This document shows, piece after piece, positions 1 to 52,283 of a DNA stretch of 52,283 nucleotides. The translations under genes were made by a program, and so were the position numbers. This stretch comes from a virus (lineage: Duplodnaviria; Caudoviricetes), in IMG/VR virus record IMGVR_UViG_3300020171_000039, positions 1 through 52,283 of that record, one strand, 5' to 3'. The first letter of the stretch is position 1, and each line of letters begins with the position of its first letter. The notes beneath the pieces are model-generated. The model made no database searches, had not been told where the DNA came from, and was given only the letters and a program-made list of their open reading frames with translations.

Positions 1-590
1 CGCTCCGTGACGAAGTCGGACAACTGGTGATACCCTCGAATCGCAGCGTCCTCATCCACGCAAGCGAGACGGATGGTCTGGTCGCCCTGGACGATGACGA
101 GGTCGTAGACGCTGCTGGACCGCTCGCCCAAGCCTGCTCTCATGGACTTCTTCTCGATCCGCAGCGTGAGCTTGTCCTCGGCGACCGGATGCTTCAGCGG
201 TTCGATGTCGAACCAGAGCTTACGCATATACGCGTCCTTCGCATCCCACACACCACGTCCCAACCCGCCCGTCAAAAGCCACCGGCTGTGCTCGTCGTAC
301 GCCTTGTCGGACGTGAACCGGTAGACGACCATCTCACCGCCTCGCTCGGGCTGGATGATCTGAAGGATCTCGACGTCACGAGTCTCGACGAGGCTGCGGA
401 GCTTCGAGATGACCTGCTCGAACTCGGAGATGTGGAAGTCGGAGAGGGTGTCCGGACCGTAGAAGAACGTGCTGAATGTCGTCTTGAAGAGCGACGTCGT
501 TCCTCGGACAGCCTGTCCATCACGCGGCCACGTATCGTCGATGAAGGAGAGCTTCCAATCTTCGTTGTTGCGCTTGTCCTTGGTATTCAT
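1..590 (-). CDS. Hypothetical protein, runs off the left edge (MNTKDKRNNEDWKLSFIDDTW...)
   Basis: ATG at 590 after GGAGGG, open to position 1; absent from the ORF track because no stop falls in the window. Confidence 0.75.
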   Translation of the reverse strand, partial: MNTKDKRNNEDWKLSFIDDTWPRDGQAVRGTTSLFKTTFSTFFYGPDTLSDFHISEFEQVISKLRSLVETRDVEILQIIQPERGGEMVVYRFTSDKAYDEHSRWLLTGGLGRGVWDAKDAYMRKLWFDIEPLKHPVAEDKLTLRIEKKSMRAGLGERSSSVYDLVIVQGDQTIRLACVDEDAAIRGYHQLSDFVTE

Positions 591-592
591 GT

Positions 593-919
593 TCAGCCCT
601 CCTTCCCGAACGCTGCTTCGAACTCGGAGACGAAGTGCGCAGCGATTCCCTGCTTCTTGATCTCGGAGCACGGGGTCCAGGTCCCGGTCGTGTGACGGAC
701 GAACTTGATCAAGACCTGGAGCTCGTCCTTGGTCGCCGCTCCGAACCCGAAATTCGGCTGGACATACTCGTAGATGTTGAAGAACGACCGGATCGTATTC
801 AACGCCTTCGAACCCGAGACGAGCTTCGTGGCCTTGGCCGCGTCGACGGCGTTGTAACCGATCCCACAGTTGATCTCGATCCGGCCCTCGTTCTTCGTGA
901 ACTTCATCGTCGTCTTCAT
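593..919 (-). CDS. Hypothetical protein (MKTTMKFTKNEG...)
   Basis: ORF 593..967; likely ATG at 919 preceded by GGAG. Confidence 0.7.
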   Translation of the reverse strand: MKTTMKFTKNEGRIEINCGIGYNAVDAAKATKLVSGSKALNTIRSFFNIYEYVQPNFGFGAATKDELQVLIKFVRHTTGTWTPCSEIKKQGIAAHFVSEFEAAFGKEG

Positions 920-967
920 GGTACACTCCGCAAGGTTGTCATGCTCGCCCAACGCGGACGAGTGCAC

Positions 968-1128
968 GAGTTCCTTGCGAAGATCGGGCCAACTTCGTTG
1001 ATTTCGACGAATAATCGTACATTGATAAGAGACTTCATTGACTTCTCCAACGAAGTCAGAAGACGGACCCAGGGATTAACGGAATCAACGAGTAGGTAAT
1101 TATTGCGTGGTCCGCAATTCTTGCGTGG
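968..1128 (-). promoter_or_regulatory. AT-richer intergenic region with a direct repeat; probable promoter/operator region
   Basis: Non-coding gap; AATTATTGCGTGG (1098-1110) and AATTCTTGCGTGG (1116-1128); inverted GACTTC...GAAGTC. Confidence 0.4.
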
Positions 1129-1332
1129 TTAGGCTTGGAGAAGTTCGAAGCGACGGAGCAGCAGTTTGTCAGCGGCCTTGCGAGCCAGAAGCCTCCCGAG
1201 GTTTCGAGCTCTGCGACTCAGCTCGTCCATGAACGCTTGCTCAAAGGACTGGATGTCCTCGGGTAACAGCTTCCCTTCTGCAACGAGCTTGTCAACGAGC
1301 GGTTTGATCCGCCGGTCCTTCTGCTCTTTCAT
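1129..1332 (-). CDS. Hypothetical protein
   Basis: 67-aa ORF with ATGA overlap to the primase stop. Confidence 0.7.
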   Translation of the reverse strand: MKEQKDRRIKPLVDKLVAEGKLLPEDIQSFEQAFMDELSRRARNLGRLLARKAADKLLLRRFELLQA

Positions 1333-2360
1333 CTCAACCTCCTGATCTCATTCAACAAGCCCGCACACGAAGGAAGGCGACGATCCTGACGGGATGTATC
1401 TGACTTCTTAGACAAGGCCTCGAGACGAAGCCTTATGCTGACTTCCGAGAACGGGTCGTAACGCTCCCGGTTCTCGTACATCCTCCACAACTGAGCCGAG
1501 GTAACCGAGTCAGGATCGTCTCCTTTCTTCTCGAACCAGGCTATACTCGAAGACGCTCCACGAGCATAGAGCGTACGAGCAATCGCTACGGACACATCAG
1601 AAGCGTCGCCGTCGGCCATGGCGATGTACTCCGGGGCATCCAAGGCTACGAGCATATCGAACTGTTGACGGGTGACGTACTTCCCGTACGCTCCGACAAC
1701 GTTCCTGTTGAATACCCGGTCCGCTGCGATCTTCGAGATCGGACCTTCAACGATGACCACCGGCAATCTCGGGTTCAGTCGTCCGTATCCGAACAACTTC
1801 GAAGCCCTCGGGATCGGGACGTTGTAATACTTGTTCTTGTGACCCTTATAGGTCCGCGCAGCCCAGTAGTTCAGCACGCCGTCGTAGCCTTTGTCTGGAA
1901 TGACGATTCGACCTTGGAGGTAGAACTTCTGATCCGGATCGTTGTCTCCGTCCCTGATCCCGTACCACAAGATCTCTTCCTGTGTGAATCGCCTGCTGAG
2001 GAGGTACTGCTGAGCCTCTGCGGAGAGTTTGTCCCGGACCGGGGGGATCGGGCAAGGTACCTCCGCAGGCTCTTGGAGATCCGCGTAGAGTTCGTGAAGC
2101 AGCCTGTCCAGATCTTCGAGAGCATGCTCGACCGTGAACGGAAGGTGTAATGTCTTGAACAGGTACTCGAGATCGCCACCCTTGCGGCATCGTTGACAGA
2201 ACCACTTCCGGTTGTCGGTATTGACGTAGAGACAATGCTTGTGGTCACGCGAGGTGTGCTCGGAGTCGCAGAGCGGACACATGTACCGGATCTCGGTCCG
2301 ACCACCTGGAATCGGGTGTCCGAGTCTTGAGGTCAGCAGGTCTAACGAAGAGTCGCTCAT
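1329..2360 (-). CDS. dnaG: DNA primase (Zn finger plus TOPRIM)
   Basis: CPLC...H...WFCQRC zinc finger, GRIVIP, IVEGP, ADGD and DPD TOPRIM motifs; ATG at 2360 overlaps upstream TGA; near the helicase. Confidence 0.9.
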   Translation of the reverse strand: MSDSSLDLLTSRLGHPIPGGRTEIRYMCPLCDSEHTSRDHKHCLYVNTDNRKWFCQRCRKGGDLEYLFKTLHLPFTVEHALEDLDRLLHELYADLQEPAEVPCPIPPVRDKLSAEAQQYLLSRRFTQEEILWYGIRDGDNDPDQKFYLQGRIVIPDKGYDGVLNYWAARTYKGHKNKYYNVPIPRASKLFGYGRLNPRLPVVIVEGPISKIAADRVFNRNVVGAYGKYVTRQQFDMLVALDAPEYIAMADGDASDVSVAIARTLYARGASSSIAWFEKKGDDPDSVTSAQLWRMYENRERYDPFSEVSIRLRLEALSKKSDTSRQDRRLPSCAGLLNEIRRLR

Positions 2361-2656
2361 AGCACGTTCCGGTCTCGGTGCTTGTACTGGCATCGAGCGA
2401 ACTCGGCTGACCTGAGCAGGCTGCACTGTTGACAATCGAACGAGGCTGGCATGTCGTCAGGAGGTCGGACCTTGCGCTCGTTGAGGAGGGTGTGGTAGAT
2501 CAGACAATCAGGCCAGTCTCGTTCCTTGTCCTCGGCATCACGAAGATCAAGACGACGGAACAGTTCCTTGCCTAGAGCGATCTGAGCAGCCTCGCCGAGG
2601 TCGTGAACCCGAGGCCATCTCTGCGACCTCCAACGGAACATCCCCATGAGAGTCAT
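2357..2656 (-). CDS. Hypothetical protein
   Basis: 99-aa ORF coupled by ATGA overlaps on both sides. Confidence 0.65.
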   Translation of the reverse strand: MTLMGMFRWRSQRWPRVHDLGEAAQIALGKELFRRLDLRDAEDKERDWPDCLIYHTLLNERKVRPPDDMPASFDCQQCSLLRSAEFARCQYKHRDRNVL

Positions 2657-3963
2657 GCTGCCTCCTGTTGTAAGACTTCACGAAAATGCATCCTCGGAAA
2701 GTCGGTACGGATCGTGAACAACTTGTACCTCTTCCCTTTCCTTACCTTGTCGACCCAGATCCGTGCAGTCCCTTCTTCGTACTCCTCAGGACACTGGTTG
2801 TAGGTGATGACGCCGTCGGCCTTGTGGGTCTTGCGCCACGAGTCTCCGATCATGTCTTGGGTGATGACCTGGTTGCGATTGACCGTGGTGAACCGCTGAG
2901 GCTGCGACGCGGTCCAGACCAGGCACTTGAAGTCATCAGCGATCTGCTTCAGGCCTGAGTAAACCGCTCCACCACCGGCGTAGTCGTTCTCTTCCTTGTG
3001 TAAGATCTCGTCGGCGTAGTCGATGATCACCAGACTAGGTCGGATCCCTTCAACGGCTCGGAGCTTCATCAAGTAAGCCCGGATCGTTTCCAGCGACGCA
3101 GCCTTGGACGAATAGTACTTGACTTGAAGACGGAAGCCTCGACTCCGAGCTACATACTCTGTGAATTCGTCAGACCCTGACACGATCTGATCGATCGGGA
3201 CACCTGACAGTCTCGCACAGTACCTGAAGAAGACTTCGTCCTCGTCGAGATCGCCGAGGGTGATGTGGACGACTTCGTACCCGGACTTGACCGAAACAGC
3301 TCCCATGTTCGTCAGCCATACCGACTTGCCTCCGCCCGGAGGTCCGATGATTGTCCACAGCTGACCCCGGGTCGGGCCTCCGTAGGTCAACCTGTCCAAG
3401 GTCGGCATGTACGACCGGATCCGGTGTTCCCTGCTCTGTCCCCGGTCTGCGATCTGGCGGACACGTTCAAGAGCGGTGTACACGTTCGTTCCGAGGTCGG
3501 AGGTGTCTGTGCCGGACAGAACCGCGTCTTGCATGATCTTGTAGATCTCGTCGGCGTCGCCGTCCTTCTTCAGGATGTCGACCGACTTCAGCAGCCCTTC
3601 CTTGACCGACTGGGTCTGTCCGAACTTGCGAACAGTCTCCTTGAGATACTTCGGATCGGGAATGTCGAGGCTGCACAAGTCAACAGTCTGCAACAGGATC
3701 GTGGATTGTTCAGTCGCTGGCATCCTGATCTTGACAAGGTAATCTTCGAGAGCGTTGCGCAGCGTGACTTGATCCGGTGCCTCGTAGTGCTCGTCGTAGT
3801 ACTTGAGAAGGACTCGGGTGATCGTTGACAACCCCGAGGACTCGAAGTACCCGGGCTTGATGATGTCTCTGTACGATCTCAGGAACGACGGATCCTGGAT
3901 CAGCAAGGCTACGATCCGGACCTGGAACTGGATGTCGTACGGGTATTTACCTTGTTCAGCCAC
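2653..3963 (-). CDS. dnaB: Replicative DNA helicase (DnaB/T4 gp41-like, SF4)
   Basis: Walker A GPPGGGKS, VIIDYAD, VWTASQ, DSW.K...AD and KVRKG motifs. Confidence 0.92.
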   Translation of the reverse strand: MAEQGKYPYDIQFQVRIVALLIQDPSFLRSYRDIIKPGYFESSGLSTITRVLLKYYDEHYEAPDQVTLRNALEDYLVKIRMPATEQSTILLQTVDLCSLDIPDPKYLKETVRKFGQTQSVKEGLLKSVDILKKDGDADEIYKIMQDAVLSGTDTSDLGTNVYTALERVRQIADRGQSREHRIRSYMPTLDRLTYGGPTRGQLWTIIGPPGGGKSVWLTNMGAVSVKSGYEVVHITLGDLDEDEVFFRYCARLSGVPIDQIVSGSDEFTEYVARSRGFRLQVKYYSSKAASLETIRAYLMKLRAVEGIRPSLVIIDYADEILHKEENDYAGGGAVYSGLKQIADDFKCLVWTASQPQRFTTVNRNQVITQDMIGDSWRKTHKADGVITYNQCPEEYEEGTARIWVDKVRKGKRYKLFTIRTDFPRMHFREVLQQEAA

Positions 3964-5396
3964 TACAACTCCACTCCTGAGGCCGTGATCGACCGGACTT
4001 GAAGACCTAAGTCCTTGTACAACTGGATCCTCTTCTCGCTATGGCGTTGCAAGTAGAAGTGCGACTCGTGTATGAAGTCGAAGACCGGGAACGTGCCAGG
4101 CGACTCAGATCCTTCCTCTTTACGCATCGCTCGTCCGATCCTCTGCACGACCCTGCGCGCCTTCTTCAGTCCACCACCCATGATCACAGCTCCGAAGTCG
4201 GGGATGTCAACACCTTCGTCCAGCACCGAAGTAGCTACCAGAGCAAGGCCATCGGTGAGGTTGATATACTCTCTGAGAGTTTCCAGATCCCAGGTACCGT
4301 CAACCTTCGAGTCTCCTACGTACCTCAGGATTCGACCACCTCCTGAGTACGCTGCTGCTTGGGTACACAAAGGTTGCATCAACGGGAGTAGCTGGTGCGC
4401 GTGGGTCGTGACACGGTTAACGAAGGTCAACGACTTCGTTCCTTCTTGACTGAGCTGACCTGCGATCTTGGCGATGATGTCGTTTCCTTCTTCGCTCTCA
4501 ACGATCCCGAGCTTGTAGACCTTGTCCCAGTTGCTCGACTTGATACGATCTCCTCGAATCCTAGCGATGTAGATGATCGGCTCAGGTAAGATCCCTCGTT
4601 GGATCAACACGCGCAACGGGACATAGATCAGGACAGGTCCGGTCAGACCGATCAACACCAAGTCTCGGATGCTGTACTCGCCGGGTTCATCGAAGACCGT
4701 GGCAGACAGTCCGAACCTGTACCTCGCCTTGGACTGGGACATGACCGTGGTCCACATTTTGGCTGGGAGGTGGTGGACTTCGTCAACGATCAAGACCTCG
4801 GAGTCTAGCAGGTCTACGACTCGTTCGTCGCCTTTCTTGATCCCGCTGTACAAGGACTGGATCGTGGCTGAGACAACATCAGGTCCTAGATCTTTCTCGT
4901 CGCCGTGATAGATCCCGACCTCGGGAACACCTCGCTTCAGGAACCTCTCTCTACCTTGAGTCGTGATCAGAGCTGACCCAGACAAGAACAAGACCCGGAG
5001 ACCGTGCTGTTCTGTGTACCATCTCGTCGCTGCTGCGGCGATCTCGGTCTTGCCTGACCCAGTCGGAAGTTCAACGAGGCCTCGTCCTTGCAAGAGCATC
5101 TTCTTGGTCGCTGCGATCTGGTAGTCGTATGGAACGATCCCTTTGAACAACGGGACCAAGTCTTCGGTCGAGACCTCGGCTCGGATCAGGTCGTCGGGAT
5201 ACTCGACCTCGACATCGTCCAATAGCTCCGAGACCAGCGGGATCAACCCTGACAAGATCTGTCCTTCATCTGTCGACATCAGCTGATCGGCTCCGGAAGC
5301 ATCCTCGGGGTCGAGGTTTAGCTTAGCTCTGAGATCGTTGAGCTCCCAGTACTCACCATCGATCTCTGATACCCGGTCTCCGTATTCGATCAGCAC
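3963..5396 (-). CDS. uvsW: SF2 DNA helicase (UvsW-like)
   Basis: YDYQ, LPTGSGKT, DEVHH, GLSAT, EGVDIP and QRIGR motifs. Confidence 0.85.
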   Translation of the reverse strand: MLIEYGDRVSEIDGEYWELNDLRAKLNLDPEDASGADQLMSTDEGQILSGLIPLVSELLDDVEVEYPDDLIRAEVSTEDLVPLFKGIVPYDYQIAATKKMLLQGRGLVELPTGSGKTEIAAAATRWYTEQHGLRVLFLSGSALITTQGRERFLKRGVPEVGIYHGDEKDLGPDVVSATIQSLYSGIKKGDERVVDLLDSEVLIVDEVHHLPAKMWTTVMSQSKARYRFGLSATVFDEPGEYSIRDLVLIGLTGPVLIYVPLRVLIQRGILPEPIIYIARIRGDRIKSSNWDKVYKLGIVESEEGNDIIAKIAGQLSQEGTKSLTFVNRVTTHAHQLLPLMQPLCTQAAAYSGGGRILRYVGDSKVDGTWDLETLREYINLTDGLALVATSVLDEGVDIPDFGAVIMGGGLKKARRVVQRIGRAMRKEEGSESPGTFPVFDFIHESHFYLQRHSEKRIQLYKDLGLQVRSITASGVEL

Positions 5397-5400
5397 GAGA

Positions 5401-5705
5401 TCACTTCTCCTCCGCTTCCATCTCGGCGCGGGCCTGGGCTAGGTAGTGCCTGACCTTCTCTTCCGCTCCGGGATCGAATTTCTCGAAGCCCATGGCGACC
5501 AACGGACTGCACGCCATCTCCAATGCCCTTCTGGCCTTCTCTGCCTCCCCTCCAACTCCTCGTACGCGTCGGCCACGTCCTCGACGGCGCACACGAGATC
5601 GTGATCTGGCCGCATGAATTCAAAGGCGATAGCATGTGCCCTCAGTTTGTGAAGCGCCGCCTCACAAATCCGCCTCGCCTCGTCGCGCTCTGCCTGGGTC
5701 TTCAT
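5401..5705 (-). pseudogene. Small hypothetical gene with an apparent 1-nt frameshift at a G4 run
   Basis: ORFs 5439..5705 and 5401..5592 join into ...AYEELEGEAEKARRALEMAC... if one G is added at 5547-5550. Confidence 0.45.
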
Positions 5706-6055
5706 GGGGCCTCCAGTTGGGTGACTGCGTCCAGTGCATCAAGTGTCCGTTGCGTCTTCAGGCAGAGGAAGATCATCTGCAAAGCATCTTGCGGTACCCT
5801 CAGTTCACGGATGAAGTTCCCTGCGTTTCGTGCCGCATCCCGCAGCCTCTCCACCTCCCCCCTCGCCTCGTCCAGCTCGGAGCGGGGGATGAACTCGCAC
5901 AGGACAGCCCCGTGCGCATCTGCCATAGCGCTTGGGTCTGTGTCCACCGCCAGGAAAACCATGTCGGCCCCCATGGGTACCAGCTTTCCATTTACGTGGA
6001 CATACTCCACCCGCCCATCTGGCCACTTCCGCATCACCGCCCAAAGACTAGCCAT
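5702..6055 (-). CDS. Hypothetical protein (MASLWAVMRKWPDG...)
   Basis: ATG at 6055 after GGGAGG; ATGA overlap with the next gene. Confidence 0.65.
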   Translation of the reverse strand: MASLWAVMRKWPDGRVEYVHVNGKLVPMGADMVFLAVDTDPSAMADAHGAVLCEFIPRSELDEARGEVERLRDAARNAGNFIRELRVPQDALQMIFLCLKTQRTLDALDAVTQLEAP

Positions 6056-6330
6056 GGTTGCCTCCCAGCCTCCTGGATATGTACACAAGAGAGGTCCTCT
6101 GGAACGTCTACTGGTGCGAAGAACTCGCTTTGGACTGGTCGAAAGGATCCGACGGGTTCGACCAGTCCTCCGTCGGTGACACCAGAGCACCTCTCTTATG
6201 AATGAAGACGAACAACAATCCAATCTCCCCCTTCCTCAATAAGGCCGTAGGATCTACGGTGACAGCCTGTCGCCTGGTGAGCTCTGGTCTTCTTCGGAAG
6301 ACGAAACTAACCATTGGGCAGGAACTAGAC

Positions 6331-6351
6331 TTCATGAGGATTCCTCATGAA
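6331..6351. promoter_or_regulatory. Perfect inverted repeat TTCATGAGGA-T-TCCTCATGAA (operator-like or hairpin)
   Basis: 10-bp arms with a 1-nt spacer, read directly; lies at the structural/replication module boundary. Confidence 0.5.
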
Positions 6352-6357
6352 TAAGTT

Positions 6358-6615
6358 CTAGGGATCAGACGGATCAGGGATCTGTCCGATCTTGACCAGG
6401 TACTCTCCAGCTTGAGAGAGTAACTCTACGAGCAGAGGCAAGTCATGAGGCTTGAGGTTCGTGCCTCGTCGAAACTCTCCGCCTTGTCGGATCCTTCGGT
6501 AGATCACGGTGTCGTAGTAGACCCTGGAGTCGATCTCGTTGCGATAGACAGCTACGAGGATCTGGCCCTTGCCGTAGGATCGTTCTCTGATGGAGCTACT
6601 CTTGGAGCGGTTCAA
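6358..6615 (-). CDS. Small protein, possible PC4/Whirly-like ssDNA-binding fold
   Basis: TTG start with GGAGG; VAVYRN...YYDTVIYR...GEFR...DLPLL pattern recalled from small PC4-like proteins. Confidence 0.5.
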   Translation of the reverse strand: MNRSKSSSIRERSYGKGQILVAVYRNEIDSRVYYDTVIYRRIRQGGEFRRGTNLKPHDLPLLVELLSQAGEYLVKIGQIPDPSDP

Positions 6616-8422
6616 CCGGATCCTCCGGACGAATATGGATCTTGGCTTCGGTCAACCTTCTGTCGTACTCGCCTCGGACCAGTCTTGTGGGTAACGGCTC
6701 TTTCTGTCCTGCAGCCATCACCTTCGACCTCCGGAATACCTCGTTCAACAACTTCCCGATCGGAGCAGAGGTCTCCGAAGCTAGTTGGTTCTTGACAGCT
6801 TTCTTGAACGTCGATGTCACGTCCTCGGTCAGATCCTCGGGCTTGGCTCGGATAATCTTCATGATCGAAGCATAATCAGGACCCGGTCCAGGTTCTTCGG
6901 GTACCTCGTCTTCTGGTTCCTCCGGCTCCGGACCAGGCTGCTCCGGCTCTGCAAACACCGGCGCAGGGGATTCTGAGCCTCCGAGGTCTGGGCCTTCTCC
7001 GGGCACGTCTTGGATCGGTCCGAATCTCTCGATCTCGTCGTCAGAGAATCCGAGTAGCGACTTGAGGAGATAGCCTCCCCACTCCTGCTGTCTCAGACCC
7101 AGAGCTGTCCCGACGTCCAACGACCGCTCAATCACATCCAACGTAGTCTGCATCACCTCAAGTCGTTGGAGCAGCTCGATAGGAGACGGTGGGACCATGC
7201 AGACCTTGAACGTTCCTTTGCTCACGGACAAGTCAAGCAAAGCCAGGTGGATCTGGAGGATCCTCGAGATCCCTGCCATGACGTCACGTTGTAGCCTCGA
7301 AGCCTGACGACCGAACTGTACCGATCTCCACGAGAATGCTCTGCCACCTTCCTCTGCTGACTCCCCGAACCCGAACCACTCCTTCTTCGCTCGCATCGAA
7401 GCGTAGAGCTGGTCGTAGAACAGGTCCATGTCGTAGGCTGCGTAGATGTTCGGCATCCCCGGCGTCGTCTCGATTCGTGACTGCGACCCGTCCCATGTCG
7501 GCCAGATCAGATCTTCGGTCAGGCCCAGCGGATTCCACATCACATCGAACTCGCCCGAGTCGGGATTCTTGTAGACCGTGCGTCGCATCGCTGCTTTCCA
7601 ACGACCGAGCTTCTGGAACATCTCCATCTCGGTCGAACGGGTCCCGACGTCGACCATGATGTTTCGACGATCCAGAGTGTTCGATAGTCTGTAGACCATC
7701 AACATGTCCGAAGCGGTTCGGACCTGTTTCAGCGGACGTTGGGTGTTCTTCAGGATCGAGGTTCCGTAGAGTTCGCGAGTGTCTCGTTCCCGGTCTCGAG
7801 TCGTGACTGTTGTACGTCTGAGTCTGATGTGAACAAAGTCCCAGGGCTTGTACAACTCTTCGAGGTCGTCGACGTCCCAGCTCCGTCGCAATCCTGTGTC
7901 GTCGTAGAAGTGACCCAGGAGTGTCCCGTCTTCGGTCTCGACACGCTCGTAGTTGCGGGGATGCTTCCACTCGACCGCTGTGACTCCAACTCCGGGCTCG
8001 CCATGGACCCGAGCTGGGAGGTCTCCTAGGGTCGCCGAGTCTCGGATGATCGCGTAGATCTCGTCGTTGATCTCGAGGTTCTCGAGACACGTGTTGAGGA
8101 CGGACTGGATCCCTTCGTCTGGAGCCTCGACCCAGATCGACAACCCCGAGTCAGGATCTTCCTGAGTCGCTTCTTCTGCGTAGGCGTCTAACACGCCGGA
8201 AACCTCGGGCCAGTTGTCGAGTTCTTCGTAGACCTCGTACAACTCACGACGTTTGTCTGCCTGGTCCGCCATGAATCCGCGGTACCTCTCGACTCTGGAC
8301 TTGATCTGCTCGACGTCGTAATCTCCGAGCTCCTTGTCCTGAGGAGTCCTGATAGCTCTTGAGGCGCTCGATGGAGCGAATAGTCGAGCTAATCGAGCTC
8401 TGAAAGTGTTGTTCGAGAGCAT
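6596..8422 (-). CDS. gp20: Portal protein (T4 gp20-like)
   Basis: YEELDNWPEVSGVLD.YAEEA, YGTSIL, MVYRL...DRR..MVDVG, EDLIWP and IETTPG motifs; acidic Pro-rich C-terminal linker. Confidence 0.9.
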   Translation of the reverse strand: MLSNNTFRARLARLFAPSSASRAIRTPQDKELGDYDVEQIKSRVERYRGFMADQADKRRELYEVYEELDNWPEVSGVLDAYAEEATQEDPDSGLSIWVEAPDEGIQSVLNTCLENLEINDEIYAIIRDSATLGDLPARVHGEPGVGVTAVEWKHPRNYERVETEDGTLLGHFYDDTGLRRSWDVDDLEELYKPWDFVHIRLRRTTVTTRDRERDTRELYGTSILKNTQRPLKQVRTASDMLMVYRLSNTLDRRNIMVDVGTRSTEMEMFQKLGRWKAAMRRTVYKNPDSGEFDVMWNPLGLTEDLIWPTWDGSQSRIETTPGMPNIYAAYDMDLFYDQLYASMRAKKEWFGFGESAEEGGRAFSWRSVQFGRQASRLQRDVMAGISRILQIHLALLDLSVSKGTFKVCMVPPSPIELLQRLEVMQTTLDVIERSLDVGTALGLRQQEWGGYLLKSLLGFSDDEIERFGPIQDVPGEGPDLGGSESPAPVFAEPEQPGPEPEEPEDEVPEEPGPGPDYASIMKIIRAKPEDLTEDVTSTFKKAVKNQLASETSAPIGKLLNEVFRRSKVMAAGQKEPLPTRLVRGEYDRRLTEAKIHIRPEDPVEPLQE

Positions 8423-8432
8423 CTAGGTCCTC

Positions 8433-11400
8433 CTAACGAGTCAAGCGGGCGACTGCCACCGCTGAGATCGAACGACTGAAGATATCGAACGTGCTACCAG
8501 TGCTGGTCATATACACTCCGATAGAGTGCTCTCCTGGAGCGAGCTCTACGACTCCAGAACCTGCAACAGGCTTCTTCTCATTGGCTGTCCCGAAGTTCAG
8601 AGACCCGTAAAGTCCTGTCGTGTCTTGGATCTCACCGTCAACAACAAGTCCGTAGGTGAATGTGTTACCGGTCGCAGCATCCTCTTCCACGATGAAATGG
8701 AAGTTGACCAAGTACGCTGCAGGCTCTTCGTTGACGACGGTGATCCAGCAGTCGAACATCGCAGCGTCAACGGTCGAATCGAAGTTCGCTACTTCGACGA
8801 GATTCCCAGACCAAGCACTGGAGTTGTTCTCGCGCTCAGGCGCAGGTAGGTAGCTCGGGAGCCTCTGATACGCTCCTTGTCCGACGAAGTCGTTACGCGG
8901 GATCCGCTCATCCAATAGGGCTCGATAGGTCGAACCCTTGTTGATCCTAACGTCGTAGCACTCGACGATAGTTGCCACACCAGGCCCGGTCTGGCGAATC
9001 TCGATCGTCGTCCAGTCGTAGAAGGACGGAGGAACAATAATCGTATTGAAGGTCCACGCTGTCGCAGCTCCGTTACGATAGATCGTCGCAGTCCCTAACG
9101 TCCCTCGAATCACTAGCTGAGTGACATCCCCTGGAACCTGGAAGAAGATCGAAGCGACGTCGGTAAGCTGGATTGCTACCCCTGCACGGTATGCTGGATT
9201 GAACGATGCAACCGCATTCACTCCTGAGACAAACATAGACTTGTAGTGGAACCGGGTCCAGCCTCGTCCAGGATCCTTGGGATCGTTCGCTAGGTGAATC
9301 AAGTTCTCTCCATGACGATCCATGACAGCTAAAGCCAACTCGTCTACGACCTCGGAGTAGTCTTGGGTATAGACTGTGAATCCTTCGAGGACGAACACAA
9401 GATTCGAACCGACATACGGAGCTGCGGACGATTCGAGCTGGATCGTGTGGTACCCCATCGGAAGGTCTCGACAGACGCGGAGAGCTCCTCCTCGAATTTG
9501 AGCCAGCGTATATGTCCCGACTGTGTAACCATCGATCCAGACGTTGAACGGCTCGATGGTGGTAGCGTCGTATTGCGAGGCATACGGGACGTGGATATCC
9601 ATCCCGGTCCCGTAGAATCCGATCCGGATAAAGGCTCCTGCAACATCGAAGAGGTTCACCATGAACTTCCCGAGAGTCGTATCGTAAGTCCCTTCGACGT
9701 CATTGCAAACTAGGATCGTCGAGTCGTCGGATGATACGTACGAACAGTCTCCGACAGTGTTGATGTCAAGATCTAGGACGTCCTCGAACGGTGACGCGTT
9801 CTCTTGTCCCGACGCCATTGACATCAGATTGAACGTCCTCTTCCGGACTCGGATCTCATTCATCGGCAGTCTGGTCAGGTAGGTCGCCCCGTAGTAATCG
9901 ACAGTGACTGCTCCGTTGTACCCGATGTTAGCATCAGTAGTTACCGACGTCGGAGTCATCGCCTCGATGTATCTATAGACCTGGTTGCCTGTTGCGACCT
10001 CCTCAATCACAAGCATATCTCCGTAGCGGTAGCCTTCCTGCGCTGGATCGAGAGACGTCGCTGTCACCGTAGGAGAAGCTGCAGCTGCTGTCCCCGAGAT
10101 CTGAGTCTTCTCTGCAACAGGGTACAGATGAGATTTGATCAACGAATCCTTACCGATGGCGAAGACATTAGATCCGCCCTTCCACGAAGCAACCCCTCCC
10201 AAGGCCAGAGCCTTGTCGGTAGCTGCCAGCGTCACCTTCTTCCCGTCAATATACCCGGTCCCGGGTGCCATGAACCCGTAGGATGACCCGTAGTAGGTAT
10301 CTCCTAGGATTCTGAATCCTGCGAGGTAGAACAACCCTGTCCCAGCTGACGAAGCTACAACGATACGAATCGTATGAACTCCGAGAGACAACGGACAGAA
10401 CGCTCCGAGTAACAACGTCTCAGCATTCTCGATCGGAGCTTCTTGGACATACCTGTCCAATTTTCCATCGAAAATTCCTGAGGTCGAAGCGACTGAATAA
10501 TCGGTCTGGACCCGGCGTCCATCGATCCAGACGACGAGATCAGCCATCCCATTCGAGTCTCCTCGAACCAACGGGATAGCTCCTCGTCCCCAGAACGTGA
10601 ATTCGACGAATGATCCTCGCCCTGCAGCGTCGTCCTGGAACTTGATATACCCGGCCTCGGACTTGATATACCCTCCGTATAGAAGACGTTGGTCCCGTGG
10701 ATCTTGGTACAACGGCTCGCCTCCGTAGACTCCGGAGACTCCGTCGCGATTCATCTGTGAAGGATCCCAGACTCGGGAAGGAGGATTCACGTAGACTCGG
10801 TCGTCCTGACCGATCGTCCTAAGATCCCCGAGATTAAGGCCTCGGGGATTGTTGTCTGTCGTGATCATACCATCGTTCGAAGTTGCAGGAGGCTCGTCTT
10901 CGATCTGCTCTTCGTAATCGAAGACTAACACATCTCCGGTGTCTTTCCCGAGGATCCTGTGAGGCTCTCCCGCTGTGTCCCAGAAGAGGTAATGAGTGTA
11001 CGCTGACTCATCAACCATCGGGATATCAACGGCTCCGGCGAAGGTAACAGCGCACCACCTGAACTCGTAGGTCAACCCTGCCAGAGCGGCAGGGAACGCT
11101 CGATCAAGCGTCACCGTCGTTGCATTGACAATCGCTACGACACGGTAGACCCCGTTCGAACCAGGAGCGACTGCATCGTTAAGGAACAGAATCGAACCGA
11201 CAAGGACAGCTAGACCTGCGGCATCGCTGAAGTCGGTGACCACAGCTCCGGCTTGTGTTACTCCGGCGATCCCTCCTAGAGTTGTTCTAGCAGCTGTGAA
11301 CACCGTGACCAACGAGTTTACCCAATGGAGTTCTCCTCGAACAATCGCACCTTGCCACTTCGTAGCGAATCCTACAGTTAAGTCCGAGTTCCTCGCAACG

Positions 11401-14400
11401 TCTAACCAGTCTCCGCCGTCATTAACAGTCCTGATCCTGTGACGTTTACCCGCTCCGTCGATGAACACGTCATCGACTTCGACGCCCGAGAAGTCGACAG
11501 GACCCGCGAACTGGACACGACCTGAAGCCGCTGTGTAGACATACCCTACGAGAGCGAGATTGACGAAGATGACCTGGGGATTCTCGGAGATCGTGCTTCC
11601 TTCCCCGATCCAGTCTCCGAGTCCTGTTGTCCACGCCTCCTTAGCACTCGTAGCCAGGCTCTCGTAGACCACAGAACCTAGAGGAGGCGGAGTTGTCCCG
11701 AAGCTTACAGCCTGGCCATCCTGGATCGATGCTCCGTCGCAAAGATAGATCCGGTCCCCGATCCGGACAGCAAGGATCAACACATCGTGACCTTCTACCA
11801 ACGGAGTCGCCTTCGAGACTATTGTAGGAACTACATCTATGATCCCTGCTGCAGTCCTGACCAAAGAGACAACGACTCGGTCGCCATTGATCATCGGAGT
11901 CATCGGCGACGCTGTCGACAGGATCCGGTTGTACCCTGTAGTGAATGGGAGATCAATCAGGAGATCGACATCCCACGACAAGGTCTGTGTCGCCAGATCC
12001 CACGAGATCAGAGCTTCAGACCCGTACCTCAAGTTCCTGTCCTGGTTCTCCTTCGATCTGTCACGGATCCCGAGGAAGATCGTAGAGTCGTCTAAGGTAG
12101 AGTCGAGAACAACCCCTCCGAAGGCTTGATAGGCCTGGACCACGACGGAGGTTGAGCCTACAGCGATGTCAATTAAGGTTACATCTAAGCGACCAATCGA
12201 GATCTGAGAACCTCCATTGATCGTGAAGGTCGTATCCAGTAACGACAAGACCCGACCGAACGCGAAGTTTATCCCATCGACAACGATGTCTATCGGATTC
12301 GCTGATTGATTCACTCCGAGGAGCTCGTCGATCGTAGCGTCTTGTGTCCCAGTGAACGTCAGAGTCGAGACGCCTGAACCAGGAGGGGAGATCGCTAAGA
12401 TCCGGTCGAATCTTGAGTACATCTCGCCTCGCCCAGGGAACTGAGCGAGGCCTCCGACAGAACCTGCCAGGAGCTTGTAGTGATTCGCCAGACCAGGTCC
12501 GAAGTCGGACAAGTCAATAGCTGTCAACGCACTCCAAGTCCAACCATCAACTCGAAGATCGAACTCACTGAGACTGTTCTGCTTGAACACGATCCCGGTG
12601 TCGGAGCTGAGTTGGATCTTGGCACGCTCGACGTGTTCGACTTCGACTCCGGCTCCGACAAGAGCCAAGTTCTCGGCTCCGTTACGCTGCTTGATGACCC
12701 GGATCGACCCGGTATCGTCAGCGATGTTGTACGTATTCAGCAGTACAACTGAGAACGACCACGCGTTGACGACGTAGACCCATCCTGTGAACAACGTACC
12801 TGCAACAGCTGCATAGAGCTCGACCTTGTCTCCAGCAACGAACCTACAGTTCGCAGGATCAGTTCCGATCTGGTACGGAGCTGTGATAGCAATCGTGTAC
12901 AAATTGTAACCTAGAGGAAGTCCTGGAGGAGCTCCCGCGATTGCTGCTACCCAGGTCTGGGCGATGTGATTGCCTACGATTGCTCTTCCTGAGAAGATCA
13001 GAGTATCTCCAGTCTCTGATACAACCCGACCAGGTCCTCGGAGTGTCGTCATTGACGGGATCCAGAAGTCTTCATAGATCGGCTGATGTCCTTCGACGAA
13101 GACGTCGATCTCGGGATTGGCTTCGACAATCGTAGCTGCTCCGAGAACAGCACCTCTGCGACGAAGATACCAAGTCACCCACTCCATAGCATCTTCGAGA
13201 GCGGTTGCTCCGAAGAAGTCCCCGGGCATCTCAGTTCCAAGGAGGTCTCCGCGCTTGGCTCTGACCCTGACCCTACGATCCGATGATACAGCGAGGTAAG
13301 GCCTTGTTTCGATCACGGAATCGTCGACATAGATCTCGCCGAGCACAACCACGTCCTGGCTCTTGTAGTACCTATCGTCAAGAGCATTCAGAGCCGTCAA
13401 GATCTGCGACATCGTCGGAGCGACGGGATCATTGGCTACGATCGCTGGAATTCCTCCTACCAGCACGGTCTCAAGTTGAGCAACCTCGAGCTTCGAGTCC
13501 CAAGGACGGATCATCACCAACGAATCGATCCGGTGCTGACCAGCCGCTGCAAGAGCTGGAACTGCTGCAGAACCGATTTCTACCTCGGACCTGAGCAAGG
13601 TACCGGCTGGAGTGATCGCTGTCCCTGGAGGAAGGTTGATAGTCCCTGGAGCTCCGAAGTCTTGGTACATGTGCAGACCAGACAAAATCCCTGCCTGGAA
13701 CTGTCCTGGTTCATACTTCTGGACATCTTGGATCAGCTGCGAAGTCCTGTCGAAGTAACGGAACGTACAAGCTGTAACAGCAACAGCTCCGGCAGGAACT
13801 TCACAGGTCCCGATCCAGATATCGTTCGGAGTCAGCCCGGGGTAACGATACGTCGAGAATGCCCGATTGGTCCCTCCTACAGGGAAGAACTCATCTACTC
13901 GAAGTTCGTTGTCTGACACGATCTCGGTGACGGTGTACTCGCCGTTGTCACCAAAGTCGATCAGATCTTGGATCCGCAGGATATCACCCTGGGCGACGTT
14001 GGCTACGAAACCTCCGATCACAGAGGTCAGAGTTCTACCACTACACAACCCGTCAGCTACCCCGGCCCAATGTGTACAGCTCGAAGCGAAGTAGCTCGCT
14101 GCGTTAGGAGGCAACGAGGCGTTGTAGACGTAGCGGCAATAGATCAGATCCATCCGCCACGAGACACCACCAACGACTAGCAAGATCTCGTTATCCTGGC
14201 ACTCGTCCTCTTCTACTACGACACAATCTGTCGTCAGGATCCGACCGATGGCTTGGGTGATTCGGAAGTTTAGCAAGGTCAACGCTGGAACTGCCCAGTT
14301 CCGGTTGAGGTCGATGTTGTTATCGTTAACGACAACGGTCACGAAGTAGTCACCGTTGTTTCCTGAGTTAACAGGATCTGCGATCGTGACAACCATCCCG

Positions 14401-14654
14401 ACAGTGACACCTAACAAGAACCCACCAGCAACCGAAGTCAACCTGTTCGGAGCCGTAGCGACTCCGTCAATCCCTGTGAGTGATGCGAAGGTCTCGTCGT
14501 GGTCATGGAGGAATGCCAAGTTCATCCCTCCTAGACTTCCTGGAACGAACTTGTACCCCTTGTAGACTCCGTAGGGCTCGATGCCTCTGATCCGATTGTT
14601 CAGTAACAGCGTGGCATCATCGGCTTCGTAGTCGAACGTTCGAGTCTGTGACAT
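8433..14654 (-). CDS. Large tail fibre / baseplate-attached receptor-binding protein (2073 aa)
   Basis: Beta-rich, follows the wedge genes; repeated inserted modules; two carbohydrate-binding-like domains (FTFWGRG...WIDG...GVHTIRI and GFYGTG...WIDG...GYHTIQL). Confidence 0.7.
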   Translation of the reverse strand: MSQTRTFDYEADDATLLLNNRIRGIEPYGVYKGYKFVPGSLGGMNLAFLHDHDETFASLTGIDGVATAPNRLTSVAGGFLLGVTVGMVVTIADPVNSGNNGDYFVTVVVNDNNIDLNRNWAVPALTLLNFRITQAIGRILTTDCVVVEEDECQDNEILLVVGGVSWRMDLIYCRYVYNASLPPNAASYFASSCTHWAGVADGLCSGRTLTSVIGGFVANVAQGDILRIQDLIDFGDNGEYTVTEIVSDNELRVDEFFPVGGTNRAFSTYRYPGLTPNDIWIGTCEVPAGAVAVTACTFRYFDRTSQLIQDVQKYEPGQFQAGILSGLHMYQDFGAPGTINLPPGTAITPAGTLLRSEVEIGSAAVPALAAAGQHRIDSLVMIRPWDSKLEVAQLETVLVGGIPAIVANDPVAPTMSQILTALNALDDRYYKSQDVVVLGEIYVDDSVIETRPYLAVSSDRRVRVRAKRGDLLGTEMPGDFFGATALEDAMEWVTWYLRRRGAVLGAATIVEANPEIDVFVEGHQPIYEDFWIPSMTTLRGPGRVVSETGDTLIFSGRAIVGNHIAQTWVAAIAGAPPGLPLGYNLYTIAITAPYQIGTDPANCRFVAGDKVELYAAVAGTLFTGWVYVVNAWSFSVVLLNTYNIADDTGSIRVIKQRNGAENLALVGAGVEVEHVERAKIQLSSDTGIVFKQNSLSEFDLRVDGWTWSALTAIDLSDFGPGLANHYKLLAGSVGGLAQFPGRGEMYSRFDRILAISPPGSGVSTLTFTGTQDATIDELLGVNQSANPIDIVVDGINFAFGRVLSLLDTTFTINGGSQISIGRLDVTLIDIAVGSTSVVVQAYQAFGGVVLDSTLDDSTIFLGIRDRSKENQDRNLRYGSEALISWDLATQTLSWDVDLLIDLPFTTGYNRILSTASPMTPMINGDRVVVSLVRTAAGIIDVVPTIVSKATPLVEGHDVLILAVRIGDRIYLCDGASIQDGQAVSFGTTPPPLGSVVYESLATSAKEAWTTGLGDWIGEGSTISENPQVIFVNLALVGYVYTAASGRVQFAGPVDFSGVEVDDVFIDGAGKRHRIRTVNDGGDWLDVARNSDLTVGFATKWQGAIVRGELHWVNSLVTVFTAARTTLGGIAGVTQAGAVVTDFSDAAGLAVLVGSILFLNDAVAPGSNGVYRVVAIVNATTVTLDRAFPAALAGLTYEFRWCAVTFAGAVDIPMVDESAYTHYLFWDTAGEPHRILGKDTGDVLVFDYEEQIEDEPPATSNDGMITTDNNPRGLNLGDLRTIGQDDRVYVNPPSRVWDPSQMNRDGVSGVYGGEPLYQDPRDQRLLYGGYIKSEAGYIKFQDDAAGRGSFVEFTFWGRGAIPLVRGDSNGMADLVVWIDGRRVQTDYSVASTSGIFDGKLDRYVQEAPIENAETLLLGAFCPLSLGVHTIRIVVASSAGTGLFYLAGFRILGDTYYGSSYGFMAPGTGYIDGKKVTLAATDKALALGGVASWKGGSNVFAIGKDSLIKSHLYPVAEKTQISGTAAAASPTVTATSLDPAQEGYRYGDMLVIEEVATGNQVYRYIEAMTPTSVTTDANIGYNGAVTVDYYGATYLTRLPMNEIRVRKRTFNLMSMASGQENASPFEDVLDLDINTVGDCSYVSSDDSTILVCNDVEGTYDTTLGKFMVNLFDVAGAFIRIGFYGTGMDIHVPYASQYDATTIEPFNVWIDGYTVGTYTLAQIRGGALRVCRDLPMGYHTIQLESSAAPYVGSNLVFVLEGFTVYTQDYSEVVDELALAVMDRHGENLIHLANDPKDPGRGWTRFHYKSMFVSGVNAVASFNPAYRAGVAIQLTDVASIFFQVPGDVTQLVIRGTLGTATIYRNGAATAWTFNTIIVPPSFYDWTTIEIRQTGPGVATIVECYDVRINKGSTYRALLDERIPRNDFVGQGAYQRLPSYLPAPERENNSSAWSGNLVEVANFDSTVDAAMFDCWITVVNEEPAAYLVNFHFIVEEDAATGNTFTYGLVVDGEIQDTTGLYGSLNFGTANEKKPVAGSGVVELAPGEHSIGVYMTSTGSTFDIFSRSISAVAVARLTR

Positions 14655-14813
14655 AACCGCCTCCGGGTCTTCTTCTTTTGGGGGAACCCTTAAGGGTTTC
14701 CCTTTTCTTCTTTTAACGTCCTTATACTTGTCTTATCTTCTTACTTAGCTAGAGTAATACAAGAAGAACAGCATAAGACTTCTCTTCTCTCCCCATAAGG
14801 GGTTCTCTTCATT
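14655..14813. promoter_or_regulatory. AT-rich, purine-skewed intergenic element with two related hairpins
   Basis: GGGAACCC-TTAA-GGGTTTCC near 14682-14701 and CCCC-ATAA-GGGG near 14791-14802. Confidence 0.45.
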
Positions 14814-17408
14814 TCAACCAACGACTTTGAGGAACTGCGGTGAATGCAATTCGACTTGTCGTTGGATATACGACCAGATCTGGTCGGCACTTGGAACAGC
14901 CGGGATGATCAGGTACGAGACTCCGGCAGCCCCTCCTATAGGCCAATCCTCTGTGATGTCGAGAGTTCCAGGTCCTACAACCGAGTTAACAAGGTAGTCT
15001 CCGAGATCAACACTGTCTAGAAGACGAACCATATCCCCTGGGCGTACGCCTGCGGTCACGAAATTACCAGCGACTGTCGTTAACTGACGGACAGCGAACG
15101 CTGAAGTCACTCCGTCGACTTGACCTTCCATCGGATTGTCGTTATCATACAAGTCCATCGAGAACAACGCTCTCCGAGACTTGGCATTCCAGGTGTCGAA
15201 GTTGATTCCCGAGTCGAACGGGATCCCAGAATCGAAGTGGACCCGGGCAAGTGTCGTCTCCGTCTTCGCTCTGAGACCGTAGAACCGGATCAAGGCCTGG
15301 ATCGCTGCAAGGATCCCGACCTTCGGAGCTAACCAGGCCCGGAGCTGGGCATAGACCCTGACTCTGTCCACTGGGTAGGTCTCGAGAGTCCGGGGATTAA
15401 CGACCTCGTTGATGTCAGGGATTCCTAGCATCACCAACAGCTTCGACAAGACCGCTGGAAGCGCATCTGTCGTGGAAGCAGGGAGGACGTAGCGTTGCTG
15501 ATCCCGGAGTCGATCGAAGAACAACCCCAGCATCCTGAACAACCTCGCTGTGTCCCCTTGAGGATCCCCAGGGAAGTCTCGTCTCACAGTCTCCCCAGCC
15601 GAGGTGACAAGATCAGGCCCAGAGACCCACAACAGATCCTTGTTCTCCAAGATCGTCTCGGGAATCATTCGACTCGTCCCGAGGATGTCTCGGTAATGAG
15701 TCCCTGTGGTCTTGTCCGATCCCGACCAAGCTTCAGCTGTTCCAGCTCGGATCCAGGAGGTATCGAATGCGTAGATCGTATGCCTCGGTGCTGTCTGGAA
15801 CCTGATCTCGTCGACTTGCCCAGGCCACGATTGGACCCCGGCCATCTGAGCTCCCCAGGCTATCGAGTCGATCTGGCCCGGTGCGATCGGAGGCCCTAGA
15901 GGCCCTTGAATAGGCGGGTCTTCGTCGAGCTGGATAGTCAAGAAGCCTCCGACAGCGTCCCAGCTGACAACGATACGATGCCACAGCGCTGTATTCGGGG
16001 TCGGTACGACGACTGTGACAGGGCCTCCGCCTGCGTCATACGTGAGAACAATGAACGGGTCGAGCTTGGTCACGAGGATGTACTCAGGTCCTATCGAGTT
16101 CATCCCGTGAAACAACGTATAAGGGTTGGCATCGGTCCACACTCCGACAGGACACTTGACGAAGAACTCGACCTGACCGGTGTCGGAAGGGTAAGGTCCT
16201 ATAGCTGCTAACGGAGAGAAGTCGACCCAGTCAGCCGGTCCGGGAAGGTCTATGCAGTTCGAGAACTTCCCTCCAGCTACCACCGCTGCGGTTCCGTTAA
16301 GGATCCCAGGCGCACCTGCACCGGCTGTAGCGACTCCGAGAATCGCTCCGCCAATATCGGTCTCGGCATGGTAAAGTTCCAGAGTCTCTTGATCAACATC
16401 AGGCTTCTCTAGAACGAACAACTCGACGAGGAAGTCTCCGTCTAGTACTTCGAGACGACGAGCAGTTCTTCCGTCGTACCTGACCCCGTCGCGTGTACCC
16501 AACCACGCAGTCACGTGCAGCCCTAATCGAGCCGGAAGCGTCGAGTAGATCGTGGTGTTGATCGCATTGGCTGTGGTATCGATCGCGTAGATCCGATACC
16601 CCGAGCCTACATAGACCTCGGTCCAACCAGGATCAACCGCCAACCCGACGAGGTCATCCCCGAGGTAACCCCAGTCTAGAGTTCCTAAGATAGCTCCGGC
16701 GTTGTCAACGGCGATTAATGTCGAAGAGTTGTTATCGAGGACGTAGAATATCAACGGGAACCCTGCTCCATCCAGAGACATCACAACTCCGGTCGGCTCG
16801 ACGTTCTGGAGAGCAGTCTGTAACGAGTACAACACTTGCCCTTCAAAGATCCCGAAGACTTGATCTTGGGTCATGAAGAACTGAGTCATCTGTCCCGAGC
16901 CAGGGGGATAGTCGATCTCTCCGATAGCACACTTGATCCCTTGGGGTACGTTCGTATACATCGTCTCTGCAGAGACGTACCCTCGTTCGAGATCGTAGGT
17001 GATCTGCGAGTATCCCTGAGGACCTCGTCCTACGATCCTAACATATCCGGCTACTAAGCCTTCTTGGATCCCGTAGACCACGTAGAAGAACCGATCGACT
17101 CGGTGCCCTGTTACTAACGGGTGATGAATCGGGCGGTTGTACTCGCACCACGCTGCGTAGTAGTACCCGGTGTCGGCTGCTAACCCAGCGCTCTCTGAGA
17201 GGGCGTCAGGGAAGTTCGCGACCCACTCCCCTACCAAGGTACCCTCGGTCTCGGAAACAGCGTGGTGGAGAGCTGAGCGTCGCAGCCTCAACTTCTTCAT
17301 CACAACGGTCTCTCCGGAGTATTCGAAGGCGACGTTGATCTGAGGCGTCTCTAACGACGTCGAGGCTGTGAACAACGATAGAAAGTCTGGAACAGGGTAG
17401 CTCATCAC
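14814..17408 (-). CDS. Baseplate wedge protein (gp7/tail protein I-like) with LamG-like domain
   Basis: Follows the gp6-like gene; central LamG-like WHRIVVSWD...GQVDEIRF; C-terminal RLFRMLGLFFD...KVGILAAIQALIRFYG. Confidence 0.65.
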   Translation of the reverse strand: MMSYPVPDFLSLFTASTSLETPQINVAFEYSGETVVMKKLRLRRSALHHAVSETEGTLVGEWVANFPDALSESAGLAADTGYYYAAWCEYNRPIHHPLVTGHRVDRFFYVVYGIQEGLVAGYVRIVGRGPQGYSQITYDLERGYVSAETMYTNVPQGIKCAIGEIDYPPGSGQMTQFFMTQDQVFGIFEGQVLYSLQTALQNVEPTGVVMSLDGAGFPLIFYVLDNNSSTLIAVDNAGAILGTLDWGYLGDDLVGLAVDPGWTEVYVGSGYRIYAIDTTANAINTTIYSTLPARLGLHVTAWLGTRDGVRYDGRTARRLEVLDGDFLVELFVLEKPDVDQETLELYHAETDIGGAILGVATAGAGAPGILNGTAAVVAGGKFSNCIDLPGPADWVDFSPLAAIGPYPSDTGQVEFFVKCPVGVWTDANPYTLFHGMNSIGPEYILVTKLDPFIVLTYDAGGGPVTVVVPTPNTALWHRIVVSWDAVGGFLTIQLDEDPPIQGPLGPPIAPGQIDSIAWGAQMAGVQSWPGQVDEIRFQTAPRHTIYAFDTSWIRAGTAEAWSGSDKTTGTHYRDILGTSRMIPETILENKDLLWVSGPDLVTSAGETVRRDFPGDPQGDTARLFRMLGLFFDRLRDQQRYVLPASTTDALPAVLSKLLVMLGIPDINEVVNPRTLETYPVDRVRVYAQLRAWLAPKVGILAAIQALIRFYGLRAKTETTLARVHFDSGIPFDSGINFDTWNAKSRRALFSMDLYDNDNPMEGQVDGVTSAFAVRQLTTVAGNFVTAGVRPGDMVRLLDSVDLGDYLVNSVVGPGTLDITEDWPIGGAAGVSYLIIPAVPSADQIWSYIQRQVELHSPQFLKVVG

Positions 17409-19093
17409 GCATCCTCTTCCGCATAGACAACATCAATACCGAAGTCCGAGTCTTGTCGGAAGTACTGGTACTCGTCGTCTCTGAGTACAATGTTCCCGAG
17501 GTAGGGAGACACAACCAAGTCGTACTCGTCACCGACCTGGAGTGTGTCGACTGTCGTTCCGATGGTGAATGTCAACCCTCCGGACGTGTAAGGAACTCCA
17601 ACGGTCCCCAGGGCCTGGAGCGTGGCACCTCCGACCGAGACGAAGTACTGAGTAGCGTCGAATGCTATGACCAACCAAGACTGAGCCGTGGTCAATGCTG
17701 TACCAACGAGGAAGTTGTAGACGTCAGGAGCCCCGATCCGGTTCTTGATGAACCTCGGTTCACGAGACAACTGGAGGATGTCGGCATAGTCGATATAGCC
17801 ACCATCTCCGATCTCTTCGATCAGCTGGGCGATATCTGACATCTTCTGTCCTCGTCCGATCGCAACGGTCTGGTATTCGATGTCAGCAGCCAACGCGTCC
17901 CAGACCATCCGACTGATCGTACCTCTTGAAACCCGAGGACGACCTGTGGCTAGGACAACTCGGGCAGCTCCGATCATCGGGACCGGAGTCAATGAGAAGC
18001 ACTCGACAACAAGACCTTCGAGTGCAATCCCTTGGAGATACGATTCGAGGTTGGTCAAGAGCGTGAGCGAGGCTGTACCACCTCCGTCTGGCATGACGTA
18101 GACAGCTAGGTGCGAGGCTCGTTCAGCCCGGACCTTGACCTTGTAGACCCCGGGATACGCTTCGGCCAAAGGCTTACAGTCTGTGACATTCCTTACGTAC
18201 CCGTACGAGAGGTAATGCCCAGGAGCTTCGTCCTTGATCTCTTGGACTGTGGGACTGTAAGCTCCGTTAGTCGAAGCAGCGATCTGCGTGAACGACAACG
18301 TCGACGACAACGCTCCGATGATTGTCCGGTACTGGTTCTGGGACATATCGAAGTTGCCGACCTTACCTTCGCACACGACCCAGTCTGCGGTGAGGACATC
18401 CCCGATATCAGGAGGCTTGCCGTAGGTACCATCAGGGAACTCCAGTGTGAGGTATCCTTGGTAATCATAGACAGCCTTGCAGACAAGTTCAGTGTCGTCG
18501 TAGTCCTGGAAGTCGTCGGCTACAGGGATCGCTACGGCGTTGACGTAGACAGCTAGATAAGCCTTGGGAATGTACCTCGTAGCAATCGGATAGGATTGGT
18601 ACGGGCCTCCTGTGGCTACACCTAGAGCTTGCGCTGTGTACCTCTGGCCTTGAATGATCCCGACTTCGACCGAAGTCTCACCGACACCAAGGACCGCTGC
18701 GTCGGCTGTGATACCTTGGAGTGTCGGAGACCCGGTAGTCTTCAGGACGGTGTACTGAGGAATCGGGACAGGTGCTACAGGAGCAGCTCCGAGAGGTTCG
18801 AAGATCCCTTGCGAGGTTGCAGCAGCAGGCCCGGGGTTTTGATAGTTGATTACCGATACGACTCTGAGAGCGTGTTCGACTTTGGTGACGTCCTGCAAGT
18901 TCGACTGACGGAACCTAAAGTCGAGCCCGAAGTGGTTGGTCTCGACCAGGGTGATCAAGTACTCGACCAGCTTCCGGCCTGTCGCAGTCATCGGCAACGA
19001 CTTGATCTTGTCGATATAATAGAGCAGGTACTCCAGAGCTTCGGTCTTAAGCTCTGACAACGTCTGGGTAACCAGGCGAGGTCTCTCAGTCAT
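17405..19093 (-). CDS. gp6: Baseplate wedge protein (T4 gp6 / baseplate J-like)
   Basis: IIQGQ, LEFPDGTYGKPP, GKVGN, IK.EAP and YPGV.K motifs; follows gp25. Confidence 0.8.
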   Translation of the reverse strand: MTERPRLVTQTLSELKTEALEYLLYYIDKIKSLPMTATGRKLVEYLITLVETNHFGLDFRFRQSNLQDVTKVEHALRVVSVINYQNPGPAAATSQGIFEPLGAAPVAPVPIPQYTVLKTTGSPTLQGITADAAVLGVGETSVEVGIIQGQRYTAQALGVATGGPYQSYPIATRYIPKAYLAVYVNAVAIPVADDFQDYDDTELVCKAVYDYQGYLTLEFPDGTYGKPPDIGDVLTADWVVCEGKVGNFDMSQNQYRTIIGALSSTLSFTQIAASTNGAYSPTVQEIKDEAPGHYLSYGYVRNVTDCKPLAEAYPGVYKVKVRAERASHLAVYVMPDGGGTASLTLLTNLESYLQGIALEGLVVECFSLTPVPMIGAARVVLATGRPRVSRGTISRMVWDALAADIEYQTVAIGRGQKMSDIAQLIEEIGDGGYIDYADILQLSREPRFIKNRIGAPDVYNFLVGTALTTAQSWLVIAFDATQYFVSVGGATLQALGTVGVPYTSGGLTFTIGTTVDTLQVGDEYDLVVSPYLGNIVLRDDEYQYFRQDSDFGIDVVYAEEDA

Positions 19094-19094
19094 C

Positions 19095-19487
19095 TCAGCT
19101 TCCTCCCAACGGGAAATTGGCGCTCTTCTTCTCGCCGGTTCTCAAGATCTGATATCCAACAGTCGCTGTGACAGTATGGCCTTCTGCCGTACAAGTCACT
19201 GAGATCCCGGTGATGAAATCGGAGTACTGTTGGAGCCGTACCGGAAGGAACACGATGACCAGCCCCATCAGTTCTTGAGTGTCGTACTGACCCACGGCAT
19301 CGTCCAACCCAGGCCATCCGTCTTCTGCTCCGAACCATTCGTTCCCTGCTACCAGAACAGCGTCCCAGATCCATTGATTGATCAGCTCGTCATCGGACAC
19401 GAACTTCAGTTCTCCGTCAGCCAAGAACTCCAACGGAGAACTCAGGCCTTGCAACGACCCTTTGAATCCTGGAGGTTTCGCTACCAT
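19095..19487 (-). CDS. gp25: Baseplate wedge / sheath initiator (gp25-like)
   Basis: 130 aa, GLSSPL...LINQWI...GNE and VGYQIL pattern; position before gp6. Confidence 0.6.
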   Translation of the reverse strand: MVAKPPGFKGSLQGLSSPLEFLADGELKFVSDDELINQWIWDAVLVAGNEWFGAEDGWPGLDDAVGQYDTQELMGLVIVFLPVRLQQYSDFITGISVTCTAEGHTVTATVGYQILRTGEKKSANFPLGGS

Positions 19488-19495
19488 CTCAGCTC

Positions 19496-20566
19496 CTATG
19501 ACGTCGCTGTGACAAGGCCATCGGCAGACGTCGTGCTACCTGGTACAGCAGACTCGAACAAGGACTTGAAACTGTAGACGTTCGAGCCTTCGGCAAGGAG
19601 TACGAGACCTCCGAAGTACATGTCGATCGTCCACTCCGTTGCAGGCTTCGATGCAAGGATAGCCTGTTTCAGATTCGAGACACCTGACGTACTGAAGGCA
19701 TACAACATATAGAATCCTGAACTCAGGATCTGTTGCAGATTCAGAGCGTAACTAACGACCTCGTCAACGATCCGGAGCAACTCCTGGATCTTGATAATGT
19801 ACAGTTCGAGCAACTCAACAACAGCATCTTCGATGTTGGCAGCAGGTTCGAGCATCTCGGCCAGCTTGTTGATCCCTTGATCAAGCATCGTTGCCAATCC
19901 TGGCCAGACGTCTCGAATTGTCCAACCTGCCCAGTCCGGAGGCGTCGAGTAGGTCTTAGGTGCTGTAAGTACCGAACCGTCGAGGAGCTCGATCTGGGTC
20001 AGGATCCCTTGCATCTCGGCAACATTCGGGACCAAAGCTAGAAGCTTCCTGTAGGCTGCTCCTAGTTCTCCGAACGATGGAGCAGCTGCTGCTAGTACGA
20101 TAGCCACGACAGGGCCTGAAGTCACGGGTCTGTCCAGGTCTCCGAGATCATCAAACGAGTTCCCGAGATCAGACATGAAGTCGTTGTACGACGCTTGTCG
20201 ATTCGACTCGTGATAGAACCTTTTCCCTGTTCGGAGGAAGTGGAGATAGTCCTTCACAGGATACTCCCACATAGGCAATACCTTGATGCCCGTTCCTAAG
20301 AACTCGTCCTTGATTTGGTCAGTAAGGAGTACGACTGCATCCAAAGCATTCGGAAGCTTCCCGACTGCGGAAACAATCGTCTTCATCTGAGACAGCACAG
20401 TCTGGACTACTCCGAGGCTCGCTGAGACAGCCTTGGTCACAGCCTCGGCTCCGTCAAGGATATCGTCGACCTTCGCTCCAGTCGCTCCGAGTAATGACGT
20501 GCCCGAGGCCTCGAACCACTGAGTACCTGTCACTCCGTCACCCCAGATGATTGGACTCGTAGGCAT
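19496..20566 (-). CDS. Hypothetical helical baseplate-region protein
   Basis: 356-aa ORF with RBS inside the baseplate cluster. Confidence 0.7.
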   Translation of the reverse strand: MPTSPIIWGDGVTGTQWFEASGTSLLGATGAKVDDILDGAEAVTKAVSASLGVVQTVLSQMKTIVSAVGKLPNALDAVVLLTDQIKDEFLGTGIKVLPMWEYPVKDYLHFLRTGKRFYHESNRQASYNDFMSDLGNSFDDLGDLDRPVTSGPVVAIVLAAAAPSFGELGAAYRKLLALVPNVAEMQGILTQIELLDGSVLTAPKTYSTPPDWAGWTIRDVWPGLATMLDQGINKLAEMLEPAANIEDAVVELLELYIIKIQELLRIVDEVVSYALNLQQILSSGFYMLYAFSTSGVSNLKQAILASKPATEWTIDMYFGGLVLLAEGSNVYSFKSLFESAVPGSTTSADGLVTATS

Positions 20567-20576
20567 CTACTACTCC

Positions 20577-22196
20577 CTACTCATAGCTTCCACCGATCAC
20601 CACGAAGTCCTCGTGGTCTGCCGGATAGACCACGTCTGGGTGATAGGCCATGTCAGGGTCTGGACCGTTGCTGCTCGCCCACGTGGTCCTGGCTCCGTCC
20701 GAGCTTCTGGTCGCCCGGTTGTGGACGAACGTCCGAACGACGTGAGCCCACGGTCCCTGCCATGGAGTGAGGACGATGTCGTCCGCTGTCACAGCCGTCG
20801 TCGTGCCATGATTTGTGCCGACTTGGTCAGGTACGTCGTTGGCTCCTGGGATGGCTGGATAGTCCGGGAGCCATCCCCACAAGGACACGAGGTTCCCGAA
20901 TGCAGAGGACTCCCTGGGATCCAGCGGGTCCACTGCCCCATGAAGTTCTACGATCTCGGCAAGGGAGAGGACCTTGTTGAAATAGAACATACAGGCTTGC
21001 TTGGAGTCGAGACTTAGGTTGCACAGAACAGGCCCCGTCCCCGCATACAGGGCGTTGACCACGGAGTTCTCGGTCTTCGTCCAGTTCGTGATCTCCACGG
21101 CGTTGAGGTAGAACTTGGGGTCGTTCACACCGAAGGTGAGTGCCCAACGGTACCACGTGCTCGGAGAAAGAATGGCGTCGATGGACCGCCATATCTTCCT
21201 GTTCCCCGGGGCTCCAGTCGCCGCGTTCGTCAGGTACAACTCAATCTTCGTCACGGCCCCAGACGGGACAATGACCTGCCACCGGTTCTGTAGGGAGTTG
21301 TAGTCTCTGAGGATCGTACCGGAAACCCCCTCGTGGTAATAGAGGCCGCCGACCGTGAAGTTGACTGGGTCTTTGAGGCTGATGTCGCTCCCAAAAGAGA
21401 TTCTGTTCCCCAAGATGTTCGTGAAGTGCAGTGCTCTGTAGTTCCACTTGTCCTTCGGCCCAAGCCACGGGGTATCAACCACGTCTGCTGCGTCCATGTT
21501 ATACGTCGTTCCGTGGTTGCTCCCGAACCTGTCAGGAACGTCGTAGGCACCAGGGACGAGGAGCATCTCGTCGTCCCAGATCCAAGACGACACAAGAGCG
21601 GCGCTGCCTGTCGGCGTCCACAGGAGCGGATCACCTGGAGCCCCTCCGAGACCTCCGTTGTGGAAGTAGGTCACGTCGGCGGCGGACGGCAGTTCCGTGT
21701 CTGTGATGAACGGGTTGTAGATCATGCCCGCCCACCCTGCCGACGACCTGCCGAGTCGGAGTCGTGCAGCCGGGGCAGCATTGAGGGTAAGGATCGGCGC
21801 GTTGTAGGTTATCGTCCACGCAGTGATCGCGACGTTATTCACCTTGAGCGTAACGGCTCCGGTATCAAACCCGAGGTAGATATGAGCCTGTCCTGACGCG
21901 GGGAGGACTTGGTCAGTCGTCTCCCAGTGGATTGCGTGGGCCGCATCGTAGGTGCCGTTGTCGGTCAAGAATATCGTGAGTTTGCGGGCGTGTGTTAGCC
22001 CTGCGATGATCGCCCACGACTTATCTGTACCACCATCCCAGCGGGCGATGATGTAATCCACCGCGCTCTGCGCTCCGCACTCCACCCAGATCGACACGCC
22101 AAGTTTATTCGTGATCTGCAACGACGCCGGAGCAAGAAAGTCGACCATGTCGTTGACGCCGTCGAGAACCAGCCCTTTCTTGTACCACCTAGCCAT
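20577..22196 (-). CDS. Tandem LamG/concanavalin A-like virion protein
   Basis: Two ~245-aa repeats ending DVPDRFGSNHGTT...TPWLGP and DVPDQVGTNHGTT...TPWQGP; LDGVND start motif. Confidence 0.7.
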   Translation of the reverse strand: MARWYKKGLVLDGVNDMVDFLAPASLQITNKLGVSIWVECGAQSAVDYIIARWDGGTDKSWAIIAGLTHARKLTIFLTDNGTYDAAHAIHWETTDQVLPASGQAHIYLGFDTGAVTLKVNNVAITAWTITYNAPILTLNAAPAARLRLGRSSAGWAGMIYNPFITDTELPSAADVTYFHNGGLGGAPGDPLLWTPTGSAALVSSWIWDDEMLLVPGAYDVPDRFGSNHGTTYNMDAADVVDTPWLGPKDKWNYRALHFTNILGNRISFGSDISLKDPVNFTVGGLYYHEGVSGTILRDYNSLQNRWQVIVPSGAVTKIELYLTNAATGAPGNRKIWRSIDAILSPSTWYRWALTFGVNDPKFYLNAVEITNWTKTENSVVNALYAGTGPVLCNLSLDSKQACMFYFNKVLSLAEIVELHGAVDPLDPRESSAFGNLVSLWGWLPDYPAIPGANDVPDQVGTNHGTTTAVTADDIVLTPWQGPWAHVVRTFVHNRATRSSDGARTTWASSNGPDPDMAYHPDVVYPADHEDFVVIGGSYE

Positions 22197-22197
22197 G

Positions 22198-23349
22198 CTA
22201 CGACCTCACCAGTTCGACGGACCCGAAGTGGGCCGTGTCGGTGTTCCAGACGCCGCCGATCACATCCATGCGGACCTCGTAGAGCTTCTTCGTGTCCTGG
22301 AGGTTGCCAGCCGCAGAGCCTACGGTGAGCGCAGCCGACTCCACCTCGGTCTCCGAGAGCGCTGTCGTCGTCAGGTCAGCCCCGGTCACGTACTCGTTGT
22401 CGGTGAGGTTGAACAACCTCACCCGCGCAGTGATCGGGATCGTCGGCCCCGATGTCCACCCAACCATCCGGAATGTCCAGGTCCCGGTGGAGTAGGCCCC
22501 GGCATTGATCGGAGTGGCACCGTGAGCCAGCGTGCTGCCGATGTCGTGGGGCACAAGCTGTCCGGTGGCAAAGCGGAAGACCAGATCCCCACCGAGCACT
22601 GCTGGCTTGCCGGTCACTGCGGCCCAGGCCACGGCGAGGGCGACGTCTGCCGAAGCTGCGTCAGCGACCTGGGAGGTGATGTCGCCGCCTCCGTGGGTGT
22701 GTGCCGCTGCCGCTGCCCCGATGTCCGCTGCCGCAATGGCGTCAGGTTGTCCAGTAGCGTGGCTGGCTGCGTGCGCCGTTGGCGTCCTGGCGTCACTGTT
22801 GCGGAGGTCGGCGTCGGTTACGTACTTGTTCCCAGCTCCGGGAGCGCCTGAAGTCCCTGGTAACGCAGCCTTCTCTCCTGCGGTAGGAAGGTTCGCGTGG
22901 GCGTATGTCCCTTCGTGGGCACCGACAGCCGCTGCTGCTTCACCTGACTGGTCGTAGGTTGCGGGGAGGGCTCCGCCGAGTTTCTCAGCGTTGAGGGCCG
23001 TGTCAACCTTCGTAGCTGACGCAGTGGCGTAGTCGGCCTTGAGCATGTCTCCGCCGAGCACCGGAGCTCCGATCACACCTGTCCAAGGAACCGTATCAGC
23101 GTAGTCTGCGGTCGCTGCCGAGTTCGCTCGATCTGCTAGTGTAGCGTAGTCTGCAATCGCTGCATGATCAGCATCGTCTACAATTCCATCGTCGTTGGTG
23201 TCGTAGGTCTCTTGGACTCGACCGAGGACGACGTCGAGGATCTGTTCCCAAGATGGCCAGACCAGCCCCATCTCAGAGGATGTCAGACTTTGGATAGCTG
23301 CAAGGACACTCTTCGAGAGTGTCTCCAATCCTTGTTTAATCGACGCCAT
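22198..23349 (-). CDS. Tail fibre-like protein
   Basis: Ala-rich ADYA repeats, DARTPTAHAASH and AHTH fibre motifs; ATG at 23349 overlaps the spike stop. Confidence 0.65.
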   Translation of the reverse strand: MASIKQGLETLSKSVLAAIQSLTSSEMGLVWPSWEQILDVVLGRVQETYDTNDDGIVDDADHAAIADYATLADRANSAATADYADTVPWTGVIGAPVLGGDMLKADYATASATKVDTALNAEKLGGALPATYDQSGEAAAAVGAHEGTYAHANLPTAGEKAALPGTSGAPGAGNKYVTDADLRNSDARTPTAHAASHATGQPDAIAAADIGAAAAAHTHGGGDITSQVADAASADVALAVAWAAVTGKPAVLGGDLVFRFATGQLVPHDIGSTLAHGATPINAGAYSTGTWTFRMVGWTSGPTIPITARVRLFNLTDNEYVTGADLTTTALSETEVESAALTVGSAAGNLQDTKKLYEVRMDVIGGVWNTDTAHFGSVELVRS

Positions 23350-24869
23350 CAGACCAGCACCTTCGGGTTCAAGCCGTGGACAACCCCAGCGAACAAGCAA
23401 TTCGGAAGATTGTTACAAGGGAACTGGAGGCCTGTTGCTGTCGGCATCAGGATCGTTCCATCAGGAAGCATCGTGATCGTGTCTGCTGGGGTTGTTCCTC
23501 CGATCGTCGTAATCCCTGCCGGAGTTAGCTTGATCGACTTCCCTGCAAGGTTCGAGATCGTGACATTTCCTACCGAGTCGACTTCGACCGAAGCCGAGAC
23601 ACCTAACAGGCCAGCTCCGATCTTAAGAGATCCTAGAATCGTATTCAACGAGAACTTCCCTGCGAGAGATTCGAACAAGACGTTCCCTGTGACGACCCTG
23701 GTCACCCAGCCGTTTACAGCGACACCGGATAACGAAGCATTCATGACCACCGATTGGAATGCTCCTTGGATTGTCTGAGTCATCGACGATCCAGAGCTCA
23801 GAGCGAGGTTCCCTAGAGCTGAGATGAACCGGTTCCCGAGGACTCGTTCTCTGAGGTTCCCTAAGAACGTGACCTTGCGATTACGTCTATAGGTCTCTTC
23901 GGTCTCTCCGTCTGCTTCAATCGAATAGTTCCGAGCAGCTCTGACAGCGACGTCGCCATTCTTGGACATCACCAACGCGGAGCCTGACAACGACCTCAAC
24001 ACCAGCTGCTCGTCTCCCCAGGCCGAGGATGTGATCGTGTTCCCTACCGCATCGGTCAAAGAGAACCCGTCAGCGCCCAGAGCTGCACTGAGAACGAGTT
24101 TCTGCTCTCGGATCCCGGCCCGGTCCCGGGAGATGATCGAGATGTTCTCGTGGCCATCTCGGGCGTCTAACAAGATCGTCTGACCTGACAGGTCTGTGAT
24201 CTTCACGAACCCGCGACGTGAGACCATCTTGTCGTGTCCGACCTGGTTCCCCTTGGTCACATCACGAGTACCTCGTTGCTCTGCATTGTCAGCGTTTGCA
24301 ACGACCTGGACAGGACACGACATCTCGATGATCTGACCTGCTCGGTCAATGATCTTCAAGAACTCTTCGCCATCACGGTCCTCGACGAGGATCGTGTGCC
24401 CTTTGTAGCTCTTCTTCCACGCTGTCCTGGTCGGGTGCTTGTCGTCGCTGTGATCCTCGAACACGTCCTTGGGGTACGTGGTTCCCTCAGGAGCTATCCA
24501 AGTCTGGCCCTGTCCTTGACCCCTGGTCGTGATCATCTCGATCGGTAACGACGCGATCCCGTGGAGGCCTCCGAGGACTACAGGGTAGCTAGGATCGCCT
24601 CGGTTCAAGAACCCGCAGAGAACATCGTCTCCGTTGATGAACTCGGACGAAGGACCGTGATCGTGCCCTGCTCCTCCGTCGACCTTGACCATCGCCCAAG
24701 GCAACGACTCCAACGGAGTGTCTTCGACGTCACCGTGTATAGCCCAGATCCGGACACGGACACGTCCGATCTTCAACGGATCTTCGACATCTTCGACTCG
24801 ACCAGGTTCGTTGCACCCTAGCCAGTTCCCTGTTGCAGCATCGTTAGATAGTTTGAGGATGTCAACCAT
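23349..24869 (-). CDS. gp5: Baseplate central spike (gp5/VgrG-like OB fold plus beta-helix)
   Basis: GRVEDVEDPLKIGRVRVRI, LPWA, GDPSYPVVLG and KGHTI motifs; C-terminal C..C..G..H tip; no lysozyme domain seen. Confidence 0.88.
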   Translation of the reverse strand: MVDILKLSNDAATGNWLGCNEPGRVEDVEDPLKIGRVRVRIWAIHGDVEDTPLESLPWAMVKVDGGAGHDHGPSSEFINGDDVLCGFLNRGDPSYPVVLGGLHGIASLPIEMITTRGQGQGQTWIAPEGTTYPKDVFEDHSDDKHPTRTAWKKSYKGHTILVEDRDGEEFLKIIDRAGQIIEMSCPVQVVANADNAEQRGTRDVTKGNQVGHDKMVSRRGFVKITDLSGQTILLDARDGHENISIISRDRAGIREQKLVLSAALGADGFSLTDAVGNTITSSAWGDEQLVLRSLSGSALVMSKNGDVAVRAARNYSIEADGETEETYRRNRKVTFLGNLRERVLGNRFISALGNLALSSGSSMTQTIQGAFQSVVMNASLSGVAVNGWVTRVVTGNVLFESLAGKFSLNTILGSLKIGAGLLGVSASVEVDSVGNVTISNLAGKSIKLTPAGITTIGGTTPADTITMLPDGTILMPTATGLQFPCNNLPNCLFAGVVHGLNPKVLV

Positions 24870-26159
24870 CTAAGCTCCTGCCTCGGTCAGCGTCGTGATC
24901 TTCTTGACCTGGGCATCGATCGTGTACGAGTTCTCGATCCGATGCGAGGCCTGGGCGACTCTCCAGTATCCCGATGTCCAATGGACTCGTCCATTCGGGA
25001 GTTCGACGATGTAGTGATGATGATCGCCTCCGACCATACCCAGGGTCTTAGGTGTCCCGTAGAACCTCGTAGTCCCTGAACGCATCCTCCAGTACAACTC
25101 TTCCCAGGCTTGTTTACCTAGTCGTTCCGCTTCGGCTAGATCAGTGTTCAAGAAGGCGTAGCGGAGCTTCGTAGCGAACTCGACACGCTCACGGGCTTCT
25201 TCTTCTGAGATCTTGTCCGCGTCTGCTAACGCCTTGACCGTGTCCAACGGGACTTCTCCGGTCTTGGACCAGATCTGCTGAGACAGCGGATCGTCAATGA
25301 CCAACTTAGATCCGATCGGAGACGATACCATCTTGCGATACTCTTTCACTAGAGGGTTGTACGCCCGCATCACCGCTCCGGTCCCGGCGAGGTTGCCTAC
25401 AGCGAACGCATCGATATCAGGAGAGAAGTCAAGGATCTCAGGGCTTTGGCGTACAAGCAACCTGAACTCAGACGAGGCACCCGGAGCATGCAGTACCGGT
25501 CCGAAGTATAGCTTCCTCCCGTTCCCTCGGAGAGTAAAGGCATACCCTCCTGTGTACTGTTTCAGAGTCGACTCCGCTCCTGGTAACAGCTGCTCGACGA
25601 CGTAGTCCCAATGATCCTGCGACGGCGTCATCGCAGGCCATTCTCGAGGGTCGTCATTCGTGTCCCAGATCTCAGGGGTCTGAAGCTCTGCGTGGAACTC
25701 CGCGATTGTCTTGACAACATCAGATCGTCTACCGAAGAACGACGTAGGCATCGGCTTCGGAGCGATGTGTCCGATCTTTCCTTCGATCGACAACAAGATC
25801 CCGGCATTGGTAATTCGAGGCAACGCTCGGAGGATGTGACCGTAATACCAGTCTCCGTCATCGTGCCCGGGGTTCCACAGGTCGTGCTCAGGGAATCCGA
25901 AGCGGAACTGGAACCTGGCGTAGTCAGGGCTGGTACTGATTGGGTTCGCTTGTTGTGAGATCTGACGACGGACCAGATCCATCAACTCCAACTCCAAGTC
26001 TCCGAATGTGGGATCGATGAAGTTCAGCTGGAACGTCGAGATCGAAGTCTGGGACGAGTTCAGTACAAAGTTCTTGAGGTACTTCGGAGGTATCCTAGTC
26101 AGGAGCTGTCCTCCGATCGAGACTTCGACCTGGGGATGAGCACTAGTTAACGACGACAC
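24870..26159 (-). CDS. Baseplate hub protein (gp27/gpD-like)
   Basis: FRFGF, SGYWRV...HRI...YTI C-terminus; sits between LysM-like wedge and spike. Confidence 0.7.
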   Translation of the reverse strand: MSSLTSAHPQVEVSIGGQLLTRIPPKYLKNFVLNSSQTSISTFQLNFIDPTFGDLELELMDLVRRQISQQANPISTSPDYARFQFRFGFPEHDLWNPGHDDGDWYYGHILRALPRITNAGILLSIEGKIGHIAPKPMPTSFFGRRSDVVKTIAEFHAELQTPEIWDTNDDPREWPAMTPSQDHWDYVVEQLLPGAESTLKQYTGGYAFTLRGNGRKLYFGPVLHAPGASSEFRLLVRQSPEILDFSPDIDAFAVGNLAGTGAVMRAYNPLVKEYRKMVSSPIGSKLVIDDPLSQQIWSKTGEVPLDTVKALADADKISEEEARERVEFATKLRYAFLNTDLAEAERLGKQAWEELYWRMRSGTTRFYGTPKTLGMVGGDHHHYIVELPNGRVHWTSGYWRVAQASHRIENSYTIDAQVKKITTLTEAGA

Positions 26160-26454
26160 CTCTAGACCTCAGTACGTTGACGACCCGCTCCTTGAGCGGG
26201 ACAAGAACCACCAACCCAGCAGTCAGTCCGACTATTGGATCGGAGATCCCATTGACCATAGGGATGACCCAGAACAGATCCGAGAGACCGTAGGCGACCC
26301 TGGCCAGATCGTACGGACGATGCGCCAGAGCCGCAGGAACTCGCTTGACCCGGTCGGTGTAATCAGGTTCGATCAAGAGCATGTTCACAGGCCAACCAGT
26401 CCAAGTCCCAGATACCGAGTCGAAGAACCTGGTCCTCAGCGGACCTATTGACAT
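26143..26454 (-). CDS. gp53: Baseplate wedge LysM-like protein (gp53/gpX-like)
   Basis: RPYDLARVAYGLSDLFWVIPMVNGISDP...LVVLVP motif. Confidence 0.8.
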   Translation of the reverse strand: MSIGPLRTRFFDSVSGTWTGWPVNMLLIEPDYTDRVKRVPAALAHRPYDLARVAYGLSDLFWVIPMVNGISDPIVGLTAGLVVLVPLKERVVNVLRSRGVVVN

Positions 26455-26464
26455 CGTGCTTGTG

Positions 26465-27082
26465 CTACCCATTAGCTTCGTACCATTCCCAGTTCTTGAT
26501 CGGTTCAACCCCGGCAAGGTTCGGTTTCGTGACTCTCAGAGTCGCTGTGACCTTGCAGTGGAACGGGACACCTCCCTGGAGTTCGACGGGTCCGGTCTCG
26601 TCGAATGACAGGTTCTTGAATACTCCGTACCATGCCCGTTGCTGTGTGACAGTATAGGTCTCGGTTGCTTCAGACCCGGACCCGAGCATCACCAACACCG
26701 GAGGAGGTGGTTGAAGGAACAGACCTTGATCATCCATCTCAGGCAACAGCAGCTTCTCGAACCAGATCATCTCAGCGAGGACATCCGCAGGGGTCCTGTC
26801 GTCACCTTGGTCCATCGAGGACTGGAGACCGAATACGAAGTCGATCTCTTGTCCTGTTGTGAACGCGTATCCGAGGTGAGGATCAACAGTCCCTCGGAAC
26901 GGCTCTTCTTGCCACTCGGCGCTACGGTTCCGGCGAGGAGGCTCAAGCAGTAGAGGAGAGACATAGGAGTTCTCTTCGTACTCGATAGTTCCGACGACTG
27001 CGAGTACGTTGTCTACTACCGATCCTAACCCGGAAGGAACCATCTGTCCGAACAGCCGCATGTTGTATACCGTACACAGCAT
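26465..27082 (-). CDS. Tail tube initiator / baseplate protein (gp48/gp54-like)
   Basis: Follows tape measure; PPPVLVMLG and P..CKVTATL motifs. Confidence 0.65.
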   Translation of the reverse strand: MLCTVYNMRLFGQMVPSGLGSVVDNVLAVVGTIEYEENSYVSPLLLEPPRRNRSAEWQEEPFRGTVDPHLGYAFTTGQEIDFVFGLQSSMDQGDDRTPADVLAEMIWFEKLLLPEMDDQGLFLQPPPPVLVMLGSGSEATETYTVTQQRAWYGVFKNLSFDETGPVELQGGVPFHCKVTATLRVTKPNLAGVEPIKNWEWYEANG

Positions 27083-27158
27083 CTCAGCTCCTGTGTACGC
27101 CGAGTTCGATACCGAGGGGTCCCCAGGGCATCAGGTACTTCGAAGTCTCGGTAGGCGT
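27072..27158 (-). promoter_or_regulatory. Two adjacent RNA stem-loops at the translation start of the tube-initiator gene
   Basis: GTACACAG/CTGTGTAC stem around SD and ATG, plus a bulged hairpin at 27097-27158. Confidence 0.45.
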
Positions 27159-27162
27159 CATC

Positions 27163-29898
27163 CTAGTCTCCTGTGTGGGTCCGGTCTGGACGGATCAAGG
27201 GATTGACGGGTCTTGGCTCTGTGAGGGTCGGACGCTTGGGATCGGTCTGACCAGCAACCTTGTTCAGAGACTTGAGCATCTCGGATAAGAGCCACACAAC
27301 CTGAGGATCGGAACCTCCTTCTGCTCCGAGTGTCCCTAGATTGATTCGGAGCTTCTTCGCCACGTCTTCAGCTGTCTTGATCTTGAGCTGCATCAACCCG
27401 TACGCACCTGCGCGAGACTTAGCGTTGGGGTTGTTGTAACTCTCCGAAGCTGCAACAGCTCGAATCAACTCTTCAGAGAGTCCGAACTCTTGAGCAGCAG
27501 CAGCATACAACGGATCGAACGGTGAACCCTTCAGAGCCGCTCGGCTAACCTTACCTCGGCGGTCCTCCCCTGCCTCTGTCGAGATCGGGACAGCGTAGTT
27601 AGCTCCGAGAGCATTAGCTCCGGTGAGGATGTCTCTAGCGTACCCTGTTCCAGGTGTCGAGGTCGAAAGCTTCCCGGACTTGAGGACCTTGTCGAGATTA
27701 CCCATTCCCCAGTTGTACGCCATCAACGCTAGCTGGGTATTCCCGTCGTACTTCTTGATCAGATCTGCGAGATACTTTGCTCCGAGACGCACGTTGGTCT
27801 TCGGATTAAGGATACTCTCCTCTTGATTATAGGAGAACGATCCCTTAGGACTCCCCTGGATCTTCTCTAGCCTTCGTGCTGTCCTATCGAGCATCTCCGA
27901 TAGGATAACCGAAGTCATCTCATTCGGAGACATCGAGGTCCCTCTCAAGGTCTCTAGAGTCGACAACCTGTACTTCTTCGTCGTAGCAGGGTCTCTGAAT
28001 GCCGTGGTCAGGTCAGTCCCGATCACGTCTCTATAGACATCTGAGAGGCCTTCAACGACAGCGTCTCGTATCTTCTGGTCAGTCTCAGGAGAGAATAACG
28101 ACGTAGCTCCGGAGATCAGCTCCTTCTCTATGACTTTGAAACTATCTTCGAGAGAGGAAGACCGTTCTCCAGTTTCCACGAAGTTCTTCAGATCAACAGA
28201 CTCTAGCAGATCCTTCATACTAGTTCCTAACGATACGAGCAAGTTCTTCGCTCCCTCTGTATCGATCTGATTCATAGGTTCTAGTACTCCGAGGTCTTCA
28301 AGAACCTTCCGGATCTCTGATCCAGCAGTCGACCAAGTATCAGCGAGCCATCTCCCCATCCTCGTATCGACCCAATCGAACATCTCTTCCCAAGCAGCCT
28401 CCCAACCGTCCTGCATCCCGGACCAATCCCAGTTAGCTGGGTTGATCTGGGCTAGCTCGAGTTTCAGATCCTCGAAGTCCTTGACGATCCCGCTAGACCC
28501 GTCCCAGATCCCATCGACCATGTCAGAGATAGCATCGAGCCCGAGTCCTAAAGCCTGCGCAGGTAATCCTCGATTCTCTCGGAGAAGCTTGAACATCTCG
28601 TTCATAGGTCCTTTCATCTTCCCCTGGAACTGGTCAAGCATCACTTCTCCGAGCCCGATCCACATCATCCTCAGTTCTTTATCGAGCTTGGCATAGGCTT
28701 CGGTTGTGTCATCTACAGTCTTGTGAGCAGCGTCGCGATGCTTGGTAACTCCCTTGGCTCCGGCTCCGAGCGTGTCTGTCACGAAGTCGGAGATATCTCC
28801 TTCGAACCTAGCCATCCTCAGCGCTTCTTCTCTCGAGACACCAAGACTCTCAGCCAGCTCCTTCCTCCGCATCTGGGAGTAGTAGTCCATCCCTGATCCG
28901 ATCTCTTGCATCGCTTGGACACCGACTTTGACGAACTCGTCAGGCGAGTCGGTGATCATCTTCCTGAGATCGCCGACTCCTCGCCTCGTGTACCTCGCCA
29001 CGACCTCGATAGCCTCAAGGCCTTGTTCGTCGGTCAGGTCCAACAAGTCGGTCATCTTCTTCAGCATCCCGTCCGCTGCGATCCCGCCTTGTCCCAAAGC
29101 CCCTGCGACTGCGAGAAGCCTTTGGGTGTACGGGACCAACGAAGTGCCGCTGTTCCGAGCGAGTTCTAACAGCTCGGACTGGGAATCGACTAACTGGACC
29201 AGCTCTCCGTGCGTCAACACGGTCTCGTCGCCGACGTACTTGATCGCTGATCCGATGCGATAGAGTTGCTTGTCCGGGACTCCGTGGATCCGGGTAAGGC
29301 TGTTGTACAGCTTACCGATCTCGGCTGTGCTCTCGCCTGTCGCACGAGCCAAATAGAGAGTCTCATCGGCCCAGGTCCGCATGTTCTCTGCGGCATCCTT
29401 AGACTTCGATGCAAGGGTTCCGAGTTGTAGTCCTTCTCTGACGACTGCAATAACTTCTTCCCGGGTGTATCCCAAGGTAGCCCACCACTTCTCGACAATC
29501 CCTGTAGCGACTCCCATCTGACGCCCGTTCATGTCCATGCTCTGATTCATCAACAAGATCTCGGACCGGTACTGCGAAGCGGCCTTAGCAGCGTCTAACA
29601 ACCCGAGCTCATAGAGAGCCCAGAGACCTACTCCGAGCTTGACGAGATTCTTAGTCTCCGAAGCTACCCCACCTAGAGCCTTTGTAACCTCTCCGACCCC
29701 GGCTTGGACCGAACCTGCGACCTTGGTACTCTCGAGCGCTCCGTCGTAGAAGCTCGACCATGAACTCTTTGATACCTGCTCCAAGTCCCCGACCTGTGCA
29801 ACGAACTTTGACTGGAGCTTGTCGAGGTTGATCAACGGACCCGACGTCCGATCATCCAGCTCGACTAACCACCTCAGAGGGAGCAGTTCAGGTTCCAC
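27163..29898 (-). CDS. Tape measure protein with C-terminal lytic transglycosylase (SLT) domain
   Basis: Long helical protein after tube and chaperone; ES, GAYGLMQL and AYNWG motifs. Confidence 0.85.
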   Translation of the reverse strand: MEPELLPLRWLVELDDRTSGPLINLDKLQSKFVAQVGDLEQVSKSSWSSFYDGALESTKVAGSVQAGVGEVTKALGGVASETKNLVKLGVGLWALYELGLLDAAKAASQYRSEILLMNQSMDMNGRQMGVATGIVEKWWATLGYTREEVIAVVREGLQLGTLASKSKDAAENMRTWADETLYLARATGESTAEIGKLYNSLTRIHGVPDKQLYRIGSAIKYVGDETVLTHGELVQLVDSQSELLELARNSGTSLVPYTQRLLAVAGALGQGGIAADGMLKKMTDLLDLTDEQGLEAIEVVARYTRRGVGDLRKMITDSPDEFVKVGVQAMQEIGSGMDYYSQMRRKELAESLGVSREEALRMARFEGDISDFVTDTLGAGAKGVTKHRDAAHKTVDDTTEAYAKLDKELRMMWIGLGEVMLDQFQGKMKGPMNEMFKLLRENRGLPAQALGLGLDAISDMVDGIWDGSSGIVKDFEDLKLELAQINPANWDWSGMQDGWEAAWEEMFDWVDTRMGRWLADTWSTAGSEIRKVLEDLGVLEPMNQIDTEGAKNLLVSLGTSMKDLLESVDLKNFVETGERSSSLEDSFKVIEKELISGATSLFSPETDQKIRDAVVEGLSDVYRDVIGTDLTTAFRDPATTKKYRLSTLETLRGTSMSPNEMTSVILSEMLDRTARRLEKIQGSPKGSFSYNQEESILNPKTNVRLGAKYLADLIKKYDGNTQLALMAYNWGMGNLDKVLKSGKLSTSTPGTGYARDILTGANALGANYAVPISTEAGEDRRGKVSRAALKGSPFDPLYAAAAQEFGLSEELIRAVAASESYNNPNAKSRAGAYGLMQLKIKTAEDVAKKLRINLGTLGAEGGSDPQVVWLLSEMLKSLNKVAGQTDPKRPTLTEPRPVNPLIRPDRTHTGD

Positions 29899-29903
29899 AG
29901 AGT

Positions 29904-30059
29904 CTACCTCCTGTTCTTCGAGTCAAGAAGGCTTTGCTTCTGCGCGTTCTCATCCTCGAGACGACGGATCGCTCGCTTCAGGAAGTACCAGAATTCCCAA
30001 GGAGGCATCGACTCCAACTCAGATCTGGAATACCCTTCTCGTCGTTGTAGAAAGTCCAT
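29904..30059 (-). CDS. Tail assembly chaperone second part (gpT-like), MDFLQRREGYSRSELESMPPWEFWYFL...
   Basis: 51-aa ORF translated by hand; GYS..ELE.MP.WE motif; its frame stays open back across the 3' end of the upstream chaperone gene. Confidence 0.7.
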   Translation of the reverse strand: MDFLQRREGYSRSELESMPPWEFWYFLKRAIRRLEDENAQKQSLLDSKNRR

Positions 30060-30096
30060 GGAATCAATCAACACCTTGGGGTCAGGGATCTTCGAA

Positions 30097-30888
30097 TCAA
30101 ACAGGTCTTGGACGAAAGAACCGATCAGAGATCGGCAACCTCATCGGACCATTCAACCATCCACAGTGCTCGCAAGGGAGCCCGTCGACGATCAACCTGT
30201 ATCCTGCTCTGACATCTTCGAAGGCTGACCGCAGAGTCAACTCATCCATCCCTCTGAGGCTTTCGACGAACTCGACCTTCTCGTCTAACGAGACCTCGGA
30301 ATCTTGATCCAACGAGATGATCCTTCGGGCCGTTCTGTACGAGTACTCCGGATCGCCTTCTTGGGTCCGCTGCTGAGGCTTGAGACGGCGGAGTGATTGT
30401 TCTCCGTACTTCCGGATCGCTTGGTCATCCGAACCTGATAACAACCCCCACTCAACCACCTTCCCATTCGGAAGCTCTGTGATGAACGGGTAACGTGCGT
30501 CATCTGTTCCGAGGACGTCTTTCTCGAGATCCCTGAGCGTGAAGATCGTCCTATCATCAACGAAGGGACGGAGTCCAATTGTCTTCTTGTCACAGTCGGA
30601 ACACTTGTAGAAGAACTCGTACTCAGGACCCCAGGACAAGACTCGGAGGTCTAGCAACAGCGCGAACCTGTCCGGGATCTTGAGGTCCATCGGGTTAAAG
30701 TCTGTGGGCCAGTTGATCACGTTCGACCTGGCGAGACGGTTCAACTTGGCCTGGGCTTCCATGTTGGTCGCTGAGAAGATCTTCATCTCCCCAGTCCCCA
30801 AGGCTAGAAGTTGTAGATCACCGTTGAGGACCGGATCGTCGTAACAAACGGCACAAGGAAGTCGTGTGGTACCTTCGTAGCCTGCCAT
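30097..30888 (-). CDS. gp26: Tail assembly chaperone / baseplate hub assembly protein (T4 gp26-like)
   Basis: DRFALLLDLRVLSWGPEY, CSDC and CEHCG motifs, ends FFRP; between tube and tape measure. Confidence 0.8.
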   Translation of the reverse strand: MAGYEGTTRLPCAVCYDDPVLNGDLQLLALGTGEMKIFSATNMEAQAKLNRLARSNVINWPTDFNPMDLKIPDRFALLLDLRVLSWGPEYEFFYKCSDCDKKTIGLRPFVDDRTIFTLRDLEKDVLGTDDARYPFITELPNGKVVEWGLLSGSDDQAIRKYGEQSLRRLKPQQRTQEGDPEYSYRTARRIISLDQDSEVSLDEKVEFVESLRGMDELTLRSAFEDVRAGYRLIVDGLPCEHCGWLNGPMRLPISDRFFRPRPV

Positions 30889-30944
30889 AATTACCTCCAG
30901 AGGAATTGACGTCGGCAGACGCTAGTTGTGAGAGAGCGGAAGAA

Positions 30945-31472
30945 CTAGATCTGGGTCCACTTGAGCTTGTCGACGACGAACGGCATCTCCATGTCGATCG
31001 GCTCGGTGTTGTCCATCGAGAACCCGCCCGGAGGATCCGCAGGAGGCCAGATCCCGAAGAGCTTGCACTTGCGCTGGTTCCCGCCTCCGGGGTCTGAGAC
31101 GATCGCTGTGGCGATCTTCTTGTAGGCGCTGGCGAGGCCCATCGCTCCGGTGTCGACGTTGTAGACCAGCGTCCTCCACTCCAAGAGGAGCTTGCGAACA
31201 TCCTGGTCGACGTAGTCCCGAAGGGTCAGACTGAAGTCTTCGACATCGTGCCCGCCAGCGACCTTCTTGGTCGTGTTACCGTGCTTGATGCGGTGGACTT
31301 CGTTCCTACCGACCGGGAGAGAGAACGCTCGCATCGCCAGCTGGATCATCGTGGGATCAGAAGAGAACCCAGCCCCACCCAGAGCGACAGAGATCACGAA
31401 GTTGTTGCCTCGCTGAGGCTCGAATCCGCCATCAGCTGAAGCGATGTGGTCTGCACTGAAGTCAAGGGCCAT
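30945..31472 (-). CDS. gp19: Tail tube protein (gp19-like)
   Basis: EPQRGNNF, KVAG, W..LVYN..TG.MG....YK and LFGIWP motifs. Confidence 0.9.
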   Translation of the reverse strand: MALDFSADHIASADGGFEPQRGNNFVISVALGGAGFSSDPTMIQLAMRAFSLPVGRNEVHRIKHGNTTKKVAGGHDVEDFSLTLRDYVDQDVRKLLLEWRTLVYNVDTGAMGLASAYKKIATAIVSDPGGGNQRKCKLFGIWPPADPPGGFSMDNTEPIDMEMPFVVDKLKWTQI

Positions 31473-31483
31473 GGTAGTCCTCC

Positions 31484-33781
31484 TTAGAACTCAAGGCTCT
31501 CGGACAGCTCTTCGATCGAGCTCCCCGAAGGTGTCACGATGAACTTGATGTAGATCTTCTCCCCGGTCTCAGGGAACTGGAACCAAGCGTAGGCCTGGGA
31601 GGAGTTCGTGGAAGGAAGAACCGCAGACGCGTTGGTCCCGGCATCGCAACGGACCCGGTAGTCAGCCAGCGCTCGCTTGCCCTTCATGAACTCTGCCGGA
31701 CCGATGACGTAGTTCTCGATCTGGTCCCAGAGGATCTCGTCCGAAGGCTCGCCGACCTCGTCCTCGACACCGTCGAGAATCAGCTCCTTGAGCACGCACA
31801 GGTTCAACCGGTTGTTCATCCGGTTCAGCGAGGATTCGGCACGGAGACCAGTCTTCTGTCCCCAGAGAGCAGTCCCCTTGCCAGCCTTGGTCCGGATCGG
31901 ATTTAGGATGGCATTGGTCGTGCCGTACATCGCTTCGCGCTCGTCGTTGTCCGGAGAGATCCGAGTGTCGGTGACCTGAGGCAAGATCCCGCGCTTCCAT
32001 CCCATCGGAGCGCGGAACACGCCGGTACCGATCGATTTGGCGATGACGTACATCTGGAACCCGGAAGGAGGAACCCAAGCAGCGACATCGTTCCAGTCGT
32101 CGTAGACCTCTTGCTCGGCCCAGCAGGTCGAGAAGAACGAAGAGCTGGTGTTCTGTGTGTGAGCTGTGATCCAGGCCAGGGCCTCGGCAACGGTATCCAC
32201 AGTCGCCCACGCGTCGATGTCCAGCAGAGCTACGCAGTCACCTCGGGCATCTGCGATCTCAAGCATTCGGGCCTGGACTGCGTCGACGATATCCCCAGGG
32301 AACGCCAGAGTCCTGATCCGGACCTGCTCCGGATCCTTGAACAGGTTGACAGCCGTGAGCTTGTCACCGGTCGAAGCTCCGTTGATCCCGTCCGCTCCAC
32401 CTTGGATCGTGACCGACGCGTCAGCATCAGAGATGAAGGTCTCGGGTCCGTAAGGAAGAGGCTCGGTCGTGTTCGCTACCACGGCACCGGCGTCGAGGAG
32501 CTTCATGAACACGTTGTCAACGTCGGTTCCAGCGTCGGTCCTGTTGGTCCCGAGGTGCTTGGCGACAACAACGCCGTTCTCGTAGACCCACAGATCCCAG
32601 TCTGTCGTGGTCGAAGCATTAGGCTTTACACGCATCGTGAAGTCGTCTGCACGAGTACCCTTGTAGTACCCTTCGAGCCTGACCGACGCGGGGTAGATGT
32701 AGTAGTCCAGATTCGCTACACACGTCGCTGCGAAGTTCCGGTTCACTGTGAGAGCATTGGCAGCGACGGTGACGATCGTGTACGTCCCGTTGCAGTCTGT
32801 AACGATCCCGTCGTTGATCACCAAGATGTCCCCGGCAACCACCCCGGACTGGACAAAGTCGAGGTTAGCGATCCCGGCATCGGTGAAGTTGACAGTCGTG
32901 ATCGTGGTTCCGCCGATACCCGTACCCGAGGCAGGTAGACCACCAGCAGGGAGGCTATTGACGACCTTCTTCGACTTGTAGATCGTGTAGTCCAGATTAG
33001 CCAGACCCCCGACCGGGAAGTCGCGGTCGACCGTTACCCTGGTAGCGAGGTCGACCGACGTGATGTAGTAGACACCATTGTCTCCCGTCGATCCAGGAGC
33101 AGCTTCGGAGATCTCGAGGATGTCACCGACAGCGACATTCCAGGTCGTGAACACCGACGCAGCTGATGTGAACTGTCGAGTCGCTGCGACAGACGTGGCA
33201 CCGTTGATTCCCGTGGCGCACATCGAATCAAGGACCTCGAAGACATCCCCGGTATCCCCGACAGGGAAGTTCGGAGTCACTGTCAGCTGCGTCGGAGCTG
33301 GGACTGCTATGATCCGGTACAGCCCGACATCACCCGATCCGACACCTGAGGTGATCTGGAGGTACATCCCTACATCGATCCCGTCGGCAGGGAAGTTCGC
33401 TGCGACAGACGAGAAGTTCCCGGTACCGACAACGGACACACCGTTGATCCCTGTCGTCATCGATGTGGATCTACCACCTCGCAACGACCCGGTTGAACGG
33501 ACAGCAGGGTTGGCGGTCGAATTGTGGCGAGCAAGGTATGCGTTGCCGACCTTGCGGAAGGCTTCGCGCCAGCCCAGCCAGGACTTGGCTTCCGAGGCTG
33601 TGGACGACGGAGGCCCGAAGGTCTCCAGGAACCCGTCGAGGCCCGAGACCAGAGTTCTGGCTCCGATCGGTCCCCAGGTCGCAGCAACCACTCCGCCTGG
33701 TACGTACGGTAGCGAGTTCGCCGTTGTGTAACTCTTGTCGATTTCCTGGCCGTAGGCTCCAGGTGACAGCTCTCCTGACAT
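31484..33781 (-). CDS. gp18: Tail sheath protein (gp18-like) with three inserted beta modules
   Basis: SPGAY..EID, WGP, WVPPSG, APMG..RG, LWGQKT, LNRMN.R and VRCD..TN motifs. Confidence 0.93.
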   Translation of the reverse strand: MSGELSPGAYGQEIDKSYTTANSLPYVPGGVVAATWGPIGARTLVSGLDGFLETFGPPSSTASEAKSWLGWREAFRKVGNAYLARHNSTANPAVRSTGSLRGGRSTSMTTGINGVSVVGTGNFSSVAANFPADGIDVGMYLQITSGVGSGDVGLYRIIAVPAPTQLTVTPNFPVGDTGDVFEVLDSMCATGINGATSVAATRQFTSAASVFTTWNVAVGDILEISEAAPGSTGDNGVYYITSVDLATRVTVDRDFPVGGLANLDYTIYKSKKVVNSLPAGGLPASGTGIGGTTITTVNFTDAGIANLDFVQSGVVAGDILVINDGIVTDCNGTYTIVTVAANALTVNRNFAATCVANLDYYIYPASVRLEGYYKGTRADDFTMRVKPNASTTTDWDLWVYENGVVVAKHLGTNRTDAGTDVDNVFMKLLDAGAVVANTTEPLPYGPETFISDADASVTIQGGADGINGASTGDKLTAVNLFKDPEQVRIRTLAFPGDIVDAVQARMLEIADARGDCVALLDIDAWATVDTVAEALAWITAHTQNTSSSFFSTCWAEQEVYDDWNDVAAWVPPSGFQMYVIAKSIGTGVFRAPMGWKRGILPQVTDTRISPDNDEREAMYGTTNAILNPIRTKAGKGTALWGQKTGLRAESSLNRMNNRLNLCVLKELILDGVEDEVGEPSDEILWDQIENYVIGPAEFMKGKRALADYRVRCDAGTNASAVLPSTNSSQAYAWFQFPETGEKIYIKFIVTPSGSSIEELSESLEF

Positions 33782-33791
33782 CGGTTCCTCC

Positions 33792-34211
33792 TCAGGTCAC
33801 GTAGTGCTCATCGAGAAGCTCCACTAGCTCGGCCTTGGACGACGTCGAACCGGGTTCGATCCCGGCCTGATTACACAACTCAACGAGCTCTTGTCTCTTC
33901 TTGTCTATCGAATACATAGGGATCTCGATCTTCTCTTCGGGTTCGGGAACCTGAGGTTCCTCGACCGTCTCAACTTCAACGAGATCTTCAACAAGGTCTT
34001 CGACGATCTCGAGTTCACGGTAGACCACGTGACCTTTGCGGATCAGAGTCTGGGTCCGAGCTGTCGTGAACGACCAGACGTGGTCAGCCTCAAGGACCTG
34101 ACCAGGTGCAAGATGCCACTCCTCTTCGCCTCCGAATCGATGGATCCGTCTCGAGACTGCAAGGAATTCCTTGGTGTTGTTCTCGATCTCGTATTTGATC
34201 TGCTCAGGCAT
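33792..34211 (-). CDS. Hypothetical protein with C-terminal Rho-N/HeH-like helical domain
   Basis: KKRQELVELC..AGI......KAELVELL. Confidence 0.6.
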   Translation of the reverse strand: MPEQIKYEIENNTKEFLAVSRRIHRFGGEEEWHLAPGQVLEADHVWSFTTARTQTLIRKGHVVYRELEIVEDLVEDLVEVETVEEPQVPEPEEKIEIPMYSIDKKRQELVELCNQAGIEPGSTSSKAELVELLDEHYVT

Positions 34212-34213
34212 CT

Positions 34214-35152
34214 CTACTCCTCGACGAGGTATCCCGCCTTGACCTCGGTCAGATTATCGGGAGCTGTGTCGAACGTAACAGCGACCTCGCCAGTGACGTA
34301 GTTAACCGTCCCTGAAGTGATCCCTGTTCCTGCGATGTTACCGTCTCCATCGTCGAACCCGGTAACCTCGACCCCAGCAACCGTCCCGATAACCAGAACA
34401 GTCCACATCTGCAACGGAAGGCCATAGTTGTACGAGAACGTCGTGAGCAACCCGTCAGCGTCGCCCATGTATTGACGTCGAGGGTAATAGAGATCCTCGA
34501 CCAAGGTAGTCAACGCTGTATCAGAGTAGATCCGCAACCGGACCTGCCGCATCGTGTCGGTCTCGTAGACCGCAGGATCGAACACCCAGGCCTGGAGCTC
34601 GAATGGTAAGGTGTACCTGACCAGGCGTTGTTCTGAACGGCCTAGTGCTTCGAGGTTGGTGTTGTTCCCGATGGTCCCGCCGAAGTTGAGGTACGCAACT
34701 TTCCAACCGAACACAGTCCCGGCCCAGACTCGGAGCCACTCCGCATTCGATCCACCTAGCCAGACCAGCTCTTGAACCAACAGCCGAGCTTCGCGTGCGG
34801 TCTCGGCCCAGACGTCTAAGACATAAGGAATGTGTACAGGTACGGGGTGACGACCTTGACGAATCTTGAGCTTGTTCTGGGAGTATGCCTTGGAGTAGCC
34901 AAGCTTCCTGAGCTTGGCTGTCGTCGCCTTGTTCGCAGGAACTGGGATGTCCCCGGCTTGATATAATGAGACAATCGGAAGCTGAGGACGCTGGGTGTTG
35001 TTCTGGCGAACCGAGACCGTCTCCATCATAGCTCTGTCCGGAGGAGCGTAGATCACTTGGACGGCCTTGTCTAAGAGCCCCGAGACCTTGTCCCGGGTCC
35101 AGGTCAGCAAGGCCTCGTCGTACGCATCGAAGATGGAGATTGCAGTTTCGAT
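34214..35152 (-). CDS. gp15: Tail terminator / sheath stabiliser (gp15-like) with C-terminal Ig-like domain
   Basis: YDEALLTW, LPIVSL, PVPVHIPY.LDVW and RYTLPF motifs; candidate ATC start at 35152 (first canonical start is TTG at 35110). Confidence 0.75.
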   Translation of the reverse strand: METAISIFDAYDEALLTWTRDKVSGLLDKAVQVIYAPPDRAMMETVSVRQNNTQRPQLPIVSLYQAGDIPVPANKATTAKLRKLGYSKAYSQNKLKIRQGRHPVPVHIPYVLDVWAETAREARLLVQELVWLGGSNAEWLRVWAGTVFGWKVAYLNFGGTIGNNTNLEALGRSEQRLVRYTLPFELQAWVFDPAVYETDTMRQVRLRIYSDTALTTLVEDLYYPRRQYMGDADGLLTTFSYNYGLPLQMWTVLVIGTVAGVEVTGFDDGDGNIAGTGITSGTVNYVTGEVAVTFDTAPDNLTEVKAGYLVEE

Positions 35153-35155
35153 GAC

Positions 35156-35608
35156 TTACTCCTTGGAGTTCTCTTCGAGGAGAGTTTCGACTTCTTCAGG
35201 AGTCTGGAACAAGGTGCGGCTATTCGGACCCGGTCCACGAGAATGGGGTCTGGCTACTTCCATGATCGCTTCCTTGACCAGGTTCTTGACGTGGTCGTCG
35301 TCTGCTGCGTCCATAGACTCGCTAGACAGAATCTGAGACGAGGAATTCATCGAGACCTTCCAGAGGCCCCAAGAGATCCCGGTACCCAACAGCATCGAAG
35401 CGAATACTGCTCCGGCGACCCAGCCTTTCCATCCTGCGATCTGGAGCTTGATAGCCTCGACGCCTTTCTGGTTCTCTCGAGCCTTCTTCATGACGTCCTC
35501 CGCTAACCGGTCCAACTTTGAGTGAGCAGGGCAGCGTGTCGGTATCGAGATCTCGTCGAACTCGGAGACATCACACTTCGGAGGTGGTTTGGTTCCTGAT
35601 CGCATCAA
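35156..35608 (-). CDS. Membrane protein, possible holin-like
   Basis: Coiled coil followed by one hydrophobic helix (WVAGAVFASMLLGTGISWGLW). Confidence 0.5.
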   Translation of the reverse strand: MMRSGTKPPPKCDVSEFDEISIPTRCPAHSKLDRLAEDVMKKARENQKGVEAIKLQIAGWKGWVAGAVFASMLLGTGISWGLWKVSMNSSSQILSSESMDAADDDHVKNLVKEAIMEVARPHSRGPGPNSRTLFQTPEEVETLLEENSKE

Positions 35609-35645
35609 CTTGCTCCTACTACAGCATGTACCACAGCGTCAACGA

Positions 35646-36392
35646 CTAGTCTTCTTCGACGGGCTCGTCCTTCTCAGGCTCGGGTTCTTCCTCAGGATCT
35701 TCTTCGTCCTCGGACTCCGGCTCTTCTTCGGTCTCGGGATCGAAGTACAGATCGAGCTCATCATCGTAGATGATCAACTCCTCGACAGGGAACTCAGGGT
35801 CCTGCTCATCTACAGGCTCGTCCTTGTCATCAGAATCCGGATCTGGCTCTTCGTCAGGATCCGGTTCTTCCTTGTCGTCCTCGGGCTTGTCGTCCGCTTC
35901 GTCCTTCTTCTCAGGCTCGTCGAGAAGAACCTCGGGCTCGTCGTCAAGGACTTCGGGCTCTTCTGGCTGCTCCGAATCTGGAAGAGGCTCGACCGGGACG
36001 ATCACCAGCTTCAGACCTCCCTCTTCGTCTGCCTGGTCAACCGTTTGGATCTTGACTCTGGTCGCTGCGGGGATGTCACCGACTTGCTGGAGCAGGACGT
36101 ACGAGTAGTCTTGCTCGACAGCCTCGGTGATCTGACCAGAGTTGACCAGCATCCCGATAGCGGTCCGGATCCTGATGTCGTCGACGTACGGGAAGTTGTC
36201 GCGAATGTACGACTCGACTTCGGACGCGGTCGCCTTGATCTCTCCGATCCCGATCGCTGCCTTGACGCTGTCAAGGATCGGACCGACTCGGAGATCTTCT
36301 CCGAGGCTCATCAGCTTCGTCGCTGCCTGCTTCGGATCTTGACCTGCCTGGACCTTCTTGATCATCGCATCGATCACACGCTTGGTACTCAC
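35646..36392 (-). CDS. Highly acidic hypothetical protein
   Basis: C-terminal half of D/E/P low-complexity repeats. Confidence 0.75.
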   Translation of the reverse strand: MSTKRVIDAMIKKVQAGQDPKQAATKLMSLGEDLRVGPILDSVKAAIGIGEIKATASEVESYIRDNFPYVDDIRIRTAIGMLVNSGQITEAVEQDYSYVLLQQVGDIPAATRVKIQTVDQADEEGGLKLVIVPVEPLPDSEQPEEPEVLDDEPEVLLDEPEKKDEADDKPEDDKEEPDPDEEPDPDSDDKDEPVDEQDPEFPVEELIIYDDELDLYFDPETEEEPESEDEEDPEEEPEPEKDEPVEED

Positions 36393-36784
36393 TGCTGTCC
36401 TCCCATCTCCCTCAGGAGAATCTTCTTGACGTCGTTCATGAATCCCCTCCAGGCCGGTCTTGGCGAGAATCCAAGGGACCCAGAACCATACTCGTAAAGC
36501 TGGGTCAATTGAACCAGCTTTGGATCAATCTCAACGAACCACCGACTTCCGATCTTCGAAGTCTTGATCATCTCAGGAACCAGAGCCGGATCGATCTTGT
36601 ACTCATCAGCTACAGTCGGATCGGAGAACACGTCCTGGACCTGCGGAACGGTCCTTGAGATCACGAGTTCGCGGTACCTCGAAGCGGTCTGCTCTTTCAG
36701 CGCAGGGTACTTTGTCCTCGCAACTTGAAGGCGCTTCTTCATCGCTCCGACCGGGTTCCCTGATACTCTGGAACGAGGCTTCAT
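36389..36784 (-). CDS. Putative neck / tail completion protein (HK97 gp10-like)
   Basis: LYEYGS....PRPAWR motif in the neck region. Confidence 0.55.
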   Translation of the reverse strand: MKPRSRVSGNPVGAMKKRLQVARTKYPALKEQTASRYRELVISRTVPQVQDVFSDPTVADEYKIDPALVPEMIKTSKIGSRWFVEIDPKLVQLTQLYEYGSGSLGFSPRPAWRGFMNDVKKILLREMGGQQ

Positions 36785-37143
36785 CGTGTCCACGATTCCT
36801 TGGTTATCTTGTGGACATACAACGCTCGGAAGCCTTGGAGTCGTTGGATCTGAGTCTCTCGATCTTTGGAACCGAACCCCAAGTCCTGGAGGACCTTCTC
36901 GACATCTTCGAGCGTTGCTTCGAACTTGCCTGCTAGTGTCGTGATCGTGTACGTCCCTGTCATCCCTTCGCTGTACGGATCGTACACGAGCCTGATCAGA
37001 TCCTTGGGATCCACGCCTCGGAGCTTCGCAGCAGCACCTTGCTGGACGTCGTGCACAATCGCTGCCTGGAAGTCTTCTGCGACTGCTGTGTGACCGACTG
37101 TCACAGCGGACTCGTAGAACCTGTCCCAGTTCACAGGAGTCAT
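36781..37143 (-). CDS. Hypothetical protein
   Basis: ATGA-coupled ORF. Confidence 0.65.
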   Translation of the reverse strand: MTPVNWDRFYESAVTVGHTAVAEDFQAAIVHDVQQGAAAKLRGVDPKDLIRLVYDPYSEGMTGTYTITTLAGKFEATLEDVEKVLQDLGFGSKDRETQIQRLQGFRALYVHKITKESWTR

Positions 37144-37823
37144 GCGATCACGACGTTCTTGTGGGTCACGTCCGAAGCTCCGACCCAACGGAGCGGGACA
37201 CTCGAGTTCTGCCAGAAGTCTGCGGGTCTCATCTCTTGGATCTCGTGCTCGTTCCCTTGAGGATCCTTGAATCTGTCACCGATGTGAGGAGTGATTCCGA
37301 GATCAGTCAAGATCTTCGCAGACATGACCACGATCGCATCTCTGGCTCGATCGAATCCGTACTTCGTCAGTCGCTGTTCCGATGGATTGAGCATGACAAC
37401 GAACGGGAACGACGCGGTCTGGACAAAGGCTGGGGATGTCGCTGGGTCGTAGTGATGATCGTGGTAGTAGAACCTAAACGACAACCCTGTCAATGAACCC
37501 CAGGGCCAGACCCGGTCGACAACAACCGATCCTGTAGCTACAGAGATGACTTCGTAGTCACCGTTGTCTCTGACATCGGTCCCGTCTGCTGGTTCACGGA
37601 TCTGAAGGACCATCCCAGCCCTGGTGTTGGTCGTCGTGATCCCTGTGTCTGAGAAGGTCTTGGCAGCTGAAGCGGATGTGATCCCTGTGGTCCCTTCCCA
37701 CGGAGCTTGGACGACTTTCTGGTACAGTACCCGGGACGGACAATTCAGGCGATGATAGTCCTCGATCCTAGCCAGGTTGTACACAGCGTCCTGAGTATCT
37801 GTTCCGAAGGTCGGCTGGGCCAC
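37140..37823 (-). CDS. gp14: Neck / head closure protein (gp14-like) with one inserted beta module
   Basis: NPSEQRLTKYG...PHIGD motifs; neck-region position. Confidence 0.65.
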   Translation of the reverse strand: MAQPTFGTDTQDAVYNLARIEDYHRLNCPSRVLYQKVVQAPWEGTTGITSASAAKTFSDTGITTTNTRAGMVLQIREPADGTDVRDNGDYEVISVATGSVVVDRVWPWGSLTGLSFRFYYHDHHYDPATSPAFVQTASFPFVVMLNPSEQRLTKYGFDRARDAIVVMSAKILTDLGITPHIGDRFKDPQGNEHEIQEMRPADFWQNSSVPLRWVGASDVTHKNVVIA

Positions 37824-37832
37824 GACAGCTCC

Positions 37833-38840
37833 TTACTTCTTGAGGTTCTCGCGAATCCGCTCGGCATCGGTCTTCTTGGATTCAATCGTAGGTGCTGGAG
37901 TATTCAGAGCGGGAACCTCCGCAGGCATCTGCTCTGCAGTCCCGTACCACGCATACCCACTCAGCTCCGACCCGTCCTGACGAAGGTTGAACGACACCGG
38001 TCCCACGGTCTGCTTCAGCGTCGTCTCGTCAACCTTGGAAAGCTGGTCATCGGTCCCGTTCGACACGAGGTACAACTCGACCTTGTACAACTTCTCGGCA
38101 GGCACGACCCCTTCGGGAAGTACTGACACGAGCTGCTTGTACTCTTGAGTTCCTCGGAAGATCCGGGACGCAGACCAGGACGAGACATTGAGCTTGGCCT
38201 TGGGCGAGATCGCATCCGCCAGAGCTTGGCACACGTCTTCTTGCTGCTCACGGATGAGACGACGGGACTCGTTGATCTTGCGACCACGAGGCTTCTTGGA
38301 TTCGTTCTGCTCCCATCCCTCCTTGTAACCCCGGACGAACAGGTCGAGCTCGTTGAAGGCTACCTTGAGAGCCTCCTCAGGGCTGCGTCCTTCGGTCTCC
38401 ATCTCGTCATAGATCGCCTGGACGAAGGATCCCATCGCTTTGTCGAGGTCCTCCTCGGCATCCGATACCCGGAAGCCTTCGTTCTTGCGACGACCACGAG
38501 GCTTCTTCTTGGATTCGAAGTAGCCTCCGGTCTTCTCGGCATCGTCGACCTGCTCCCAGAACCCCTGGACGAAGGAGTCTAGCTCTGTACGAGCCGTCTT
38601 CAGCGCCTCTTCCCGGCTGAAATCTTGGTCGAGCAGCTCTTCGAGGACGGTGTCGAAGAACTCTGACATAGCCGAGTCAAGCTGCTCCTCGGCGGACATC
38701 CGGCTCTCGTTCTTACGACGACCACGACGAGGCTTCTTCTTGGATTCGACAAGCTTGGTGTTCACAGGGATCACAGTCTCTTGGTGGACCCGGGTCATCA
38801 GATCCATGAACTCGGCACCGACGTTGTTACGATCGTTCAT
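37833..38840 (-). CDS. Putative internal head protein with tandem repeats and ESKK linkers
   Basis: Two ~70-aa helical repeats; three ESKK(K)PR.R.K.NE linkers. Confidence 0.7.
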   Translation of the reverse strand: MNDRNNVGAEFMDLMTRVHQETVIPVNTKLVESKKKPRRGRRKNESRMSAEEQLDSAMSEFFDTVLEELLDQDFSREEALKTARTELDSFVQGFWEQVDDAEKTGGYFESKKKPRGRRKNEGFRVSDAEEDLDKAMGSFVQAIYDEMETEGRSPEEALKVAFNELDLFVRGYKEGWEQNESKKPRGRKINESRRLIREQQEDVCQALADAISPKAKLNVSSWSASRIFRGTQEYKQLVSVLPEGVVPAEKLYKVELYLVSNGTDDQLSKVDETTLKQTVGPVSFNLRQDGSELSGYAWYGTAEQMPAEVPALNTPAPTIESKKTDAERIRENLKK

Positions 38841-38841
38841 C

Positions 38842-39489
38842 TCAGTTCTCCGTTGTAGTATGTACCGAGTTCTCTCGATATAGCTTGCTCCGTCTGGTCT
38901 TGGTCTCTAGAGGAACGTACAAGATCAGAAGCTTCGTGATCGCCTGGGCCAAGGGCTTGAGGTTCCCGCCAGCGTCCATCACGTCTTGACCTTCTCTGGT
39001 CTTGCTCCATCGAACCGTGAAGGAGCCCTGGGGATTGGCTACGGTGTAGGCGTGTCCGGTCTGGTACAGCAGCACCTGGGCTCGGGTCTTCTTGAAGTTG
39101 ATCACGACCTTGGTCCCGGCTCTCCGTGTCGCCTCGGGCTTGGTCACCTCAAACTCGGCTACAGCCCCGTCTTCCCACGGATTCCCTTGGATCTCGCCAA
39201 CGACGTTGTAGTTGTCTTGACTCAAGAACATGACCCACTCGGCGACGGCGTCGAGGTAGCCCGAAGTAGGAAGTTCAATCGGTGGTTCGTGTACGACATC
39301 AGATCCGAAGATCTCAGCTTCTGACAAGATACTCAGAGCTTGTTCGAACCCAGACCCTTGGAAGTCTGAGCCCAGGTCCGAAGTCTCGGGAGATCTGAGC
39401 TGAGAAGCTCGCAGGAACGCTACCTGAGTATTCTCAGACCCGGTCTCGACCGGTTCGAACTTGGCGACAAGTATGGACAAGTCCGACAT
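38842..39489 (-). CDS. Hypothetical protein (MSDLSILVAKF...)
   Basis: ATG at 39489 overlaps the upstream TGA. Confidence 0.65.
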   Translation of the reverse strand: MSDLSILVAKFEPVETGSENTQVAFLRASQLRSPETSDLGSDFQGSGFEQALSILSEAEIFGSDVVHEPPIELPTSGYLDAVAEWVMFLSQDNYNVVGEIQGNPWEDGAVAEFEVTKPEATRRAGTKVVINFKKTRAQVLLYQTGHAYTVANPQGSFTVRWSKTREGQDVMDAGGNLKPLAQAITKLLILYVPLETKTRRSKLYRENSVHTTTEN

Positions 39490-40172
39490 CAATTGAACCA
39501 AACGTCGAACTCGCCGACTTCGTCCCCGGTCGAGATGTACAGGTTCAGCTGGAGGTTGAATGGAAGGAACGATCCCTTCTCGTCGGAGTAGTCGTACTTG
39601 TTGACTAACGAGGTCCACTTCCTGAGGACTACGACATCCTCGTCCGTGAACTTCTGCTTGTCCTTTCTCCGGACCGACACAGGAACATCGATCTCGACAT
39701 CGTAGTCATGGTCCCGGAGGTACTCGGGGTCGTCGACCTTGTCAGCGAAGCTCTCCCAGGCCACGTCGTAGTACTTCTCGATCTGATCCTTGAGATCCGT
39801 GTCCGAACCAGCCTCAGGTTCCCAGGAAGGCTCAGAGTCTTCGGGATCCTCTTCCTCAGGATCTTCCTTCGAAGCAGGCTCAGGGAACTGATCGAAGATA
39901 GTCTCAGACGCGTCGAGCAACACCTCTCCGGTCTCGTCGTTAATCACGTCCCACGGAGGCTTTGTATCCGCCGTCCACGTCTCCTTGGCCCAGGCTTCGA
40001 CCTCGTCAGCTCCAAGGTCGGTCTCGACAGACCCGCCGTACTTGTCGTTCCAGGTCATCCCTGGAAGCAGGTCGATTCCATCTGGGGTCTTAGCTTCGAC
40101 GAAGATCAGCTTGTTAGGCTCGGTCCTGAGCATCAGCCTCCTGAGATCGTCCTTGACAAACTGCATAGCCAT
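39489..40172 (-). CDS. Acidic hypothetical protein
   Basis: 227-aa ORF in the head-neck operon. Confidence 0.7.
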   Translation of the reverse strand: MAMQFVKDDLRRLMLRTEPNKLIFVEAKTPDGIDLLPGMTWNDKYGGSVETDLGADEVEAWAKETWTADTKPPWDVINDETGEVLLDASETIFDQFPEPASKEDPEEEDPEDSEPSWEPEAGSDTDLKDQIEKYYDVAWESFADKVDDPEYLRDHDYDVEIDVPVSVRRKDKQKFTDEDVVVLRKWTSLVNKYDYSDEKGSFLPFNLQLNLYISTGDEVGEFDVWFN

Positions 40173-40173
40173 A

Positions 40174-40878
40174 TCAGACCCTCATCGGTACGCCGAGGTC
40201 TCCGGTACGTGACCTCAGTTCATTAGTCAGCTCATTGATCTCGGAGATCGACTCGGACAGCAAAGCTTCGCCATCCATCCGGAACTCTCGCTCCGAGCCT
40301 TGGACGCTGTTGAACTTGGATCGCATCCGGCCCAGAGGATACTTGGCTTGTGACAACGAACACCTTAAGAACCAATCCTCGAAGTCTGCAGGGACCTGGG
40401 CGATGGTGCGATCGATAACGTAAGTGTAGGCAACGGTGTGGGACGTGACCGGGATCGGAGTGATGTACAACTTCGCAGACTCGAGATCGAACTCCCAAGC
40501 GAACTCAGCAGACAACACTCTCCGGGCCAGGTTCAGGTGTGCCATGTCCGATGCGAACGTCCCTACATCGATCGGTTGCTGAACCGTTGACCACGGGTTG
40601 AACACATCGTACTGAGCCAACGAAGGTCGGATCGTAGGAGCAGGGACGCAGTTGACCAACCCTTTGCCGTAGTCGGTCAGTACATAGACCTGCTGACCCG
40701 AGTTGAGTCCGAGAGACGCTGTCAGCCGTCTGGGATGGTATCGATTGAACAGTCTCAGGGCTTGGGCGATAGACTCGTCTAGCTGACCTGTCGTGAGCTC
40801 GACACGGACACCTTCGGTTGCATCCTGCCCGAGCATCCTTTGGATATGGAGTTTGACAGATGCTTCCGACAGTGCCAC
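40174..40878 (-). CDS. gp13: Neck / head-tail adaptor (T4 gp13-like)
   Basis: RMLG...VELT..QL...I..AL, LYITP.P and LGRMRSKF...MDGEAL motifs. Confidence 0.85.
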   Translation of the reverse strand: MALSEASVKLHIQRMLGQDATEGVRVELTTGQLDESIAQALRLFNRYHPRRLTASLGLNSGQQVYVLTDYGKGLVNCVPAPTIRPSLAQYDVFNPWSTVQQPIDVGTFASDMAHLNLARRVLSAEFAWEFDLESAKLYITPIPVTSHTVAYTYVIDRTIAQVPADFEDWFLRCSLSQAKYPLGRMRSKFNSVQGSEREFRMDGEALLSESISEINELTNELRSRTGDLGVPMRV

Positions 40879-40904
40879 TTAAGCTCCTTCAAGTCAGAGT
40901 CCTG

Positions 40905-40955
40905 CGATCCGTCAGCGGAGACCCCGGAAGTCGCCTCCCAGGGTCTCCTGGATCG
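40905..40955 (-). terminator. Bulged GC-rich hairpin directly after the major capsid gene (no U-tract)
   Basis: CGATCC/GGATCG and GGAGACCC/GGGTCTCC arms. Confidence 0.5.
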
Positions 40956-40956
40956 T

Positions 40957-42381
40957 CTAGGCCGTGATCGTCCCGGTGCAGTAGAACCCGCCGTCCACAG
41001 GCATCCGCCCGTACCGGCTCCAGGTCCCCTTGCGGACGAGGAAGTCGGTCAGGGTGATCGTGGGGGTCTGGGTGAACATCTGGTACGGAGCGTAGATGTA
41101 ACCCGTGTCCCACATGTTGTCACCCTTGTGGCCCATGAGGTACGTGTCGGTGTTGATGTAGCTGTCCTTGTAGACCGTCCACTGGTTGTTCAGCACGCCG
41201 ATCTTGTGGACGCCGCGACCCTTGATGGCTCCGCCGGTCCGCTTGAACCCGGGCAGAGTCTCGATGACGTTGCAGACCCCGACACCGGCCACGATCCACT
41301 CGGCCTCGGCGCGCTGGGTCGTGGAGTAGATCCGGTTCTGGGCCTGGACCAGGCTGTCGAGGAAGGAGAGCTTGTGCTCGGTGTACGAGACACCAGCACC
41401 CACGGTCCGGGACCACGCAGGCTGGACGTTGGTCGAGATCCGGAACAGATCGTTGATGATCTTGTGGTCGATCTCGTACTTCATCTCGCTGACCTGGGCG
41501 GCAACGAGCTCGACCTCGGCATCGAGACCGTGGACGATCTTGTAGTCGGTCTGGACATCCAGCGACCACTTGCTCACGATCCGGTCGGCCTGGGCCGTCA
41601 CCGGACGCGAGGTCAGGACCATGTCGGTCTCGGGCTGGAGGTACGTGCCCTCGTTGTCGTAGTCGTACGAGGCATCGATGGTCGCTGCGGCAGTGATGTT
41701 CGCGGAGAACGTCACGTCGTATGCGCCAGTGGAGTAGTTGATGGTGTTGTTCCCGCCTGCATTGACGTCACCGATCAACGCGCCTGCGCCATCGTCGGTG
41801 ACCAACAGACCGTCAGAGGTCACGATCTGGAGACGGCCTGCCAGAGCCGGGACCCAGGCCAGGTTGCCGGTGTACTGGGCAACCGCACCGGTGCCGACAT
41901 CGAGCTGCTCCGAGTCGATCTCCTTCGAGGTGAACGACGTCGAAGGATTCTCGATGATGTCACGACCAGCAACCGCTGTACCTTTGGTCACGCCGTACAG
42001 GAACTTCAGGAAGAAGACCAGCGACGTCGGACCCTGCATCGGCTGGGTCGAGACGAGCTCATGTGCGATCAGGTTCGGGAACACTGCCCGGACGATCGGG
42101 AACGCCCACCGGTCAAAGGACCCGACGTACTGGAGCCGCGTGGTCTCGTCCAGGGCGTCGTAGTACTCTTGCTGGTTGTGCATCATCAGAGCGGTCATGA
42201 GCCGGACTTTCTCGTCCTTGATGCCTTCGAGCATCTCGCCCATGGTGTACCGCACCGTGGTCTTGGATCCGCGGCGCTCGTACGCCTTCTCGAACAGGAT
42301 CCGGTCCTTGGCCTTGGCGAGCCCTTCCATCAGCCGGGTCGCGTCCTCCATCCCTTTGTTCACGCCTTCACGAATGATCAT
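40957..42381 (-). CDS. gp23: Major capsid protein (T4 gp23-like) with Ig-like insertion
   Basis: VFPNLIAHELVSTQPMQGPT, WS...QTD....HGLDAE.EL, EID..II, VYKD.Y and GYIYAPY motifs. Confidence 0.96.
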   Translation of the reverse strand: MIIREGVNKGMEDATRLMEGLAKAKDRILFEKAYERRGSKTTVRYTMGEMLEGIKDEKVRLMTALMMHNQQEYYDALDETTRLQYVGSFDRWAFPIVRAVFPNLIAHELVSTQPMQGPTSLVFFLKFLYGVTKGTAVAGRDIIENPSTSFTSKEIDSEQLDVGTGAVAQYTGNLAWVPALAGRLQIVTSDGLLVTDDGAGALIGDVNAGGNNTINYSTGAYDVTFSANITAAATIDASYDYDNEGTYLQPETDMVLTSRPVTAQADRIVSKWSLDVQTDYKIVHGLDAEVELVAAQVSEMKYEIDHKIINDLFRISTNVQPAWSRTVGAGVSYTEHKLSFLDSLVQAQNRIYSTTQRAEAEWIVAGVGVCNVIETLPGFKRTGGAIKGRGVHKIGVLNNQWTVYKDSYINTDTYLMGHKGDNMWDTGYIYAPYQMFTQTPTITLTDFLVRKGTWSRYGRMPVDGGFYCTGTITA

Positions 42382-42420
42382 CTTGTCCTCCTCGAAAGGA
42401 TGCTTGTTGGCTTCACCCGG

Positions 42421-44946
42421 CTACTTCACTACCGCTAGGAATCTAGCGAGTACGGGATCGGCGTCCTTGGTCTCATGGCGTCGTGGACGCCGGTCACGCT
42501 TCTTGGATTCATGAGCAGGCCCGTCGTCGAGGTCGATCATGTATCCGTTATTACGAGTGTACTCGAACTTCTTGATTCGGTATCCGAGCTGCTCCAAAGC
42601 CACCTCGATATCATCCGCCAGGTCTGAATCTTCCTCGACCTGGACGCCGATCTCAAGGATGTCACCGTTCCATTCGTACCCGATGGCGTCGGCGTTCTCG
42701 ATCTCGTACTTGTCCAGGATATCCTGGATCTTCATCGTAGCGGTATATTCGTTGACCTCAGCTTCGTTCTTGCGAGGCTTCCGAGTACGCTTCTTGGATT
42801 CGTCGTACCCAGGGTCCATCCACTTCCGGTAATCTCCGATCATCTCCTTGACGACAGGGAACTGGCGGAGGTGCGTCTCGATCTGGTCGACAGCGTTGGG
42901 ATTGATTGAGGACCACGCGTCTTCCTGGTCGAAGGTGTCAACCCAGCCCCGGACGAGCTGCTCGAACTGCTCCTGGACCGCTGCTCCGAGCTTGGTGTAC
43001 CCCTGACCGAACTGGAGAAGTTGCTCGATGTCCTCTTCCTCGTAGGCCTCCTTGAGCTTCTTCTCGGAGAGGCGTCCTCGAACCGTCGACTCCTTGACGG
43101 CCTTGGTCCACTTCTGGATCTTGGATTCGGGAAGGTCTAAGCCTCTCGCCTTGAACTCGTCCTGCATTCCTCCGAGAGCATTCCCAAGGCCATGCCGGTT
43201 AGGACCTGATTTCTCTGTCGAGAGCTTGATCTGAGTCTTATTGTACTCGGCCTTAAGATCTGTATCGGACAGATCCTTCCAAGGACGCTCGTCGACATCC
43301 GCAGGATCCGGACCTGCCGGAGGACGGAACCGAGCAGGAGGACTCCCAGAGGCCCACTCGTTGATCGCTGCGACAGCCTGCTGACGGGTCATGCTCTTGA
43401 AGTGCTCGGTCATCTGCCGGATCAACAGGCCCTTGAGCTGTCTCCGAGCCTTGGTCTTCGCCTCCTGGATGCCTGCGGTGGCCTTGTCGAGGAACTTGGA
43501 GTAGGCCTCGTACTCAGGCTCGTCGTCATGGATCGTCACTACCCCAGGGAACGTGATCCCGTACCGGCCAGCGTTGTCCAAGATCTCGACGACAAGCGAC
43601 TTGAGATTGCCTCGGACCTTCTGTGCCAAAGCCTCGTGGTTGGCAGAGAACCGATGACCGTAGAGGTACTGGTAGAGAGCTCCGAACATCGACTCGGCAG
43701 CTTCACCAGCGTACTCAGGAACAGACTTCGGTGCGACCTCGTTCACAGCCTCGGTCTCGACCAGCGTCGCCCACACACGCCTGACGTCCTTGAGAGTCTC
43801 GCACGCAGCGAGCATCTTCTTCGCCAGCTTCATGTGCGAAGGCTTGACCCGCTCGGTGACCTTGGAGATCAACGCCTGGCGCTTCGCAGCCTCTTTCTCG
43901 TCGAGGATCGCCTCGAACACCTGACGCAAGGCTCCGGCCTCGGTCTTGGACTTGCGCAGCTCTGCGATCTCGTGGACAGCTGCGGTCACGATCTTCTCAG
44001 CAGCCTCGGCCCGGGCTTCGGCATCGTCGTCGTACAGCTTGGTCACTGCGTCGTCCTTGGCTCCGCACTCAGGACACGCCATCGGACCACCCTCGGGCAG
44101 GCCCTTGCCACGCTTGAACTTCGCACCGCACTCAGAACACTTGTACGAACCCGAGTCCTTGGACATCACGAACTGCAGATCTTTCTGGACCGTGCCGAGG
44201 GTCTGCTCGATCCGACGAAGCTGGTCCTGCTGGGCTTGGGTGACGGGGTCGATCTCGTCAGCACGCTCGACAAGCTTCTGAGAAGCAGAAGCCACGAGAC
44301 CCCAGTCCGAGATCTCCCGGGCCAGGTCGACACACTTCTCCAACATCTGAGGCGACGTCGACACGGCTTCGACCAACTGCTTCAGGACGCTACCGGCCTG
44401 CTTCGATTCGATCGACTCGGACACACGTGAAGGGTACGCCCCAGGAGTCGAAGGGTTGATCACGAAGTCCCAGGTCTCGGCCTCGTAGTCATCCTGGACA
44501 CAGTCGGACCCGGACTCGTGCTTCACGGACCCGCGTCCTCTGGAGGAAGTGCCCAGGCGTACGCCTGCACGGAACATCGTCGCAGCGATCTGTCCGTGAG
44601 GGGTCTCGAGGATGTCGTAGGTAGCGTTGATCGTCCCGTCCGGAGCAAGGTCGACTTCGGTGACGATGTGCGACGTGAGCTCAGGACGCTCTTCGTCCTC
44701 GGGCTTGGGATGTCCGAGGTTGCCGACCATCTGACGAGAAGCTAACCGCTCCTTGAAGTCGACCGAACCAAGGACCTTCTCCCAGACCTTCCTGGGATAG
44801 ATCCGGTTGTTCTCGTTCTTGGTGTCACAGGCCTGGGACTTGCCAGCGACTCTCATCAACACACCGGACGGGAGTCGTGCCCGGTCTTCGGTGATGATCT
44901 CGTATTGCGTCGTAGGTCTGTAATAATCGATCAACATCTTGGTCAT
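42421..44946 (-). CDS. gp21: Prohead protease (gp21-like) fused to scaffold (gp22-like) and extra domains
   Basis: NENNRIYP, GNLGHP, LETPHG, LGTSSRGRGS and WDFVINPSTPGAYP motifs; long helical and charged C-terminal region; CxxC...CxxC zinc ribbon. Confidence 0.9.
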   Translation of the reverse strand: MTKMLIDYYRPTTQYEIITEDRARLPSGVLMRVAGKSQACDTKNENNRIYPRKVWEKVLGSVDFKERLASRQMVGNLGHPKPEDEERPELTSHIVTEVDLAPDGTINATYDILETPHGQIAATMFRAGVRLGTSSRGRGSVKHESGSDCVQDDYEAETWDFVINPSTPGAYPSRVSESIESKQAGSVLKQLVEAVSTSPQMLEKCVDLAREISDWGLVASASQKLVERADEIDPVTQAQQDQLRRIEQTLGTVQKDLQFVMSKDSGSYKCSECGAKFKRGKGLPEGGPMACPECGAKDDAVTKLYDDDAEARAEAAEKIVTAAVHEIAELRKSKTEAGALRQVFEAILDEKEAAKRQALISKVTERVKPSHMKLAKKMLAACETLKDVRRVWATLVETEAVNEVAPKSVPEYAGEAAESMFGALYQYLYGHRFSANHEALAQKVRGNLKSLVVEILDNAGRYGITFPGVVTIHDDEPEYEAYSKFLDKATAGIQEAKTKARRQLKGLLIRQMTEHFKSMTRQQAVAAINEWASGSPPARFRPPAGPDPADVDERPWKDLSDTDLKAEYNKTQIKLSTEKSGPNRHGLGNALGGMQDEFKARGLDLPESKIQKWTKAVKESTVRGRLSEKKLKEAYEEEDIEQLLQFGQGYTKLGAAVQEQFEQLVRGWVDTFDQEDAWSSINPNAVDQIETHLRQFPVVKEMIGDYRKWMDPGYDESKKRTRKPRKNEAEVNEYTATMKIQDILDKYEIENADAIGYEWNGDILEIGVQVEEDSDLADDIEVALEQLGYRIKKFEYTRNNGYMIDLDDGPAHESKKRDRRPRRHETKDADPVLARFLAVVK

Positions 44947-45773
44947 TTGAACGTCCTCCGTAGAAGCTCTCGTTCGTGATTGTCTACAGGCTCGTCAAGG
45001 AGCTGCTTCATGGTCACGCCGAGGTCTTCGTCGGATCCCCTCATTGCGTTGAACCGCGCTAGCTTCTTATAGAACGTCTTTCCCTTAGCGGAACGAGCGA
45101 ACTGTTGAATGCCCTTTTGTTGAGCAGCTTTGTTCTTCCTTGCGCTCTTCCTTGCAGCTGCTGACTTCGAGGCGTCGGGTCGTTCAGTGTCCCGTTTGTC
45201 CCGGTCTCGTTCGGGCTTGTCGATGTCTTCGTCGATTCTTGCAAGGAAGATATTCTTCGTGTTCGTTGACTCGAATTCAACAGGCCACCGAGGACGATAG
45301 GTCTTCTTGGCGAATGCAACAGTCCTGATCCTGTCGACAACGAACATCTTGATCGTGCTCTTGTTGTCGTCGTAACCGAAGAACACCACGGTCTTCTTCG
45401 GAGGCTTGTCGTATCCGTTGACGTGGATGTTCCTTACACGCAACGAATAAGGAAACACGGTCCTGTACACCTTGCGATCGTCGGTGACCTTGGGACGATA
45501 GAAGATCCGAACCGCCTTCCTTGATCTGGCTGCTCCTGCGATGAACTCGATGATCTCTTTCGATCGGCTGTTGAGGTAGCCCCAGACCGCTCTGGACTTC
45601 CCGATTGGACGACCTGGATCGACGGCTAGCAGATTCGAACGTTCCGGATCTGTGGTCATTGCTGTGTACTCAGCGAGGAACAGCTCTTCGATCAAAGCTT
45701 CTTCTACCCCGATCCCGATCTTCTCGCCAAGTCTCAGGCGCTGAGGGTATGTCAGTCTTGGTGTCTCAGCCAT
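44943..45773 (-). CDS. WYL-domain protein with basic prohead-core-like C-terminus
   Basis: IAGAA..RKAVRIFY...RTVFPYSL...FFGYD....IKMFVVDRI WYL pattern; directly upstream of the protease. Confidence 0.75.
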   Translation of the reverse strand: MAETPRLTYPQRLRLGEKIGIGVEEALIEELFLAEYTAMTTDPERSNLLAVDPGRPIGKSRAVWGYLNSRSKEIIEFIAGAARSRKAVRIFYRPKVTDDRKVYRTVFPYSLRVRNIHVNGYDKPPKKTVVFFGYDDNKSTIKMFVVDRIRTVAFAKKTYRPRWPVEFESTNTKNIFLARIDEDIDKPERDRDKRDTERPDASKSAAARKSARKNKAAQQKGIQQFARSAKGKTFYKKLARFNAMRGSDEDLGVTMKQLLDEPVDNHERELLRRTFK

Positions 45774-46335
45774 TGACGAACTCTAGGATCACGGCCTCGG
45801 GACTTGCACCTCGGAGGACTCTGTCGATCATGTCCCCGGCGTCGACAGGATCAATAGCCTTGACGACCTCGCCGTCTACCACGACCTTCACAGGCTTTCC
45901 CTTGTGATCGAAGAAGAACTGGTAAGCCTTGTTGCCTTTGTTGCCAGCGTACACGAATCCTTCCTTGGTCTTCTCGAAGGTCTTGTCGGATAGCTTCGCT
46001 ACTTGGCCTGCTCCGAATCCTAGTCCAGCGATGAGCAACGGTATCTCACGGACTATTGCAGCTCCGATCTGTGCAGTGATCCCTGCGAGCTTTCCCAGTC
46101 CCATGATGATCGGTGCCAGCAGCGCCGACTCGTCAACCACCTCCACGGTCTCGCCAAGGCCTAGACGCTTCTTCGCTATCCCGGTCACATACGACCACTC
46201 CCGATCTGTGAACTTCGACACAGGCTTCTTGAACTTGGTAGCAGCACTCTTCTTCGCTGCTGCCCAGTAGTCCTCTGCTCTGTCTGGTGTCTCTCCGGCC
46301 TGTCGAGCTAGTGCATATAGAACAGCAGCTGGCAT
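45766..46335 (-). CDS. Phage head-module protein
   Basis: MP...LA..AG.....E.YW..AK...WSYVTGIAKKRLG N-terminal domain recalled from large phage head clusters. Confidence 0.65.
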   Translation of the reverse strand: MPAAVLYALARQAGETPDRAEDYWAAAKKSAATKFKKPVSKFTDREWSYVTGIAKKRLGLGETVEVVDESALLAPIIMGLGKLAGITAQIGAAIVREIPLLIAGLGFGAGQVAKLSDKTFEKTKEGFVYAGNKGNKAYQFFFDHKGKPVKVVVDGEVVKAIDPVDAGDMIDRVLRGASPEAVILEFVNG

Positions 46336-46337
46336 CG

Positions 46338-46763
46338 CTACCTCCCTGAGAGAATCTGTTCGAGTTTGTTGATGTCGTCCTGGAGAGTCTCGATCTGTCG
46401 AGTGATCCGATCGATGTCGTAACGGTTCCTTGTACTGTCCTTGAGCTTCTCGATCATCAACTCCTTGAGGTTGCCAAGAGCTTTATCCATCGCTGTGAGG
46501 TTGGACTGGATCCTGGTCTTGAGGTCCCCGACCTTCTCAGCCATCTCTGCCTTGAGTTCGTCCTTGGTCTCTTCAAGAGCTGTGTCGAACTTGTCCTCGA
46601 CGGCCTTGTCGACTTCCCCGACCTGAACCCCTGACTCGGTCCATCCCGTGATCTCTGAGAGCTTAGGACCTCCGAACAATGCGAGGAGAACAGGCAACAG
46701 AATCGTGATCCAGTGCTTGACACTCTTGGGATCGAGTACGATCTTCCCGGTCTCGTCAGCCAT
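46338..46763 (-). CDS. Membrane-anchored coiled-coil protein
   Basis: Hydrophobic WITILLPVLLALFGG followed by coiled coil. Confidence 0.6.
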   Translation of the reverse strand: MADETGKIVLDPKSVKHWITILLPVLLALFGGPKLSEITGWTESGVQVGEVDKAVEDKFDTALEETKDELKAEMAEKVGDLKTRIQSNLTAMDKALGNLKELMIEKLKDSTRNRYDIDRITRQIETLQDDINKLEQILSGR

Positions 46764-46950
46764 CGTCTTCCTCTTCGTCAAGTTCCAAGTCGATATTGTC
46801 CAGCTCTTCCTGGATCTTGTCGAACTCTTGTTCGATCTGGAGCTGCTGGATCACCAGCTCTGTTTCTTCTAGAAGGGCTGTAGCTCTATCAACGAGAGAA
46901 GGCTCAAGAGGCGAGCCTGCTAAGACGAATAATAGAGACAGTATTCTCAT
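46756..46950 (-). CDS. Small acidic protein with signal-like N-terminus
   Basis: MRILSLLFVLAG followed by acidic coiled coil. Confidence 0.5.
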   Translation of the reverse strand: MRILSLLFVLAGSPLEPSLVDRATALLEETELVIQQLQIEQEFDKIQEELDNIDLELDEEEDDG

Positions 46951-47025
46951 GGAGAACCTTCGTTGTGTCAGCTCCAAGAAGGCGCTTATGTGAGCAGGAG
47001 TTCTGTCGAGCGTAACGAGTAAGAG

Positions 47026-48614
47026 CTACTCGTACCAGCCCTCGAAGCCAGCGCTTACGATACCCGAGCCTCCAGTAGCATAGCTCCGGATCTCGATATC
47101 AGTACCAGCAACGAAGGACGGAGGCTCTTCGAGGATCCTCTGGAAGTTGGCGTAGGCGATCGACTCTCGTGACGAGATCTTCCAGGACTCTCCAGGAGGA
47201 CGGTACCACAACGCGAACCTCGTAGAGACCGACCCGGCTTCCGATCCCATCCACGAGGTGACGTACAGAGTCTTCCCAGCTGGGACAGTGTAGACCGCTC
47301 CATCCGCTGCTCCTTCCCCTGCTGGTATCAGCAAGAACGGACCGGAGGCTCCTGTATCTGCGATGGTCAACGCTCCGGCGTTCACCCCTCCAGTCCCGAC
47401 AGCGCTACACTCGACTCGGAACACTCGGAACACTCGAGGTTACTTGTTGCCAGTGCCATCCCGTTCGTCGGGAAGGTGTCGCTCTGGAACGCTCCGGCTG
47501 CGTCCAGACCGTACAGCGTGACGCTATGACAGCCTGTTCCAGGAACACCAGCGCCCTTGGCAGGATCGTCCTCGACACTTCCGGAGATCACGGTGAAGGT
47601 GTCAGCAACTACCAGGTACGGCATCGGAGTCGAAGTATTCCTCACCGTCTCCCAGGTAGCTCCGACCGTAGGATTGTATCCCCACACGTGGAACGCGACC
47701 TTCCCAGGCACGAGGTTCTTCGCGATGCTATAGCCCCGAGGCTCTGCTGATACCATCAGACTTCCGCCGTTGATAGACCTGACATTCTGGAACAGTCCCG
47801 AGGTCGTGTCCATCGCTGCGATCACAGCCTTGACCAGTTCAGCATCGTCTTGGTCAACGATGCTATCATTAACCCGGTGACTCGACGCCTTGAATCCTTG
47901 TCGAAGCAGGGTCTGGATCACGAACGTCCCTTGTGCTACTGCCCCGTTGGTGTACGAGATCCTGTAGTATCGTGCGCTAGGAGTCCACGAATACACCTTA
48001 CCCGAAGCTCCGCCTGTCAAGGTGTACCAGTCCGAATCGATAACGGTCGTCTCGTCATGACTCCACTCTACCACGAGACCGTCAACCGCTGAATCCTGAT
48101 CTGAGACGACCCCGAGGACAACAATTCCATAGGCCAAGGTGTCAGCCCACTCTCCGACGAACGACTCACCTCCTCCTAGAAGCGTGGTCGTAGAGTTCTT
48201 CGCTACGACCACGCTCACTGCCCCGATCTCTGCAGCGCTGTTGTCGTAGTCGAGGTACTTGTCATCTACGGTACCTCGGACGCTGTAACGACGAGTAGCA
48301 GCGTCGTACGTGATCTCGCTGAAGGGGTTGTCGTCGAGTCCTCTTGTGCGGATCGTATAAGCATCATCCGCCTCAGATCCGGCATACGTCGCCAGGACCA
48401 GCACCGATCCAGTTGCTGACACGATCCGATCCACGACTCTACGAGTCTCGTTGTAGAACAGAGCTCCGACGACACTCGAAGGGAATGTCGTAGCAGCGTC
48501 GGTGACCTGCTCTGCTATCGCTGCGGTGACTGTACCTGCTTCAAGTTCAGTCCCGATGTAGGCTGCGAGAGCCTCTTCGTATGATGCGAATGATTCGTCG
48601 TATGCACGCTTCAT
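47026..48614 (-). CDS. Beta-rich virion-like protein split by a frameshift near 47435
   Basis: ORFs 47382..48635 and 47026..47433 read as one continuous domain (GYNP..ET..GTG..V...GLD..NG / RVFR..GTGG.N.G..YTVPAG..TDIEIR). Confidence 0.6.
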
Positions 48615-48680
48615 GAGACCTCCTGATTGTACCACTACGGTTCAATAAGAAGGCACTTGTGTACAGGAGGATCAGGTCTG

Positions 48681-48836
48681 CTAGCCTCGGAGGTCTTCGT
48701 GGAACGGAGGGTATCTCGGATCTGAACTGAAGGTCTTGACTACGATCTTGATGGCCTTGACAAGGAATCGTTCACAGATCAGACATCGGGTCTCGGTGTC
48801 GTTGTAGTAGGCTCTGCAGTAAGGACAGGTCTTCAT
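48681..48836 (-). CDS. Small zinc-finger protein (MKTCPYCRAYYNDTETRCLICERF...)
   Basis: 51-aa ORF translated by hand; CxxC-x10-CxxC. Confidence 0.55.
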   Translation of the reverse strand: MKTCPYCRAYYNDTETRCLICERFLVKAIKIVVKTFSSDPRYPPFHEDLRG

Positions 48837-48859
48837 CCTTGCCTCGATTCTGAGAGGTT

Positions 48860-49363
48860 CTAGCCCGAGGCAAGGGCCTTCTTAGCCTCGCGTGGAAACT
48901 CGCGGTACACCTTGTCTGAGGCTGTCAACGGACCATAGTACCTGGCATCCTCGGGGTTGACGTACTCGACAACACCACCGAGTCTGTAGACAACCGGAAC
49001 GAACCTGACCCCTTTCCAGTCCCTGATCTTGGTGTAGATCTCGTACTCCCTGGTCTGGTTCTTCAGAGTGATCTCGACGAAGGGAGGAACGATGCCTCGT
49101 TCTCTGCGTCCTTCACGTTCGGTGAATCCGACCCAGAGCGTTACATGACCCGGACCTGGAACAGGATCCTGTTTCGGTTCAACCGGGGCTGAGATCTCGA
49201 GAGGAACAGAGACCAATTCAGGTCCTTGATACTCGTAGCCACAAGGGCACTCAGTTCTGGGATAGCCTCCTCCATGATCCAAGTTACCGCAAGCAGGGCA
49301 ACGCTTCGCTGTGTCGTCTCGCATCGCTAGTCGGTAGAACTCGTGACGGCTGCTCAGTCCCAT
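48860..49363 (-). CDS. Zinc-ribbon hypothetical protein
   Basis: CPACG...CPCGY. Confidence 0.65.
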   Translation of the reverse strand: MGLSSRHEFYRLAMRDDTAKRCPACGNLDHGGGYPRTECPCGYEYQGPELVSVPLEISAPVEPKQDPVPGPGHVTLWVGFTEREGRRERGIVPPFVEITLKNQTREYEIYTKIRDWKGVRFVPVVYRLGGVVEYVNPEDARYYGPLTASDKVYREFPREAKKALASG

Positions 49364-49866
49364 TCGTCATCATCTCCTTCGAGAGAAGCCAGAGCATCTA
49401 GAGCTTCGTCCTCAGGGATCACTCGGACTCGGTGGATGATCTCTTCCGGGATCTCGGAGAGACGAGAGAAGACGATCATACTATCCGGAGACTCGGTACG
49501 ATCCATGACGTGCCAGTCGTCGGTCCAGTAGAACCGTTCTTCCGGAGGATGCGCTTCGTTCCATCGACGGAAGTCGATCTTGTAGAGGACCGCGTCTCCG
49601 CTTAGATACTCATCTCGGTAGAGAACAGGAAGCCACTCGTCAGCATCCCCGATGTGAACGCCGTAGAATCCGGACAGAGCCTGATCGAACGGGTGCTCAA
49701 TCTTGAATGCTGTCTTCGGATCGGATCCAACGGCTACGAGTCGTTCTCCGTAGAAGTCTGCTTCGGGATACGCATCATCCCCAGTCCTGAGCTCGTTATC
49801 CTCGAACTCGACCGAAGTCGTACCCTCAGTTAAGGCTGCTCGTAGGAACTCTTCTCGGATAGTCAT
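49354..49866 (-). CDS. Acidic hypothetical protein (MTIREEFLRAALTEG...)
   Basis: ATGA-coupled start at 49866 with GAGG. Confidence 0.7.
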   Translation of the reverse strand: MTIREEFLRAALTEGTTSVEFEDNELRTGDDAYPEADFYGERLVAVGSDPKTAFKIEHPFDQALSGFYGVHIGDADEWLPVLYRDEYLSGDAVLYKIDFRRWNEAHPPEERFYWTDDWHVMDRTESPDSMIVFSRLSEIPEEIIHRVRVIPEDEALDALASLEGDDDEWD

Positions 49867-50114
49867 GTCAACACCTCGGCGAGAACCTGGACCAGTCGAA
49901 CAAGAGCACCTGCGACGATGACAGCGATACACCAGACCGTGAAGTATATAGTGTAGCCTTCGTTGCTACGATCGGCTACCATGTCCTGGAACAGCTCTAG
50001 ACACGATTTCCGTTCGACCTCGTCGCCAGCGTACTTGTCCAGGAGGTGCCCGGTGACGATGATACTGAGGAACGTCGGAAGAACCATCAAGGTGCGTAGA
50101 GCGGAACCGATCAT
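49863..50114 (-). CDS. Small membrane protein with two predicted helices
   Basis: Two hydrophobic segments; ATGA-coupled. Confidence 0.6.
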   Translation of the reverse strand: MIGSALRTLMVLPTFLSIIVTGHLLDKYAGDEVERKSCLELFQDMVADRSNEGYTIYFTVWCIAVIVAGALVRLVQVLAEVLT

Positions 50115-50314
50115 GTCAGTACCGCCTGGATCCACTGCTTGAGCTCATCCACAACATTGCGTGTCTTCATCTGCTCAGCAGTCAAGAACTCGATCTCTCC
50201 CTCTGGAATCGAGGAGTCGAGGACGATCTCGAACTTACCAGGACGGCCTGGTGCTCGGACCTCTGAGCTCGGCAGCTTGATCTGGAACGGCTTGGTGCTC
50301 TCACAGACCATCAC
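50111..50314 (-). CDS. Hypothetical protein
   Basis: GTG start with AGGAG. Confidence 0.6.
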   Translation of the reverse strand: MMVCESTKPFQIKLPSSEVRAPGRPGKFEIVLDSSIPEGEIEFLTAEQMKTRNVVDELKQWIQAVLT

Positions 50315-50320
50315 TTGCTC

Positions 50321-50977
50321 CTAGTTATATTTGGCAGCGAAGTCCTCGGAGGTGATCTCTTCGGCAGCAGCAGCATACGCCTTCTTGACCGCCGTCGCCA
50401 GATCCGGATCTTTCCCTGTTCCGAACTCGTCGTCACTGTTGTGCAGATCGACGATGAAGATCATCTCTCCTCGGACCTTGATCCAGATAGGTTGCTCGAA
50501 CTCTCCCGCATCGAGAATCGCTGTGTAACCGTCCCCGCTCTTGTGCTTCTTAGGTGTTCCGGCGAGCATCTCGTACTCGACGTCCGCTGCCTGGAGAGCC
50601 GTGACGATTTCCTCTGGAACCGGGCCACTCGGACCGGAGAGCTCCTGCCTCGGTCGTGTACTCCAGTCGTAGACCCTCCAGTAGAACTCGTCGACACCGC
50701 TCCGGATCCTGGAGCGTTTAAGGGTAACAAGATCCTCCCCTCGCTCGTCGGTCCAGGAGACGGAACCGGTCACGTCCATCTCAGCATCTGGAGCCTTCGG
50801 ATCCATCCCAAGCTCTCGGATCTTCTCCTCAGCGTCCTCACGATCATGGAAGGGGTAGTAGGTCACCATCCCGAGAGCGCTGTCCTTCGTCGGCTTCCCG
50901 TCGTAGGAGTCTTCCTCGCTGATCTGAGGCTTCCCTACCGCGGACTTGAACTCGTTCATCACCTTGTCAGTCATCAC
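50321..50977 (-). CDS. Acidic hypothetical protein
   Basis: 218-aa ORF with AGGAG RBS. Confidence 0.7.
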   Translation of the reverse strand: MMTDKVMNEFKSAVGKPQISEEDSYDGKPTKDSALGMVTYYPFHDREDAEEKIRELGMDPKAPDAEMDVTGSVSWTDERGEDLVTLKRSRIRSGVDEFYWRVYDWSTRPRQELSGPSGPVPEEIVTALQAADVEYEMLAGTPKKHKSGDGYTAILDAGEFEQPIWIKVRGEMIFIVDLHNSDDEFGTGKDPDLATAVKKAYAAAAEEITSEDFAAKYN

Positions 50978-51324
50978 TTGCTCCTGTACCGATGTGACCA
51001 GTTACGAAGACCGAGGCCTTCCTTGGGATAGTACCTCGGGACAACGATACGATGAGGAATCAGGACCTCAGCAGGTTCGTAGACTTCCTCGTACGTACAG
51101 CACCTGCTACGAATGAAGTCCCAGTGCTCTACTCTCCGAGCTGCAGCCTTCATCGATCGGGTGAGATGACGAGACTCGTCGCAGAGGTCCGAACCTGTGG
51201 ACGAGATCGTGAACGTCGAGGCTCCTACGGCGTAGTCTGGGTACAGGAAGACGACGTTCCCTGTGACGTGGTGGATGGTAGCCGTGGAACTTGCAGGACT
51301 CCAGGCTTGAGTCGATGAGATCAT
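50974..51324 (-). CDS. Hypothetical protein
   Basis: Coupled ORF with GGAG RBS. Confidence 0.55.
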   Translation of the reverse strand: MISSTQAWSPASSTATIHHVTGNVVFLYPDYAVGASTFTISSTGSDLCDESRHLTRSMKAAARRVEHWDFIRSRCCTYEEVYEPAEVLIPHRIVVPRYYPKEGLGLRNWSHRYRSK

Positions 51325-52199
51325 TCAGCTCTCCTCATCTGGATCCGTGACGCTCCTGGTGTAGGAGTCGGGACGATCCTCACGATCTCCCAACGTTTCG
51401 TCTTGGTCCTGAGACCGGTCTTGAGACCGAATCCGAAGTCCTTCCCGTCGCAGTAGAGGAAGTAGTACGGAGCTTCGTCCTTGGTAGAGTAGCTGACGAT
51501 GTCACCTGGTTCGAGCCGGTCAGCGTCGGAGGTGGCTGCTGCTACCTGAACATCGTAGTCGAATGTCTGTTCCTTGATCGTGTCCTCGACACCGGTCCCG
51601 TCAGGATCGAAGAAGTCCACGTAGGACTGGATGGTCTTGACCTGGGCAGGTGTCCAATGGTACGACCGCTTCCCATCCCGGTCCTTGGGATTGATCAGTT
51701 CGGTCTTGTCGCCCTTGCACTTATCGAACCAGTCCTGGAGGCTCGTACCTTTCTCCTGCGACATCGCAGCCCAGTCACAGACCATCTCTGCCAGGTCCGT
51801 GTCGGACATCTTCTGGGGGTCGCCTAGAGCTTCGGGATGGTGGCTGTTGTCCTTGTTCTTGACGTGGTTCCCTGTTGCTCTGTCAACCTGGTCCTTGACA
51901 CCAGGAGGATACTCGAAGGTCTTCCCTTCGTCCTTGGACTTGTACCACCACGTCAACCAGACGTACGGTTCGATCTCGCCTTCGCTGTACTTCGAGGCAT
52001 CGTGTACGTCGGCACGATCCTTGAGTAGCTCCGCCTCGTCGACCAGACCGGAGGTTGCAAGAGCCTCGCAGTTCTGCTGGACCCTGGTGATGTGGTTGGC
52101 TGTACGACGGTGGTAGAAGTCGAGCATCTCTTGTGTAGGCTCAGGAAGGCTGTCTTCTTCCTGAAGTGCGAGCTTCGTGAAGATGTCTGCGGGATTCAT
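51321..52199 (-). CDS. HD-superfamily phosphohydrolase-like protein (DUF5662-like)
   Basis: H...V, HDASKYS, H...N.HHPE and EMVCDWAAMS metal-binding motifs. Confidence 0.75.
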   Translation of the reverse strand: MNPADIFTKLALQEEDSLPEPTQEMLDFYHRRTANHITRVQQNCEALATSGLVDEAELLKDRADVHDASKYSEGEIEPYVWLTWWYKSKDEGKTFEYPPGVKDQVDRATGNHVKNKDNSHHPEALGDPQKMSDTDLAEMVCDWAAMSQEKGTSLQDWFDKCKGDKTELINPKDRDGKRSYHWTPAQVKTIQSYVDFFDPDGTGVEDTIKEQTFDYDVQVAAATSDADRLEPGDIVSYSTKDEAPYYFLYCDGKDFGFGLKTGLRTKTKRWEIVRIVPTPTPGASRIQMRRAE

Positions 52200-52283
52200 C
52201 GGATAGCCTTCCAATTGTCATCGAACATCATAGCCGGGTCGCTTCCGGTCCCACCGTAGCTTAAGATGTACTTCACGACACCT

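What the first reader, a model, noticed from the sequence alone, without database searches (positions are those of the whole stretch)
44943..45773. WYL domain fused to a prohead-core-like tail, directly upstream of the prohead protease
Seen: a WYL-like domain (~45272-45560) with no recognisable HTH or WCX domain, flanked by Glu sites (LFLAE|Y, VEFE|S). It is followed by a basic helix (KSARKNK...KGIQQFARSAKGKTFYKKLARFN). The gene occupies the position of T4 core gene 68. Known: WYL domains bind nucleic acid ligands and regulate defence and DNA-damage genes (BrxR, CapW, DriD, PafBC). Inference: a WYL domain packaged in the head and injected, possibly acting as a decoy or ligand sponge against host WYL sensors.
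Basis: partly seen in the sequence, partly recalled or inferred. Interest (0 to 1): 0.72.

Follow-up and report, generated by a model that had tools for sequence, protein, structure and literature searches.

The report
Phage head-core protein carrying WYL domain
An uncultured giant phage has joined a nucleic-acid-sensing WYL domain, of the kind bacteria use to switch on anti-phage defences, to a tail segment typical of proteins built into the inside of the phage head, so the domain is probably loaded into the particle, though this has not been tested.

Summary
ORF 44943-45773 (-), 276 aa, has a true WYL domain: it scores above the Pfam cut-off, and the 14 best structural matches (Z 8.7-12.4) are all WYL proteins (PafBC, CapW, DriD, BrxR). 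No HTH or WCX domain is seen.

The new result is that the protein is a chimera of two separate families.
- **WYL core (aa ~53-170).** It belongs to a small, phage-only family. In 9 of 13 other contigs this family sits in the neck slot, after the gp13-like adaptor. Some members carry inteins or are fused to enzymes.
- **Basic tail (aa ~183-276).** It is an undescribed conserved module. In 16 of 16 viral loci, and in two cultured phages, it sits ahead of the S77 protease and gp23-like capsid genes. The portal gene lies directly upstream in 15 of those 16 loci. This is the T4 gp67/gp68 slot, but no homology to gp68 was detected.

The closest relatives keep the same tail on a different, non-WYL head.

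A hydrophobic-x-Glu site (I-D-E182) marks the junction. It is conserved in 32 of 32 tail proteins and 19 of 23 WYL relatives.

Best reading: a prohead-core cargo protein cut by the protease. Packaging, injection and a decoy role remain inferences.

The parts
44943..45773 (-). Whole ORF, 276 aa: a chimera of a WYL core and a head-module basic tail
45618..45773 (-). N-terminal acidic, helical segment, aa 1-52 (net charge -5). It has several hydrophobic-x-Glu strings (LIE29, IEE30, LAE35) and may be a propeptide.
45264..45617 (-). WYL-family core, aa 53-170: one helix plus a five-stranded barrel, net charge +17. The Pfam WYL match covers aa 75-152 (nt 45318-45551).
45228..45236 (-). Junction site I180-D181-E182, the predicted S77 protease cleavage site. 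It is conserved in both parent families.
   Evidence: T4 rule L/I-X-E from PMC9026906
45039..45227 (-). Basic module, aa 183-245 (net charge +12), with motif KS..AK..RKNK..KG..F.RSAKGK.FYKKLARFN. It is the hallmark of the gene that sits ahead of the protease gene.
44946..45038 (-). Acidic C-terminal end, aa 246-276, ending in LLRRTFK. It is shared with the closest tail proteins (P0034, P0027, P0030, P0032, P0035).
42421..44946 (-). 841-aa prohead protease: S77 domain at aa 39-178, a zinc-ribbon-like stretch at about aa 265-300, and a long C-terminal extension (likely scaffold). It is translationally coupled to the WYL ORF.
40957..42381 (-). gp23-type major capsid protein. It has a conserved L-D-E79|TTR string at the likely propeptide boundary.
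45766..46335 (-). Upstream 189-aa ORF. Its homologue also precedes the tail-module gene in the sister phage (L013/L022).
40174..40878 (-). gp13-like head-tail adaptor (phrog_211). In other phages the WYL family gene follows this gene; here it does not.

Best explanation
The gene encodes a modular prohead-core (internal head) protein. Its C-terminal basic module is the conserved part that defines the gene sitting ahead of the protease gene in a wide group of distant T4-like phages. That module most likely brings the protein into the assembling head core. The N-terminal part is exchangeable cargo: a stand-alone, strongly basic WYL domain here, and a zinc-ribbon plus beta domain in the sister phage.

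During head maturation the neighbouring S77 protease probably cuts after I-D-E182, and perhaps at LxE strings in the first 35 residues. This would free a roughly 15-kDa folded WYL domain that stays in the head with the DNA. Like its relatives CapW, BrxR, DriD and PafBC, the WYL domain most likely binds single-stranded nucleic acid.

Shown: domain identity, chimeric build, gene position, conserved Glu site. Inferred: incorporation into the head, cleavage, ligand, any ejection into the host.
For: **WYL identity.** Pfam score above the cut-off. 29 of 49 relatives hit WYL. The 14 top structural matches are all WYL proteins, Z 8.7-12.4 (Foldseek). The core has net charge +17.

**Two-family build.** In a search of 1.84 billion representatives, hits matched either aa ~43-196 or aa ~173-269. 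Only the window's own protein matched both.

**Cargo swap.** The sister phage (capsid protein 58% identical) has, after the same upstream gene, a 265-aa protein. It is 33% identical over aa 175-276 and has a non-WYL head. No WYL was found anywhere in those 79-104 kb records.

**Position of the tail module.**
- 16 of 16 viral loci carry it ahead of the protease and capsid genes, 13 of them directly adjacent to the protease.
- The portal gene is directly upstream in 15 of 16.
- The order is the same in Rhizobium phage RHph_TM30 and Maribacter phage Molly_1.
- This is the T4 gp67/gp68 slot.

**Glu sites.**
- A hydrophobic-x-Glu lies 40-56 aa before the GKxF motif in 32 of 32 tail proteins (null 36%).
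- It lies 6-22 aa after the WYL core in 19 of 23 relatives (null 26%).
- The same kind of string stands before the capsid protein's mature part in 7 of 7 related capsid proteins.

**T4 and SPN3US precedent.** In T4, gp21 cuts after L/I-X-E, core and internal proteins are built in before the shell, and foreign proteins fused to a targeting peptide are packed and delivered (PMC9026906, passages). SPN3US has long propeptides, and the C-terminal propeptide of its protease is proposed to target it to the core (PMC7411985, passages).

**Operon.** Start and stop codons overlap with both neighbours.
Against: - No particle or prohead protein data exist for this phage or for any phage with either module. 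Both cultured homologues are annotated 'hypothetical', and the Molly paper reports no mass spectrometry (passages).
- The tail module shows no detectable homology to T4 gp68, and no Pfam or PHROG family covers it. Its role in the core therefore rests on gene position and composition only.
- Hydrophobic-x-Glu is a short motif with a high chance rate (26-36%). The counted sequences are related to one another.
- In most relatives the WYL gene lies in the neck slot rather than the head-core slot. That slot is empty in L015, L018 and L020, so the WYL gene is dispensable there.
- By aligned ranges (a rough mapping, not a residue-level alignment), only one of CapW's four ssDNA-contact positions (R184, about R148 here) appears kept. 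The two arginines flanking the WYL strand are not. The ligand is therefore open.
- T4 core proteins are mostly degraded and expelled, so being built in would not prove retention.
Confidence: 0.45

Rival explanations
1. A late cytoplasmic ligand sponge or modulator that is never packaged. The protein is made with the head proteins only because it sits in their operon. Its WYL domain soaks up single-stranded DNA (or another ligand) in the infected cell, and the basic tail simply adds nucleic-acid affinity.
For: - WYL domains of CapW and BrxR respond to ssDNA during infection (PMC11662680 passages; bioRxiv 10.1101/2025.11.13.688357 passages).
- Both the core and the tail are strongly basic.
- The WYL gene is accessory in its usual slot, as counter-defence genes often are.
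Against: - The tail module has a fixed place ahead of the protease gene in 16 of 16 loci and two cultured phages. Its conserved Glu site points to a head-assembly role.
- Late expression is a poor time to block sensing of early infection.
Confidence: 0.2
2. An assembly-only core or scaffold component. The protein helps to build or size the head, or to condense DNA. It is then degraded or left behind, and the WYL domain has no role in the next host cell.
For: - T4 gp67 and gp68 occupy the same gene slot. They are core proteins cut into fragments that mostly leave the head (PMC9026906 passages).
- The tail proteins of the low-GC clade have an acidic helical C-terminal half, as scaffolds do.
Against: - The head part is freely swapped (WYL, zinc-ribbon/beta domain, or none), which does not suit a fixed structural role.
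- The WYL core is more conserved between the window and L001 (53%) than the capsid protein (40%) or the protease (33%). Its members carry inteins at conserved sites. Both facts point to a function of its own.
Confidence: 0.2
3. A DNA-end or neck-associated binding protein. The WYL domain grips a single-stranded or terminal stretch of the packaged genome at the portal or neck, to hold or protect it, in the manner of the T4 gp2 end protector (recalled, not tested).
For: - In 9 of 13 other contigs the WYL gene lies between the gp13-like adaptor and the p163/p178 and gp15-like genes.
- Many members end in a polybasic run.
Against: - In this window the gene is not in the neck slot and lacks the polybasic YEVPLG tail.
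- Long relatives carry enzyme domains such as GNAT, which suits cargo more than a plug.
- There is no structural evidence.
Confidence: 0.1
4. An assembly artefact or a decaying fusion with no function.
For: The fusion is a singleton: one sequence on one contig.
Against: - The frame is open over 276 codons and coupled to both neighbours.
- A second assembler's 3562-nt contig covers it without a difference, at depth 21.6.
- Identical fragments occur in two other studies (X2, X3).
- All invariant family residues are kept.
Confidence: 0.03

Closest known systems
WYL domains of the ssDNA-sensing regulators CapW, BrxR, DriD and PafBC
   Same: They share the fold: one helix plus a five-stranded Sm-like barrel (Z 10.4-12.4, rmsd 2.4-3.1 A over 84-91 residues). 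The Pfam WYL score is above the cut-off. The 'DRI' arginine (R148) falls where CapW R184 contacts ssDNA, judged by aligned ranges only.
   Different: There is no winged-helix DNA-binding domain and no WCX domain. The arginines flanking the WYL strand are absent. The protein is phage-encoded, in a late structural operon, and fused to a head-module tail. Sequence searches against solved WYL proteins find nothing.
T4 prohead core proteins gp67/gp68 and internal proteins with capsid targeting sequences
   Same: The gene lies directly before the S77 protease gene, and the tail family lies between portal and protease. Acidic and strongly basic halves are seen, as in gp68. L/I-x-Glu strings occur at domain borders (rule from PMC9026906).
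   Different: No homology to gp68 was detected. In the window's clade the conserved module is C-terminal, whereas the T4 targeting peptide is a 10-20 aa N-terminal piece. The cargo is a WYL domain, which T4 lacks.
Ejection proteins and protease propeptides of giant phages (SPN3US, phiKZ, 201phi2-1)
   Same: Both are large phages with an S77-type protease that cuts after Glu. They have long propeptides proposed to target proteins into the prohead, including a C-terminal one on the protease (PMC7411985 passages).
   Different: There is no sequence relation. Their cleavage rule is A/S/G-x-E rather than hydrophobic-x-E. Their packaging is proven by mass spectrometry; here it is not.
Polyvalent proteins of phages and conjugative elements (Iyer et al. 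2017, PMC5512222)
   Same: Long relatives of the WYL core are multi-domain proteins in the structural gene block, with GNAT acetyltransferase and further domains. Earlier notes from this scan report WYL inside giant head-module proteins.
   Different: The window's protein has a single globular domain. In the passages I read, that paper mentions WYL only as a CRISPR-linked sensor, not as a polyvalent module.

Membership tests
WYL domain (Pfam PF13280) | Sequence score at or above Pfam's gathering cut-off | tested here: met
   23.6 bits against a cut-off of 21.8, E 5.1e-5, aa 75-152. 29 of 49 relatives match at E<=0.01.
WYL domain (Pfam PF13280) | Sm-like five-stranded barrel preceded by a helix, closest to solved WYL domains | tested here: met
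   The 14 best chains are all WYL proteins, Z 8.7-12.4, against <=7.6 for Hfq, Sm and designed SH3 barrels. Foldseek agrees.
WYL domain (Pfam PF13280) | Conserved ligand-contact residues (CapW S144, R164, R168, R184) | tested here: inconclusive
   Only aligned ranges were available. R148 falls at about R184. The positions of R164 and R168 hold V/F/Y. The serine could not be placed.
wHTH-WYL-WCX transcription regulators (CapW/BrxR/DriD/PafBC type) | N-terminal winged helix-turn-helix DNA-binding domain | tested here: not met
   No HTH family in Pfam at E<=1. aa 1-52 are acidic (net -5) and modelled with low confidence.
wHTH-WYL-WCX transcription regulators (CapW/BrxR/DriD/PafBC type) | C-terminal WCX domain | tested here: not met
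   After aa 165 the model shows only disordered and helical basic sequence. That part belongs to another family.
T4 gp68 prohead core protein | Detectable sequence homology | tested here: not met
   hhalign probability 0.12%. BLASTP E 32. The tail HMM finds nothing in the T4 locus.
T4 gp68 prohead core protein | Gene directly before the prohead protease gene, after the portal gene | tested here: met
   In the window it is directly before the protease. Tail-family genes lie after the portal and ahead of the protease in 15 of 16 viral loci and in two cultured phages. The window's own portal gene is elsewhere.
T4 gp68 prohead core protein | Presence in the prohead core and cleavage by the protease | not testable with these tools
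   This needs prohead and particle proteomics.
Head proteins with a capsid targeting propeptide (T4 IPs/Alt, SPN3US E proteins) | Terminal propeptide ending in the protease's cleavage motif | tested here: inconclusive
   Conserved hydrophobic-x-Glu at the junction (32 of 32 and 19 of 23). An N-terminal double-hydrophobic-Glu occurs in 16 of 26 WYL relatives (null 13%). The motifs are short and the sequences are related.
Polyvalent proteins (Iyer et al. 2017) | Two or more effector-type domains in one chain | tested here: not met
   The window protein has one globular domain. Some relatives have WYL plus GNAT and more.

The most novel reading that the evidence does not exclude
The basic module of the gene ahead of the protease is a general loading handle. 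Through it, a broad group of distant T4-like phages place exchangeable cargo domains in the head. In this phage the cargo is a bare WYL domain that enters the next host with the DNA. There it soaks up the single-stranded DNA signal that would otherwise release WYL repressors such as BrxR and CapW, keeping inducible defences switched off. This would be an injected sensor mimic.
Probability: 0.12. Interest if true: 0.85.

Novelty: new variant of a known kind. Interest (0 to 1): 0.6.

Why it matters
WYL domains are known as the ligand-sensing part of bacterial regulators that switch on BREX, CBASS and DNA-damage responses. A phage-only family of bare WYL domains in the structural gene block has not been described in the papers I could search. 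Here one is joined to a head-module tail. If the domain is carried in the particle, it would be a candidate injected counter-measure aimed at the host's infection sensor.

Separately, the conserved basic module found ahead of the protease gene defines an unnamed head gene. It is shared by Kleczkowskaviridae, Molycolviridae, some Vibrio phages and many uncultured phages, and it can be tested in cultured phages. If it proves to be a loading handle, it would also be a tool for packing foreign proteins into phage heads, as the T4 targeting peptide is.

Tried and rejected
**Sequence and family searches that found nothing useful**
- tblastn of the whole protein and of its tail alone against 50,697 phage records: no match.
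- Single-protein scans of viral contigs with the WYL protein and with the capsid protein: nothing.
- A profile of the WYL family against PDB sequences: only chance hits. P0013 against PDB: none.
- PHROGs: no family for the window protein at E<=0.001, none for the tail proteins, and only phrog_13105 (unknown function) for 5 of 49 WYL relatives.
- Pfam on tail proteins: none.
- ESM Atlas on the tail and on P0013: no usable lead.
- Bacterial and archaeal genome scans for both modules: no relative.

**Ideas rejected**
- T4 gp68 homology.
- VEFE168|S as a protease site: the P3 residue is not hydrophobic, and the second Glu is not conserved.
- The 'YEVPLG + polybasic' tail of many WYL relatives is absent from the window.
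- Papain-like (C..H..D) and ParB-like (DDGNHR) stretches seen by eye in P0008 and P0013: Pfam did not confirm them at E<=0.1 for P0008 or for the 633-aa protein of L005 that I take to be P0013, or at E<=0.01 for P0013 itself. They are left as unverified.

**Structure, signals and reads**
- P0034 (the sister phage's alternative head): model pLDDT 61.6, no Foldseek match at E<=0.001, best VIA Z 5.0. No fold was assigned.
- Promoter and terminator scan of 40500-49500: at chance level.
- No RNA holder was listed for the stretch.
- No contig of runs X2-X4 spans the whole ORF.
- The tree of 40 WYL cores gives the window no resolved sister.

**Not run or failed**
- Complex prediction (protease alignment A8 with tail alignment A5) was never accepted because the queue was full, so no result exists.
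- Alignment A2 was too diverse for a locus scan.
Full report
**What is there.**
The finding's coordinates are exactly one ORF: 44943..45773 on the minus strand, 276 aa. Its ATG overlaps the stop of the upstream 189-aa ORF by 8 nt. Its stop overlaps the ATG of the next ORF in an ATGA.

That next ORF is an 841-aa protein whose first ~180 residues are an S77 prohead protease (Pfam PF03420, E 5.9e-12; phrog_207, E 3.8e-35). It is followed by a gp23-type major capsid protein (PF07068, E 8e-54). The rest of the window holds a gp13-like adaptor, gp15-like, sheath, tube, baseplate and portal genes, and helicases and a primase.

The window is a whole virus record of 52,283 bases. Related records of 79 and 104 kb are rated 33% and 51% complete, which suggests genomes of about 200 kb or more. 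Runs that hold the stretch are labelled groundwater and freshwater metagenomes.

**The WYL call is right.**
- Pfam WYL scores 23.6 bits (cut-off 21.8) over aa 75-152.
- Of 49 relatives, 29 also hit WYL at E<=0.01.
- An AlphaFold2 model built on six sequences has 10-residue block mean pLDDT of 76-90 over aa 61-160. It shows one helix and five strands.
- Foldseek's best PDB matches are BrxR, PafBC, CapW and DriD.
- VIA-align ranks 14 WYL proteins first. PafBC 6sj9 gives Z 12.4 (2.4 A, 91 residues), CapW-ssDNA 9c5g 10.8, DriD 10.5 and BrxR 10.4. The Cas-related WYL1 protein follows at 8.1, and generic Hfq, Sm and SH3 barrels at 7.6 or less.
- Pfam finds no HTH or WCX, and the model has no other confident domain.
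- The core carries a net charge of +17.

CapW contacts ssDNA through S144, R164, R168 and R184 (PMC11662680, passages). By aligned ranges only, R148 here sits at the R184 position and FFG at the WHV strand. The flanking arginines are not kept. The ligand is therefore likely, not shown, to be single-stranded nucleic acid.

**The protein is a chimera of two families.**
A search of 1.84 billion representatives gave 65 hits at E<=0.001. They fall into two sets. One matches aa ~43-196 (the WYL core; 26 hits at E<=1e-10, including the protein itself). The other matches aa ~173-269 (the tail). Only the window's own protein matches both. One hit, P0029, is a SEA-repeat false positive.

**The WYL-core family.**
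- It has variable ends around an invariant core (Y92, K95, R104, P108, S110, R112, R114, G120, F132, D135, K142, F144, E166).
- It was found only in viral and metagenome contigs, not in 185,579 species' genomes or in cultured phage records.
- In 13 other contigs its gene lies as follows:
  - between the gp13-like adaptor and the p163/p178 genes, or at one end of that stretch where the contig is cut (L001, L002, L005, L006, L007, L008, L019, L023);
  - two genes after the adaptor (L012);
  - one gene before the sheath (L009, L011);
  - after a weak Hc2-like gene (L010);
  - after the portal plus two small ORFs (L003).
- The same slot is empty in L015, L018 and L020, so the gene is accessory.
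- Even so, the core is 53% identical between the window and L001, against 40% for the capsid protein, 33% for the protease and 30% for the sheath.
- Three inteins interrupt the core at three different conserved places, two in L002 and one in L012.
- Long members add a GNAT acetyltransferase and other regions. Many end in a motif of the form E-x-T-T-S-G..G-A-Y-[DE]-V-P-L-G plus a polybasic run. That motif is absent from the window. It also occurs on non-WYL proteins with weak nucleotidyltransferase hits.
- In a tree of 40 cores the window sits inside the main clade (support 96/98) with no resolved sister. The two intein-bearing proteins were left out.

**The tail is the conserved part of a head gene.**
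The closest relatives by capsid protein (58% identity; L013, L014 and L022, with the upstream region covered in L013 and L022) have a homologue of the upstream 189-aa gene. It is followed by a 265-aa protein, P0034. P0034 is 33% identical to the window protein over aa 175-276 (E 9e-16). Its first 170 residues are a zinc-ribbon-like piece and a beta domain, with no WYL and no assignable fold. No WYL relative was found anywhere in those records.

The tail module has the motif K-S..A-K..W/A-R-R/K-N-K..K-G-I..W/F..K-S..G-K-x-F-H/Y..L-G/A-R-F-N (alignment A5). A scan found it in 16 viral loci of very different base composition (25-37% G+C, against 56% here).
- In all 16 it lies ahead of an S77 protease and a gp23-like capsid gene.
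- In 13 of the 16 it is directly adjacent to the protease.
- The portal gene is directly upstream in 15 of 16, with the large terminase before it.

In Rhizobium phage RHph_TM30 (Kleczkowskaviridae) and Maribacter phage Molly_1 (Molycolviridae) the order is terminase, portal, this gene (annotated hypothetical), protease, capsid. That is the slot of T4 genes 67 and 68. T4 gp68 also has an acidic front and a very basic back. However, profile and pairwise comparisons show no homology, and no Pfam or PHROG family covers the module. Kinship to gp68 is not.

**A conserved Glu site at the join.**
- A hydrophobic-x-Glu string lies 40-56 residues before the GKxF motif in 32 of 32 tail proteins. The chance rate for such a window in the same proteins is 36%. 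In the window it is I180-D181-E182.
- Independently, 19 of 23 WYL relatives have such a string 6-22 residues after the core (chance 26%).
- 16 of 26 relatives with a long N-terminal extension have a double-hydrophobic-Glu in the first 35 residues (chance 13%).
- Seven of seven related capsid proteins have one just before the conserved mature part.

T4 gp21 cuts after L/I-X-E. The T4 core holds gp21, gp22, gp67, gp68, Alt and the internal proteins. Short targeting propeptides are removed by gp21, and foreign proteins fused to them are packed and delivered (PMC9026906, passages). SPN3US has 111-130-residue propeptides, and the C-terminal propeptide of its protease is proposed to target it to the core (PMC7411985, passages). 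These motifs are short and the sequences are related, so this is supportive, not proof.

**Is the fusion real?**
The frame is intact, and no start codon lies near the join. A 3562-nt contig made by another assembler covers 44000-46500 with no difference at depth 21.6, although that run may be the source. Identical fragments from two other studies cover parts of it. None of those fragments spans the whole ORF.

**Reading.**
The best-supported account is that the tail module brings the protein into the prohead core and the protease cuts at E182. The head part is exchangeable cargo, here a basic WYL domain that most likely binds single-stranded nucleic acid.

Whether it stays in the head, enters the host, or blunts WYL-controlled defences is inference. 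Restricted infection does induce BREX through BrxR's ssDNA pocket (bioRxiv 10.1101/2025.11.13.688357, passages). Neither that paper nor my other searches mention phage-borne WYL decoys. Rival readings are a late cytoplasmic sponge, an assembly-only core part, and a neck or DNA-end binder.

Earlier notes from this scan report WYL inside giant head-module proteins of other phages. I did not test them. The complex prediction that I wanted could not be run because the queue was full.

Noticed in passing
L002:4717-7902 (+) and L012:2626-4983 (+): Three inteins interrupt the WYL core at three different conserved places. In L002 one follows 'PKVT' and one lies between 'PY' and the invariant Ser; both carry HNH-type endonuclease parts. 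In L012 one lies just before 'SIKMF'. My search found no paper on inteins in WYL domains.
   Followed up: partly
L001:8445, L002:7819, L005, L006, L007, L008, L019, L023:15805-17880, L025:1495-3282 (-), L026:1483-2472 (-): A shared motif E-x-T-T-S-G..G-[AS]-Y-[DE]-V-P-L-G followed by a polybasic run ends (or, in long proteins, interrupts) WYL-family proteins. It also ends non-WYL proteins that have weak nucleotidyltransferase hits. It may be a second targeting or DNA-binding tail, and it remains unexplained.
   Followed up: partly
window 42421-44946 (-): The prohead protease is 841 aa. It has a zinc-ribbon-like stretch at about aa 265-300 (several weak Pfam zinc-ribbon hits) and about 600 residues of charged, helical extension. 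This is probably a protease-scaffold fusion.
   Followed up: no
L018:8606-11053, L019:1797-5200, L043:7516-10521, L044:9556-11776: In L018, L019 and L044 the gp23-like capsid gene appears as two ORFs, 0.7-2 kb apart. In L043 one 459-aa capsid ORF follows an unmatched 189-aa ORF after a 1-kb gap. This suggests an intron, intein or homing-endonuclease insertion.
   Followed up: no
window 47026-47433 (-) and 47382-48635 (-): Two overlapping ORFs (135 and 417 aa) match the back and the middle of the same PHROG (phrog_8198). They may be one gene read through a frameshift.
   Followed up: no
L013:4328-6202 and L013:6199-7602 (+): The sister phage has two paralogous genes (624 and 467 aa, with similar N-terminal thirds) between its tail-module gene and the protease. 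Both are absent from the window, and no family was found for them.
   Followed up: no
L023:14096-14941 (+): A TnsA-like endonuclease / NUMOD3 / Ros-MucR-like gene, with two further small ORFs after it, sits between the 161-aa WYL gene and the 691-aa tail-motif gene. In L006 and L007 a WYL core and a tail-motif C-terminal part stand in one long protein, so the parts here may have been separated.
   Followed up: no
C-termini of tail-module proteins and proteases in window, L013, L031-L044: Within each phage both proteins end in a short amphipathic stretch of loosely similar pattern, for example ..KLDEKFNDIL and ..KSFLENLTR. This may be a shared capsid-binding end or may be chance.
   Followed up: no
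window 51321-52214 (-): A 297-aa ORF matches Pfam DUF5662 (E 6.6e-28).
   Followed up: no
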